NCBI GenBank assembly: GCA_015233375.1
Contig: JADFXW010000002.1
Coordinates: 1 to 44,105, forward strand
DNA: 44,105 nucleotides
Reading direction: 5' to 3'
Source of the DNA: Candidatus Omnitrophota bacterium
GTDB lineage: Bacteria; Omnitrophota; Gorgyraeia; Zapsychrales; Fredricksoniimonadaceae
Both the position numbers and the translations under genes were made by a program. Shown here one piece after another: positions 1 to 44,105 of this stretch. The notes beneath the pieces were generated by a model. The model did not search any database. It was not told where the DNA came from and worked only from the letters and a program-made list of their open reading frames with translations. How positions within the stretch are numbered: the first letter of the stretch is position 1; the number at the start of each line of letters is the position of its first letter.

Positions 1-1356
1 ATCTGAATTATATTTATACCCTAACCCGCCTTCAAAACCTTCATTGGTATCAGAGCGTTCGAATTTATGCTGCGCTTGTTGTTTTTGATTAAAAACGTAA
101 TCTGTCCAAGCACCCCTGGCCCCCACATTCATAAGCCAACGTTCGTCTAAGGTCAGCTCATCTAATAAATAAACGCCTTGGGCAGATTCATTCGCAAAAA
201 TAATGTCCTCAGGATTAACGCTTGCATCTAAATTGGTCGTATTCATCCGCCTTTTTTCCATATAATAAAAATAATCATAGCCCGTAGTCAGTTTATTATC
301 CAAACGATCTGTTAAGGGTGTTGATACAATGAGCTTTGGTTGAAACTCATAGGTCGCCTTCTCATAATTATCTAATGAAGGATTTCCCATCCCATTAACA
401 TTAGGATACAGAGAATTAAGATCATATTTTCTGGCTGATGTAAACAATGAGATTTCTATTTTGCTATTGGCTGCTTCAAACCTCACATGAGGCGTTACAT
501 CAAAATGAGAGTCTGACGTACTGCCTGAGCTTATGGCAAAAGGGTTTATCCCTGTACGCCCTACAGAAGACATCCCATCAATAGTTGTCCCATACCAAAA
601 ACTATAGATATTACCAGGATAAATACTGCCAGGAAGATGGTATCTGTCCAAATGATACCCTTGAGCAAAATCAAGGCCAAAGATGTCCGTGGGATTATAC
701 TCAATATGTGAATCATAATCATTGGCCCAATAATTACTATAGGCGCGGTAATTATTACTTTCCTGATGATTATAATTCAATTGATACGTCAAGCTCCTCA
801 ACCCTCCACTTAAAGCAAAACCATCCTTACTTCCTTTAAAACTGTCCACCTCACTGGTTAACGTGACCGAAGGTTTAGTGTTTGCTGACCCTTTCTTGGT
901 GATAATATTAATGACACCACCATCCGCGTTGTCCCCATAAAGCACAGTACCAGCGCTTTGAATAATTTCTATATGGTCAATCGTATTTAAATCAATCAAG
1001 GATAAATCAGGCCCAGCAATATCCGGCGAATTCAACCGCCGGCCATCAACCAAGACCACCACATGAGTCAAACCTGTTTCTCCAAACTGCCCCATATCTA
1101 TTTGCGTGTCTTTAATATTGCTGTTGACCCTTGCTACAATCGCAGGCTCTTTGCTTAAAAGTTGATATATATCCTTGGCCGGTGAATGGACTATGTCCTG
1201 GGCAGTAATGATGGCCACCTCTTTATTCATACACCCAACTGTATCCCCACTGCGCGAGGCCTCCACAACAATTTTATCCAGTTCCATGTTCTCCTGGGCC
1301 CACACGAGAGGAACCAACAAGCAAAACATCGCTAACAATAAACCTAAATTCTTCAT
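1..1356 (-). CDS. TonB-dependent outer-membrane receptor, N-terminal 452 codons (3' end runs off the window); BtuB-like by context
   Basis: Absent from the ORF track because the window edge truncates it. My translation from the ATG at 1354-1356 gives MKNLGLLLAMFCLLVPLVWAQE (signal peptide), DKIVVEASR (TonB-box-like) and IEIIQSAGTVLYGDNADGGVINIITKKG (plug-domain signature). The frame stays open to position 1. A cobalamin riboswitch sits directly 5'. Confidence 0.85.
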   Translation of the reverse strand, partial: MKNLGLLLAMFCLLVPLVWAQENMELDKIVVEASRSGDTVGCMNKEVAIITAQDIVHSPAKDIYQLLSKEPAIVARVNSNIKDTQIDMGQFGETGLTHVVVLVDGRRLNSPDIAGPDLSLIDLNTIDHIEIIQSAGTVLYGDNADGGVINIITKKGSANTKPSVTLTSEVDSFKGSKDGFALSGGLRSLTYQLNYNHQESNNYRAYSNYWANDYDSHIEYNPTDIFGLDFAQGYHLDRYHLPGSIYPGNIYSFWYGTTIDGMSSVGRTGINPFAISSGSTSDSHFDVTPHVRFEAANSKIEISLFTSARKYDLNSLYPNVNGMGNPSLDNYEKATYEFQPKLIVSTPLTDRLDNKLTTGYDYFYYMEKRRMNTTNLDASVNPEDIIFANESAQGVYLLDELTLDERWLMNVGARGAWTDYVFNQKQQAQHKFERSDTNEGFEGGLGYKYNSD

Positions 1357-1415
1357 AAAGTATTCCCTTTCAAAAATTGCTTCGGCCTGATAAAAAGCTG
1401 GCCTCGCAATGACAC

Positions 1416-1448
1416 AAAAAAACCCCAACCGTCAAAAAACGATTGAGG
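1416..1448 (-). terminator. Intrinsic terminator forming the riboswitch expression platform
   Basis: The minus strand reads CCTCAATCGT-tttttg-ACGGTTGGGG, a 10-bp stem with two G-T wobbles, followed by TTTTTTT. A second, weaker hairpin plus T-run (ATTGC..GGCC/GGCC..GCAAT then TTTTT) lies at about 1376-1410. Confidence 0.6.
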
Positions 1449-1602
1449 TGTTCCCTGTACAACCCAATATACTTGATCCAAACCTGCTCTCACGACAGGT
1501 TTATAAAATGGTGAATACCTATTCAGGCCTTCGGACTTCCTTATATATTAAGGTCACCGCAGCGGGACTGTTCTTGAATCACACAAGATTTCCCTGAAAA
1601 AG
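1416..1602 (-). promoter_or_regulatory. Cobalamin (B12) riboswitch
   Basis: The minus strand reads TTCAGGGAAATC TTGTGTGATTCAAGA ACAGTCCCGCTGCGGTGA CCTTAATATATAAGG AAGTCCGAAGGCCTGAA. It shows the GGGAA core, a GTCCCGC..GT segment, and a B12-box-like AGTCCGAAGGCCTG whose CCTGAA can pair with the 5' TTCAGG. A terminator follows, then a TonB-dependent receptor gene. Recognised by eye against the remembered consensus; no covariance-model search was run. Confidence 0.75.
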
Positions 1603-1608
1603 CATGAG

Positions 1609-1617
1609 ATTATAACA
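1609..1617 (-). promoter_or_regulatory. Extended -10 promoter element (TGTTATAAT) for the riboswitch and receptor transcript
   Basis: The minus strand reads TGTTATAAT (a perfect TATAAT with upstream TG) a few nt before the riboswitch 5' end. It overlaps the stop codon of 1610..2107. No convincing -35 element. Confidence 0.45.
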
Positions 1618-2107
1618 AACGGGCTAAAACCTTTGTGCCTTCAGCTCGTTTTATAAGCCATTCATATCCAGCAAAAAACGCCAGCGTATAGCCTATAGTA
1701 CTTACTAAACTACTCCTAAAGAATGGAATCGCTAAAACATAACAAGCTTTTAGCCCTGCAACTGTATGCGGATAAAAATAAATCCAGGCCCCAAAATTTG
1801 AGACCAAAAAGAAAATAACGGCAGACAGAAGGCTTCCTGAAAATACTGATACAAAACCCTTCTGATTTCTAAGAGCAAGACCTAAAAGACTAATAAAAAC
1901 CATGCTGCCCCATGTAAAAATCATGCCTGGATAAAAACCAATAATAAAATCACTCCCCACCATCAAGGCCAATGGAATCCATATAGCCTTGCGGCCTTTT
2001 AAGTACATCCCGCTTAAAAAAGCCATGCTTAACACCGGTGTAAAATTAGGCGTATGAATAATAAGACGGGATAATATACCAATAGTGATAATAAAGAAAG
2101 CTAACAT
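1610..2107 (-). CDS. Small polytopic membrane protein, DUF6580-like putative transporter
   Basis: 165 aa, almost entirely hydrophobic segments. The N-terminal SRLIIHTPNFTPVLSMAFLSG resembles the H-x-PNFTP signature I associate, from memory, with DUF6580 putative transport proteins. Confidence 0.55.
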   Translation of the reverse strand: MLAFFIITIGILSRLIIHTPNFTPVLSMAFLSGMYLKGRKAIWIPLALMVGSDFIIGFYPGMIFTWGSMVFISLLGLALRNQKGFVSVFSGSLLSAVIFFLVSNFGAWIYFYPHTVAGLKACYVLAIPFFRSSLVSTIGYTLAFFAGYEWLIKRAEGTKVLARLL

Positions 2108-2138
2108 GAAGGTTATTATAGATAAATATCTGATGCCG

Positions 2139-3269
2139 TCAAAGGATAATTATTTTGTCATGGATCATTTGATTGATAGAAACATAACTGCAATAACGAC
2201 ATTCCCTCCATTTTGGGGAAGAGGTCCTTATCCCATTGGACGCTTCAACTAAAATATGATGTAAAAAATCACTGTGAAACCATATCTCTTTAAAACTCTG
2301 CTCATTAACATTGCCCGCCACACAGACCCCCACATTATCACAAGGAGCAACCACCCTGCCCTTTTCATCAATATTGGCGTAAAACCAACCCGTATGACAA
2401 TGAATTTTCCCTCCCGTGCTGTCATAAAACAATAAACGATCATTATGCATCTTGGAATGCCTCATAGCCTCCACATCAACTAAAACTTGTTTATCTGAAA
2501 TCAGGTGATACAGTCCGTTTAAATCATGCTGAAAACTGTATGACTTTTGTAAGGCAGATTTAACGATGTTGCGTAATGAAATTAGCTGCTTTTTAGTAAA
2601 AACCAGGTCCTTCATCTGTTGAGTGGCCTTAAAAAATCGGATAACCACTTTATCAACACGACGCTGTTGGGCCATTTCTAAAAAAGCTTCTAATTCATGA
2701 AAATTACTGGAATAAAGGACAAAAGAAAGGACAATCTTGGGGGCCCCACGTTTTTGGCGGATAGCTAGAAGTCTCTCGATATTTTTTGACACAAGCTTGA
2801 AGGAAGCCCTGGACCCATGAATTTTCTTAAAAGATTCTTCGCTCATAGCAGAAAAATTCACGGTCAATTGAGAAGCTAAACATAAACCGGGCAAACAGCG
2901 GGGATTGACACCTAAATGGCTGTACACGACTAATTCCATCCCTAATTTTTTGACCATACGAAATGCTTGCAGCCACCCAGGATACAGCGTCACCTCGCCA
3001 CCTTCAAAATTAATTTGATCAACACCCATTTGGGCGCAGTCCTCTAACACCCTCTTTAACACCTTAAAATCCAACATCTTTTTGGGAGGATGACTTTTGA
3101 CGAATGGAGAAAAATACCAGCAAAACTCGCAACGATAATTGCAGGAATTGATGATATGGATATTAACGGACTTAGGCCCAATCAAAGGCTTGCCCATCAA
3201 GGCACTTTTGAGCCTAAGCTTGTCCTTTAAACGTGTATCTTTTATCTGCGAAATAAAATTAGTGGTCAT
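2139..3269 (-). CDS. Radical SAM protein with SPASM/twitch-like C-terminal Cys cluster
   Basis: INSCNYRCEFCWY carries the CX3CX2C motif. The C-terminus has CHTGW..APCDNVGVC..WRECRYC. Confidence 0.85.
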   Translation of the reverse strand: MTTNFISQIKDTRLKDKLRLKSALMGKPLIGPKSVNIHIINSCNYRCEFCWYFSPFVKSHPPKKMLDFKVLKRVLEDCAQMGVDQINFEGGEVTLYPGWLQAFRMVKKLGMELVVYSHLGVNPRCLPGLCLASQLTVNFSAMSEESFKKIHGSRASFKLVSKNIERLLAIRQKRGAPKIVLSFVLYSSNFHELEAFLEMAQQRRVDKVVIRFFKATQQMKDLVFTKKQLISLRNIVKSALQKSYSFQHDLNGLYHLISDKQVLVDVEAMRHSKMHNDRLLFYDSTGGKIHCHTGWFYANIDEKGRVVAPCDNVGVCVAGNVNEQSFKEIWFHSDFLHHILVEASNGIRTSSPKWRECRYCSYVSINQMIHDKIIIL

Positions 3270-3981
3270 AATGAATTTCGTTTAGAAAATCCGAAAATAA
3301 AATAATTTGCCAGCCCTTTGTATCTCTTAAGGACACAATATAATCAAAAAATTTGACTAATTCCTGACGCCGTTTTTCTGTTGAAAAATGTTTATGATGC
3401 AGCACAATCCCTGTAAAAGGCTTTTGTTGGGCATTTTTTACCAACATACGGACAACATCCATGGCCTTATAGAAAGTCATCTTACCCTGTTTATAAGAAC
3501 TAAACGAAACCTCTGCGGGCAGATTCATCAATTTATAATCGCCGCTAAACCTTCTGGATTTAGCTGAAAAAACCTTAAAACCTTGTTCCTCCACAAGCTT
3601 TAGCGTGTTTTTATCATACCCATGATACGGCGGAACAAAAGCTGGTGTAAAATGATCGCCAAAATCTGCCCTCATCTTTTTAAGGCCTTGGGCCATGTCT
3701 TGGCGTTGAACACTAAGAAGACGCCCTTTGCCAAACTCATATTTCATGTCTTTTGAAACAGAATGATTCGCATGAAGCCAGCCATGCTGGACAATATCCA
3801 GTAATTGCGGCATTTGTTCCTTGGCCTTATTAAGAAATTTAACAAGAGACCTATCCATTTTTCCTGGGATGACGGCATGGATAACTGGGACGTGACGATA
3901 TTGGGCTAAATTAAACAAAAACTTGAATTCTTTATCCAAGGTCCATACATCATCATTACGAATAAAAAGGCGTGCAGTCAT
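3259..3981 (-). CDS. Putative polysaccharide deacetylase-like protein (DUF2334/CE4-like)
   Basis: FIRNDDVW near the N-terminus and VQHGWLHANH resemble the metal-binding Asp and His motifs of deacetylase-fold proteins. The assignment is tentative. Confidence 0.5.
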   Translation of the reverse strand: MTARLFIRNDDVWTLDKEFKFLFNLAQYRHVPVIHAVIPGKMDRSLVKFLNKAKEQMPQLLDIVQHGWLHANHSVSKDMKYEFGKGRLLSVQRQDMAQGLKKMRADFGDHFTPAFVPPYHGYDKNTLKLVEEQGFKVFSAKSRRFSGDYKLMNLPAEVSFSSYKQGKMTFYKAMDVVRMLVKNAQQKPFTGIVLHHKHFSTEKRRQELVKFFDYIVSLRDTKGWQIILFSDFLNEIHYDH

Positions 3982-4009
3982 GATATTATTAAGTATACTA
4001 CTTTTTACT

Positions 4010-5200
4010 ATGCGTATCTTGTTCCATTATACCCATAAACAAACACTCGGCCATACAACACGTACCCATGCCCTTGTCAAGAGCCTTTGCCGCCACAAGG
4101 CCCAGGTCCTTCTTCTTCAAGGCGGGCTGCCTCAGCCTTTTGTCCGTTTTCCAAAAGAGTGTAAAATTTTAGACATCCCTGAACCTTTTGACGACCGCCG
4201 AAGCTTTCAATGGCACCAGCCCCCCGTTTCAGCAGTGAAACGTGCCCAATTTATTCTTAAAACAGCCGCTGATTTTTGCCCGGATGTTTTTATAACAGAA
4301 TTTTTCCCTTTTGGCCGCATGCCCTATATCCCGGAACTATTACCTGTGCTGCGCTTTCTTCGCAAAAAAAATACACGCATCATCGCAAGTATCGGCTATC
4401 CCTTAATCATTGACCTTAAACGTCTTTCAAATACAAAATTCGCTGCTTTGCACCAAGCCTTATTTGCCTTTTATGAAACCTTTTTAATTCATACGCCTGG
4501 CGATCTCGAGACCACCTATATTCAAAACAGCATTCAATCCCCTATTCTTGCTCAATCATACGCTCTTTTCATGAAAAAATTAAAAAAGAAAATCATCTAT
4601 ACTGGTTATGTTTTTCCTGAAAAAATGATGACCAAAGGCACCAAAATTTCCATTAAAAACAAAAAGAATCCCACGATTATCATCAGCCGCGGCGGCGGAT
4701 CGGTTTATCCAAAACTTATCACTAAGGCTATCGAAGCCCAACGCCTTCTTGATAATAATTGCAAGACCATTATCGCCTGTGGTCCTGCCACAACACCAAA
4801 AGAAATGGCTCTTTTCAAAGCCTGCCTTAAACAAAAAGACAGGCCCCGAGTTGTTTTAACTGATCATATTAATAATCTAGACGATGTGCTTAAGACCTGC
4901 AGCGTTTCAGTCAGTCTCTGCGGTTATAATACCTCTGTGCAATTAATGCGTTTTGGCACACCGTCTGTCATTGTCCCCTATAAAAACAACTTGTCTAGCG
5001 CCTCAACCAACGACCAAATCGCCCGTTCTAAGCTTCTGGTGGAACATTTCTCAAGCATCTGCCTTGACCACCAAAACCTCACAGCAAAATCCCTTGCGCT
5101 TGCTATCAAAGAACAACTAAGATCCCCAAGGCCACAACCCGCGCCTGAAAAATGGTTTAACGGCGCTGAAGCGTGTACGCGTTACGTTATGGGAAGATAA
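4010..5200 (+). CDS. GT28/MurG-like glycosyltransferase (COG4671-type)
   Basis: The ORF track runs from 3923. I prefer the ATG at 4010 (MRILFHYTHKQTLGHTTRTHAL), which matches the usual N-terminal strand and G-H loop of this family. The C-terminus has SRGGGS, LCGYNT and NDQ..R, typical of the GT28 C-domain. The 3' end overlaps the convergent gene 5182..6186 by 19 nt. Confidence 0.7.
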   Translation: MRILFHYTHKQTLGHTTRTHALVKSLCRHKAQVLLLQGGLPQPFVRFPKECKILDIPEPFDDRRSFQWHQPPVSAVKRAQFILKTAADFCPDVFITEFFPFGRMPYIPELLPVLRFLRKKNTRIIASIGYPLIIDLKRLSNTKFAALHQALFAFYETFLIHTPGDLETTYIQNSIQSPILAQSYALFMKKLKKKIIYTGYVFPEKMMTKGTKISIKNKKNPTIIISRGGGSVYPKLITKAIEAQRLLDNNCKTIIACGPATTPKEMALFKACLKQKDRPRVVLTDHINNLDDVLKTCSVSVSLCGYNTSVQLMRFGTPSVIVPYKNNLSSASTNDQIARSKLLVEHFSSICLDHQNLTAKSLALAIKEQLRSPRPQPAPEKWFNGAEACTRYVMGR

Positions 5201-6186
5201 GATAAATTGAAATCTTTCAAAAAACCATGATACGCCAAGCAGCCTGGACAATGGCCTTTGCGGGCTTTTTCGGCATAGGCCTCTCTCTTTAAATCCAACT
5301 TTTTGGGCAACTGACCACTTAAAGAAACCTTCCCTGCAGAGGGCCAGTACAGGCATGGATACACCTCTCGATAAGCATTAATAAACAAGGACTTTTCTGG
5401 CGTCAAGCATTGATGGATACAAGATTTGCTTTTTGACAACAAAACCAATAAAGCTTTAAGCATAGGGACATCGACCCCCTTGGAGCCTTCCTTTAATATC
5501 TTTGTTATCTGTTCATTGACTTCTTGTATCATCATGGGTGTGAGCATGGCCAAACTTTTTGCTTGCGGCATATCCTGTCGATGATAATAAGCAGATACGC
5601 CAGATTCCATGATTTTAGGCGAAAAACGCGCGTTCAAACGTTTCGCTAACTCATAAACATACCCGATCTCTTTAAAATTGACCCTGTTGACAGTAAACTT
5701 CAATTCCAAAATAATCTGATGCCCAAAATTTTTTGATAACCATTCCATTGTTTTTAAGGTCTTCTGAAACGCCCCTTTCCCTCGAATCCTGTCATGGATA
5801 TGAGGGGAACCATCAAGGCTTATCCCAACGTGGAGCCCAGATAAATCTTGTTCACAGGTGGAAAAAACCTTTCGGATGGACTCAAAAAAGGCGGCATTGG
5901 TATACACACCAAATCCTGTAATCTTTCCCTGTCTATATAAAACCGACAGGAGCTCCAAAATTCGGCCGCAATTCTTATTTAAAAAAGGCTCGCCACCTGT
6001 TATAGAAACAAAATTAAGCGTGTATCTCTCAAGAAAGGCTTGCATCAGACGAGCTACAAAGGAAGCTGTCATCTCATGAAGTGTCTTCTCAGTCCATATC
6101 CCGCAATGCCCACAACGCAACTGACAACGATTGGTGATTTCAATAGTAATGTCATTAAGCAAGGGTTTGATTATGTTTTTTCCCAT
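5182..6186 (-). CDS. Radical SAM protein with SPASM/twitch-like C-terminus
   Basis: TNRCQLRCGHCGIW carries the CX3CX2C motif. The C-terminus has CIHQC..YPC..GHCPGC. Confidence 0.85.
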   Translation of the reverse strand: MGKNIIKPLLNDITIEITNRCQLRCGHCGIWTEKTLHEMTASFVARLMQAFLERYTLNFVSITGGEPFLNKNCGRILELLSVLYRQGKITGFGVYTNAAFFESIRKVFSTCEQDLSGLHVGISLDGSPHIHDRIRGKGAFQKTLKTMEWLSKNFGHQIILELKFTVNRVNFKEIGYVYELAKRLNARFSPKIMESGVSAYYHRQDMPQAKSLAMLTPMMIQEVNEQITKILKEGSKGVDVPMLKALLVLLSKSKSCIHQCLTPEKSLFINAYREVYPCLYWPSAGKVSLSGQLPKKLDLKREAYAEKARKGHCPGCLAYHGFLKDFNLSYLPIT

Positions 6187-7712
6187 GCGTCAATTTCTCC
6201 ATCTGATACCTTAACTAAATTTCTTAAGGGAATGATTTTCTTGATATCCTCCATTGTAGATTGCCCTGGTATCTGATACATCAAAGAACAATACACCACA
6301 ACCCCTCTTAAGTCTGACAAATCTTTTTTCATCCTATTCATTTCTTTAAGATACGAAGAATTTGGCTTGAAAGACAACGGGTCCATTTTAAATGGAAAAG
6401 GGATTGCTTTAAGAGATAACCTGCTATAAAGCGCCATCACATTATTGGAATAAATCAACTTGGTCTTAGAAATTTTCTGGGCTTCCTTAATAATAGCTGA
6501 TTGGCTCCAAACCTTCCCATCATAAAAAAGCCCCTCATGATACCTGTTCATGCCCCATTGAAAAGCCCCAGGGACATTAATAGCAATCAAATATATCAAC
6601 AAACAAAACACAAAACAAAATTTCAAGAAATTCTGCTCTCTTACCACCGAGAATAAAATATGGACGGATCCTAAGCAAAACAACAAGCCAAAAACTTCTA
6701 TAGGAAAAAAATACCTGGTACTTTGGGCCAAGCCATCCATCCATCCAACAACAAAACCCCAAGATAATAAATAAAGACAAGAAAAAATAAATAAAACCCC
6801 TAGAAACCATATCTTTATCTCTGGGATGCCTTGAACCCTCGCGGCATCCCTATTTTTAAAAATACCCCATCCTGCGACCATCATGCCTGCTATTAATAAA
6901 ACCACGCTTGATATTGAAACTGCGAGGTGATTGGTCAGTAAGGCACAACCCTTAATGTCCGCAATTAAATAGGGATGAAAGGCGATGATGCGGTCTGTTA
7001 AATGGCCTGTGATAACCACATTGACCAGCATCCACGTCATCATGGGCAACAAAGCCGCGAAAGAAAATACCCCTGCGCGCTTGAGACCTATTGGCCAGCC
7101 TTCTCTGTTTTCTAATAACAAAATAATCCCCCCTGTTAAAACAAACGGGACACCTGCAAACCTTGTTAGACATGCTAAGGCCGCGGACATGGCAGAGGCC
7201 CAAAGAAATAAACTTCTTTTATTCTCAAGAAAATTCATCAAAAACACAAACCACAAAAGCCCTAAAAACATAAATAAAGGCTCAGACATGGCTTCTGAAT
7301 AGAAATACAAATTATCAATTTTTACCAACATCCATAAAAGAGCGGCCCAGGTCATCCAAAAGGCATTGGTGTATCTATAAATCAAAAAACCCACCAAGAA
7401 AATATTTATGCCAAAAAGCGTTGCATTCAACCATCTGGCTGCATCAACGGGACCCGGGCCGCCAAACCAATGGATAATAGCCAAAAAATAAGGAAACAGC
7501 GGCGGATAATGCTGCCAAACAAAGGTCCCCATGGTATAATCCCATCGACAAGAATCAAGGCCACTCAAACATTTGGCCATAAAGATATACATCACTTGAG
7601 GCTGCCCCACACCCCATTTCGAAGTCAGCAACATAATAAGGAAAAAGCCTGCTAAACTTAAAACAACAAGAAGAGCAAACCGTAGAAAATTTTTAAATAA
7701 AAAAGTATTCAT
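6171..7712 (-). CDS. GT-C-fold (ArnT/PMT-like) polytopic membrane glycosyltransferase, paralog of 11992..13563
   Basis: 513 aa with more than 10 hydrophobic segments and a soluble tail of about 100 aa. It aligns closely by eye with 11992..13563 (WQHYPPLFP, IHW.GGP, ARWLNA, LLYRYT, IDNLY.YS.AM.EPLF, CLTRFAG.P). Confidence 0.7.
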   Translation of the reverse strand: MNTFLFKNFLRFALLVVLSLAGFFLIMLLTSKWGVGQPQVMYIFMAKCLSGLDSCRWDYTMGTFVWQHYPPLFPYFLAIIHWFGGPGPVDAARWLNATLFGINIFLVGFLIYRYTNAFWMTWAALLWMLVKIDNLYFYSEAMSEPLFMFLGLLWFVFLMNFLENKRSLFLWASAMSAALACLTRFAGVPFVLTGGIILLLENREGWPIGLKRAGVFSFAALLPMMTWMLVNVVITGHLTDRIIAFHPYLIADIKGCALLTNHLAVSISSVVLLIAGMMVAGWGIFKNRDAARVQGIPEIKIWFLGVLFIFSCLYLLSWGFVVGWMDGLAQSTRYFFPIEVFGLLFCLGSVHILFSVVREQNFLKFCFVFCLLIYLIAINVPGAFQWGMNRYHEGLFYDGKVWSQSAIIKEAQKISKTKLIYSNNVMALYSRLSLKAIPFPFKMDPLSFKPNSSYLKEMNRMKKDLSDLRGVVVYCSLMYQIPGQSTMEDIKKIIPLRNLVKVSDGEIDAWEKT

Positions 7713-8821
7713 TAATGATGATTCCTAAAGAAAGCGCGACACGCGTCAATGACGAAACCTGCCTTCTCAACACTCATAAACGAAGGCAAGGGAAGATGTA
7801 GGGCTTGGGTAAAATATTTATCACTCACCTTAAATTGTTTTTTATTTAATCTCTTAAAAGCGGACATTTGGTGAAGGGGCACATAAGGCTTTTGAACCGT
7901 AATCCCTTTCTCTTTTAGAAACCATGACAATTTGTCTCTTTGAGAACAAAAAACCACAAAATTCTGCGCCACACTTTCTGTCAGAGGCTTATCTTTAAAA
8001 AAAGTCAACCCTTTAATGCCCTCAAGGCCTTGCTCATACAACGCCTTTATTTGATGACGGGATTGAATAATCTCAGGCAAATGCTTCCACTTGACCTCTA
8101 AGGCCATCAGATCCATAAAAGAAAGGGGCGCAAATCTCTGGCCCAGGCTTAAAAGATCCTCATCATCACGCCAATCCTCCTGCCAACGCCGGATTTGAGT
8201 ACCCTGTTGTTTATCACACACAACCATTCCCCCGCCACCCGCGCAAGATGAAAGAGGCTTATAATAAGAAAAAGAAAACACCGACATGTCCCCGAAACTT
8301 CCCAACATGCAGCCTTTATAACGCGAACTTTCTGCCTGGCAAACATCTTCAATAAAAACAATCCCCTTGCCCTTACATATTTTTTTGATAGCCTCCACAT
8401 CACAAGGCCGGCCAAACATATGAGCGCCAATCACTGCTTTTGTTTTTTTGGTTATAGCTAACCTTAGCAGCTGCGGGTCTATTTGGAGATCGTCAGCCCT
8501 GGCGTCAACAGGCACAGGCTTTGCCCCGCAATAAAAAACCGCTAAGGCAACCGCCTGATAGGTCAAATCAGGGACAATCACTTCATCCCCTTTTTTAACA
8601 CCAGCCAAAAGCAAGGCTATTTTCAAGGCGTCACTGCCCGAATTAACAGAAACCGCCTCTTTGACACCAATATACCTGGCAAAAGACCTTTCAAACTCAT
8701 AGGTCAGGGGTTTAATATCATTAAGACCACCTACCTTTTTTAGCGTTTTTTCCATCAAAGAGGCATACTCACGGGCAAGGGCCTTTTCTACCAAAATACT
8801 CTCGTATCTTATTTCTGACAT
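7712..8821 (-). CDS. DegT/DnrJ/EryC1/StrS-family PLP-dependent sugar aminotransferase
   Basis: SGSDALKIALLLAGVKKGDEVIVPDLTY, and FSFSYYKPLSS as the candidate PLP-lysine region. A strong SD (AAGGGGGAG) precedes the ATG. Confidence 0.85.
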   Translation of the reverse strand: MSEIRYESILVEKALAREYASLMEKTLKKVGGLNDIKPLTYEFERSFARYIGVKEAVSVNSGSDALKIALLLAGVKKGDEVIVPDLTYQAVALAVFYCGAKPVPVDARADDLQIDPQLLRLAITKKTKAVIGAHMFGRPCDVEAIKKICKGKGIVFIEDVCQAESSRYKGCMLGSFGDMSVFSFSYYKPLSSCAGGGGMVVCDKQQGTQIRRWQEDWRDDEDLLSLGQRFAPLSFMDLMALEVKWKHLPEIIQSRHQIKALYEQGLEGIKGLTFFKDKPLTESVAQNFVVFCSQRDKLSWFLKEKGITVQKPYVPLHQMSAFKRLNKKQFKVSDKYFTQALHLPLPSFMSVEKAGFVIDACRAFFRNHH

Positions 8822-8827
8822 TATTTC

Positions 8828-8876
8828 GAACTCCCCCTTGCCCCCCTCTTTAATCGCTTCGCAAAGAGGGGGAACT
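8828..8876 (-). repeat. Hairpin plus G-rich (SD-like) unit, copy 1 of 2
   Basis: The minus strand reads TTCCCCCTCTTT-gcgaagcgatt-AAAGAGGGGG-gc-AAGGGGGAGTTC. The same architecture occurs at 37905..37944 on the plus strand. Both copies lie immediately 3' of a stop codon in the direction of transcription. Confidence 0.7.
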
Positions 8877-8877
8877 A

Positions 8878-9888
8878 TTAATTGTAAAGAATCAGCATTT
8901 TTCTATCTATCTGCTCAATCTGTTCACATAACTCAATATAACTATTCACTCTTGACTTATAACACGAACCTGCTTTTGTTTCAACAGCCTTACGGGCGTT
9001 AAAATTGCTGACAGCCCTGTAACTGGATTGTGGATTTCTTGCAATAAAATTGCTTAAATCTGTAAAATATGATTTTGCCCCTTTTAAAAATTGCCCTGAA
9101 GGGCCTAAACCAAAATCCATCAAATAAAAGTCTTTTCGGACCTCTTCTGGAAACGATAATAATACCCAATTCCCAAGAACCTTGCCATTAGGTAAAGCTA
9201 ACATATCCCATATCCCTGTTGAAGGCTTGCTATATCCTCTTCCAATCAAGCCATATCTTTTTTCTTTTAACTCCCAAAGAGAAGACTCTCGATACAGGTC
9301 TAAGAATATTTTGGATGCTGATTTATCCCAATTTTCAAGGAAGGCAGGATGTACTTCAATAGACCTTAAACCAATGCTCGCCAAATATTTTAAATTTTCA
9401 AAAAGATTATCTACGGATTGGGGCCGAACTGTCATAGTCGCTGTCAATGGGCCTTTTGAGGACACCGCCAGATTAACCCCATGGACAATATCATCGAAAT
9501 CCCCGCCTTCAATGCCCGGCCTGTTTTTTATCGTGGTATCCTTTTTTCCATCAATCCCCACCTCAAGATTAATCCCGTTATCCAAAAAAAACTTCATCAA
9601 ATTATTATTTAATAAGGTCGCATTCGTTTGAACAGAAATATACCTGTCCAGCTTCTCATTCTTTATCCTTGTAATCATTTCACGAAGTAAATCAGCCTCT
9701 ATCAGAGGTTCCCCTCCTGAGAAAATAAATTCCAGAGGTGCTTGAGAACGAACAAATTCAAGGATATGTTTAAAAATACCGATATCCATGACTTCTTGGC
9801 GCGTACGGTGTTTGTAAAAACAATATCCGCAACCCAAATTGCAGCGGTCCGTGAAAAAAAGCCAGACGTGATTGATTTTATTGATCAT
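8878..9888 (-). CDS. Radical SAM protein, anSME-like N-terminus, no obvious SPASM cluster
   Basis: FTDRCNLGCGYCFYKH carries CX3CX2C in the CNLxCxYCF context typical of anSME/SPASM-family maturases, but the C-terminal half has few Cys. Tandem paralog of 9878..10915. Confidence 0.8.
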   Translation of the reverse strand: MINKINHVWLFFTDRCNLGCGYCFYKHRTRQEVMDIGIFKHILEFVRSQAPLEFIFSGGEPLIEADLLREMITRIKNEKLDRYISVQTNATLLNNNLMKFFLDNGINLEVGIDGKKDTTIKNRPGIEGGDFDDIVHGVNLAVSSKGPLTATMTVRPQSVDNLFENLKYLASIGLRSIEVHPAFLENWDKSASKIFLDLYRESSLWELKEKRYGLIGRGYSKPSTGIWDMLALPNGKVLGNWVLLSFPEEVRKDFYLMDFGLGPSGQFLKGAKSYFTDLSNFIARNPQSSYRAVSNFNARKAVETKAGSCYKSRVNSYIELCEQIEQIDRKMLILYN

Positions 9889-10915
9889 TTTTTATACAAA
9901 TCTTCACATGCGCACGTTGTAAAAATTTTAAAATATTATTGATGGCCCCGGCATTCAAATAAGCATAGCCCATCATTTTGTTGACCAACTTAAAATGATG
10001 CATCACAAATTCACGATAGGTCAAATAAGGACGGCCGTTATATAACCGCTTATACGCCTCCTGATAAAAAGACAATACTTCCTGTCGTATCTGGCCTGTT
10101 TTAATGTCCCAAATGCTAAACTCCTGGCGTTTATTTTCCGGTAAACATAAAAATGGATCTCCTGCCAACAGATGACCTGGTGGATGAAGGCTTAAATCCA
10201 TGTCTCCTGGACGTATCATTTCCTTGTCTTCTTGTGCATACATCAAAGAGCGTAAATCTTTATTTTTCAAGATAGCTAAATAATTCCGTTTAAAACATGC
10301 TTGGGCATCTTTGTCCCAAGTCATAAAAGCAGCAGGCGTCACATCCATATGAGGAAATCCTAAATCCTTCAAAAATGTTACCCCCTCCCTGATGCGCGAC
10401 GCTTCACGAGGATGCACCGTCATGGTCGTGCCACAGGCAAGATCCGCCTTCATACACTCTTTAATGTTATCAGTTAATCTGTTAAATGTGTCTGGCTTTA
10501 ATCCACGCCTATGCCTTGTCGTGACATCAAAATATCCGTCTATGCCAAATTCAAGGCTTACCTTAAGACTTTTAAGATATTTGATGTCCTTTTTATCAAT
10601 CAACACCCCATTGGTCTGAATATGTAAGGAGGTTTTCTTTAAAAAACGCTTGGCCTTTTCTAAAATTTGATACAGCAGGTCCTTGGCTAAAAATGGTTCT
10701 CCGCCGCTAAGAATTAAAGTGGAAGGTTCTGTTTGGTGATATTTAAATAATGAGAAAAACCTGTTAACAGCTTGGAGTGAAATGTCCTTCAAACCCTTGT
10801 GGCGAAAAAAACAATAATCACAGTGCAGATTGCAGCGCTCTGTCACATAAATCCAGGCATAATGGACTTTAATTCTATTGTTTTCTCGCGTCGATAAAAT
10901 ACCTGATTTTGCCAT
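9878..10915 (-). CDS. Radical SAM protein, anSME-like N-terminus, no obvious SPASM cluster
   Basis: VTERCNLHCDYCFFRH and GGEPFL. Its 5' end overlaps the upstream gene by 41 nt if the only in-frame ATG is used. Confidence 0.8.
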   Translation of the reverse strand: MAKSGILSTRENNRIKVHYAWIYVTERCNLHCDYCFFRHKGLKDISLQAVNRFFSLFKYHQTEPSTLILSGGEPFLAKDLLYQILEKAKRFLKKTSLHIQTNGVLIDKKDIKYLKSLKVSLEFGIDGYFDVTTRHRRGLKPDTFNRLTDNIKECMKADLACGTTMTVHPREASRIREGVTFLKDLGFPHMDVTPAAFMTWDKDAQACFKRNYLAILKNKDLRSLMYAQEDKEMIRPGDMDLSLHPPGHLLAGDPFLCLPENKRQEFSIWDIKTGQIRQEVLSFYQEAYKRLYNGRPYLTYREFVMHHFKLVNKMMGYAYLNAGAINNILKFLQRAHVKICIKNDQ

Positions 10916-12053
10916 TCAATGTCCGAGGGATTGCCCCTTCATGTTTTCTGATTTCAATACAACGATCTAGGCCGATTTTTTGAACCACCACATCCTTCAA
11001 AACCCTTAAATCTTTAGCCTGAAGTTTAACAATATTAATGAAAAGTTTATCATAATACCGTTGAGGGTCCTTATCAATCACAAAAAAGAAGCTGGGGTGC
11101 TTGAGGACATCATTCACCGTACGGATTAATTCCTGTTTTAAAACAACAACTCCATTGATAAGCAAGCTTTCCTGTATGCGACCTTGCACCTTAATCCATA
11201 AACCTTCTTTGTCCCTCTTGAGTTGGACGCGGTCTCCTAAACGATACCTGATAAAAGGCATGCACGTATTATTCAAATCCGTGACCAATAAATCCCCTTG
11301 ACCACTCTCTGATGCTAATTCATTATCGAGAACCTCCAACAAAAGCCCATCCGCCACCACCTTCATATATTCATCATGAGGCGCAAGCGCACACGCCAAA
11401 CCTGAAATCTCCATGGCCCCGTAGTGGTCATGAACACGTACGCCCCCCAAACATTCAATCCTTTGACGGTAATCTGGCCATAAAGGCTCTCCATTAACCA
11501 AACAGCGTTGAATAGAATGTTTTTTCCCTAATAGCGCAAAAAGGTCAAAAAGCTGATTGGTATACGCATTAACCAGGGTTGGTTTAAAAGTCTTGATAAG
11601 AAACACAGCTTCTTGTAATTTCTCAGCCGTGCTCACAGGTCCCAACGGTATCACCCCTGCACCTGCGGCCTTGAAAGCACTTTCCATAAGACGACCACCG
11701 CTGTTTAGATCATAGGAACATAGGTTTAAGCATAAAGCCCCCTCTTTAACGCCAAATAAACGATAAATCTTGACCAAACGGCTCAAATGAGCTTCATACG
11801 CTTGTCTTGAATGGGCAATCAGCAGCCTGGATGATGTTGAGCCAGAGGTTGCTGTCAGATTAAAAACCGTATCCGCAAAACCTGTCTTTAGAAAATCCTT
11901 CATCTGTTCTCTTGAAGTGACCGGGACACGCTTAAAATCATCCCAAGAGCGAAGATGGACCTTCCAACGCTTATCTTTCTTGGAAAAAAAATTAAATAGT
12001 TGATTTACTTTCTTTAATGCTTGGGGAGTAAACATATATTTGTCCATCAGCAA
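10875..12053 (-). CDS. PaaK/CapK/F390-synthetase-like adenylate-forming enzyme
   Basis: LTATSGSTSSRLL is the P-loop-like AMP-binding motif. The length and overall pattern fit the COG1541-type family. The start is uncertain (ATGs at 12053, 12047 and 12035); all three overlap the 3' end of 11992..13563. Confidence 0.7.
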   Translation of the reverse strand: MLMDKYMFTPQALKKVNQLFNFFSKKDKRWKVHLRSWDDFKRVPVTSREQMKDFLKTGFADTVFNLTATSGSTSSRLLIAHSRQAYEAHLSRLVKIYRLFGVKEGALCLNLCSYDLNSGGRLMESAFKAAGAGVIPLGPVSTAEKLQEAVFLIKTFKPTLVNAYTNQLFDLFALLGKKHSIQRCLVNGEPLWPDYRQRIECLGGVRVHDHYGAMEISGLACALAPHDEYMKVVADGLLLEVLDNELASESGQGDLLVTDLNNTCMPFIRYRLGDRVQLKRDKEGLWIKVQGRIQESLLINGVVVLKQELIRTVNDVLKHPSFFFVIDKDPQRYYDKLFINIVKLQAKDLRVLKDVVVQKIGLDRCIEIRKHEGAIPRTLNGKIRYFIDARKQ

Positions 12054-13563
12054 CTTTAACCAGCATTTTTAATGGGATTTCTTTTTTTAATTCTTCTTCA
12101 CTCACCATTCCAGGCATCTTAAATTTCATTAACCCATACACTAAAACGGCCCTTTGACGGGACAAAGCCTCCTTCATTTGCTTTATTTGATCATTATACG
12201 CTAAATTGGGCCTTAAAGATAACGGGTCTTTTTGATAAGCTAAAGGCAGCGCTCGACGTCCTGTTAAAAAATACAGGGCCATAAAATTGTTTGAATAAAT
12301 CAGAGTGTCTGCAGAAATCTTTTTTACCTCGCTTATAATAGCGGATTTGTCCCATTCCCTTCTATCAAACGCCACCCCTTCGTTATACCTTACAACTCCC
12401 CACGCTAATGCTCCTGGCAGATTTAAACCAATCACATAGGTCATCAAAAGAATGGCAAACGTGCTTTTTAGCAAACGAGAGGATCTGGTCACTGAAAACA
12501 ACAAATGCACGCACAAAAGACAAAAAAATAATTCAAAAACCTCCACAGGAAGAAAATATCTCCCCCTTTTAGCTAAACTATCCAAAAAACCAACAACAAT
12601 GCCCCATGACACAAAATAAAAGAATATAAAAAAAACTATTATCGTTATGAATCTCATTGTTGAGTTGGGGACACCCTTCAGGGCCCAAGAGTCTCTATTT
12701 CTAAAAATCATCCATCCTAATAAAACCATCCCCAGCATCAATACTAAGACAAGATCAGTCTCCCCAGTTGAGAGATGATTAATCAGCCCTGGATATCCTT
12801 TCATCCCTAAAATGGACAACGGATGAAAAGAAATCATCCGATCAGTCCAATGACCTGAATGTAAGAAATTCACAACGCCCCATAAGGTCAGTGGAAGTAA
12901 ACTTAAACACCCAAACGCAACCGCCCAAATACGTGATTTCAGCCAATCCTTTTGAAAAAACAAAAGCAATGCCCCTGTCAAAACCAACGGTATCCCCGCA
13001 AATCGGGTCAAACAGGCCAATCCAGCAGCCATTGAACAGAAGCCAAAAGATATCCTGCTTTTTGTTTCCATAAAATCTGTTATAAAAAACAACCAAAGAA
13101 GCGTTAAAAAAATAAACAAAGGTTCTGTCATGGCCATTGAGTAGGAATACAAATTGTCAATCCTCACCAGCATCCATGATACCCCTATCATTGAGAGCCA
13201 GAAATTCTTCGTATACCTATAAAGCAAAATACCAACCAAACAGATATTCATTCCAAAGAAAAAGGCATTGAGCCAGCGTGCGGTGTACAAAGGATCTGGG
13301 CCTCCCAGCCAATGAATCAAGGCCATTATTATGGGGAACAATGGTGGATAATGCTGCCATAAAGAAACACCTTGGGACGGCCAACCAAATAAATCCAAAC
13401 CACTTAAACACCTCGCCATATAAATATAAAAAACCCCATCACCCTCAACCCCTACCCCTCTTTTAGATGTCATCCATATAATGAGGACAAAACCAGCACA
13501 ACCAACTAAAAGAAAGGCGAGAATGCGCAGCCAACACTTTATCTTTTGTTCATCGGGTGTCAT
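11992..13563 (-). CDS. GT-C-fold (ArnT/PMT-like) polytopic membrane glycosyltransferase, paralog of 6171..7712
   Basis: 523 aa with the same architecture and shared motifs as 6171..7712. Carries the post-TM1 acidic/aromatic motif GDGVFYIYMARCLSGLD. Confidence 0.7.
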   Translation of the reverse strand: MTPDEQKIKCWLRILAFLLVGCAGFVLIIWMTSKRGVGVEGDGVFYIYMARCLSGLDLFGWPSQGVSLWQHYPPLFPIIMALIHWLGGPDPLYTARWLNAFFFGMNICLVGILLYRYTKNFWLSMIGVSWMLVRIDNLYSYSMAMTEPLFIFLTLLWLFFITDFMETKSRISFGFCSMAAGLACLTRFAGIPLVLTGALLLFFQKDWLKSRIWAVAFGCLSLLPLTLWGVVNFLHSGHWTDRMISFHPLSILGMKGYPGLINHLSTGETDLVLVLMLGMVLLGWMIFRNRDSWALKGVPNSTMRFITIIVFFIFFYFVSWGIVVGFLDSLAKRGRYFLPVEVFELFFCLLCVHLLFSVTRSSRLLKSTFAILLMTYVIGLNLPGALAWGVVRYNEGVAFDRREWDKSAIISEVKKISADTLIYSNNFMALYFLTGRRALPLAYQKDPLSLRPNLAYNDQIKQMKEALSRQRAVLVYGLMKFKMPGMVSEEELKKEIPLKMLVKVADGQIYVYSPSIKESKSTI

Positions 13564-13564
13564 A

Positions 13565-14596
13565 TTAATTATTCACAAAAATCTTTTCTAAAACCTCATT
13601 CTTCAAGTGCATGGCATCATAAAAATCATCTTGTGTAAAACCTCCCAACGCTGGATCATAAGAACCAACGATCTTTACACCTAATCTTTGACCAAGCTTT
13701 CGATAATAATTCTCAATTTTGATGATATCCATCCTTTTAGGCCATGGCGAGTCAAGAAGCCATTGATATTGTTTCGGATGAAACGGCAAAAGACAAAACG
13801 TCACCTGTTCATGATGGACTTTCATATATAATATGAATTTTTCCAGTGTGTTTTCCAAATTTTGATCTGTTTTCAGACCCCATGCCATTTGAGCCTGTTT
13901 CATATAATTCGGTGTCTTGATATCCCTGTCTTTAGAATTCATTGATGATACTTTTTGCCAAAGGCATCTGCCATCATGTAATAATAAGCATAAACCCTTG
14001 GGGACCTTTGTCTGGGTATCTCGTAATTTCTTTACTGATTCTTGAAAATAACTAAAGGAAAAAACATTCAACCATACAGGTGATAATACTGGCGGCTTTA
14101 TGGGCCCTGCTCTTTGCCCTAATCTTTGTAACATATCATCAACATCTTCTTTAACAGTCAACCACTTAGAATGATATAACGGCAAGGTAATCAACTGCGG
14201 ACTTAACAAAATAATCACGCGTTTAGGATACCAACCCCTTTTGACATACCCATCAAAAATGCCAAGATAATCAGGCAATGCCGCATTGGTGATCGAATTA
14301 TTTATAATCCTTTGTCCAGGAAATACATTGTCCCCTAACCCCATGATTTGGCTGGATCCAAGAACCAAGATATCTGGAATAGCCGTCAAATCCTCGATGA
14401 AATATTTCTGTAAAAGATTTTCATCCAGACCTTTAAAAATTTGGATATCTTGGCCTGAGGCTAAGGTTTTGGCTATGCCATATTCTTCCTGTTGACTTTT
14501 ATCCTTTTGACAATCATATAGGCCTTGAGGGTCAACTGAGATATTCACAAAAGCCACTAACAATAATATAGGTAAAAAAAAGAGAATTTTTACCAT
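13565..14596 (-). CDS. DltD/AlgJ-like SGNH-fold extracytoplasmic acyl-transfer protein
   Basis: N-terminal signal anchor MVKILFFLPILLLVAFV. LVLGSSQIMG (compare the DltD GSSE Ser motif), ILLSPQL, and C-terminal FYDAMHL (D-x-x-H). Sits directly downstream of an MBOAT gene. Confidence 0.6.
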   Translation of the reverse strand: MVKILFFLPILLLVAFVNISVDPQGLYDCQKDKSQQEEYGIAKTLASGQDIQIFKGLDENLLQKYFIEDLTAIPDILVLGSSQIMGLGDNVFPGQRIINNSITNAALPDYLGIFDGYVKRGWYPKRVIILLSPQLITLPLYHSKWLTVKEDVDDMLQRLGQRAGPIKPPVLSPVWLNVFSFSYFQESVKKLRDTQTKVPKGLCLLLHDGRCLWQKVSSMNSKDRDIKTPNYMKQAQMAWGLKTDQNLENTLEKFILYMKVHHEQVTFCLLPFHPKQYQWLLDSPWPKRMDIIKIENYYRKLGQRLGVKIVGSYDPALGGFTQDDFYDAMHLKNEVLEKIFVNN

Positions 14597-14617
14597 AAAT
14601 GAACAACGCTCCTGTTT

Positions 14618-16072
14618 CTAAAATTGAAAATAAAGAAACCTGTTTTGTCCATAACAACCCCAAAAGACCATTGCTAAAACTAATCCGTAATAATAAGTCC
14701 AGCGCACCCATGCTGGGCTTTTGGCAAATACAAATTCATCACCTGCATTTTCCTGCAATAAATCCATAATCAAAAGAAATGCGATTAACTCCACTGTCAA
14801 CAACCACCATCTTTGATCAAAACCTGAGAATATTCGCCCTTGATCCCACGCATGCCCCCAGCCCTGAGGCAAACGGCTAATAATATCAAAAGACTCGTCC
14901 AAACTCCTGGCCCTGTAGAAAAACGAGAAAAAACTAAACAAAAAGAAGCATGTCAATACTTGCCATAGTTGAACAAAAATGTTGTTCCTGTCTAAACCAA
15001 TCATTTGATATATTTTTTGCCTGATTTCGCAGGTTCCTCTTGAACAGACCACATATATCCCTAATAATAAAAAAGCAAGAATATAGGTCCAATCTGCACC
15101 ATGCCAAAAACCTGAAAATAAGAACGCCAGAAAAACCGCTATCCAGCGTTTATCACGTAAAAACTGATTTTGGCATAACGGCACATAAACATAGTCCTTG
15201 ACCCAGCTAAAAAAAGTTATATTCCAACGCGTCCAATATTCCGCAATCGATCGAGAAAAGAATGGAAATCTAAAATTATTCGTCAAACGAAACCCCATCG
15301 CCTTGGCGCTCCCAATCGCCATATCACAATAACCAGAAAAATCACAATAAATTTGAAATGCAAAAAGGACAGCCGCTATAACAAAGGCTGGGCCTTGAAA
15401 CTCATGCGGATTATCAAAAACCCTGTCCACCAAGTCTTTGAGGCGGTCTGCAATGACCACCTTCTTAAACATCCCCCAAGCCATTAATTTTAAAGCGTCC
15501 GTTATCCTTTGATAATCCACTTCATGTTTCTGACGAAGTTGAGGAATTAAATGATATGGTCTTTCAATAGGGCCTGCGACCAACTGCGGATAAAACATCA
15601 CATAAAGGGCATAAATACCAAAATGCCGTTCTGCTTTTTGCCTGCCACGGTATACTTCAATGACGTAAGAAAGGCTTTGTAAGGTATGAAAAGAAAGCCC
15701 TATGGGTAAAAGAAAACGGATGAGCTTTAAAGGATACTGCACACCAAAAAAACCTGCCAAAGCCCATATATTTGAACTAAAAAAGTTGAAATATTTAAAT
15801 ATAAACCAAACCACGCAGGTGGCTGCGATGCTCATTATTAAGTATCTTCTCGCATAACGGTTCTTAAGGCGCGCTTGCTCAATCAAAAGCCCCATCGCGT
15901 AATCAATCACAATCAATAGCAATAAAATAAAAATATATTGCGGCACAAACCACATATAAAAAACACAACTGGCCATCAAAAGCAAGGCCCAACGAAAACG
16001 ATGGGGACAAATAAAATAGGAAGCTGTCACAATCGGAAAAAAGATTAAAAAAGAAAAAGAATTAAAAAGCAT
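14618..16072 (-). CDS. MBOAT-family membrane O-acyltransferase (AlgI/DltB-like)
   Basis: 484 aa and polytopic. FSGFWHGADWTY holds the conserved MBOAT His. The overall AlgI/DltB-like pattern is present (YPQLVAGPIERP). Confidence 0.85.
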   Translation of the reverse strand: MLFNSFSFLIFFPIVTASYFICPHRFRWALLLMASCVFYMWFVPQYIFILLLLIVIDYAMGLLIEQARLKNRYARRYLIMSIAATCVVWFIFKYFNFFSSNIWALAGFFGVQYPLKLIRFLLPIGLSFHTLQSLSYVIEVYRGRQKAERHFGIYALYVMFYPQLVAGPIERPYHLIPQLRQKHEVDYQRITDALKLMAWGMFKKVVIADRLKDLVDRVFDNPHEFQGPAFVIAAVLFAFQIYCDFSGYCDMAIGSAKAMGFRLTNNFRFPFFSRSIAEYWTRWNITFFSWVKDYVYVPLCQNQFLRDKRWIAVFLAFLFSGFWHGADWTYILAFLLLGIYVVCSRGTCEIRQKIYQMIGLDRNNIFVQLWQVLTCFFLFSFFSFFYRARSLDESFDIISRLPQGWGHAWDQGRIFSGFDQRWWLLTVELIAFLLIMDLLQENAGDEFVFAKSPAWVRWTYYYGLVLAMVFWGCYGQNRFLYFQF

Positions 16073-16143
16073 TTAAACTCCATAATAGATACCCCGCCTT
16101 AACAAACATGGTTCTGATTATCTTTTAATTCACGCATGGCGTG

Positions 16144-16323
16144 TTTATAGACACATTGAAAGTTCTTTTAGAAACATTAAGGGATTTTTCGCCAAAAGTC
16201 GTCAAGGTTTTGCGCCCATTGTTTTCTAAAGCATCCTTAGTATATTTGGAAAACAATGGGCGCAAACCGTAGACGACGGCGAAAATATCCCGTTTCTAAA
16301 AGAACTTTCAATGTGTCTATAAA
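16144..16323. repeat. Long palindromic intergenic element E1 (subfamily I)
   Basis: TTTATAGACACATTGAAAGTTCTTTTAGAAAC...loop CTAAAGCATCCTTAGTATATTTGG...GTTTCTAAAAGAACTTTCAATGTGTCTATAAA. The outer and innermost stems are perfect; the mid-stem has conserved bulges. Homologous to E2 (33979..34160). Confidence 0.9.
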
Positions 16324-16331
16324 CCTCGCTC

Positions 16332-17255
16332 TCATCCACGCCTTGACAGACGTGGAATTCTCGCTTTGTTAAAACTACGTAAAACCATATCAAGCGCTGG
16401 TGTCTTTACGCCTATCTTGTGCGCTTCCTTCACTATAGCTTGTGTTATATAATCAATTTCTGTCGGACGACAGGCTTTTATATCTTGAAATAATGTCCCT
16501 CGATGAAGGATCCCTTTGAGATCCCCATGACGGACCCTCATTATCAGCTTCATAGGATCAAAACCAAGCTTTATCCCTAACGCTCTGGCTGTAGCCTTTC
16601 CTTCTTTGACGGCATCCTGGACTAATTTCCAAATATTCTTGTCCTTGGCTAAAATATCATATCCTTGATTCGTGATAACCGGCAAAGGGTTCATCACTGA
16701 GCTAAAAATAAGTTTTGCCCATACCACGCGGTCAGCCGCCCGGAAGACCTTACAGGGCATTTGGCATTGTTTAAAAATTCTTCCCACCATGGGGGCCCCA
16801 TCACCCCCAAGATACATCTGCCCTTGATAAAAAACATCCACTTCACCTGGGGCTTTTTCTTGGCACGCCATCGTGGTGGTGCCTCGGCAAATCAGCGCTT
16901 TTTTAAACAATTTTCCTGCCCAAGAGATATCAAACAAACCATTTTGAAGGAACAAAACACATCCAGGATTAAGAAATGCCACATCCTGAAGAGCTTTTCT
17001 AAAATCCATTATTTTGGTTGCTATAATCAGGACATCAACATCCAACCCTTGTAATTGGCTGATAGACTCAACAGAGTAGATTTGTGCCTTTCTTGACTGT
17101 CCCTTTTCTTTTAAAATGATCCTATTATTCTTAAGCGCTTTTCTTATAAAAAGGTTCTTGTCAAACACAGTCACATGCACCCTTCTAGACAAAAGAGCAG
17201 CCAAACTTTTTCCCAACGCCCCTTGACCAATCACAATAATCCTAAACATCCTCAT
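16332..17255 (-). CDS. 2-dehydropantoate 2-reductase (PanE/ApbA)-family NAD(P)-dependent oxidoreductase
   Basis: N-terminal Rossmann motif IIVIGQGALGKSLAALL. The C-terminal CRPTEIDYITQAIVKEAHKIGVKTP is typical of the ApbA C-domain. The last 13 codons lie inside repeat-module sequence. Confidence 0.75.
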   Translation of the reverse strand: MRMFRIIVIGQGALGKSLAALLSRRVHVTVFDKNLFIRKALKNNRIILKEKGQSRKAQIYSVESISQLQGLDVDVLIIATKIMDFRKALQDVAFLNPGCVLFLQNGLFDISWAGKLFKKALICRGTTTMACQEKAPGEVDVFYQGQMYLGGDGAPMVGRIFKQCQMPCKVFRAADRVVWAKLIFSSVMNPLPVITNQGYDILAKDKNIWKLVQDAVKEGKATARALGIKLGFDPMKLIMRVRHGDLKGILHRGTLFQDIKACRPTEIDYITQAIVKEAHKIGVKTPALDMVLRSFNKARIPRLSRRG

Positions 17256-18411
17256 AATAAATCAACCCCTCATCCTCAAAAAAACTTTTCTTGGTAAACC
17301 GCCCTTGCTTTAAGCCCTGTTGATAAAACGCCGTACCAGGCAATATCACAAGCTTATTGGTCCTCACCGTCACTCCAGACCCCATCTTTTGAAGGACTGA
17401 TAAGGTCTTATCCCTGTCCTTTTTTGTCTCCCCAGGATTTCCGTTTGTCATCATCACCTCAACATGAAGCCTTGCCTCTTTAGCCCAACGCACGGCATTT
17501 AATATTTCTTCAGACCCATATTTCTTTCCCAATTTCTTTAAAACACGCACTGAAGCAGATTCCACCCCAAAAGAAACAGCCCTGCAATGAGAATGGGCCA
17601 TCAATAAAAGCAGTTTTCTGCTGACCGAATCCACACACAACGAACATTCCCAAATAAAGCTCCCATTAATTTTCCGTAACCCTTCGCAAAGCTCAACTAA
17701 ACGCTTCTTGTCCCAGGCCAAATCTTCATCAAGAAACCTAACCCTTTGAGCATGATGGATTTCAACTAATTCCTTAATCTCATCTAATACATGAACAATA
17801 CTTCTGGCCCTTACCCCTTGCCCCCAAAGCACATGACGGTCACAAAAAACACAGTGATGCCTGCATCCTCTTGACGTCATGATAGAGACCGGACGATGCC
17901 CTTGTTTGTATAAGCAGGTCCCGATGGGTGGGATATCATCTAAATCCTTAAAAACACGCCTTGAGGTCTCGACCATTGTGTTTTCTTTTAAATAACATAT
18001 ATTCGGCACCTTGGGGCATACGCCTTTATGAAGCAGCATAGGCAGCACAAATTCAGGATCAGATAAAACAACAACATCTGCTAATTGACGCAACAAAATC
18101 TCCTCTTTAAACACAGAGGCAAACGGACCAAAAACAATGATACAAGACGGAGGATTCTTCCTCTGACGCATCTTGTGCATATGAGCAAAGACATTGGACT
18201 TGTTTCCAAAAAAGAGGGCATAACAACAAACATCCGTTTTCAACTTCTTGGCATGGACGCGAGGCATCTCTTTCCTCGGTAAAAAATCCACCATCCTTGC
18301 ATCAAATCCATTTTTAAGAAGTGATAGAAAAACACCTGCGGCACTGTAACGCATAAGCCCTGAGCCGCCGCATTCTGGACGAGTGTTATCTAAAAGAATG
18401 ACCTCAATCAA
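17242..18411 (-). CDS. B12-binding-domain (class B) radical SAM protein
   Basis: TSRGCRHHCVFCDRH carries CX3CX2C after an N-terminal flavodoxin-like region of about 170 aa (IIVFGPFAS..), as in cobalamin-dependent radical SAM enzymes. Confidence 0.8.
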   Translation of the reverse strand: MIEVILLDNTRPECGGSGLMRYSAAGVFLSLLKNGFDARMVDFLPRKEMPRVHAKKLKTDVCCYALFFGNKSNVFAHMHKMRQRKNPPSCIIVFGPFASVFKEEILLRQLADVVVLSDPEFVLPMLLHKGVCPKVPNICYLKENTMVETSRRVFKDLDDIPPIGTCLYKQGHRPVSIMTSRGCRHHCVFCDRHVLWGQGVRARSIVHVLDEIKELVEIHHAQRVRFLDEDLAWDKKRLVELCEGLRKINGSFIWECSLCVDSVSRKLLLLMAHSHCRAVSFGVESASVRVLKKLGKKYGSEEILNAVRWAKEARLHVEVMMTNGNPGETKKDRDKTLSVLQKMGSGVTVRTNKLVILPGTAFYQQGLKQGRFTKKSFFEDEGLIYYEDV

Positions 18412-18415
18412 TGTC

Positions 18416-19840
18416 TTATGCCCCTACTCTATAGTAAAGTGTTGTTAACCAATTATTGGCGTAGGCTTCAAGCCAAGATTGGCGTTTACTGTAATCACAC
18501 CGAGGGTCATATTGGCTAATAAAACGCTTCCGAAGCCGCCGTAAAAAATCCGGCTTAAACAAAACCCTTGAAAGAACAACATATTCACGGACGCGTTCAA
18601 ATTCCCATGGACCAGTAAATTTCCATACACTTTTTGAACAAGCAATCAGGCCTTGTTTCTTTAAATATTCCAAACCTTCCTGACAATGGTCAAGTACGCC
18701 CATGCCAAAACGTTTCAAGAAACCTTGAGATTTAAGCCCCTCGGTTATCATCGCCATGGCCGCGAAATGAGACATCACGTAAGTCTTATCTTCTGGACAG
18801 GCGTCAACGCCTGAGAAATCAGACATGGAGTCAAGGCCACGTGTCCGATAAAAAATGGATCCTGGAAACTGCCCCATAACCAAGGGGCCAAAACCAACCA
18901 CTGCTGCTTCCATACGCGTATACAATTCTTCCTGATATTCTTCTCCTTCACTATCAAGGGCATAGCTGCCAAGCCCTTTGCGTTTAAAACCAGCTTTCTG
19001 AAGAATAGCTATTGCTGTTTTTATAATAGCGTCCCGTCTCTTAATAAAATCCAAAACCTCTTCTGATGGAGCACATAATGCTTTAAGATTTTTTCCGCAA
19101 TAAGGATAAACATGGACGATATTAACTCCTTCATCAAGAAGCATTTTAAGGTCTTTCTTAATCCCTTGGACCGTCTGATACGGCAAGCCAGCGATAAGAT
19201 CTGCATTCACATGAGGCACCCCAGCCTTCAGGGCAGAACGCACACACCAAAGCACTTGTTTTTTAGTCTGAAAGCGTGCCACTTGTTTGATAATCTTTTC
19301 ATCAAGAGACTGAACCCCAATACTCAAACGAAATAATCCTCGCTTCACCAACACATCCAGTTTAGCTTGACTTAAAGAAGAAGGATTTGCTTCAAAAAGA
19401 ATTTTACGCTCCCTTACAGGAAAATTCTTATCCAACGCATCTAAAACAGTATCTAACTGGCTTTCATCAAGAATGGATGGCGTCCCCCCTCCAAAACAAA
19501 GGGTGGACGTATCCATGCCTTTTAAAACAGGAGAAAAGAATTTCATCTGATTCTTTAAGGAAGTGATATAGGCATCAATGTCCAAAGGCTGTTTCAATAC
19601 ACGCCTTGCACAATAACAAAACGCGCATGAGTTCTCACAAAACGGGACATGGACATACAAATGGGCCTTGGCAATAGATTGGACAAAAACATCATTTTCT
19701 CGTGAATTGTTAATAGATCGAGCGACATCCTCCCACTTCGAAGAAGTTGCCAATACCCCAATCAGAGAATCTTCGCTTGTCAAAGGCTTGATCTCGTTTA
19801 AAAAAAATAAAAAATTGCGCAAGTCTTTATCGTTAGACAT
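18416..19840 (-). CDS. HemN-like (class C) radical SAM protein
   Basis: HVPFCENSCAFCYC and CFGGGTPSIL. The ORF track extends to 19891. I prefer the ATG at 19840 (MSNDKDLRNFLFFLNEI), which aligns with the paralog start MNHNSSDSEKKNFLFFLNKV and removes the 37-nt overlap. Confidence 0.8.
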   Translation of the reverse strand: MSNDKDLRNFLFFLNEIKPLTSEDSLIGVLATSSKWEDVARSINNSRENDVFVQSIAKAHLYVHVPFCENSCAFCYCARRVLKQPLDIDAYITSLKNQMKFFSPVLKGMDTSTLCFGGGTPSILDESQLDTVLDALDKNFPVRERKILFEANPSSLSQAKLDVLVKRGLFRLSIGVQSLDEKIIKQVARFQTKKQVLWCVRSALKAGVPHVNADLIAGLPYQTVQGIKKDLKMLLDEGVNIVHVYPYCGKNLKALCAPSEEVLDFIKRRDAIIKTAIAILQKAGFKRKGLGSYALDSEGEEYQEELYTRMEAAVVGFGPLVMGQFPGSIFYRTRGLDSMSDFSGVDACPEDKTYVMSHFAAMAMITEGLKSQGFLKRFGMGVLDHCQEGLEYLKKQGLIACSKSVWKFTGPWEFERVREYVVLSRVLFKPDFLRRLRKRFISQYDPRCDYSKRQSWLEAYANNWLTTLYYRVGA

Positions 19841-19854
19841 CTTTCTTAGCCTCT

Positions 19855-21288
19855 TTACACCCCCATTTGATAATACAATGCCATCAGCCAATGATTCGAA
19901 AAAGAATGAAGCAGGGTCTTCCCTTTCCTGTAATCCGTCCCTGGATTATATTGCTTAGCATAACGCTTTTGAAGCTTTAATAAAAAATCTTCACCATATA
20001 AAACCCGAGAAAGAGCGATATACTCCCGAAGGTGTTCTATCTCCCAAGAGGCTGAAAACTTCCACACTCCTTTGAAAGAGCCCACTAAACCTAAAGATTT
20101 AAGATAATTTAAGCCCCCTTTGCATGCCTGTTTCAAAGAAACCCCAAATCTATTTAAAAAAACTTTTTCATCAAGACCGTCCGTAATGATTGCCATTATC
20201 GCATAACGAGCCATCACGAAACTTAAATCTTGTGGACAAGCCTCAAGGCTGTTAAAACCATTATCTTGACCTGAAGGCTTGGTCCTGTAAAAGAGGGCGC
20301 CAGGAAATTGGCCTATAGAATACGCCCCAAAACCAAGCACCGCTGATTCAAGACGTGTATACGCTTCTTCCTGATGATCTTCTCCGGCTTGATTCAGGGC
20401 ATAAGCACCTAGCCCTTTGCGTTTAAACCCGGAAGCTTTCAAAACCTTTGCGGCTTCATGCATCATGTCTGAACGTCTTTTAAAGAAATCAACAAACGTC
20501 TCTTGAGGACCACACAATTCATTGACAGGTAAACTGCTAAAGGGATGAACATGAACAATGTTAGCCCCTTCTTGAACAACTTTCTTAATATCCTCCAGAA
20601 GCCCTTGGATGCTCTGGCCTGGTAACCCGGACATCAAATCCACATTCACATAAGGAACGCCCGCAGCTCTGGCTACATATAAAGATGATAAAACTTTTTG
20701 CCTGGTCTGTGAACGAGCCACCTGTTTTAAGACGCAAGCCTCTAGCGACTCAACCCCCATACTCAAACGATAAAGTCCCCTATCCAATAAAAGGTCCAGT
20801 TTTGACCTTGTCCAAGAAGAAGGGTGTGTCTCAAAAAAGATTTTACGCCTCTGGACAGGATATGCGGCATCAGCCGCATCAAGAAGGAAGGTTATTTGTT
20901 TTTCATCCAAGAGAGACGGGGTCCCTCCACCAAAACAGATGTGAGATGCATCCATTCCCTCACAAGCCTTGGATTGACGTTCCATCTGGCGTGCAACGGC
21001 GTGAATATAAAGATCCAAATCCCTCTTGCTTTTAAGTAATCCTCGGGCACAATGGCAAAACTTACACAATCTCTCGCAAAAAGGCACGTGCACATATAAT
21101 TGCAGCTTCTTAATGGATGAAACAAAAGAAGAGGTTCGTCTTGCCTTTTGAAGCAGACCTGCCAGGCTACTCCATCTGGCAGGCCGCGTCAAAGCGCCAA
21201 TCACAGGGTCCTCAATGCTGGGCGGATGAACCTTATTAAGGAAAAATAAGAAGTTCTTTTTTTCTGAGTCTGATGAATTGTGATTCAT
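19855..21288 (-). CDS. HemN-like (class C) radical SAM protein, paralog of 18416..19840
   Basis: HVPFCERLCKFCHC and CFGGGTPSLL. Colinear similarity with the downstream paralog along the whole length. Confidence 0.8.
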   Translation of the reverse strand: MNHNSSDSEKKNFLFFLNKVHPPSIEDPVIGALTRPARWSSLAGLLQKARRTSSFVSSIKKLQLYVHVPFCERLCKFCHCARGLLKSKRDLDLYIHAVARQMERQSKACEGMDASHICFGGGTPSLLDEKQITFLLDAADAAYPVQRRKIFFETHPSSWTRSKLDLLLDRGLYRLSMGVESLEACVLKQVARSQTRQKVLSSLYVARAAGVPYVNVDLMSGLPGQSIQGLLEDIKKVVQEGANIVHVHPFSSLPVNELCGPQETFVDFFKRRSDMMHEAAKVLKASGFKRKGLGAYALNQAGEDHQEEAYTRLESAVLGFGAYSIGQFPGALFYRTKPSGQDNGFNSLEACPQDLSFVMARYAIMAIITDGLDEKVFLNRFGVSLKQACKGGLNYLKSLGLVGSFKGVWKFSASWEIEHLREYIALSRVLYGEDFLLKLQKRYAKQYNPGTDYRKGKTLLHSFSNHWLMALYYQMGV

Positions 21289-22436
21289 TTTTGCCTTGAA
21301 AAACTCAAATAAAATTTCCCTTTAAGCAGTCCTTTCTTTTGATAAAGCATAAACAAATCTTTTTTCAGCAACGCCTGGTTACCCGGACACTTAGGGAATA
21401 TTTGCGAGGCTTCTGTTAATCGATTATCCTGATACTCGACGAAATCAACATTATCAAAAAACCTCGCTAAATGAAGACACTTCTTAAAATCTTCCATCGT
21501 TTCTGTCGGGAAATTAATAATAAAGTGAGACTCCAGGCGGATCTTGGAATTATAAGCTTTAATCTCTTTGATGGTCTTCATCATCAATGAAAGAGAATAG
21601 GAACGTTTCATCAGTTTCAGGATTCGACTCGATCCACTTTGCAATGGAGTCAATAAATACGTGATTCTTTTATCCAAAATATGTTTCTTTAAAAAAGGAT
21701 AATATTTTAAGAATAAAGACGGATAAAAATTAAATAACCCTATCTTAATCCTTTTATCAATCCTCAAGATTTCATCCACCAACTCCACAATATTGGCGCC
21801 ACTATCATGCCCCCAACAACCGCAATCATCCGCAATCAACATCACCTCAAAACTTTTTTCTTTAATAAATCTCTTAATATCTTCAAGGATGTCCTTTTGA
21901 CAGCGGCTTTGAAGGGCTCCTTTCGCAATTTTAATATTACAATACGAACATTTATTCAAACAACCTTGCGCTATCAACAAAGGCCTTAAAGCCTTTTTCC
22001 CTACATAAGAAACAGTACACATTGAAGCTGAAACATCCTCTATCCTGACCCTATAATCAAAATAATCCGAAAATTGATGAATAGACCCAGGAGGGATTAA
22101 AATATGCCCGCTTTTTCTGATATCTTCAGACACCTTGCATAAACACCCAAACACAATCACCTTCTTTGGAGCTTTTACGAATTGATTAATATAGTTGTTA
22201 TTGATTTTGGCAAAGGCATCCGTAATGCCACAGGTATTAAAAATAAGGATATCTGCATGACTCGGACGTTTTACAACCGTATAATCATTCAATTTCAAAA
22301 ACAATGCGATTTTCTGAAAAAGCAGTGAACTCGACGCACACGACATCAGTCCACTGGCAGATACAGCATCCAATAAACAGACCCTCTGTGAGGCATCAAA
22401 TTTTCTCACGGATACCACCTTTAAGCGATGAGTCAT
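21285..22436 (-). CDS. MiaB/RimO-like methylthiotransferase-family radical SAM protein (no evident TRAM domain)
   Basis: N-terminal UPF0004-like Cys positions (RVCLLD, FNTCGITD, FGCLCK). Radical SAM motif AQGCLNKCSYCNIK. Paralog of the C-terminal half of 22396..24897. Confidence 0.7.
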   Translation of the reverse strand: MTHRLKVVSVRKFDASQRVCLLDAVSASGLMSCASSSLLFQKIALFLKLNDYTVVKRPSHADILIFNTCGITDAFAKINNNYINQFVKAPKKVIVFGCLCKVSEDIRKSGHILIPPGSIHQFSDYFDYRVRIEDVSASMCTVSYVGKKALRPLLIAQGCLNKCSYCNIKIAKGALQSRCQKDILEDIKRFIKEKSFEVMLIADDCGCWGHDSGANIVELVDEILRIDKRIKIGLFNFYPSLFLKYYPFLKKHILDKRITYLLTPLQSGSSRILKLMKRSYSLSLMMKTIKEIKAYNSKIRLESHFIINFPTETMEDFKKCLHLARFFDNVDFVEYQDNRLTEASQIFPKCPGNQALLKKDLFMLYQKKGLLKGKFYLSFSRQK

Positions 22437-24897
22437 TCAATACAAATTCTCCCTTAACCAGCCCCTTTTTCTTTGCAAATTCAAATATCCTTTTTTTTGC
22501 CTCCAGCTCCTCCAAAGAACACTTGGGTCGTATGCGACACGCTGGTGTTTGGGCATTTTCTCCGTACTCAATAAAGTTAGCATAATCAAAATACTTTGCT
22601 AAACCCAAGCTCTTTTTAAAGTCACTAGCTGTTTCTGTTGGGAAGTTGACCATAAAATGCGTGTATAACTGAATACCTGGATTGAGGCGTTTTATTTCTT
22701 GGACCTTGTCCATCATGGACGAAAGATTATAGGCTCGATTCATCAGTTTAAGTATCCTGAAAGAGGCGCTTTGTAAAGGAAGCAGCAAATACGTAATCCT
22801 TTTTTTCGCAATATGCTTTTTGAGACTTGAGTAATATTTTAAAAACAGGCTTGGATACATATTATAAATTTTTATCGTAATCTTTTCATGAGCTTTGAGA
22901 ATATTATCAATCAGATCAACAATATTCAAACCATTCTCATGCCCCCAACTTCCGCAATCCTCGGCAATCAGAAATATCTCATAACTTTTATCCTTAATAA
23001 ACAACTTGACCTCATGAAGAATCTCTTCAAGAGCCCGGCTTTTGACATCCCCTTTGGCGATCTTAATATTGCAATATGAGCATTTGTTGACGCAACCTTG
23101 GGCAATGACCAGGGGTCTGGCAGAAGCAAACGCCTGCGACGAAGGTATTTCTTTAATGCTTATCGTGTTTTCAAAATAATCAGAAAACTTATCAATTTCT
23201 GTTGAACCAATTAATAAGCACCCGCTCTTTTGGACCTCTGGTGATATCTTGCCCAAACAACCAAAAATAATCATCGTCTTTTGGGCTTTGGCGTATCTTT
23301 TGATAAAATCAAGATTGGTTTGGGCCCAGGCATCTGTCAAGCCGCAGGTATTAAAAAGAACAATATCCGCCTCCGGTACAGATTCCACCAGTCTATAACC
23401 ATTTAGCTTAAAAAATAATTTAATCCGTTCAAAAAATACAGAGCTTGAAAAACAATACCTCTTGTCATTAGCATATAATATGTCTAATAAACAAATTTTC
23501 TGCTGACGGTTAAACTGGCCCTGAATCTTTTTGGGAGTCATCCGTAATGCGTGTGTTTTGTTTGTTTTATAATAGTCTGGATCTTTAATGATACGACAGT
23601 ATCCCTGGATACGTTTGGCAGGCATCGACTGAGTATAAATAGGAAAATCGGGGCCGTTGTCTTTAAGCCAATAAGCCTCATCAAACCCCTCTTTAATCGC
23701 TTGATAATAAAGCTTGCCGCCTGGCATGATTTGCAAAGGCCTGACATGAAGTTTTATTTCCGGACGTAATTGCTTACGGAAAGAATACGTTTGGGCGACT
23801 GTTGAAGCGTCTTCACCAGGGAATCCAATTATCAAATTAGCATCAGCCTCAATAGCACTTTCGATGGTCAAATTAAGGTTTTTAACAGCAATCTCTGGTG
23901 AAAAATTCCGGCCTATGGCAGGCAATAGATGGCGGCAAAAGGAATCGACCCCATAATAAATCCTGCGGCAGCCCGCAGCCCTCATCGCTTGAAGCACTTC
24001 TTTGTCCACCAGATCAACCCTTGTCGATGTGGTCCACTCCAAAAAAGGAGATTCTTTCCTTAAAATATCACAAAATTCAAAGACCCGCTTTTTGTTAATA
24101 GTAAAATTGGTATCACAAAAAAAGACCTGCCTTGGACCAAAGAATCTATAAAGTTTGTGAACATACTCCAAGGCCTGTTTCGGACTTCTTTGAATGACTC
24201 GGCGTTCATCCTGGGCCATGCGGCTACAAAATAGACATCTATAAACGCAACCCCTGGCTGTTTCAACAGGAAGAGCGGAGATCATCGTATCCTTTGATTT
24301 CCAGGCTGGCAGGCCATCAATAAAAAAATCCTTAAAATCAAAAACCAAATCCCTATTCAGATCATCCTCAAGCAGACGCTGTGGGTTTTGATAAATGCGG
24401 TTTTTCTTATCCCGCCAGGTCAAACCACGAACAGAACTCATGGGGCTTTGATGAATGATGTTATTGATAACTTCTAAAAATGCACCCTCTGCGTACCCTC
24501 TCATGATCATGTCCACATCAGGATAATGCTTCATGATCTGAGTATCAAGAAAGGTGGCATGAGGCCCACCTAACACAACCTTGATTCCTGGGCTAACCTT
24601 CTTAACAATTTGAGCCAGCTCAAAACAGGCAAACCGGCTTTGAGTAAAACAGGTGATCCCAACAATATCCGGAACATAGGTACGGATAATTTCTTCAATT
24701 TTCTCAAGGGTATGATCTGGTTGATAATAAATATGGACAGGGCTCTGATACTCTAACCGAATCGCATTAGCTAAGGCAAAAACACCCAGAGGAAACCACT
24801 CCTCACGGCCAGATGTGCCAAACAAATCCTCGCCACCCAAATGCGGGTAAGGAGGAGAAAAAAATAAAACACGTAAACCCTTGTTAGCCTTTGACAC
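22396..24897 (-). CDS. Fusion protein: B12-binding radical SAM domain (N) plus MiaB-like radical SAM domain (C)
   Basis: 833 aa. The N-terminal half has VVLGGPHATF and ETARGCVYRCLFCSRM. The C-terminal half has FNTCGLTDAW, FGCLGK and AQGCVNKCSYCNIK. GTG start at 24895-24897, preceded by TAAGGAG. Confidence 0.8.
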   Translation of the reverse strand: MSKANKGLRVLFFSPPYPHLGGEDLFGTSGREEWFPLGVFALANAIRLEYQSPVHIYYQPDHTLEKIEEIIRTYVPDIVGITCFTQSRFACFELAQIVKKVSPGIKVVLGGPHATFLDTQIMKHYPDVDMIMRGYAEGAFLEVINNIIHQSPMSSVRGLTWRDKKNRIYQNPQRLLEDDLNRDLVFDFKDFFIDGLPAWKSKDTMISALPVETARGCVYRCLFCSRMAQDERRVIQRSPKQALEYVHKLYRFFGPRQVFFCDTNFTINKKRVFEFCDILRKESPFLEWTTSTRVDLVDKEVLQAMRAAGCRRIYYGVDSFCRHLLPAIGRNFSPEIAVKNLNLTIESAIEADANLIIGFPGEDASTVAQTYSFRKQLRPEIKLHVRPLQIMPGGKLYYQAIKEGFDEAYWLKDNGPDFPIYTQSMPAKRIQGYCRIIKDPDYYKTNKTHALRMTPKKIQGQFNRQQKICLLDILYANDKRYCFSSSVFFERIKLFFKLNGYRLVESVPEADIVLFNTCGLTDAWAQTNLDFIKRYAKAQKTMIIFGCLGKISPEVQKSGCLLIGSTEIDKFSDYFENTISIKEIPSSQAFASARPLVIAQGCVNKCSYCNIKIAKGDVKSRALEEILHEVKLFIKDKSYEIFLIAEDCGSWGHENGLNIVDLIDNILKAHEKITIKIYNMYPSLFLKYYSSLKKHIAKKRITYLLLPLQSASFRILKLMNRAYNLSSMMDKVQEIKRLNPGIQLYTHFMVNFPTETASDFKKSLGLAKYFDYANFIEYGENAQTPACRIRPKCSLEELEAKKRIFEFAKKKGLVKGEFVLNDSSLKGGIREKI

Positions 24898-24920
24898 TTA
24901 TTGCTCCTTAACACGCGTTT

Positions 24921-24949
24921 GATATAAGGCTTGGAAATTTTTTTATCAA
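24921..24949 (-). promoter_or_regulatory. Candidate sigma70-type promoter for the radical-SAM operon
   Basis: The minus strand reads TTGATA, 17 nt, TATATC, about 25 nt upstream of the SD and GTG start. The -35 overlaps the foot of the 24947..25057 palindrome. Confidence 0.4.
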
Positions 24950-25057
24950 CTACTGTTGCCCCGCCAATCTTCGTCACCGATTCTGAAAGACAGCCCGAAG
25001 GGCGTTGTCTTTCTGAAAAATTAGAAAAGATTGGCGGAAAAAGGCAACCCGTAGTTG
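24947..25057. repeat. 111-nt imperfect palindrome in the divergent control region
   Basis: Paired segments are CAACTAC/GTAGTTG, GTTGCC/GGCAAC, CCGCCAATCTT/AAGATTGGCGG and GAAAGACA..GCCC-gaa-GGGC..TGTCTTTC. Not obviously related to E1-E4. Confidence 0.75.
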
Positions 25058-25083
25058 AAAAAACAACTTCTAACCCTTATAGC
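25055..25083 (+). promoter_or_regulatory. Candidate sigma70-type promoter for the asnB-like/GT operon
   Basis: TTGAAA, 17 nt, TATAGC, ending about 14 nt before the ATG at 25098 (a very short leader with no SD). The -35 overlaps the other foot of the palindrome. Confidence 0.35.
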
Positions 25084-25097
25084 GAACACACTAGCTT

Positions 25098-26999
25098 ATG
25101 TGCGGTATCGCTGGATATATTCTAAATAAACCAATTCAACCTTCAAGTGAGGGGTTAGAGAGCTTATTGCAATCCATCCGTAAGCGTGGCCCTGATGATG
25201 AAGGGATTTGTCTTATTGAAAGTGCGCAAAATACGCATCGATTTTATAGGAATGATAACACCTATCAAGCCTTAGCCAGCTTACCGCATATCAAAGCCAG
25301 TGATGGTTATGTACATGACATTGCCTTGCTGCAAACCCGTTATGCTATTTTGGATTTGAGCCAGAAAGGTCATCAACCTTTTATCAGCCAAGATGGTTCT
25401 ATTATCGCTATCTTTAATGGTGAGATTTATAATTATCTCGAATTACGTAAGGAACTTGAAGCTTCAGGTGTTTCATTTTGTACCCAATGTGATACGGAAG
25501 TCCTGACTGAAGGGTATGCTCAATGGAAAGACGAGTTATGGGGCAAGATGAACGGGTTTTGGGCTGTTGTTCTCTATGATCGTCACACACACACACTTGT
25601 TTTGTCCCGAGACCGTATAGGAGTGGCACCCCTTTATTACAGGGAAACCCCGGAAGGCTTATTTTTTTCAAGCTATATTGCCTCCTTATTGGATAGCAAT
25701 GGACGTAAGGCAAATTTTAATGAAGATTCTATTCGAGGGTTTTTAGAAACAGGGCTTAAAGATATTGAATATTCAACTTATTATGAAGGTATTAAAACCC
25801 TGCCAGCAGCCAGTGTGGTCCATTTATCAGGCCCAAAACGTTTGGTCTCTGATGCCAAAAGGCATGATTTTTGGTCTTTGCCTGATACAAGGCTTGGGGA
25901 AAGGGACCTTTCTTTTGAATCTGCTGTTAAAAATTTTCGGGAAATATTTTTTAATGCCGTTGATATTCGTTTGCGCGCTGATGTGAAGCTGGCTTTTGAA
26001 TTAAGCGGTGGGCTTGATAGTTCTTCCGTCGTTGCCGCTGCAGCCTGCTTGGCAAAACAGAAGATAACAACTTATACCGCAAAGATCAAGGATGCCAATG
26101 AAGAACCTTACGCGCATTCTATCCTCAAGAAATATGATGTGGATTATCGCGTGATTGATAAAATCGAGGATCAGTTTATTCATGATTATATTTCATTCAC
26201 GCGCTTGATGGAGGAACCATACGATAATCCTAATGCGTATACGCATCACCAAATGTTGAGGCTGATGAAAGAAGAGGGAGTCAAAGTAGTTGTTACAGGA
26301 GCAGGCGGGGATGAGGTTTTAGCGGGTTATGAAGCAAGTTTTTGGCCTAAGGCGTATGAACAGTGGCGTCAAGAAGGGCCGTTAGGCTTCTTTAGGGCTG
26401 ATTGGTATGAATTTTGTCGTCGATTTAAAACGCCCAGGAGTGCGTTTAAGACATTAAAGCACTATATGATGGATCCAGGGAGAAGGATTTCAGGTTTTAA
26501 AAAAAAGGGCCCCAAAGTCCTTCAATCTCCTGGAGGCGGGAAGGCTTTAGAATATCAAAATCAATACGACAGCCTCACCTTTGATCAACAAAGGCGTTTT
26601 CATTTTAATGTGGCGCTTTTACCCTTCTATATGCGCAGCAGTGATCATTTCACGATGGGTATTCCTATAGAACACCGGTTTCCTTTGCTTGATTATAGGA
26701 TAATTGAGTTTTGCCTAAGGTTGCCCATCAGTTATCTGTTTAGAAATGGTTGGACAAAGTATATTTTAAGAAAAGCCATGGAACCCTATTTGCCCTCTAA
26801 AATTGTCTGGCGCAGGCAGAAAATGGGGTTCCAATTTCCCTATAGCAGGTATTTTAAAATGCATCGCAATACCTTTGAACCTGTTTTGAAGGCTGGTTAT
26901 CCAGATTGTGATTATCAACAGATGCTGACCACAGATCCGATAAAGTTGTGGCGGTATCTTTCAACAGTTATTTGGCGGCAGAATAATGAGGATTTATGA
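25098..26999 (+). CDS. Asparagine synthase (glutamine-hydrolysing) family amidotransferase, AsnB-like
   Basis: MCGIAGY provides the N-terminal Cys nucleophile. The SGGLDSS PP-loop is present. 633 aa. Confidence 0.9.
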   Translation: MCGIAGYILNKPIQPSSEGLESLLQSIRKRGPDDEGICLIESAQNTHRFYRNDNTYQALASLPHIKASDGYVHDIALLQTRYAILDLSQKGHQPFISQDGSIIAIFNGEIYNYLELRKELEASGVSFCTQCDTEVLTEGYAQWKDELWGKMNGFWAVVLYDRHTHTLVLSRDRIGVAPLYYRETPEGLFFSSYIASLLDSNGRKANFNEDSIRGFLETGLKDIEYSTYYEGIKTLPAASVVHLSGPKRLVSDAKRHDFWSLPDTRLGERDLSFESAVKNFREIFFNAVDIRLRADVKLAFELSGGLDSSSVVAAAACLAKQKITTYTAKIKDANEEPYAHSILKKYDVDYRVIDKIEDQFIHDYISFTRLMEEPYDNPNAYTHHQMLRLMKEEGVKVVVTGAGGDEVLAGYEASFWPKAYEQWRQEGPLGFFRADWYEFCRRFKTPRSAFKTLKHYMMDPGRRISGFKKKGPKVLQSPGGGKALEYQNQYDSLTFDQQRRFHFNVALLPFYMRSSDHFTMGIPIEHRFPLLDYRIIEFCLRLPISYLFRNGWTKYILRKAMEPYLPSKIVWRRQKMGFQFPYSRYFKMHRNTFEPVLKAGYPDCDYQQMLTTDPIKLWRYLSTVIWRQNNEDL

Positions 27000-28210
27000 C
27001 CATTATTTTTTTAGTCGACATATTTCCGTCTATTTCAGAGACCTTCATCCTTAATCAGGTTACAGGGATGATTGATTTAGGTCATGAGGTGTTTATTTTC
27101 TCAGCTTCACGATCTGATGAACCAAATTTTCATGATGATGTCCGCAAATATGACCTGCTTAAAAGAACCTATTTTCATAATGATATACCCTCGAGTAAAT
27201 GGAAACGCTTTTTGTGGGCGCTTTTTATGGTGTTTTCTTATGGGCATCGTAACCCACGTGCTATTTTGAATGCATTAAATTTTTTTAAGTACGGCAAGGA
27301 GGCCTTATCTTTAACTTATTTGTATAAGGTGATGTTGTTTTTAGGTGTGAATAAGGCGGATGTCCTTTATGGCCATTTTGGACATAATGGGAATTTCGCG
27401 GCATTGATGAAGGAATTAGGCATTGCGGGTAAGGTAGTGACCATGTTTCATGGCTACGATATTAGACGCGGTATTAAGAACAAAGATTTGTATAAGCCTT
27501 TATTCAAGTATGCGGATGCGATATTAAGTATTTCTGATTACAACTATCAACACTTGGTTGAGTTTGGCGCGCCTGTAGAAAGAATCTATAATCATCCTGT
27601 AGGTATTCATGTTGGGCGATATGTTTCATTGCCGTTGAAAACACCTGAACAAGGTGAGGTTATTCGTATTTTGAGTGTTGGCAGGCTTGTTGAAGAAAAG
27701 GGTTTTGGGTATGCCATTGATGTTATCCACCAATTGGTCTATGAACGAGGCTTAACTCATATTGAATATTGTATTATCGGCGACGGCCCATTAAGAGAAG
27801 AATTGCAGGCAAAGGTCAAGTCCTTGAAACTCACGGATAAGGTTTTTTTCTTAGGGTATCAGCCTCAAGATGGGGTGGAGCAATCCCTGGCTTGCGCACA
27901 TTTGTTTTTACTTTCGAGTGTGGCAGAGGCACTGCCAGTTGTCTTGATGGAGGCCCAGGCGTCCGGGCTTCCGGTGGTTGCCACCCGTGTGGGCAGTGTT
28001 CATCAATTAGTGATGGACGGTGTTAGTGGTTTTATAGTTGCCCCAGAAGATGTTCATGGGATGTGTGATAAATTAGAATATTTGATACGTCATCCTTTTC
28101 AATGGAAGGCGATGGGTCAAGAAGGACGCAGGTCTATACAAGAACATTATGATGTTAAGGCATTAAATTTAAAACTTGATAAAATATTTAAGGAAATAAT
28201 TCTCAAATAA
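26996..28210 (+). CDS. GT4 glycosyltransferase, WcaL-like
   Basis: The N-terminal FPSISETFILNQVTGMIDLGHEV resembles WcaL-type transferases. The C-terminal E-x7-E region is SVAEALPVVLMEAQASGLPVVATRVGS. Confidence 0.8.
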   Translation: MTIIFLVDIFPSISETFILNQVTGMIDLGHEVFIFSASRSDEPNFHDDVRKYDLLKRTYFHNDIPSSKWKRFLWALFMVFSYGHRNPRAILNALNFFKYGKEALSLTYLYKVMLFLGVNKADVLYGHFGHNGNFAALMKELGIAGKVVTMFHGYDIRRGIKNKDLYKPLFKYADAILSISDYNYQHLVEFGAPVERIYNHPVGIHVGRYVSLPLKTPEQGEVIRILSVGRLVEEKGFGYAIDVIHQLVYERGLTHIEYCIIGDGPLREELQAKVKSLKLTDKVFFLGYQPQDGVEQSLACAHLFLLSSVAEALPVVLMEAQASGLPVVATRVGSVHQLVMDGVSGFIVAPEDVHGMCDKLEYLIRHPFQWKAMGQEGRRSIQEHYDVKALNLKLDKIFKEIILK

Positions 28211-29131
28211 ATGATGAATACTCCAATCCCTATTGTCAGTGTTGTGGTGACCACCTATAATCGCCGAGAAAAATTAGAGCGCGCCTTAAAAAGTGTTTTG
28301 ACTCAAACCTTAAAGGAGCTAGAGGTGATTGTGGTTGATAATGCTTCTGTAGACCACACACAAGAATTGGTGGAAGGCCTGAAGGATGATCGCATTAAGT
28401 ATATCCGCCATGCCACTAATAAAGGGGGGCCTGCAGCACGAAATACCGGCATTAAGGCGGCCCGTGCATCGTTGATTGCTTTTTTAGATGATGATGACCA
28501 ATGGCAGCCTGAAAAATTGGAACTTCAGGTGAATAAATTTAAAGATTTGTCACTATCTGTAGGGGTTGTTTATGTGGGTGCTGAAATTTTCGATGAACTC
28601 AAACAAAAGGTGTTAAAGACAAACCTGCCGCAGTGGCGCGGGCACGTTTATCAAAGGCTTCTGTTAGGAACAATGTTAAGCTCTGTGAGCAGTGTTTTAG
28701 TTAGAGCTGAATGTTTTCAAAAGGTTGGGCTGTTTGATGAGGATTTAACAAGCTGCCAGGATTGGGACATGTGGTTGCGGATTTCAAAGCAGTATGAATT
28801 TGATTATGTAAATGAGGTCTTGGCTCGCATTAATATGCATGGGAAACAGATTTCAACGAATTTTGCGGCCATGATACCAGGGCGGACCCGCATGGTTGTC
28901 AAACACCAACAGGAGTTTGCCAAGTTTCCAGCTATTTATGTGATTCATTTGAAAAGATTAGGCAAGATGCATTGTATTAATGGCACATGGCGTCTTGGGA
29001 TAGAATGGTTTATGAAAGCCATTAAGGTCAATCGTTTTGAGGCTTTTAAAATTGTAGCGTGGTGTGTTTTGGAATTACCTGTTGTTAAATTCACATCAAA
29101 TTTAAAGGGCTTTAAGAGATATGAAAATTGA
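28211..29131 (+). CDS. GT2 family glycosyltransferase
   Basis: VSVVVTTYNRREKLERALKSVLTQT, VVDNAS and FLDDDD. Confidence 0.85.
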   Translation: MMNTPIPIVSVVVTTYNRREKLERALKSVLTQTLKELEVIVVDNASVDHTQELVEGLKDDRIKYIRHATNKGGPAARNTGIKAARASLIAFLDDDDQWQPEKLELQVNKFKDLSLSVGVVYVGAEIFDELKQKVLKTNLPQWRGHVYQRLLLGTMLSSVSSVLVRAECFQKVGLFDEDLTSCQDWDMWLRISKQYEFDYVNEVLARINMHGKQISTNFAAMIPGRTRMVVKHQQEFAKFPAIYVIHLKRLGKMHCINGTWRLGIEWFMKAIKVNRFEAFKIVAWCVLELPVVKFTSNLKGFKRYEN

Positions 29132-30089
29132 TGTTTTGATGTATCATGGCTTCACTGATAAAGAAAAACATCCTGGTATTGAAAATCACCATGGCAAACA
29201 TTTGTTTATCCAGAAATTTGAAGATCAAATTGTATTCTTAAAGAATAATTATAATGTCATATCAGTAAAAGAGTTGAAAGAGTTTTTTGCTGAAGGAAGA
29301 AAATTTGAGAAGCCTTCTGTGTTGATAACTTTTGACGATGGGTATCGATCTAATTTTAGACTCGCCTTTCCTGTGCTTCAAAGGCACCAGGTCCCGGCAG
29401 TTGTTTTTGTGACAACGGATTTTATTGATAAGAAAATGCCTTTATGGTTTGACCGTATTGAATATGCCTTGGAAAGGTCAACCAGGAAAGTCCTTGAGTT
29501 TGATTTTGATGGTAAGGCTCATCAATTTGATCTTCGTTCTTTGTATGATCGGATTCAGACAGAACACAAGATTAAAGACATGATAAAGTCTACTTCAGGG
29601 CAGAAAGACCAGATCCTTTTACAGATTGAAAAGGCTTTGGGGGAATCTTTGGATATTAATCATTGTCCTGACATTTTTGCCCCATTATCCTGGGATGAAA
29701 TACGCATGATGAAAACCAGTGGACTTCTGACCATTGGAAGTCATACCTGTTCACATGCTATATTGACCAGATGTCCTCAAGAAGATATCAAAAAAGAATT
29801 GGTTGAATCGCGTAAGCGCATTGAAGAAGAAATTCAAGCCCCATGTGTTGATTTTAGTTATCCCAATGGAGAAAAGGATGATTTTAGTAATACCACGCAT
29901 TATCTGTTAAGCAAATGCGGGTATAGATTGGCCTTTGTTTCGATCGTTGGTTCTAATGATCAGTTAAGTAATCGGTATGAATTAAAACGCTTGAATATCC
30001 ATAATGCGGGAGACTTACACGGGTTTAAGCGCACATTATCTGGCTTTTTTCGTTCTCTAAGATTGGTGAAAAAATGGAAGTTATATTAA
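29121..30089 (+). CDS. Polysaccharide deacetylase (CE4/NodB family)
   Basis: ITFDDGYRSN (motif 1) and GSHTCSH (His motif). Confidence 0.85.
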   Translation: MKIDVLMYHGFTDKEKHPGIENHHGKHLFIQKFEDQIVFLKNNYNVISVKELKEFFAEGRKFEKPSVLITFDDGYRSNFRLAFPVLQRHQVPAVVFVTTDFIDKKMPLWFDRIEYALERSTRKVLEFDFDGKAHQFDLRSLYDRIQTEHKIKDMIKSTSGQKDQILLQIEKALGESLDINHCPDIFAPLSWDEIRMMKTSGLLTIGSHTCSHAILTRCPQEDIKKELVESRKRIEEEIQAPCVDFSYPNGEKDDFSNTTHYLLSKCGYRLAFVSIVGSNDQLSNRYELKRLNIHNAGDLHGFKRTLSGFFRSLRLVKKWKLY

Positions 30090-31108
30090 AACAAGAGTGG
30101 AAAGATATCAACCCTCATGAATGGGATGATCTTCTGTTAAAGAGCCCCACTCAAACTGTTTTTCAACTCTTTGGCTGGCATCAGTCCTGGTGGGAACATT
30201 TTTCTATTGGTAAACAATTATTCTTGATTCAAGTATTTGAAGACAAAAAATTGATTGGTTTAGCACCTCTTTACAGGATAACTAAAGGGCCTTGGCGTAT
30301 CCTGAAGTTTATCGGATCTGGGCATTCGGATTATTGTGATTTTCTGTATCCCTTAGACAATCCAGCAGTATTATCTGCTATTCTTAAATGGTTGGCTCTT
30401 CATCAACAATGGTGGGATGTTCTTGTTTTTGATTATATCCCTGAAAGATCAATGTCGATGGCCCTAATGAATGAGGCTTTCAAGGATAGTGGATTGGGTT
30501 TAAGAAAATATTCTGAGATCCAATGCCCGGCAGTTTTGTTTGATAGGGCCATTGCCGGAGAGTTAATCGACAAACAAAGCCTGCGCAGGCATGCTAAGCA
30601 TTTTCAAGTTTTAGAGGGTTATAAGGTCTTACACTTGAACGCCTGGGAAGATATTGAGCCATGGCTAGAACAGTTCTTTGGGCAGCATATCGAGCGTTGG
30701 CATCATTCGAGTCATAAAAGTTTATTTATTAAAAGTGAGAATGTGGCTTTTTACAGGTCATTTATCAAGTGTTTATGCGCAAAAGGGAATGTTGTTTTTT
30801 CCGTTATTCAATCTCAAGGTCAACCCATTGCGTTTCATATCGGGTTGTTGTTTGGAAAGGATTTTATTTGGTATAAGCCTTCGTTTGATATTTCTTTATC
30901 ACGATATTCGCCAGGCGAGGTGCTTTTAAGGGAACTTTTTATTTATGCCTGTTCTCAAGGTATAAGTAAGTTTGATTTTTCGATTGGTGATGAGCCTTTT
31001 AAAAGGCGGTTTGCTAATGCCTATGAGAAGAATGTTTCGTTTAAGGTGTTTAAATCAAGAGGCCTGGGTTTGTTAGATGCTCTATTGATGATAAGGCATA
31101 GGATATAA
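30074..31108 (+). CDS. GNAT-fold acyltransferase, FemAB/CelD(BcsL)-like
   Basis: The size and the pattern ..FLIQVFEDKKLIGLAPLY.., ..IAFHIGLLFGKDFIWYKPSFD.. and SPGEVLL fit the Acetyltransf_6-type family. Assigned from memory. Confidence 0.6.
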   Translation: MEVILKQEWKDINPHEWDDLLLKSPTQTVFQLFGWHQSWWEHFSIGKQLFLIQVFEDKKLIGLAPLYRITKGPWRILKFIGSGHSDYCDFLYPLDNPAVLSAILKWLALHQQWWDVLVFDYIPERSMSMALMNEAFKDSGLGLRKYSEIQCPAVLFDRAIAGELIDKQSLRRHAKHFQVLEGYKVLHLNAWEDIEPWLEQFFGQHIERWHHSSHKSLFIKSENVAFYRSFIKCLCAKGNVVFSVIQSQGQPIAFHIGLLFGKDFIWYKPSFDISLSRYSPGEVLLRELFIYACSQGISKFDFSIGDEPFKRRFANAYEKNVSFKVFKSRGLGLLDALLMIRHRI

Positions 31109-31109
31109 A

Positions 31110-32123
31110 ATGAAAATATTATTAGTCGGATACCACAATCCTCATTTTACCAACACCATGGTCTGGCGTGAAAAGGCCGTTGAATATTTAGGCCATGAGC
31201 TGTTAACCTTTGATGACAGGAGTTTTTTGTTCCCAGGCCGTCTGAGGGATAAAAGCCCGTTTTTACATCAATGGGATTTGGAGCGACTCAATAAGTCTCT
31301 GGTCCAATTTGTTGATAAACATTCACCTGATATTTGCTTAATAGTTGGGGGACAGAGAATTTTATCTTCTTCGGTTATTGAAATCAAGAAAAGAGGGATA
31401 TGGACAGCGTTATGGACATCAGATGTCCCTATCGATTTCAAGAATATTTTACAGGCAGCCCCTTTTTATGATCATTTATTTTGCGCGGGGAGTGAGGCTG
31501 TTGATATTTTTCATAAGGAAGGATATCGTCAAGTGACCTGGTTGCCGTTTGCATGCGATCAGAATTTTCATAAGCCTTTTTCTTTAACAGGTAAAGAAGC
31601 CAAGGCCTATGGAAGGGACCTTGTGTTTGTAGGGTCCTATTATCCTAACCGCGCCAAGACCCTGGAGTCGCTAGCGGCTTTTGATATAGGTGTTTGGGGG
31701 CCGTATTGGTCAAAATTATCATTTGATTCTAAACTGAAATTAAAAGCAGTAGACGTTAAAATGAATTTTGACCAATGGGTCAAGATTTATAGCGCCTCCA
31801 AGATTTGTGTGGTCATTCATTATCAAGACGAAAATTGCCTCTGCCATCAGATAAGTCCGAAGGTCTTTGAAGCCATGGCTTGTGGATGTTTTGTCTTAAC
31901 AGACAGGCAAAAGGATGCCTCGAAGGTGTTTCAAGATAAAGAACATCTTGTGTTTTTTGATAACGAGTCTGATCTCTGCCAAAAAGCCCAGTATTATTTA
32001 GATAACGATGAGAAGCGAAGGCAAATAGCGCGGGATGCACAAGCTTTTGTGTTGGCCTCTCACCGATATCAGGATAGGATTAAAAAAATTTTAGACACTT
32101 TTCAAGGGAAGGTGGGGTTATGA
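31110..32123 (+). CDS. CgeB-family glycosyltransferase (Glyco_trans_1_2-like C-domain)
   Basis: ISPKVFEAMACGCFVLTD and KEHLVFFDNESDL..YYL.NDEKRRQIA are typical of the CgeB/DUF3880 family. Confidence 0.65.
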   Translation: MKILLVGYHNPHFTNTMVWREKAVEYLGHELLTFDDRSFLFPGRLRDKSPFLHQWDLERLNKSLVQFVDKHSPDICLIVGGQRILSSSVIEIKKRGIWTALWTSDVPIDFKNILQAAPFYDHLFCAGSEAVDIFHKEGYRQVTWLPFACDQNFHKPFSLTGKEAKAYGRDLVFVGSYYPNRAKTLESLAAFDIGVWGPYWSKLSFDSKLKLKAVDVKMNFDQWVKIYSASKICVVIHYQDENCLCHQISPKVFEAMACGCFVLTDRQKDASKVFQDKEHLVFFDNESDLCQKAQYYLDNDEKRRQIARDAQAFVLASHRYQDRIKKILDTFQGKVGL

Positions 32124-32848
32124 GCGACTGTCGAAAAAAGCTGTTTGACGCGTATCATGAGGCTGTTTATAAACAAAGTAATTCCTTAACCCAAGAACAG
32201 TTTGAATGGGCTTGTGGGACATTTGAACATGAGTGGGGAGGCTTTATCCCAGAGACTAAAGATGCGGTTATCCTTGATTTTGGTTGTGGGGTCGGGGATT
32301 TCTTATATTATTTGAAGAAAAACGGATACACCAACTTTTATGGTATTGATACTTCTGCTGGGCAGATTGAGTATTGCAGGCTTAAGGTCAGTGATAAGGC
32401 CCAAGTTATTGACGGAAGAGAGTTTCTTAAAGACAAGGCAGGCATTTATGATTTTATCATGGTTAAGGATGTCTTGGAGCATATACCTAAGAATGAGGTT
32501 ATTGAACTTCTTGGGTTGCTGCATCAAGCCCTTAAAGCTCACGGTAAACTTGTAATCCGTGTGCCGAATATGAGTAATCCTTTTGGATTAGACGCTCGTT
32601 TCAATGATTTTACCCATGAAACAGGTTTTACCTCAAAGAGCCTTAATCAGGTGTTGATTACCGCTGGATTTACTGATGTGCAGATCCTGCCAGACCAAAA
32701 AATGGTTATCCGTTCTTTTAAAAATTGGATACGGAGCATCTTGGTCTGGAAGTTACGTCATTTGATCCGTTTTTGTTATTACATCCAAGATTACACCGTA
32801 CCCAATAATTTGGATAAAAACATTGTTGCTGTGAGTATCAAATCATGA
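32120..32848 (+). CDS. Class I SAM-dependent methyltransferase
   Basis: ILDFGCGVGDF is motif I. VKDVLEHI is the post-motif II/III region. Confidence 0.85.
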   Translation: MSDCRKKLFDAYHEAVYKQSNSLTQEQFEWACGTFEHEWGGFIPETKDAVILDFGCGVGDFLYYLKKNGYTNFYGIDTSAGQIEYCRLKVSDKAQVIDGREFLKDKAGIYDFIMVKDVLEHIPKNEVIELLGLLHQALKAHGKLVIRVPNMSNPFGLDARFNDFTHETGFTSKSLNQVLITAGFTDVQILPDQKMVIRSFKNWIRSILVWKLRHLIRFCYYIQDYTVPNNLDKNIVAVSIKS

Positions 32849-33933
32849 GTCCAACTGTCAAAAAAATTAAGGTTTTACATTTATTGGAATGGTGTGAGTT
32901 GGGCGGCGGCCTTGAAATCATGACCAAGGAGATTGTTTGTGGTTTAGACAAAGAAAAATTTGAGGTGGAGGTATGGTGCTTGTACCGTGGCGGGCTCATG
33001 GCTGAAGAAATCCATCAACAGGGCCTCCCTGTCCGCGTTTTGAATATTTCGACTTACCATAATCCATGTAATATCCTTAAATTAATTTATTTATTTAAAG
33101 AAGCAAGGCCGGATATTATTCATACTCATGTGTATTTTGCTTCTACGATAGGCAGAATCGCTGCCAAATTAGCAGGGGTTAAGGTGTGTATTAATCATGT
33201 CCATAGTTCCTATTGGCATTATTCTAAATGGAACCTGATGATTGAGCGGGTTTTGAGTGTGTGGACGGAAAAGATAATTTGTGTTTCTCAAAGCGTGCGT
33301 GATTTTGTGGTTCAGTATGAGAAGATCCCTTCATCCAAAGTCTTGGTTATCTATAACGGTATTACACGCAAAGAAATCAATAGCCAACCCAATCATGATT
33401 TTATTGTCACCATTGTGGCCAGTTTATTTGCTAACAAAGGCCATCGGGTCTTATTAGAGGCTATAGCTTCCTTAAAAAACAAACATCCGTCTTTAAAATG
33501 TTGGATGGTGGGTGAAGGACAAGAGGGGCTTGGTTTAAGAGCGCTTTGTGAAGAGTTGGGTATTGTAGACAGGGTTGTTTTTTGGGGGGTTCGCTGGGAT
33601 ATTCCAGAGATTTTAGCCCAAAGCCAGTTGTTTGTCTTGACTTCCACCCAAAGGGAAGGGTTAGGGGTCGCTATTCTAGAGGCTATGGCTTATGGCCTGC
33701 CGGTCATTGCAAGCCGTGTGGGAGGTATTCCTGAGATAATTGAGGACGGAAAGAATGGATGCTTGGTCCCTCCAGGGGATTCTCAAAAGTTAGCGGAATG
33801 TATTGATAGGCTGATCCAAAACACAGATGAGCGCCAACGTCTGGCATCAGCAGGCAGGCAAACATTTGAAGAACGTTTTCAGGCTAAATACATGATTGAA
33901 AAGATTCAAGAACTGTATTTATCGGCAATTTAA
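32845..33933 (+). CDS. GT4 glycosyltransferase
   Basis: REGLGVAILEAMAYGLPVIASRVGGIPEII. The TAA stop codon is the first three bases of a conserved junction motif. Confidence 0.85.
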   Translation: MSPTVKKIKVLHLLEWCELGGGLEIMTKEIVCGLDKEKFEVEVWCLYRGGLMAEEIHQQGLPVRVLNISTYHNPCNILKLIYLFKEARPDIIHTHVYFASTIGRIAAKLAGVKVCINHVHSSYWHYSKWNLMIERVLSVWTEKIICVSQSVRDFVVQYEKIPSSKVLVIYNGITRKEINSQPNHDFIVTIVASLFANKGHRVLLEAIASLKNKHPSLKCWMVGEGQEGLGLRALCEELGIVDRVVFWGVRWDIPEILAQSQLFVLTSTQREGLGVAILEAMAYGLPVIASRVGGIPEIIEDGKNGCLVPPGDSQKLAECIDRLIQNTDERQRLASAGRQTFEERFQAKYMIEKIQELYLSAI

Positions 33934-33978
33934 CTTACGCGAGAACTTCATGTTTGTTACGGCGTGGATTATAGTGAG

Positions 33979-34160
33979 GTTTATGGACGCTGTAAAAGTT
34001 TTTTCCGAAACGGGATATTTTCGCCGTCATCTACGGTTTGCAACAATTGTTTTCTAAAGTATGCTTAGTATATTTGGAAAACAATTGTTGCAAAACCTTG
34101 ACGACTTTTGGCGAAAAATCCCTTAATGTTTCGGAAAAAACTTTTACAGCGTCCATAAAC
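33979..34160. repeat. Long palindromic intergenic element E2 (subfamily I)
   Basis: GTTTATGGACGCTGTAAAAGTTTTTTCCGAAAC...loop CTAAAGTATGCTTAGTATATTTGG...GTTTCGGAAAAAACTTTTACAGCGTCCATAAAC. Its core is homologous to the reverse complement of E1. Confidence 0.9.
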
Positions 34161-34182
34161 CTGCATCACGTGGATGGAAAGA

Positions 34183-34290
34183 AAATTGGCTCTTTGAAAT
34201 TTTGAATGGGTAGCAAAGCTTAATCTTACGCGAGGCCAAGCCACCCGCTAATCTATACCATTCCTACCCATTCAAAATTCAAAAGAATCA
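34183..34290 (+). repeat. Mosaic repeat unit: T-motif hairpin enclosing junction motifs ('empty' copy)
   Basis: CTTTGAAATTTTGAATGGGTAG ... CTACCCATTCAAAATTCAAAAG form a 22-nt stem. Positions 34183-34260 are near-identical to 43907-44105, except that the latter carries an extra GC-rich hairpin. Confidence 0.85.
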
Positions 34291-34317
34291 GAAAATTAGA
34301 TAAGGACGAAGAATTTT

Positions 34318-35043
34318 ATGAGATATGGAATTATTTCAGATATTCACTCCAACCTGGAAGCTTTTGAGGCAGTGATGACTGAATGTCGTCAGTTAAAAAT
34401 AGAGACCTTGTTATGTTGCGGGGATATTGTGGGCTATGGAGCTGATCCCAAAGCTTGTATTCATTTGGTCAAAAAAGGGAACATAGTTTCTGTTGCTGGT
34501 AACCATGATTGGGCGGTGTCAGGACGGCTTGACTTTTCTTATTTTACTCCCAATGGCCAGGCTGCGGTCTTATGGACCAGATCGCAACTGGGTATGGAAG
34601 ATATGATTTATTTAAACAATCTGCCTTCATGGCTGAAGAACAAAGACTGTACCCTTGTCCATGGGACCTTGCAATCACCGGGCCAGTTTACTTATTTGAC
34701 CAACATTGAGAAAGCCTCCCAAACCTTTGCCCTTATGGAAAACAAGGTGTGTTTTGTAGGGCATACCCATGTGCCTCAAGTGTATATCGAGCGTGAGGGG
34801 AGGATTTATTCGAGTGATATTTTAGATATTGATATTCAACCTGATTGCAGATATATCATTAATGTGGGAAGTGTCGGACAGCCGAGGGACAGGAATCCTT
34901 TGGCCAGTTTTTGTGTTTATGATACCCAATTAGAGATGATTGAAAATCACAGGGTCCCTTATGATATTGAAAGGGCCCAACAGAAAATATTAGAGGCAGG
35001 TTTGCCTCAAGCCTTGGGCCTGCGTTTAAGAGAGGGACGATAA
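34318..35043 (+). CDS. Metallophosphoesterase (YfcE/MJ0936-like)
   Basis: ISDIHSN, CCGDIVGYG, GNHD and GHTH. Confidence 0.85.
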   Translation: MRYGIISDIHSNLEAFEAVMTECRQLKIETLLCCGDIVGYGADPKACIHLVKKGNIVSVAGNHDWAVSGRLDFSYFTPNGQAAVLWTRSQLGMEDMIYLNNLPSWLKNKDCTLVHGTLQSPGQFTYLTNIEKASQTFALMENKVCFVGHTHVPQVYIEREGRIYSSDILDIDIQPDCRYIINVGSVGQPRDRNPLASFCVYDTQLEMIENHRVPYDIERAQQKILEAGLPQALGLRLREGR

Positions 35044-36128
35044 TGCGCGTAGGGATTGATGCTCGTGAAATCCAAAATGGCGTTTATACAGGGATAGGCC
35101 GGCCATTGGCTAATTTTCTTCATTATTTTGCTTCACTCGATAATGAGGATACCTGTGTCCTGTTTTCTGCTCAAGAAATCCCCATTGATTTTGGCCCTAA
35201 GGTCAAGAAGGTGGTTATCCCTGAAAAATTGACTTTTTATTGGGACCAGTGGCAATTACCAGAGCAGTTAAAGAAAGAGGGGGTTGAGATTTTTTATTCC
35301 CCTTATTATAAAATTCCTTTTTTAAAGCCTTGTCGTTGTGTCAGCTCCATCTTGGATTTGATGTATTTAACGTTTGGGCCTTACTACAAGCGTATGCCCT
35401 GGTGGTCTAAATTATATTACGCTACTTTTGGGAGGGCTTTTGCACATCGATCAGATAGGGTGTTGACATGCTCAGAATATTCTCAGAGAGATATCCAGCG
35501 TATTTATGGAGTGAAGCCTGAGAAAATCAAGTTAATTCCTTTAAGTTTGGGTGATATTTACCGACCAGAATCGGGCGCTTCACCAGTGAAGGGGCGATAT
35601 CTTTTGTATGTGGGTAATTTTAAGATACATAAGAATGTGATAAATATTATTAAGGCTTTTGCGTTATTAGAAAACGAGTTTCCTGATTTGAAATTGGTAT
35701 TAGCTGGCCCTCGGGAATACGAGTATAACGCCTTAGTGGCAAAGGTCCATGATTGTCATCTGGACCAGAAGGTCATTTTTTTAGGGAAGATTACCCAGGA
35801 AGATAAGCCTCATCTTTTATATAGCGGGGCAGAGGTGTTTGTGATGCCTTCTTTGTATGAGGGTTTTGGCCTGCCGCCTTTAGAAGCCATGGCTTGTGGG
35901 GTGCCGGTCGTTGCCTCGAATACAACATCGATTCCTGAGGTGGTTAAAGACGCGGGATTGCGGGTTGACCCTATGGATGTAAAAGCTATTGCTGAGGCCA
36001 TCAAGAGGATTTTGAAGGACCATGTTTTAAAGCAGGAGCTGATTGCCCGTGGTTTGCGTTATGCCAAGGAATACGAGGCCACAAAGGTGTCTCGAATGCT
36101 TTATGATTTTTTGAAAGGCTTAAGTTAA
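35043..36128 (+). CDS. GT4 glycosyltransferase
   Basis: YEGFGLPPLEAMACGVPVVASNTTSIPEVV. The TAA stop (36126-36128) begins junction motif TAATCTATACGCGCGG. Confidence 0.85.
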   Translation: MRVGIDAREIQNGVYTGIGRPLANFLHYFASLDNEDTCVLFSAQEIPIDFGPKVKKVVIPEKLTFYWDQWQLPEQLKKEGVEIFYSPYYKIPFLKPCRCVSSILDLMYLTFGPYYKRMPWWSKLYYATFGRAFAHRSDRVLTCSEYSQRDIQRIYGVKPEKIKLIPLSLGDIYRPESGASPVKGRYLLYVGNFKIHKNVINIIKAFALLENEFPDLKLVLAGPREYEYNALVAKVHDCHLDQKVIFLGKITQEDKPHLLYSGAEVFVMPSLYEGFGLPPLEAMACGVPVVASNTTSIPEVVKDAGLRVDPMDVKAIAEAIKRILKDHVLKQELIARGLRYAKEYEATKVSRMLYDFLKGLS

Positions 36129-36141
36129 TCTATACGCGCGG

Positions 36142-36321
36142 GGCTTGAGGGAGGGCTATTATGTTTTCAGAACAATAAGGGATTTTTGGCCAAATGTTTG
36201 CGAGGGCTTACAATAAATTTTTTCTAAATATACTAAGGATGCTTTAGAAGAAATTTATTGTAAACCGAAGCAAACGGCCAAAATATCCCGTTCAGAAAAC
36301 ATAATAGCCCTCCCTCAAGCC
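36142..36321. repeat. Long palindromic intergenic element E3 (subfamily II, inner segment inverted relative to E4)
   Basis: GGCTTGAGGGAGGGCTATTATGTTTTC...loop CTAAATATACTAAGGATGCTTTAG...GAAAACATAATAGCCCTCCCTCAAGCC. Confidence 0.9.
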
Positions 36322-36365
36322 TTGCGTGATTTACCCAATCAAAATTTTCAACAGAATTCATATAT

Positions 36366-37895
36366 ATGGTTTACTTTTCAAAAATATTATTGATGGTCTG
36401 GGGCATGAGATTATTGTTCGTGCTGATAGCAGCCGCCTCAAAATTAAATCAGTTCTTCCTTTTATCATCTTTTCTTTTTGTCCTCATGGTCTTTCATGCC
36501 TGTAATGGAGTCTGGTGTGGTGATTTTTGGATACATGCTGTGGTGGTGCGTGAGTTGGCCACACATCCGTTTGCCCCTCAACATCCTCAAATGTTAATGA
36601 ATGCGGCGCACGCCTTTTATTCACCTTATACGTTAGGTGTTGCCTGGCTTGTCAGGATATTCTCTTTAAGCCCCATCCAAGCCCTTTCTATGGCAGGGCT
36701 TTTTAATTTTCTTCTTTTTATGAGTGGTTTAAAAATATTTGTAACGCTTTTACTGGGGCCAGGCCGGCGGGCTTTTTATACGCTTTTATTGACCCTTTTT
36801 TTATGGGGGCAGACACCGTGGTTTTTTAGCGGTTTTTTTCATTTTAAGGTTTTAGGATATGTGTTGCCCTATCCATCAACCTTTGCCATGGCCCTTGTTT
36901 TTTATGGGTTATCAATGGTGATTTTATTTTTGCGCCAAAGAAGTTGGTGGATGCTTTTCGCCCTGTATTTGTTAAGTACCGTTGTTCTTTTGACGCACAC
37001 ATTAAGCGCTGTTGTTTTATATGTAGGGTTTTTGGCTCTTGCGGTTGGATGTTCACAAGAAAAAGTGATGGACGGTGTTTTAGTTCTTTTGCTTGTTCCA
37101 TTGTCTCTTTTCCTGGCAATGGCCTGGCCTTATTATTCCATATCACAACTTTTTATGACAAAAGGGGCCTTTATAGATGCTGAAAATATATGTATGTATC
37201 AAGGGGTGTGGGGGAGTATCGGACCTTCTTTTATCGGTTTCTGGCCTCTTTTTTTAAGGATAAAATCTAATAAAAGAGATCCATTAGTTTTAATGTTTAT
37301 AGCGTTAGCGTTTATTTATGTTTATGGGGGCATCACGGGTCATTATTCTTGTGGCCGGGTGATCTCCTTCTTGGTTTTTGTTTTGCATCTGGCTATTGCG
37401 GATTGGATTTCAAATCATGAAAGATTCTTTGAACAGAAGTTTATAGAAAAAAGTCTTTTTCTTTTGATTACGGGTTTCTTCATATTGGGGTTGTTTTATA
37501 ACTGTGCCCCCCAGGCAAGGGTGTATTGGCCTGGGATCAAGAATAGTTATAACCAGTATTTGTTCTTAGGAAAATATACCAAGCAATACGATGTCATTCT
37601 TGCTGACTTAGAAACCAGTGATTATGTGCCTGTGTTTGGAGGCAAGGTGGTGGCGTATAAGCATTCGAGACCTTTTGTGAAGGACAGTCAAGAACGAATC
37701 AATGATGTGAATGCCTTTTTTGACAAACAAGCATCTCTAAAAGAGCGTCAAGCAATCATCAATAAGTATCATGTTCATTTTATATTGATAAGTAAAGAAA
37801 AACAAAGTCAGGGGCCCTCAGTGAAGGATTTTGCTTCTTTGGGGCAGGCAGTATATGTTGATCAGAAGTTCGCGTTGATTAAATTTACACCGTAG
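36366..37895 (+). CDS. Polytopic membrane protein, GT-C-like architecture
   Basis: 509 aa with many TM segments and a soluble C-terminal domain of about 110 aa. Post-TM acidic/aromatic motif GDFWIHAVVVREL. The function is inferred only from architecture. Confidence 0.5.
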   Translation: MVYFSKILLMVWGMRLLFVLIAAASKLNQFFLLSSFLFVLMVFHACNGVWCGDFWIHAVVVRELATHPFAPQHPQMLMNAAHAFYSPYTLGVAWLVRIFSLSPIQALSMAGLFNFLLFMSGLKIFVTLLLGPGRRAFYTLLLTLFLWGQTPWFFSGFFHFKVLGYVLPYPSTFAMALVFYGLSMVILFLRQRSWWMLFALYLLSTVVLLTHTLSAVVLYVGFLALAVGCSQEKVMDGVLVLLLVPLSLFLAMAWPYYSISQLFMTKGAFIDAENICMYQGVWGSIGPSFIGFWPLFLRIKSNKRDPLVLMFIALAFIYVYGGITGHYSCGRVISFLVFVLHLAIADWISNHERFFEQKFIEKSLFLLITGFFILGLFYNCAPQARVYWPGIKNSYNQYLFLGKYTKQYDVILADLETSDYVPVFGGKVVAYKHSRPFVKDSQERINDVNAFFDKQASLKERQAIINKYHVHFILISKEKQSQGPSVKDFASLGQAVYVDQKFALIKFTP

Positions 37896-37904
37896 GAAAT
37901 TCCT

Positions 37905-37944
37905 TTTCCCCCTCTTTTTTTAAAGAGGGGGAAAGGGGGAGTTC
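37905..37944 (+). repeat. Hairpin plus G-rich (SD-like) unit, copy 2 of 2
   Basis: CCCCCTCTTT-tttt-AAAGAGGGGG then AAAGGGGGAGTTC. Same architecture as the minus-strand copy at 8828..8876. Confidence 0.7.
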
Positions 37945-38018
37945 TCGTTGAAGTTTGTCGTAAGCGCTAAGTTTAGTTTCTTGTATTTTCTTTGGTGGAC
38001 AAGCACTCTATGTGCGTA

Positions 38019-38197
38019 GGCTGGCGGGAGGGCTATTATGTTTTCGGAATGGGATATTTTGGCCGTTTGCGTCTGTTACAATAAATTTTTTCTAAAGCAT
38101 CCTTAGTATATTTGGAAAAAATTTATTGTAAATCCTCGCAAACATTTGGCCAAAAATCCCTTATTGTTCCGAAAACATAATAGCCCTCCCGCCAGCC
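38019..38197. repeat. Long palindromic intergenic element E4 (subfamily II)
   Basis: GGCTGGCGGGAGGGCTATTATGTTTTC...loop CTAAAGCATCCTTAGTATATTTGG...GAAAACATAATAGCCCTCCCGCCAGCC. Confidence 0.9.
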
Positions 38198-38244
38198 CTG
38201 CATGATTTACCCATTCAAAATTTTAAAGAGCCTTTAATTTTTAT

Positions 38245-39255
38245 ATGCTTAAATCAAATGAAGGTAGAATTCCAGAATTAGACGTCCTGCGCGGCTTGGC
38301 AGCGCTGGCTGTATTGTGTGTTCATTATACGACCAGTTATACGGAAGAATATTTTCCGCCTTATCCGACTTTGTTTGATTTTTCCAAAGGAGGATATGGG
38401 GTCCATTTGTTCTTTATGATTTCTGGTTTTGTGATTTTTATGACCTTGGAGAAGACAAAGAAACCCATGGATTTTTTTGTTTCAAGATTCTCAAGACTTT
38501 ATCCCGCTTATTGGGTTGCGGTTATTATTACATTTTGTTCTGTGAGGTTTTTTCATCTGCCTCTGCCTTTAGGGGATGTAACCAATAAGGAAGCCTTGGT
38601 TAATTTAACAATGTTCCAGGAATGGTTTGATATGCGTAATGTGGACAGGGCTTATTGGACGCTTACGGTGGAACTTTCTTTTTATATCCTTATGTTTGTT
38701 CTTTTTCTAAAAAAGGGCCTTAAACATATTGAATGGTTAGGCTTATTGTGGTTAATGGTCATGGTGGTCACCTCCAGGCTTTATTGGTATGGGCATATTC
38801 ATATGCCTATGTGGATAAGGCATTCTCAGATGTTAAATTATGGCCATTTATTTTTTGCGGGTATTTTATTTTATAATTTAAAGAATAAAGGTGATGTTTG
38901 GTATAGGTATTTAGGGCTGGGTCTTTGTTTGATCACTGGATTTTTAGTCAGGAAACATAGTGCAGACATATATTTTGAAGCAGCTTTTTTTATTATCTTC
39001 TTTCTTTTTATCAGAGGGTATCTGTCCTGGCTGGTGATGCGACCGCTGGTTTTTTTGGGGACTATTTCTTATAGCTTATATCTAACTCATGAGTATATTG
39101 GATTTATTATTATCAGGTATTTATTTTCAATAAAAATGAATGCCTGGGTGTGTTTTCTCCTCCCCACCGCATGCGCCATAGGATTGGCTACAACAATTAC
39201 ATATTTTATTGAAAAGCCGGCCATTAAATGGATAAGAAGGAAACCGTTGAGTTGA
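38245..39255 (+). CDS. Acyltransferase family 3 (OafA/NolL-like) membrane O-acyltransferase
   Basis: LDVLRGLAALAVLCVHY..GVHLFFMISGFVI. 336 aa and polytopic. Confidence 0.85.
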   Translation: MLKSNEGRIPELDVLRGLAALAVLCVHYTTSYTEEYFPPYPTLFDFSKGGYGVHLFFMISGFVIFMTLEKTKKPMDFFVSRFSRLYPAYWVAVIITFCSVRFFHLPLPLGDVTNKEALVNLTMFQEWFDMRNVDRAYWTLTVELSFYILMFVLFLKKGLKHIEWLGLLWLMVMVVTSRLYWYGHIHMPMWIRHSQMLNYGHLFFAGILFYNLKNKGDVWYRYLGLGLCLITGFLVRKHSADIYFEAAFFIIFFLFIRGYLSWLVMRPLVFLGTISYSLYLTHEYIGFIIIRYLFSIKMNAWVCFLLPTACAIGLATTITYFIEKPAIKWIRRKPLS

Positions 39256-39286
39256 TAAGGAATTTTACTAAGCCCTAAAAAGGTTG

Positions 39287-39295
39287 TGTTATACT
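39287..39295 (+). promoter_or_regulatory. Extended -10-like element TGTTATACT
   Basis: Lies 25 nt upstream of the ATG at 39321. No clear -35 element. Confidence 0.3.
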
Positions 39296-39320
39296 AAAGC
39301 TAAGAAAATAGGATGATAAA

Positions 39321-39554
39321 ATGATAAAAATATCAAAAAAGCAGGCACTTATCTATAAACAAAGATGGAATCGTGTGCGGCAGGTTCAAAACCTGGAACT
39401 GGGGTCGGATTCTATCCTTTTAAAATTTAAACAACTTTGTTTCCTTATGGATTCCTTTTGCTTAGCACCTGTTGATCAGAACAGAGAAAATGAAATAAGC
39501 CGGATAAGGCAACATTGGAAAATTCTGAAAAAACAACACCATAATGCCAGTTAA
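39321..39554 (+). CDS. Hypothetical small protein
   Basis: 77-aa basic ORF with AGGA 8 nt upstream. Overlaps the next ORF by 11 nt. No motif recognised. Confidence 0.4.
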   Translation: MIKISKKQALIYKQRWNRVRQVQNLELGSDSILLKFKQLCFLMDSFCLAPVDQNRENEISRIRQHWKILKKQHHNAS

Positions 39555-39843
39555 GAAAAAAATATTATTTTTGAATGGGTTATTGCCTTTTGAAGAAGAA
39601 AGCATGAAGCGTAGGATATTTCACCAGATTGGGACTTTAAGAATCCCTTTGCCTACACCGGAAGATCTGATTATCATGAAAATGATCGCCCATAGGCCTC
39701 AAGATATGATAGATATAAAAGTTATTTTGGAGGCCTTTCCTAAGTTGGATCGCAAAAGGATCCAAAAATGGGTGAAAGAATTTTCTATTGCATTGGAAAA
39801 TTCAGAAATCTTGTCCGATTTGAAAGCTTTAATGAAGCATTAA
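39544..39843 (+). CDS. Hypothetical protein resembling only the C-terminal half of nucleotidyltransferase-fold (DUF2204/AbiEii-like) proteins; possibly a remnant
   Basis: PTPEDLIIMKMIAHRPQDMIDIKVIL matches the E-D-L-I..K..A.R.QD..D pattern I remember from the C-terminal region of such proteins. No N-terminal GG..D.D nucleotidyltransferase motif is present in any frame upstream. Confidence 0.35.
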   Translation: MPVKKKILFLNGLLPFEEESMKRRIFHQIGTLRIPLPTPEDLIIMKMIAHRPQDMIDIKVILEAFPKLDRKRIQKWVKEFSIALENSEILSDLKALMKH

Positions 39844-39849
39844 ATAGCG

Positions 39850-41271
39850 TCATGTCAAAACGGACTTGGATGATTTCTTCTCGGGAGTCGTGAAAATTAG
39901 CTTAAATGCCAGAATGCAGAATATCAAGATAATCGCATTGAATGGCAGGCGCATGCGATCTCCTGCGGCGCCTGTAAAGAGGGCGGTTGCAAGGACGCTC
40001 AACAGGGTTGGGAAATATAAAAATAGAGACTGAAAGACAGGTTGATGATTCTGTTTTCTATATCTTTGAAAAACAATGATAGGAAAAGCTAAAAAGCTCA
40101 ACAGGAGTATCCATTTATAAACCCTTGAAATTTGAAATAATACCTGCCGAATCTTTCCATGATTATTGTATTCATCGCTTGAGGTGCTGACGAATTTCAT
40201 GCGTTCGTTGATAGGTTTTGTGAGAAGTACGACGGCATCAGAGATATCAAAATAAGAATATAAGAAGAAGGTGCGAATTTCCTCCAGTGCATTCTTAACG
40301 AATAGAAGAGGATGATGTTGATAGGTGGTAAATACAGTATTTTTTAATTGCGCATCAACCAAGGCCTCTGTTTGGCTAAATGTTTTGCCTGATTTTAATT
40401 CTTTCATAAAAAGATCTGAATAGGAGGCATGGCCTGTTGAAGAATCACTTCCTATGTGAACATGATGAAGGACAGAACCACCTTGGCTTGACAGTGTCCA
40501 GTGATTAGTAAGATGGTGGTTACGATATGCCCATGCGCCTAAGGTAAGACAAAAGGCTAGTAATACGCAAAACATCCTGGGTAAAATATTTTTTTCTCGT
40601 TTGATGAGGCCTACGACCAAAGCCGTTAGGATTGAAGAGACGGTATAAATAATCAAATTGCTGCGAGTGAAATTAGCCATTATTCCCAATATACAGGCCA
40701 TGAATAAATGGTTTCTGGAGGCCTGGTCCTTATTTCGCATCAGATGATACGTAAAGCCTGTTATACAAAATCCAGCCATGAATTCTGTTCCAATCCCCCA
40801 ACGGACAAAATACAGGGGGCTGAATACTAATAAAAAATGATAAATTTTTTGCCATCTCGTCTGATCAAGAAAAAGGCGGCCTAAAAGAAATCCATAAATA
40901 CAAATGCCGATATAGAACAGATAGTTTAAAATAAGAGCAACCCATGGTGAGTCCCAAATAAAACGTAATAAGCAAAGAAGAAAAGGATAACCTGGCAAGC
41001 GAACGGTGCAAGGGATGATGGAAGGGACAAGATTTAAAGAGTCAAGTTTTTCTAAATGAAAAAGGGGATAGAATTTAGGCGCGGTATATGCAAATTGATG
41101 AAGAGACAAGAGATTGCCGGCTAAATGCCAATACTCATAACCATCTGAGCCCAGGCCTACTGGATTAAGGACAGGGTGGACATAGGAGACTACAAAAAGG
41201 GTGAGGGTTATCAATCCAGATAGTAAGAAAGCTAGATTCATACCTTTTATATTATCAAAATATGAACACAC
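39850..41271 (-). CDS. GT-C-like (ArnT/PMT_2-like) polytopic membrane glycosyltransferase
   Basis: 473 aa and polytopic. Post-TM1 motif GSDGYEYWHLAGNLL. The start may instead be the ATG at 41241 (MNLAFLLSG), which would remove the 10-nt head-to-head overlap with 41262..42413. Confidence 0.55.
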   Translation of the reverse strand: MCSYFDNIKGMNLAFLLSGLITLTLFVVSYVHPVLNPVGLGSDGYEYWHLAGNLLSLHQFAYTAPKFYPLFHLEKLDSLNLVPSIIPCTVRLPGYPFLLCLLRFIWDSPWVALILNYLFYIGICIYGFLLGRLFLDQTRWQKIYHFLLVFSPLYFVRWGIGTEFMAGFCITGFTYHLMRNKDQASRNHLFMACILGIMANFTRSNLIIYTVSSILTALVVGLIKREKNILPRMFCVLLAFCLTLGAWAYRNHHLTNHWTLSSQGGSVLHHVHIGSDSSTGHASYSDLFMKELKSGKTFSQTEALVDAQLKNTVFTTYQHHPLLFVKNALEEIRTFFLYSYFDISDAVVLLTKPINERMKFVSTSSDEYNNHGKIRQVLFQISRVYKWILLLSFLAFPIIVFQRYRKQNHQPVFQSLFLYFPTLLSVLATALFTGAAGDRMRLPFNAIILIFCILAFKLIFTTPEKKSSKSVLT

Positions 41272-42413
41272 GCATATCTAAAATTAGGATTTTATATTTG
41301 CATAACATGACTCAAATCAGTGGAGGGGAGCAGAGCCTTTTAAATCTTTGGGCAAAACTGGACCGTCAGCGATTTGAGCCTTTTTTAATAATCCCTGAGG
41401 AAGGTGATTTAAGTCGTGCTGCTAAAATCCTTGGTGTTCCAGTGGCTTTTCTTGATGTGCCGCCGCTTCATTCTGAGAATTGGAGGCAGATTTTGCAAAC
41501 GGCCCTTCTATTAAGAAAATATTTACGTTTAAACAGGATTGACCTCATCCATTCGTATTCACCCCGTAATAATATTTTAAGCGCCCTGGTGGCCAGGTTT
41601 TTAGGCCTGCCTGTTATTTGGCATGAGCGTAACCTTATTTTTGGTGATGAGCCGGATAGAAGCAGGCAATTTTTTTATTTACCATCCCGTATCATTTGTA
41701 ATTCTCAAGCCGTGTCAAAGCGTTTTGAAGGAGTCAATGGTTTTAACCAGAAGGTGAGGGTTATTCTTAATGGGGTTGACTTGGAGGAATTTAAGCCGCT
41801 TGATGCCAATCTTAAAATTCAAAATAAGTTTGGGCTTGTTGATAAGAAGGTGGTAGGCATGGTCTCTAATCTTAATGCAAGAAAGCGAATTGAGTTCTTG
41901 ATAGAGACAGCTCCCTTGGTTGTTGAAAAAATGCCTGATGTTAAATTTTTAATTATTGGGGGAGAATTTCCAGATGAAAGGGGTTGGCGGCTTAAAGAAC
42001 TGAAAGCCCAGGCTAAGCGTGCAGGAGTCCTTGATCATATCGTATTTGCCAATTTTCAGGACGATGTTTGTCCATTCTTGAATGTTCTTGATCTTGTTGT
42101 TCATGTGACCCCCAAAGAAGCCTGTAGCAGGGCGATTCTGGAGGCGATGTCTTGTGCTAAGCCCGTGGTGGCCATGAATGATGGGGGGAACCCTGAATTG
42201 GTGAAGGATGGACATACAGGCGTTTTAGTCACTCTTGATGACAAAGAAGTTTTGGCCGAAACTATTATTAATCTTCTCTGTGATGATTCAAGGCGTTTAA
42301 TGATGGGCCAGCAAGGACGGCAAAGGGTGGAACAATTGTTCGATGTGAAAAGAAATGCCCAAGAAACCCAAAAGGTTTATTTAGAATGCGTTTCCTCATC
42401 GATTTCTTCTTAA
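41262..42413 (+). CDS. GT4 glycosyltransferase
   Basis: IRILYLHN..GGEQS and KEACSRAILEAMSCAKPVVAMNDGGNPELV. Confidence 0.85.
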   Translation: MNTRISKIRILYLHNMTQISGGEQSLLNLWAKLDRQRFEPFLIIPEEGDLSRAAKILGVPVAFLDVPPLHSENWRQILQTALLLRKYLRLNRIDLIHSYSPRNNILSALVARFLGLPVIWHERNLIFGDEPDRSRQFFYLPSRIICNSQAVSKRFEGVNGFNQKVRVILNGVDLEEFKPLDANLKIQNKFGLVDKKVVGMVSNLNARKRIEFLIETAPLVVEKMPDVKFLIIGGEFPDERGWRLKELKAQAKRAGVLDHIVFANFQDDVCPFLNVLDLVVHVTPKEACSRAILEAMSCAKPVVAMNDGGNPELVKDGHTGVLVTLDDKEVLAETIINLLCDDSRRLMMGQQGRQRVEQLFDVKRNAQETQKVYLECVSSSISS

Positions 42414-43906
42414 AGAATTTTTATGCATGGGTCATGGCAGGATTAGTGGTCTATATCTTTTCAGGCCTGGCCTTTTGCCAATTATTATCAGCGGACGCTT
42501 GCAATTACCTTAATATAGCCCAGAACATTGCCCATCATAAAGGCTTTGTGATTAGTTATAATTCCGCGCAAATTTTTAATACCCTGTATTATCCTATTTG
42601 GCCCTATTATCAATTTTTATACCCACTTTTTTGTTCTTTGTTTATTGCGCACGGCGGGATCATTGGGGTGATAAAGGTCAATGTCGTTTTGTTTGCTGTG
42701 AATGCGGCCATCATCTTTTATGTTATTCAGAAATTAATCCCAACACGATTAAATATCTTGTTTCTCCTGTATCTGGTATTCAGCACGAACGTTTATCTTT
42801 CCGCTATTTATCCGTGGACTGAACAGCTGCATTTTTTATGTTTTATTTTAACCTTCATGGCTTTTTTAAAATATGCCCATAATCAAAAAGCTTTGGTGTT
42901 GTTAGGTTTTTTAAATAGCGTCTTGCTTCTGTTGAGGGAATCTCATTCCTTTATTATTTTAGGTTATTTATTATTTATCCTTATGGGAGGGCTGCCCATC
43001 CAGGGCCGTATCAAATCCTTAGTGTCTTTTATCACAGGGGTTCTTTTATTTTATGTCCCCTACCAGTGGTGGTGTTATGGGTCAACCCACGCTTTTTATC
43101 CACAAAATGCCAAAGGGTCTATAATTTTCTCAATGTCAGGTTATACGAATCGTGTGATTTATGATATTTCAAAGGTTGGTCCGCAACTGACCCTAAGTCC
43201 TTTTTTTACAATTGAGCATATGATAAATATTAAGAAACATATTTCTGATATCTTGCATCAAATGTCGGCCTTTATGATTCCTTGTTTTTTTTATTATTTA
43301 TTGCCTGAGCAAAAAAGAAAGGATGGAGGGCTGGTTGGGCTTGCGTTTTGTCAAAGCCTTACGGGGATTTTGGGTTTTTCTTTATCATTTTATATGTTTG
43401 ATTATTTTGATGCCATCAGGTATTCGATGGTCCATTTTATTTTAATTAGTATCGCAGGCTGGTATTGTTTGTATCAAGGATTGGCTATTTCAGCATCGAG
43501 GGTCTGGCGGACAATCATGGTTATTGTCTTGGTTGTTTTAGTGTTGCCTTTAAGTATTCAATTTTTTGATAATAGAGAAGCTTTATTAAGAAATCCCCGA
43601 TGGGTTTCTCTGCCCTATGAGAAGGATTTGTTTGCGGCGTATCAATGGATTGATAATAATTTGCCCCCAGAGGCCTTGATTGCCTCAGATGAAAGACAGG
43701 AAGCGTATTTGATGCATCGTCCATTTGTGAATGTGCCTGAAGGCAAGGCCTTTACTTGTGAGAATTTATCGAGGTTTCAAAAGATTTATGCACCAGATTA
43801 TTATCTATTGTCTGACAAGATTTTAGGTACTTGTTTGGAGCCTGCCAATTATTCAGTGATATTCGTTAATCACCATTTAAGGCTTTTAAAATCTAAAACC
43901 AGTTAA
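42386..43906 (+). CDS. GT-C-like (ArnT/PMT_2-like) polytopic membrane glycosyltransferase
   Basis: 506 aa and polytopic with a soluble C-terminal domain. Post-TM1 motif ADACNYLNIAQNIAHHKGF resembles the D-x-x-x-Y..A.N...G.G loop of ArnT-like enzymes. An alternative start at 42434 avoids the 28-nt overlap. Confidence 0.6.
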   Translation: MRFLIDFFLKNFYAWVMAGLVVYIFSGLAFCQLLSADACNYLNIAQNIAHHKGFVISYNSAQIFNTLYYPIWPYYQFLYPLFCSLFIAHGGIIGVIKVNVVLFAVNAAIIFYVIQKLIPTRLNILFLLYLVFSTNVYLSAIYPWTEQLHFLCFILTFMAFLKYAHNQKALVLLGFLNSVLLLLRESHSFIILGYLLFILMGGLPIQGRIKSLVSFITGVLLFYVPYQWWCYGSTHAFYPQNAKGSIIFSMSGYTNRVIYDISKVGPQLTLSPFFTIEHMINIKKHISDILHQMSAFMIPCFFYYLLPEQKRKDGGLVGLAFCQSLTGILGFSLSFYMFDYFDAIRYSMVHFILISIAGWYCLYQGLAISASRVWRTIMVIVLVVLVLPLSIQFFDNREALLRNPRWVSLPYEKDLFAAYQWIDNNLPPEALIASDERQEAYLMHRPFVNVPEGKAFTCENLSRFQKIYAPDYYLLSDKILGTCLEPANYSVIFVNHHLRLLKSKTS

Positions 43907-44105
43907 AAATTGTGGCTCTTTGAAATTTTGAATGGGTAGCAAAGCTTAATCTTACGCGGGGCCTGTCTTGGCCGGCGTGTTAACGTGCTCCTCTTGGCGA
44001 ATGGCAACCCTATCAGCGGCCAGAAAGGGGGTTTCCCTTTACCGCTGACTTGGGCACTGGTCGTGCGCTCGTTAACACGCCGGCCAAGACACCCGCTAAT
44101 CTATA
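43907..44105 (+). repeat. Mosaic repeat unit ('filled' copy), truncated by the window end
   Basis: AAATTGTGGCTCTTTGAAATTTTGAATGGGTAGCAAAGCTTAATCTTACGCGGGG ... CACCCGCTAATCTATA matches 34183-34260 on both sides of an inserted hairpin. Confidence 0.85.
43965..44090. repeat. GC-rich 126-nt hairpin nested in the repeat unit
   Basis: A perfect 21-bp outer stem GTCTTGGCCGGCGTGTTAACG / CGTTAACACGCCGGCCAAGAC. An inner hairpin TCAGCGG..AAAGGG-ggttt-CCCTTT..CCGCTGA. Markedly more GC-rich than its surroundings. Confidence 0.8.

Follow-up and report, generated by a model that had tools for sequence, protein, structure and literature searches.

Inverted interiors in two copies of a dispersed palindromic repeat family from Omnitrophota-type bacteria

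The 44,105-nt stretch of Omnitrophota DNA analyzed here (the window) contains two hairpins whose interiors are inverted relative to each other. Both hairpins, E3 and E4, belong to a family of dispersed repeats, H, and at 92-93% identity they appear to be recently related copies. The first-pass annotation of this DNA had described them as isomers with the same flanks and an inverted inner segment, and had raised the possibility that each locus switches state. The inversion of the interior is borne out below; nothing supports switching at each locus, and inversion bounded by the hairpin arms appears to be a rare event that leaves a fixed state. We put at about even the chance that the E3/E4 flip arose by template switching or recombination between the hairpin arms, as a rare and fixed event inside a mobile family.

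The E3 and E4 hairpins and their flanks

E3 (36137-36326) is a complete H hairpin in the minority orientation: its canonical form is on the plus strand and reads in the same sense as the flanking genes. E4 (38019-38197) is likewise complete, with its canonical form on the minus strand and antisense to the genes, the majority orientation. The outer left arm of E3 (36142-36172) pairs with its outer right arm (36291-36321); the 31-nt arms of E4 are 100% complementary. The inner segment of E3 (36173-36290, plus strand) is composed of a 5-nt bulge (AATAA), GGGATTTTTGGCC, a second bulge (AAAT), an inner stem with an internal loop, and a 14-nt terminal loop, TATACTAAGGATGC, at 36229-36242. Its counterpart in E4 occupies 38050-38166 on the minus strand, with a loop at 38097-38110 that reads GCATCCTTAGTATA on the plus strand. 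Folding as single-stranded DNA gives -68.8 kcal/mol for E3 and -73.7 kcal/mol for E4 (z = -16 versus shuffles), and none of 200 shuffles equals these values.

When the inner 118 nt of E3 are compared with reverse-complemented E4, 110/118 positions are identical (93.2%), whereas direct alignment of the inner segments affords 70.5% identity with many gaps. An nhmmer profile scores E3 at 170.8 bits on the plus strand versus 54.6 on the minus strand, and E4 at 163.5 bits on the minus strand versus 47.0 on the plus strand. The inner segment of E3 is inverted with respect to that of E4, as had been claimed. The outer arms (31 nt, including GAGGGCTATTATGTTTTC / GAAAACATAATAGCCCTC) are 90.3% identical between E3 and E4 in either orientation because they form a palindrome. 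Two outer-stem positions differ, and both are doubly compensated.

The right flank of E3 (36322-36348, plus strand) consists of TTGCGTGATT and motif M (TACCCAATCAAAATTTT), and that of E4 (38198-38224, plus strand) consists of CTGCATGATT and motif M (TACCCATTCAAAATTTT). The two match in direct orientation at 36/49 positions, including 24 of the first 27 nt (YTGCRTGATTTACCCAWTCAAAATTTT), versus 40% when inverted, in agreement with the shared right flank described earlier. The left flank of E3 (36129-36141, plus strand; TCTATACGCGCGG) begins directly after the GT4 stop codon. The left flank of E4 (38009-38022, plus strand; TCTATGTGCGTAGG), which was also described as the same, matches it weakly, at 17/34 positions directly versus 23/47 inverted. 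Only TCTAT and GCG are common to both (10/14 in the strings of the first-pass annotation), and the description of same flanks around an inverted interior therefore depends mainly on the right side.

These flanks belong to a distinct repeat module, which is also found with no hairpin or with a different one. One copy of a repeat that we term F (34187-34290) has inverted M arms around a 48-nt centre and forms a hairpin-less counterpart of the E3/E4 flanks (TTAATCTTACGCGAGGCC^AAGCC...TAATCTATACC..TACCCATTCAAAATT), the empty counterpart lying at 34248-34290. In a second copy (43913-44105), inside which the contig ends, an unrelated 128-nt hairpin (43964-44091) sits at the same central position. 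TAATCTATAC of the E3 left flank is found again at 34249-34258, within repeat F, and at 44096-44105, where the contig ends. Against the inverted M arm at 34188-34212 in repeat F, motif M of E4 is complementary at 24/25 positions (96%); with motif M of E3 it agrees less well (20/25, 80%), which suggests separate histories for flanks and hairpins. Motif M lies 10-45 nt upstream of start codons, directly abuts the 5' side of canonical H in seven copies, and is also present without H. It may be considered a candidate promoter, but its spacing does not suit a sigma-70 -10/-35 pair.

The H repeat family

The window holds four H copies (E1-E4), each a hairpin of ~190 nt with arms of ~88 nt. About 20 further copies were found in Omnitrophota-type metagenome-assembled genomes (MAGs) and in peat or wetland metagenomes, between unrelated housekeeping genes; neighbors include TrpS, ScpA, RuvB, MurJ, UvrC, IF-2, DnaK, and Lnt. 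Loop-pattern scans recovered this architecture at 3 loci in genomes and at 19 real loci in metagenomes. L025, an apparent inverted H pair with inverted flanks and many indels, was left out as a probable fold-back chimeric contig. H copies score 148-189 bits on the canonical strand versus 29-65 on the reverse strand. Outer arms are perfect within a copy and unrelated between subfamilies, the inner ~120-nt core is conserved, and the loop sequence varies between copies (type 2 loop, TGAAGAGAATC).

In 21 of 22 distinct copies, E1 being the exception, the bulges and the 14-nt loop have the same orientation with respect to each other. As a whole, the unit is antisense to its genes in 19 copies and sense in 4, so insertion in both orientations does occur; in L001, a minority-orientation copy, the entire unit is inverted. 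How copies are oriented with respect to the flank words depends strongly on lineage (8:0 versus 1:5), and among the 8 copies of one subfamily none is flipped relative to its stem base.

The 3' tail TGCGTGAWTTA is common to E1, E3, E4, and L026a, which are non-orthologous loci in two genomes. With A as the canonical interior on the named strand and B as its reverse complement, E3 carries A with this tail, and E1, L026a, and E4 carry B. The 5' motif CATGCGTCTA stands ahead of interior A in 8 copies and ahead of B in L026a. Direct GCGT or TGCRT words flank many H copies, though not all. These partly palindromic words are candidate target-site duplications, and hairpin boundaries from minimum-free-energy folds are too noisy to place such duplications.

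E1 (16143-16324, plus strand) belongs to a subfamily other than that of E3 and E4; its stems are in canonical order on the plus strand and its loop is inverted. E2 (33977-34162), of the same subfamily as E1, is fully canonical on the minus strand. Once reverse-complemented, the E1 region runs colinear with that of E2, flanks included and the loop excepted, and the flanks and stems of both are alike in orientation relative to their genes, so that the sole difference is the loop inversion. The inversion covers the 14-nt loop and 4 closing pairs (at least 16227-16248) and ends on both sides within the perfect 17 bp of the inner stem, and the profile scores E1 at 112 bits on the plus strand and 69 on the minus strand. 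E1 is the sole loop-flipped copy found in the family. Its loop flip means that arm-bounded inversion does occur in H, and the pair reads as an unambiguous smaller example of it in the same window as E3 and E4. A small hairpin beside E1/E2-type copies (CCACGCCTTGACAGRCGTGG) need not be another flipping element, since it can be read as two distinct small hairpins, one on each side of the repeat.

The first-pass annotation had also proposed a check of orthologous loci in relatives. The orthologous operon in two relatives (Metallophos, GT4 at 69% identity, a 5xx-aa gene, and an acyltransferase at 63% identity) has intergenic gaps that measure just 0-55 nt. The syntenic operons in L026 and L027-L029 lack both E3 and E4, and the window lacks L026a; E3 and E4 are therefore insertions. 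The E2 site is occupied in a relative by L026b, in the same orientation and by a different subfamily (64% identical), which shows insertion turnover. The nearest relatives are 52-69% identical in protein, and none carries E3 or E4; no second assembly of the species turned up in exact-protein look-ups with P0001 and four proteins of the window. At three loci that are each represented in independent assemblies, the assemblies agree in state (L001 = L018, L003 = L023, L015 = L016).

H is a dispersed, non-coding, ~190-nt palindromic repeat family that behaves like a MITE or REPIN and is tied to no gene function. The family is previously undescribed; a literature search found none of this kind for Omnitrophota. 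Viral contigs contained no H copies, a 16-mer scan giving chance matches only. No transposase or recombinase, including RAYT (IS200/IS605-like Y1), was found among the window's ORFs or the scanned neighbors of other H copies. Pfam scans of the window ORFs identified radical-SAM, glycosyltransferase, acyltransferase, and similar domains and no recombinase, with several ORFs having no Pfam match.

Origin of the inverted interiors

The stems of H are 96% paired, and 41/70 pairs have changed on both sides, a level reached in 0/500 shuffles. Many of these changes are transversions on both sides (doubly compensated), and G·T pairs account for 6/968 cells (0.6%) in the inner helices. In L009, the internal loop has become exactly complementary to the opposite arm. 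Given the strong covariation and near-absence of G·T, the arms behave as DNA copies of each other and do not show RNA-type covariation.

Template switching between inverted-repeat arms is known to yield both arm homogenization and spacer inversion (PMC8604942). In our proposed mechanism, one arm would serve to template the other, so that complementarity would be kept up in the DNA itself. The arms would be homogenized by template switching during replication (or by recombination) between them, and the same process could invert whatever sits between two perfectly matching arm segments. With end points in the 27-31-bp perfect outer arms, as at E3/E4, the whole 118-nt interior would flip relative to the tail TGCRTGATTTA and motif M; with end points in the 17-bp perfect inner stem, as at E1/E2, the loop alone would flip. 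Such flips would be rare mutational events, fixed and heritable by descendant copies, rather than a programmed or frequent switch. The origin suggested in the first-pass annotation, inversion by recombination or template switching at the arms, is credible in light of the E1/E2 loop flip and the evidence for arm-to-arm copying (near-absent G·T, double transversions, and the L009 correction). We infer this mechanism, and with it that the E3/E4 interior flipped in place.

The main competing explanation, which we consider possible but clearly less probable, is independent insertion in opposite orientations. Here, the targets of mobile H would be sites with GCGT in the P/M module immediately ahead of genes, and E3 and E4 would be two separate insertions in opposite orientations, for example after one copy had hopped locally; the flanks would be the target, and no inversion would have taken place at E3/E4. 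It is a serious rival because the flanks constitute a separate module also seen without the hairpin, as in the empty counterpart and the unrelated hairpin of repeat F. The closer match of E4's motif M to repeat F than to E3 points the same way, as do the direct words that bracket many copies, the filling of the E2/L026b site by different subfamilies, and the 4/23 copies in minority orientation, at least one of which (L001) is inverted as a whole unit. On inspection of the sequences, moreover, the 1-2 nt adjoining the perfect stems agree better when E3 and E4 are compared in canonical rather than plus-strand orientation, and the 8 copies of one subfamily include no flip relative to the stem base. 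If the GCGT-like words are target-site duplications, opposite insertion also requires one event fewer than copying plus a flip. However, it leaves the loop-only flip of E1 unexplained. The tail TGCGTGAWTTA moves with H to unrelated loci in two genomes and so looks like part of the H unit, yet that of E3 differs in orientation with respect to the interior. Orientation relative to the flank words is lineage-specific rather than random, the outer arms, as would-be terminal inverted repeats, are not conserved between subfamilies although the core is, and no transposase was found.

H could in principle act mainly as a structured RNA, serving within operons as a processing or stability element or yielding a small RNA from the adjacent motif M, with its two orientations representing two functional classes. 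Conservation of the unpaired nucleotides (bulges, internal and terminal loops) while the stems covary, the 19:4 bias with respect to transcription, and the seven copies with M on the 5' side are in keeping with such a role. Nevertheless, we judge it improbable: massive covariation is accompanied by only 0.6% G·U and many double transversions, both orientations exist, presence varies among close syntenic operons, and the loop is not constant across copies. Rfam at gathering thresholds gave no match at the elements over the whole window, and an Rfam E-value search of 35900-38500 returned only sub-threshold generic matches to miRNA-precursor hairpins.

A programmed or frequent flip-flop, in which each hairpin toggles within the population and changes the transcribed strand form in a surface-polysaccharide operon, would amount to invertase-independent phase variation. 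Two isomer pairs do lie in one 44-kb surface-glycan cluster, and their arms are both long and perfectly matched. Read one way the loop resembles an SD sequence (UAAGGA), read the other way an anti-SD sequence (UCCUUA), and a sigma-70-like TTTACA-16-TATACT lies on the canonical strand, so an orientation-dependent effect is conceivable. We nonetheless regard frequent toggling as very improbable. Loop-to-stem polarity is identical in 21/22 distinct copies, the three loci shared by independent assemblies agree in state, and so do E2 and L026b at their orthologous site; the 44-kb contig has no recombinase, the copies adjoin housekeeping genes of every kind, and promoter-like sequences occur at chance level. 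We attach equally little probability to the more elaborate proposal that H is a recombinase-independent DNA toggle with two levels, loop alone or whole interior, whose state decides the transcribed strand form. Were it true, one form would present a purine-rich SD-like loop and the sigma-70-like motif pointing downstream and the other a pyrimidine-rich anti-SD-like loop, and flips at E2-E4 would cause heritable, reversible variation of surface-glycan gene expression in an uncultivated phylum.

An assembly artifact is unlikely at E3/E4, and we give it very little weight: when an inverted repeat exceeds k, a de Bruijn graph does not fix the orientation of its spacer, so a short-read assembler could have misoriented the interior in this MAG-derived contig, but the perfect arms (27-31 bp at E3/E4, 17 bp at E1) fall below the usual upper k (metaSPAdes default k 55, applicable if the MAG belongs to the study in PMC7602337), and 8 other interior positions distinguish E3 from E4, which are therefore not one collapsed sequence.

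H adds to the Omnitrophota-type bacteria a new family of large (~190 nt) palindromic intergenic repeats with an unusual pattern of conservation, in which the asymmetric core and loop are conserved and the outer arms are free to change yet perfectly paired. Under the preferred reading of rare, arm-bounded inversion, the family is also a natural record of palindrome mutation, in which arm homogenization and quasipalindrome correction stand together with nested inversions, bounded by the arms, on two scales. Two warnings follow for similar repeats: strong covariation is no proof of RNA structure, missing G·U being the tell-tale, and opposite orientations of a palindromic repeat between similar flanks need not mean a switch. 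If both states coexisted in one population, H would be an example of invertase-free DNA switching.

Comparison with known systems

REPINs are REP doublets that form hairpins and are mobilized by RAYTs, with GTAG- and CGTC-tagged families (PMC3733652, PMC3116915). H resembles them as a non-coding intergenic element in which two inverted units form one long hairpin with conserved bulges, and in being dispersed between unrelated genes, divided into subfamilies within a genome, and sometimes nested in other palindromic repeats. Its arms, however, are ~88 nt rather than the 20-40 nt of REP sequences, it bears no GTAG tag, and neither RAYT nor any other transposase was found in the vicinity of its copies. 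A GCGTC word does occur outside the 5' arm in many copies, but not beside an 8-13-bp stem as in the REP definition (PMC3733652). The central loop of H is among its best-conserved parts, whereas the spacers of REPINs are their variable part.

ERIC, Correia, RUP, and other MITE-like repeats are also imperfect palindromes of 100-200 bp that occur in transcribed intergenic regions in both orientations, lack coding capacity, and vary in presence between relatives. H shows such presence/absence polymorphism at orthologous sites (E3, E4, and L026a). No family-wide terminal inverted repeats and no parent IS were found for H, and its completely different outer arms around a conserved inner ~120 nt are the reverse of the pattern in classical MITEs. 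Integron attC sites were also rejected: these have core sites (RYYYAAC ... GTTRRRY), measure 57-141 nt, and require IntI, whereas H is ~190 nt, has arm ends reading GTTCAGA, GTTCCGA, or GTTTCGG, and is conserved at its centre rather than its base, with no integrase among the window ORFs.

Like H, parvovirus (AAV) ITRs and poxvirus telomeres have two reverse-complement isomers of a palindromic hairpin with asymmetric bulges (PMC8956199). Those hairpins, in contrast, are telomeres of linear genomes and generate isomers at every replication round through hairpin transfer and a nickase, whereas H is internal and chromosomal, is not associated with Rep/NS1, and yields isomers rarely. A telomere of this type was rejected for H, which lies between chromosomal operon genes without a nickase and is absent from viral contigs. 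Switches such as fimS and hin share with H a segment bounded by inverted repeats and found in two orientations near surface-structure genes. Unlike them, H lies in a contig without a recombinase gene, has no promoter above chance, and is dispersed beside housekeeping genes; a site-specific invertase switch was rejected because the Pfam-scanned window ORFs include no recombinase.

The inversions in H resemble quasipalindrome mutagenesis, in which template switching homogenizes the arms of inverted repeats and inverts their spacers (PMC8604942, PMC7202029), and the small hairpin-associated inversions of plastid genomes (PMC6824564, PMC12928735). In these systems, as in H, inversion is bounded exactly by perfect arms, the arms are perfect in Watson-Crick pairing, imperfections are corrected to the other arm, and the events are recurrent, reversible in principle, and independent of a recombinase. 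The documented spacer inversions mostly span a few to tens of nucleotides, compared with 22 nt in E1 and 118 nt with a nested hairpin in E3/E4. The inversions in H also sit inside a mobile repeat family, so that either isomer can be propagated.

Comparison of E3 and E4

The hairpins E3 (36137-36326, canonical on the + strand) and E4 (38019-38197) fold as single-stranded DNA at -68.8 and -73.7 kcal/mol, each with a z of about -16 against dinucleotide shuffles. The first-pass annotation described them as flip/flop isomers that share flanks and differ by inversion of the inner segment. Segment-by-segment comparison bears out the inversion: the inner 118 nt are 93.2% identical when E4 is reverse-complemented versus 70.5% when it is read directly, in an alignment with many gaps. 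For the outer arms (31 nt), identity is 90.3% in both orientations, and the outer stems differ by two doubly compensated transversions and no uncompensated change. The shared flanks hold on the right side, where the direct match is 36/49, including 24 of the first 27 nt (YTGCRTGATTTACCCAWTCAAAATTTT), as compared to 40% inverted. The left flanks match poorly (17/34 direct versus 23/47 inverted), with only TCTAT and GCG in common. The description is correct, with its support coming chiefly from the right flank.

Together, E3 and E4 (36137-38197) constitute a 190-nt inverted repeat, with 126-nt arms that are 94% complementary, enclosing a 509-aa membrane-protein gene (36366-37895) whose homologues are annotated in some sources as alpha-1,6-mannosyltransferase. 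This arrangement could in principle permit inversion of the whole gene, which is in its ancestral orientation; a terminator-like G+C-rich hairpin (CCCCCTCTTTTTTTAAAGAGGGGG) lies between it and E4 at 37900-37939.

Five copies of the right-flank motif, M (TACCCATTCAAAATTT), lie in the window, three on the + strand (34265-34280, 36332-36347, and 38208-38223) and two on the - strand (34197-34212 and 43923-43938). Two inverted copies of M surround a center of ~48 nt in a second palindromic repeat, F, whose first copy (34187-34290, 104 nt) is "empty" of a hairpin; its center (TTAATCTTACGCGAGGCC^AAGCC...TAATCTATACC) resembles the E3 flanks minus the hairpin. In the second copy (43913-44105), inside which the contig ends (…GCTAATCTATA), an unrelated hairpin of 128 nt (43964-44091) occupies the center, at the point (CGCGRGGCC^AAGMCA) that corresponds to the position of the E3 hairpin in the homologous E3 flank. 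By sequence inspection, M of E4 is identical to that of F at 24 of 25 positions and to that of E3 at only 20 of 25. Outside the window, M-type motifs are also present at loci L001, L006, L013, L022, and L024, and a related motif, GAACAAATTTATCCCTTACAAT, accompanies many hairpin copies in other genomes and also occurs alone. Both versions are found 10-45 nt ahead of start codons, whether or not a hairpin is adjacent. Motif M may be a lineage promoter or 5'-UTR element, with a spacing that misfits a standard sigma-70 promoter.

Architecture and polarity of the H family

Four hairpins of the H family are found in the window: E1 (16143-16324), E2 (33977-34162), E3, and E4. In the canonical form, defined as E3 read on the + strand, the outer stem is 31-37 bp long and is followed on the 5' arm by a 5-nt bulge (AATAA or ATTAA). 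Next come a helix in which GGGATTTTTSGCC pairs with GGCSAAAATATCCC and the 3' arm has one extra A, and then a second 5'-arm bulge, of 4 nt (AAAW). The inner stem (33 nt) contains a small, asymmetric internal loop and is capped by a 14-nt terminal loop (TATACTAAGGATRC). The bulge and internal-loop asymmetries give the palindrome polarity. A second, 11-nt loop type (TGAAGAGAATC in canonical orientation) is found in L015b (L015:12090-12264) and in both copies on L026 (L026:4093-4301 and L026:5473-5670). On the canonical strand each type is rich in purines, and the two can coexist on one contig (L015). A sigma-70-like sequence, (C/T)TTACA-16-TATACT, is present in each canonical hairpin (36207-36234 on the + strand; 38132-38105 and 34094-34067 on the - strand), with its -10 hexamer within the terminal loop and absent from the type-2 loop; promoter-like sites across the region occur at chance level overall.

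Copies were counted by an exact-pattern scan of the loop and closing pairs, which misses diverged loops. Among species-representative genomes, the scan hit two loci in an "uncultured Planctomycetales" MAG and a third in a Candidatus Omnitrophota MAG; metagenomes yielded 22 loci, three of which are chance matches in coding sequence and three duplicates of other loci. Every genuine match shows the identical architecture. No copies were found in viral contigs, and no Rfam family matches H. A 22-copy profile scores 148-189 bits on the canonical strand versus 29-65 bits on the opposite strand. Subfamilies have wholly different outer arms around a common core, and one spans sources, with E2 being 91-92% identical to L012 and L020. 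On the metagenome contig L025, the L020 hairpin occurs twice in inverted arrangement, together with its flanks and a tRNA-Arg (L025:1291-1494 and 2788-2991), with many indels; rather than a genuine inverted duplication, the contig is probably a fold-back chimera.

The consensus structure comprises 70 pairs, with 96% of the cells paired. Changes on both sides are seen in 41 pairs, and the observed covariation was reached by none of 500 shuffles. Of the 968 inner-helix cells, 6 are G·T, and double-sided transversions are common among replacements (e.g., AU/UA or CG/UA/GC at one position). G·U pairs are used freely in RNA structures under selection. The near absence of G·T and the many double transversions indicate that, at the DNA level, each arm is maintained as a Watson-Crick copy of the other.

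With the loop written as TATACTAAG..., 21 of 22 distinct copies have both bulges on the 5' arm, or 26 of 27 with repeated recoveries of a locus from different assemblies counted; the sole exception is E1. When reverse-complemented, the E1 region aligns colinearly with that of E2, ~45 nt of left flank included, except for one 22-nt stretch in which the + strands match. This stretch comprises the loop and four closing pairs, including a characteristic C·A mismatch, and the flip end points lie within a perfect 17-bp stem. E1 and E2 are thus a second flip pair of smaller scale, for which insertion orientation fails as an explanation.

With gene orientations called by a simple ORF caller, the canonical strand is antisense to co-directional flanking genes in 19 cases and sense in 4 (two-sided binomial p of about 0.003 under a random-orientation model, by our own calculation); E4 is in the majority, antisense orientation and E3 in the minority, sense orientation. 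Let A be the canonical interior and B the reverse-complement form, both read on the named strand. The tail TGCGTGAWTTA then follows interiors B, B, A, and B in E1 (gene direction), L026a, E3, and E4, respectively. Downstream of the 5' motif CATGCGTCTA, eight copies have interior A and L026a has interior B. With respect to homologous flanks, each of the two isomers turns up repeatedly in the family, with one dominant per lineage.

Genomic context and turnover

The window spans one complete contig (44,105 bp) from a MAG with locus tags HQL13_ and the annotation Candidatus Omnitrophica bacterium. Radical-SAM enzymes, glycosyltransferases, and acyltransferases are encoded on it, together with other enzymes of a surface-glycan cluster. 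A cobalamin riboswitch (RF00174, 1505-1637 on the - strand, 32.3 bits, just over the gathering score) lies at the edge of a radical-SAM/B12-binding enzyme cluster, and two adjacent paralogous radical-SAM genes (18416-21288) give DNA repeats of 73-74% at 1439-nt spacing (families D2 and D5). A 99-aa ORF at 39544-39843, which weakly matches DUF6036 and AbiEii nucleotidyltransferase, is probably a gene fragment within the glycan cluster.

The operon containing E3 and E4 is also found in the related MAG GCA_015233675.1 (L026) and in L027-L029, with genes for a metallophosphoesterase, a GT4 (69% identical and sharing the C-terminus), a membrane protein of 5xx aa, and an acyltransferase (63% identical). 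There neighboring genes overlap or adjoin, the gaps being 0-55 nt, and E3 and E4 are absent; the intergenic blocks bearing E3 (36129-36365) and E4 (37896-38244) are therefore lineage-specific insertions. L026 carries two H copies of its own, one of which, L026b (L026:5473-5670), occupies the E2-orthologous site downstream of a GT4 (67% identical) in the same orientation as E2. It belongs to a different subfamily, with a different loop and only 64% identity, so H copies turn over; this indicates recolonization or conversion of a hot spot. Other copies adjoin unrelated housekeeping genes. Given these varied neighbors and the differences between the relatives' operons, H is a non-coding, dispersed, insertion-polymorphic repeat.

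Origin of the inversion

Template switching between inverted-repeat arms during replication homogenizes the arms and inverts the spacer; such inversions are reversible and promoted by long arms (PMC8604942). Quasipalindrome mutagenesis is documented in E. coli (PMC7202029), and small hairpin-associated inversions are recurrent in plastid genomes (PMC6824564, PMC12928735). The H family bears the expected signs: near-zero G·T, the compensated E3/E4 differences, the E1 loop inversion, and a copy on L009 (L009:9675-9864) whose inner-stem internal loop now reads as the exact complement of the opposite arm, a quasipalindrome "correction". A half-copy truncated to the right arm and fused to another repeat lies at L009:150-210. 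In H, replication template switching between the arms would yield both arm homogenization and spacer inversion. Because of these signs, we favor an arm-bounded inversion of the 118-nt interior for E3 and E4, to which we give an even chance. The first-pass observation is confirmed, and its interpretation, inversion by arm recombination or template switching, is credible and partly supported.

The main rival, possible but rather doubtful, is that H inserted twice, in opposite orientations, into the same kind of target module. Consistent with it, an F module without a hairpin exists, M and H seem to have separate histories, GCGT-like direct words flank many H copies, and whole-unit orientation variants such as L001 occur. 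Mis-orientation of hairpin interiors by the assembler of this short-read MAG is unlikely: at 17-31 bp, the perfect arms fall below the final k-mer length normally used, which would be the metaSPAdes default if the MAG stems from its putative source study (PMC7602337).

Whichever origin holds, nothing indicates active switching, which the first-pass annotation had considered possible at each locus. Bulge/loop polarity is nearly invariant, three loci show the same state in independent assemblies (L001/L018, L003/L023, and L015/L016), E2 and L026b share an orientation, and no recombinase, integrase, or transposase is encoded among the genes of the contig.

Since unchecked homogenization would erase the bulges and loops, these are probably kept by selection. 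By analogy with REP/RAYT or IS200-like systems, we infer that they are putative recognition features for a mobilizer of the hairpin as single-stranded DNA; an RNA role is an alternative. The H elements are palindromic intergenic repeats subject to inverted-repeat spacer inversion, a known kind of repeat, and the family itself is new; its interest lies in this novelty, in the nested two-level isomerism, and in the clear DNA-level signature of arm homogenization.

Follow-up and report, generated by a model that had tools for sequence, protein, structure and literature searches.

A 224-bp MITE of an Omnitrophota genome carries a structured hairpin module found across its genus

Two repeat units with common flanks in the window

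The window analysed here is a whole contig (C132; 44,105 nt) of the assembly G000, a host genome of 1.76 Mb in 209 contigs that is 64% complete and has 42% GC. Near its right end, where a locus rich in glycosyltransferases finishes, the plus-strand ORF at 42386-43906 encodes a predicted membrane protein of 506 aa that has no match in Pfam. As the preliminary description had reported, two repeat units with common flanks lie in the window, unit A at 34188-34289 and unit B at 43914-44105. Unit B is a real element, but it starts at 43914 (GGCTCTTT...) and not at 43907 as first given. The left flank block extends over 51 nt at 98% identity (34187-34237 versus 43913-43963), and the right flank block CACCCGCTAATCTATA is common to both units. 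The sequence between the flanks is AGGCCAAGC in unit A and a GC-rich hairpin in unit B, and the two units differ by about 122 nt.

The earlier account of this hairpin holds for its stem, whose 25-nt arms (43964-43988 and 44067-44091) are 96% complementary with a 22-nt perfect stretch, for its inner stem-loop (TCAGCGG..AAAGGG/CCCTTT..CCGCTGA) and for its outstanding GC content (0.61 versus 0.42 genome-wide). Its size was given as 126 nt, while the module defined by the whole family is about 141 nt (43956-44096) and includes a closing stem, GCGGGG...CACCCGC. In this core module, the closing stem is accompanied by a 3-nt bulge and a stem of ~22 bp, and some 80 nt of interior are conserved. The module lies on the minus strand, the usual "sense" orientation of the family, where it matches the covariance model R1 described below with 165 bits (E ~1e-37). 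The RNA of a full copy is predicted to fold at -99.6 kcal/mol on one strand (z = -6.6) and at -110.5 kcal/mol on the other (z = -8.8).

Outside the core, unit B has a left terminal inverted repeat, GGCTCTTTGAAATTTTGAATGGGTAG (43914-43939, plus strand), the same 26-nt arm that bounds all complete copies, and a left linker, CAAAGCTTAATCTTAC (43940-43955, plus strand), that forms an internal loop in the fold. The 8 bp to its left, AAAATTGT (43906-43913), occupy the expected position of a target-site duplication and overlap the last stop-codon base of the ORF at 42386-43906. The right linker starts with TAATCTATA (44097-44105, plus strand), where the contig end cuts the element, which continues on contig C88. 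Unit A is complete at both ends. Its left terminal inverted repeat (34188-34213, plus strand), placed by comparing the arms of complete copies, and its right one, CTACCCATTCAAAATTCAAAAGAATC (34264-34289, plus strand), form an inverted pair that is 88% complementary, and identical 8-bp target-site duplications, AGAAAATT, flank them at 34180-34187 and 34290-34297. Between the arms lies a stub of the core module, GCGAGGCCAAGCCACCCGC (34230-34248, minus strand), in which the hairpin ends are joined at GGCC and 122 nt are missing compared with the copy on contig C155.

The repeat unit is a MITE with 8-bp target-site duplications

The repeat unit is a 224-bp non-coding, non-autonomous DNA transposon (MITE). 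We compared six complete copies from G000, a second genome of the genus (G012) and two metagenome contigs, and all six are bounded by 26-bp terminal inverted repeats, GGCTCTTTGAAATTTTGAATGGGTAG ... CTACCCATTCAAAATTCAAAAGAACC. Directly outside the arms stand 8-bp direct repeats that differ from locus to locus, five of them perfect and one matching at 7/8 positions. The repeats are TAAATATT for the C155 copy, GAAATTCT for the C165 copy, ATTATTTA for the G012 copy and TTTTAATT for one metagenome contig, all perfect, and ATAAGTTA / CTAAGTTA (7/8) for the second metagenome contig. These duplications are AT-rich, and no ORF of at least 60 aa is found within the units (224 bp and 102 bp long). Inverted repeats with 8-bp duplications are the signature of a DDE transposase that inserts its element by cut-and-paste or copy-and-paste with a stagger of 8 bp; the MITE inserts by such a staggered cut, and the AT-rich duplications are left behind.

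A BLAST search of the genome found several further copies of the hairpin, which is therefore not unique. Full MITE copies are present at C155:4548-4771, between the gene for a 658-aa membrane protein and a hyfC/nuoH-like gene, and at C165:4426-4647, between atpD and atpC; partial copies stand at the contig ends of C88 and C5/C26/C175, and a second short copy is on C99. In total, G000 has 16 arm matches and at least 6 MITE loci, and more loci are found in G012, G003, G015 and metagenomes. All module copies in G000 are packaged in MITEs and stand in the minority orientation.

The core is carried between at least three types of arm, found in G000, G003 and Ga0105164, and all of them start with GGYTCT. 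The long forms of G003 (L095, L097, L102-L105 and L109) have arms starting GGTTCTGTCAAAAT, with direct repeats of 8-10 bp at fixed offsets; these arms presumably resemble IS6/IS257-type ends. Within 36290-36360 and 38166-38241 of the window, the arm motif GGCTCTTTAAAATTTTGAATGGGTA abuts two 180-nt palindromes (at about 36344 and 38220; cargo AATCATGC..GGGAGGGCTATTA). The observation extends to C135, C147, C156 and C164 of G000, and other combinations of arm and cargo are found as well, of the GTGGGATGGAGGGAG and GTGGACGGATGAGGTGAATT types. These observations suggest that G000 may have a set of MITEs with common ends and different hairpin cargo.

Copies at contig ends

The window ends inside the element, and C88 is the only contig that continues the terminal 30-mer of C132. 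The two contigs overlap by 72 identical nt, including a diagnostic GACACCC variant. The right partner that was expected past the window end is indeed present on C88 as ...CCATTCTTCCCCATTCAAAATTCAAAAGAACC, but the 8-bp flank that follows it, ATAATTTT, is mismatched to the left flank of unit B (AAAATTGT) and fits another truncated copy better, agreeing at 7/8 positions with the flank of the C5/C26/C175 copy (ATAATTTC). The join of C132 to C88 is thus uncertain, because the assembly graph collapsed at the element. If C88 does continue C132, unit B faces a convergent IS110-like gene: at about 17950-18970 of C88, some 420 nt from the right arm of the MITE and convergent with the last gene of the window, lies a 339-aa ORF starting MENYYVGIDLHS..., which looks like an IS110-family transposase.

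Because contigs break inside the element (C132, C88, C5, C26, C175 and many metagenome contigs), the difference between units A and B might be ascribed to a collapsed or chimeric repeat. We regard such an artefact as having a negligible chance of being the explanation, since full and short copies alike stand intact in the interior of long contigs, each between unique flanks and with a duplication of its own (C155, C165, C132:34188 and C99), and MITE copies with the same architecture recur in independent assemblies. The element nevertheless breaks assemblies at contig ends, and it can mislead the annotation of intergenic RNAs.

A resident ISL3-family element as the likely mobiliser

ISL3 transposase genes (PF01610) are found on three contigs of G000 (C149, C44 and C109), and C-terminal ends of such genes stand at nine contig ends, indicating that the IS is multi-copy. 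The nine ends are those of C88, C111, C183, C187, C30, C42, C142, C110 and C157, and the IS explains many of the contig breaks. On C109 the IS is about 1.36 kb long, and this copy looks frameshifted. The ends of the ISL3 element are GGTTCATTCGTACTAAGGGCG and, reverse-complemented, GGTTCTTTCGTGTTTAGGGCG. They have the terminal GGTTCTTT in common with the MITE arms and are identical to them at 13 of the first 17 nt, diverging beyond. No ISL3 copy with arms identical to those of the MITE was found in the 64%-complete G000 assembly; in other metagenome contigs, the arms of a long form (GGTTCTTTCGCATTTATTGGACAA) are even nearer to the ISL3 ends.

The IS6 and IS256 families likewise have 8-bp duplications and GG ends. 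For IS6, only a weak 34-bit match was found, in a 417-aa frame, and we rejected this family as the mobiliser. The classical target duplication of ISL3 is 8 bp (PMC7643977). The MITE has both the 8-bp duplication and the GG-initiated inverted repeat that mobilisation by ISL3 calls for. From the multi-copy resident ISL3, the similar ends and the 8-bp classical duplication, we infer that an ISL3-family transposase of the same genome is the likely candidate partner, which would mobilise the MITE in trans.

The hairpin-rich architecture also recalls REP/REPIN- or IS200/IS605-type elements, whose single-stranded hairpin DNA is mobilised by a Y1 (RAYT/TnpA) transposase, and G000 has two Y1_Tnp genes, on C168 and C110. 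Long terminal inverted repeats and 8-bp duplications are, however, not products of Y1 transposition, and both Y1 genes have unrelated repeats of the GAATTCTGGTGAC type, not the MITE, at their flanks. Movement by a Y1 transposase is therefore highly improbable for the MITE, and it may apply to the bare modules of other genomes only. At C168:6300-7600 (L200), part of the 5' region of the Y1 (IS200/RAYT-like) gene is present a second time behind that gene, along with runs of GAATTCTGGTGAC-like short tandem repeats.

Short copies as probable internal deletions

The preliminary description had read the two units as a filled and an empty site, with the hairpin itself being mobile and either inserted into, or precisely excised from, an intact unit, so that 34188-34289 would be a true empty site. 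That a discrete, structured, GC-rich element distinguishes the two copies is borne out, and over 100 loci of related genomes have this element in the absence of these flanks. Its occurrence without the flanks and the presence of other cargo hairpins between the same kind of arms are in favour of this model, and they indicate that the module was enclosed by the arms at some time. The short copies themselves argue against it. Unit A keeps both module termini, GCG[A/G]GGCC ... AAGCCACCCGC, and the closing stem is retained in both unit A and the C99 copy. Each unit is its own transposon insertion, and unit A must be a separate one because it stands at a locus of its own, flanked by a target duplication of its own.

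The junctions of the short copies lie at microhomologies of specific full variants. Removal of 122 nt from a C155-type copy gives unit A, whose junction shows GGCC microhomology, and the apex of the C99 copy corresponds to a C165-type copy minus exactly 117 nt, with CTGTC microhomology and 0 mismatches; the right-hand CTGTC is found solely in the C165 variant. A third collapse is seen in the stub between hisB and hisH of G002, so that three collapses have three different junctions, and each has lost nearly the whole long stem. In addition, bare modules show neither a target duplication nor a fixed target. We consider the empty-site model quite unlikely, and the short copies are, as judged from their sequences, internal deletions and not unfilled sites or products of precise excision. 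Three differing junctions that each remove most of the stem point to slipped-strand deletion rather than to site-specific excision or an unfilled target, and we infer that unit A and the C99 copy would have lost the central hairpin by slippage between direct repeats of 4-5 nt that lie where the stem begins. In unit A, the deletion may have occurred either before or after insertion at that locus.

A hairpin module of one genus

The part of the 224-nt unit from position ~41 to ~191 is also found by itself in relatives, lacking the arms, at 70-88% identity (BLAST), and the centre of the MITE is, on this comparison, one member of a genus-wide family of GC-rich hairpin modules about 141 nt in length. 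From 35 copies we built an alignment (A1) and the covariance model R1, both oriented as the reverse complement of the plus strand of the window. Full-length matches to R1 are present in 14 of the 16 other congeneric genomes, with top counts of 25, 21, 19 and 15, and the copy number ranges from 0 to 25 per genome. Under stricter filters, R1 found no match in 46 genomes from 16 other genera of the family, nor in 150 further Omnitrophota genomes from 111 genera. A scan for exact motifs detected the element in 33 metagenome contigs, many of which end within it. The same scan gave no match among viral contigs, and a link to phages was dropped.

Pairing in the module is well maintained. Across 95 aligned matches, 96.6% of the cells in the 20 modelled pairs are paired, and 13 pairs show double-sided changes (179 cells), far above shuffled and slid controls. 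The C165 copy has a double compensatory change, in which CCGG became ACAG on one side and CCGG became CTGT on the other. The closing stem GCGGG...CCCGC accompanies the module at all loci while the sequence outside it varies by locus, indicating that this stem belongs to the module. The interior of about 80 nt contains the strongly conserved blocks GCGCACGG, GGGAAACC, GCUGAUAGGGUUGCC and AGGAGCA. No convincing covarying helix was detected in the alignments of this interior, where subfamilies of the module seem to pair differently. In the interiors of G013, G014 and G011 copies, GGUUCU...CGUUCU (direct) stands against GGCUCU...AGAGCU (inverted), as if a segment had been replaced by its complement. 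Six loci of G006, G011 and G015 (L056, L069, L070, L091, L092 and L093) have an extra mini-hairpin of 10 nt, AAGCGAAGCGC, inserted immediately ahead of the 3' strand of the main stem, which we read as a recurrent modular variant.

An Rfam search, run with gathering and with permissive thresholds, gave no match at the element, neither on the window copy at E <=10 nor on five diverse members at E <=1, on both strands, and the hairpin can thus be assigned to no Rfam family; a tRNA/tmRNA scan also gave nothing. A small peptide was considered and rejected: a frame of 21 codons (M/V-L-T-S-A-R...) runs through in some copies and is interrupted by stops or 1-3-nt indels in others. An integron attC site was likewise rejected, the copies being dispersed across housekeeping operons and sharing sequence. 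A literature search on Omnitrophota repeats gave nothing relevant, and this MITE family with its genus-specific structured core is new and undescribed.

Bare modules at operon junctions and a possible role in RNA

Outside G000, the module mostly stands bare in the gap from a stop codon to the following ribosome-binding site, as a rule with 0-50 nt to either side. The junctions, named by reading the translated neighbours and not by a family search, belong to housekeeping operons and include hisB-hisH, pntAA-pntAB, dnaK-dnaJ, gyrB-gyrA, gatA-gatB, recX-alaS and cydA-cydB. Bare modules show no flanking inverted repeats, 8-bp direct repeats or fixed target. They may be old MITE insertions that have lost their arms, or an independent element that may have been captured repeatedly.

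The hisB-hisH junction illustrates the gain and loss of the module. The spacer is empty (0-19 nt) in G016, G010, G006 and G004, holds the full module with common flanks in G012, G013 and G015, and has, with the same flanks, a collapsed stub (GCGGCGGGTGGCGAGG|CCGAGACAGGCCCCGCTGGC) in G002. Among G012, G013 and G015, the identity of the module is 75-83%, against only 27-57% at the fourfold-degenerate sites of the genes beside it, which indicates that either purifying selection acts on this module or gene conversion has homogenised it with other copies. In G007/G001, G008, G011 and G000, other families of hairpin repeats occupy the spacer. The junction (L141-L153; ~1360-1453 of C133 in G000) is a genus-wide hot spot, where hairpin or tandem repeats of at least four further families are found, among them GACCGTTTCT...AGAAACGGTC in G007/G001, CCCCCTC../..GAGGGGG in G008 and G000, and tandem CATTCGGGCATGACAAGGGAAGAGATGCCCGACAGAAG in G011.

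The module also shows a strong strand asymmetry. We scored the orientation of 92 copies, which are related and thus not independent: between co-directional genes, 53 are sense and 7 antisense, and 6 stand between divergent and 2 between convergent genes. In the stems of these non-independent copies, the non-Watson-Crick oppositions on the sense strand comprise 59 G·U against 12 A·C, and in the wider arms G·A/A·G oppositions are far commoner on the sense strand than pyrimidine-pyrimidine ones. Part of the orientation bias and of the G·U excess could reflect a mutation bias linked to transcription. The size of the asymmetry favours a constraint on the RNA, and the single orientation together with the maintained sequence and pairing at operon junctions points to constraint on the transcribed RNA. 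In the relatives, we would guess that the bare module acts as an intercistronic mRNA hairpin that affects processing or stability, as REP, ERIC and Correia elements do. In G000, the module is a mere passenger of the MITE.

A stronger reading would make the core primarily a structured RNA that benefits its host, with the MITE as one of its vehicles. It might then act between cistrons on processing or stability, serve as a platform for protein binding, or be a ribozyme of an undescribed kind. Such a role would fit the 53:7 sense orientation, the 59:12 excess of G·U over A·C, the G·A pairs on one strand, the covarying stems around a conserved interior of about 80 nt, the retention at orthologous operon junctions with conservation far above that of synonymous sites, and the module 3' ends that abut ribosome-binding sites. 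Against it stand the restriction to one genus, the gain and loss at junctions that are empty or hold other repeat families in sister species, the range from 0 to 25 copies per genome, the lack of an Rfam match, an interior without covarying helices, and the antisense and decaying copies of G000. On these grounds we consider a primary role as a beneficial RNA possible but not probable. It is more doubtful still that the core is an undescribed functional RNA of one Omnitrophota genus that was spread in ISL3-type MITEs and kept without arms at operon junctions; if so, it could be, for example, an intercistronic element, self-processing or bound by a protein, through which the expression ratio of paired subunit genes is set.

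Relation to known small repeats

The packaged module has much in common with IS-derived bacterial MITEs such as Correia of Neisseria, RUP of pneumococcus and MITEAba12. These are also small, non-coding, dispersed and intergenic, they likewise have terminal inverted repeats of about 26 bp, a target duplication of fixed length and a related transposase gene in the genome, and they share the long-hairpin fold and the location in transcribed spacers. In contrast to them, the arms here match the ends of the resident ISL3 over the first ~17 nt only, and the centre is a conserved structured module and not IS-derived filler. This module also stands without arms at many loci, and several MITE lineages with different arms share it.

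The module is also akin to ERIC/IRU, the Rickettsia palindromic elements (RPEs) and bcr1, which are imperfect palindromes of 100-170 nt inside operons, whose arms change in step, which are gained and lost as blocks and whose copy number varies among relatives. The module is likewise an imperfect palindrome in transcribed spacers with compensatory changes in its arms. The likeness is one of kind, with no sequence relationship expected, and the module differs from these repeats in its strong bias to a single orientation and its large, conserved, asymmetric interior; unlike RPEs, it is not seen within coding sequence. We know of no inverted-repeat-plus-duplication signature for ERIC-type repeats, whereas the packaged module has one. 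REP/BIME/REPIN sequences with their RAYTs are also extragenic hairpins between cistrons with a plausible effect on mRNA stability, in genomes that have Y1 genes, but the element described here is much longer, has terminal inverted repeats with 8-bp duplications, and is not clustered around Y1 genes.

Interpretation

Taken together, a 224-bp MITE that carries a genus-wide core as its passenger, and that gave rise to short units by loss of the hairpin between short repeats, is the probable explanation of the two units, and we hold it with good confidence. Hairpin repeats are abundant and unexplained in Omnitrophota, and here one of them has a concrete transposition signature in its inverted repeats, its 8-bp duplications and a candidate ISL3 transposase. 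The deletions between microhomologies, which the hairpin would promote, outline a route of decay, and the family as a whole displays the birth, movement and death of such repeats. The same core is found as a young MITE passenger and as an old, orientation-fixed and conserved insert in housekeeping operons, and it thus offers a tractable case of a mobile structured element that has been domesticated, or at least tolerated, within mRNAs.

Elsewhere in the window, at 1505-1637 of the minus strand, a match to the cobalamin riboswitch aptamer scores 32.3 bits, against an Rfam gathering score of 31.5 bits.
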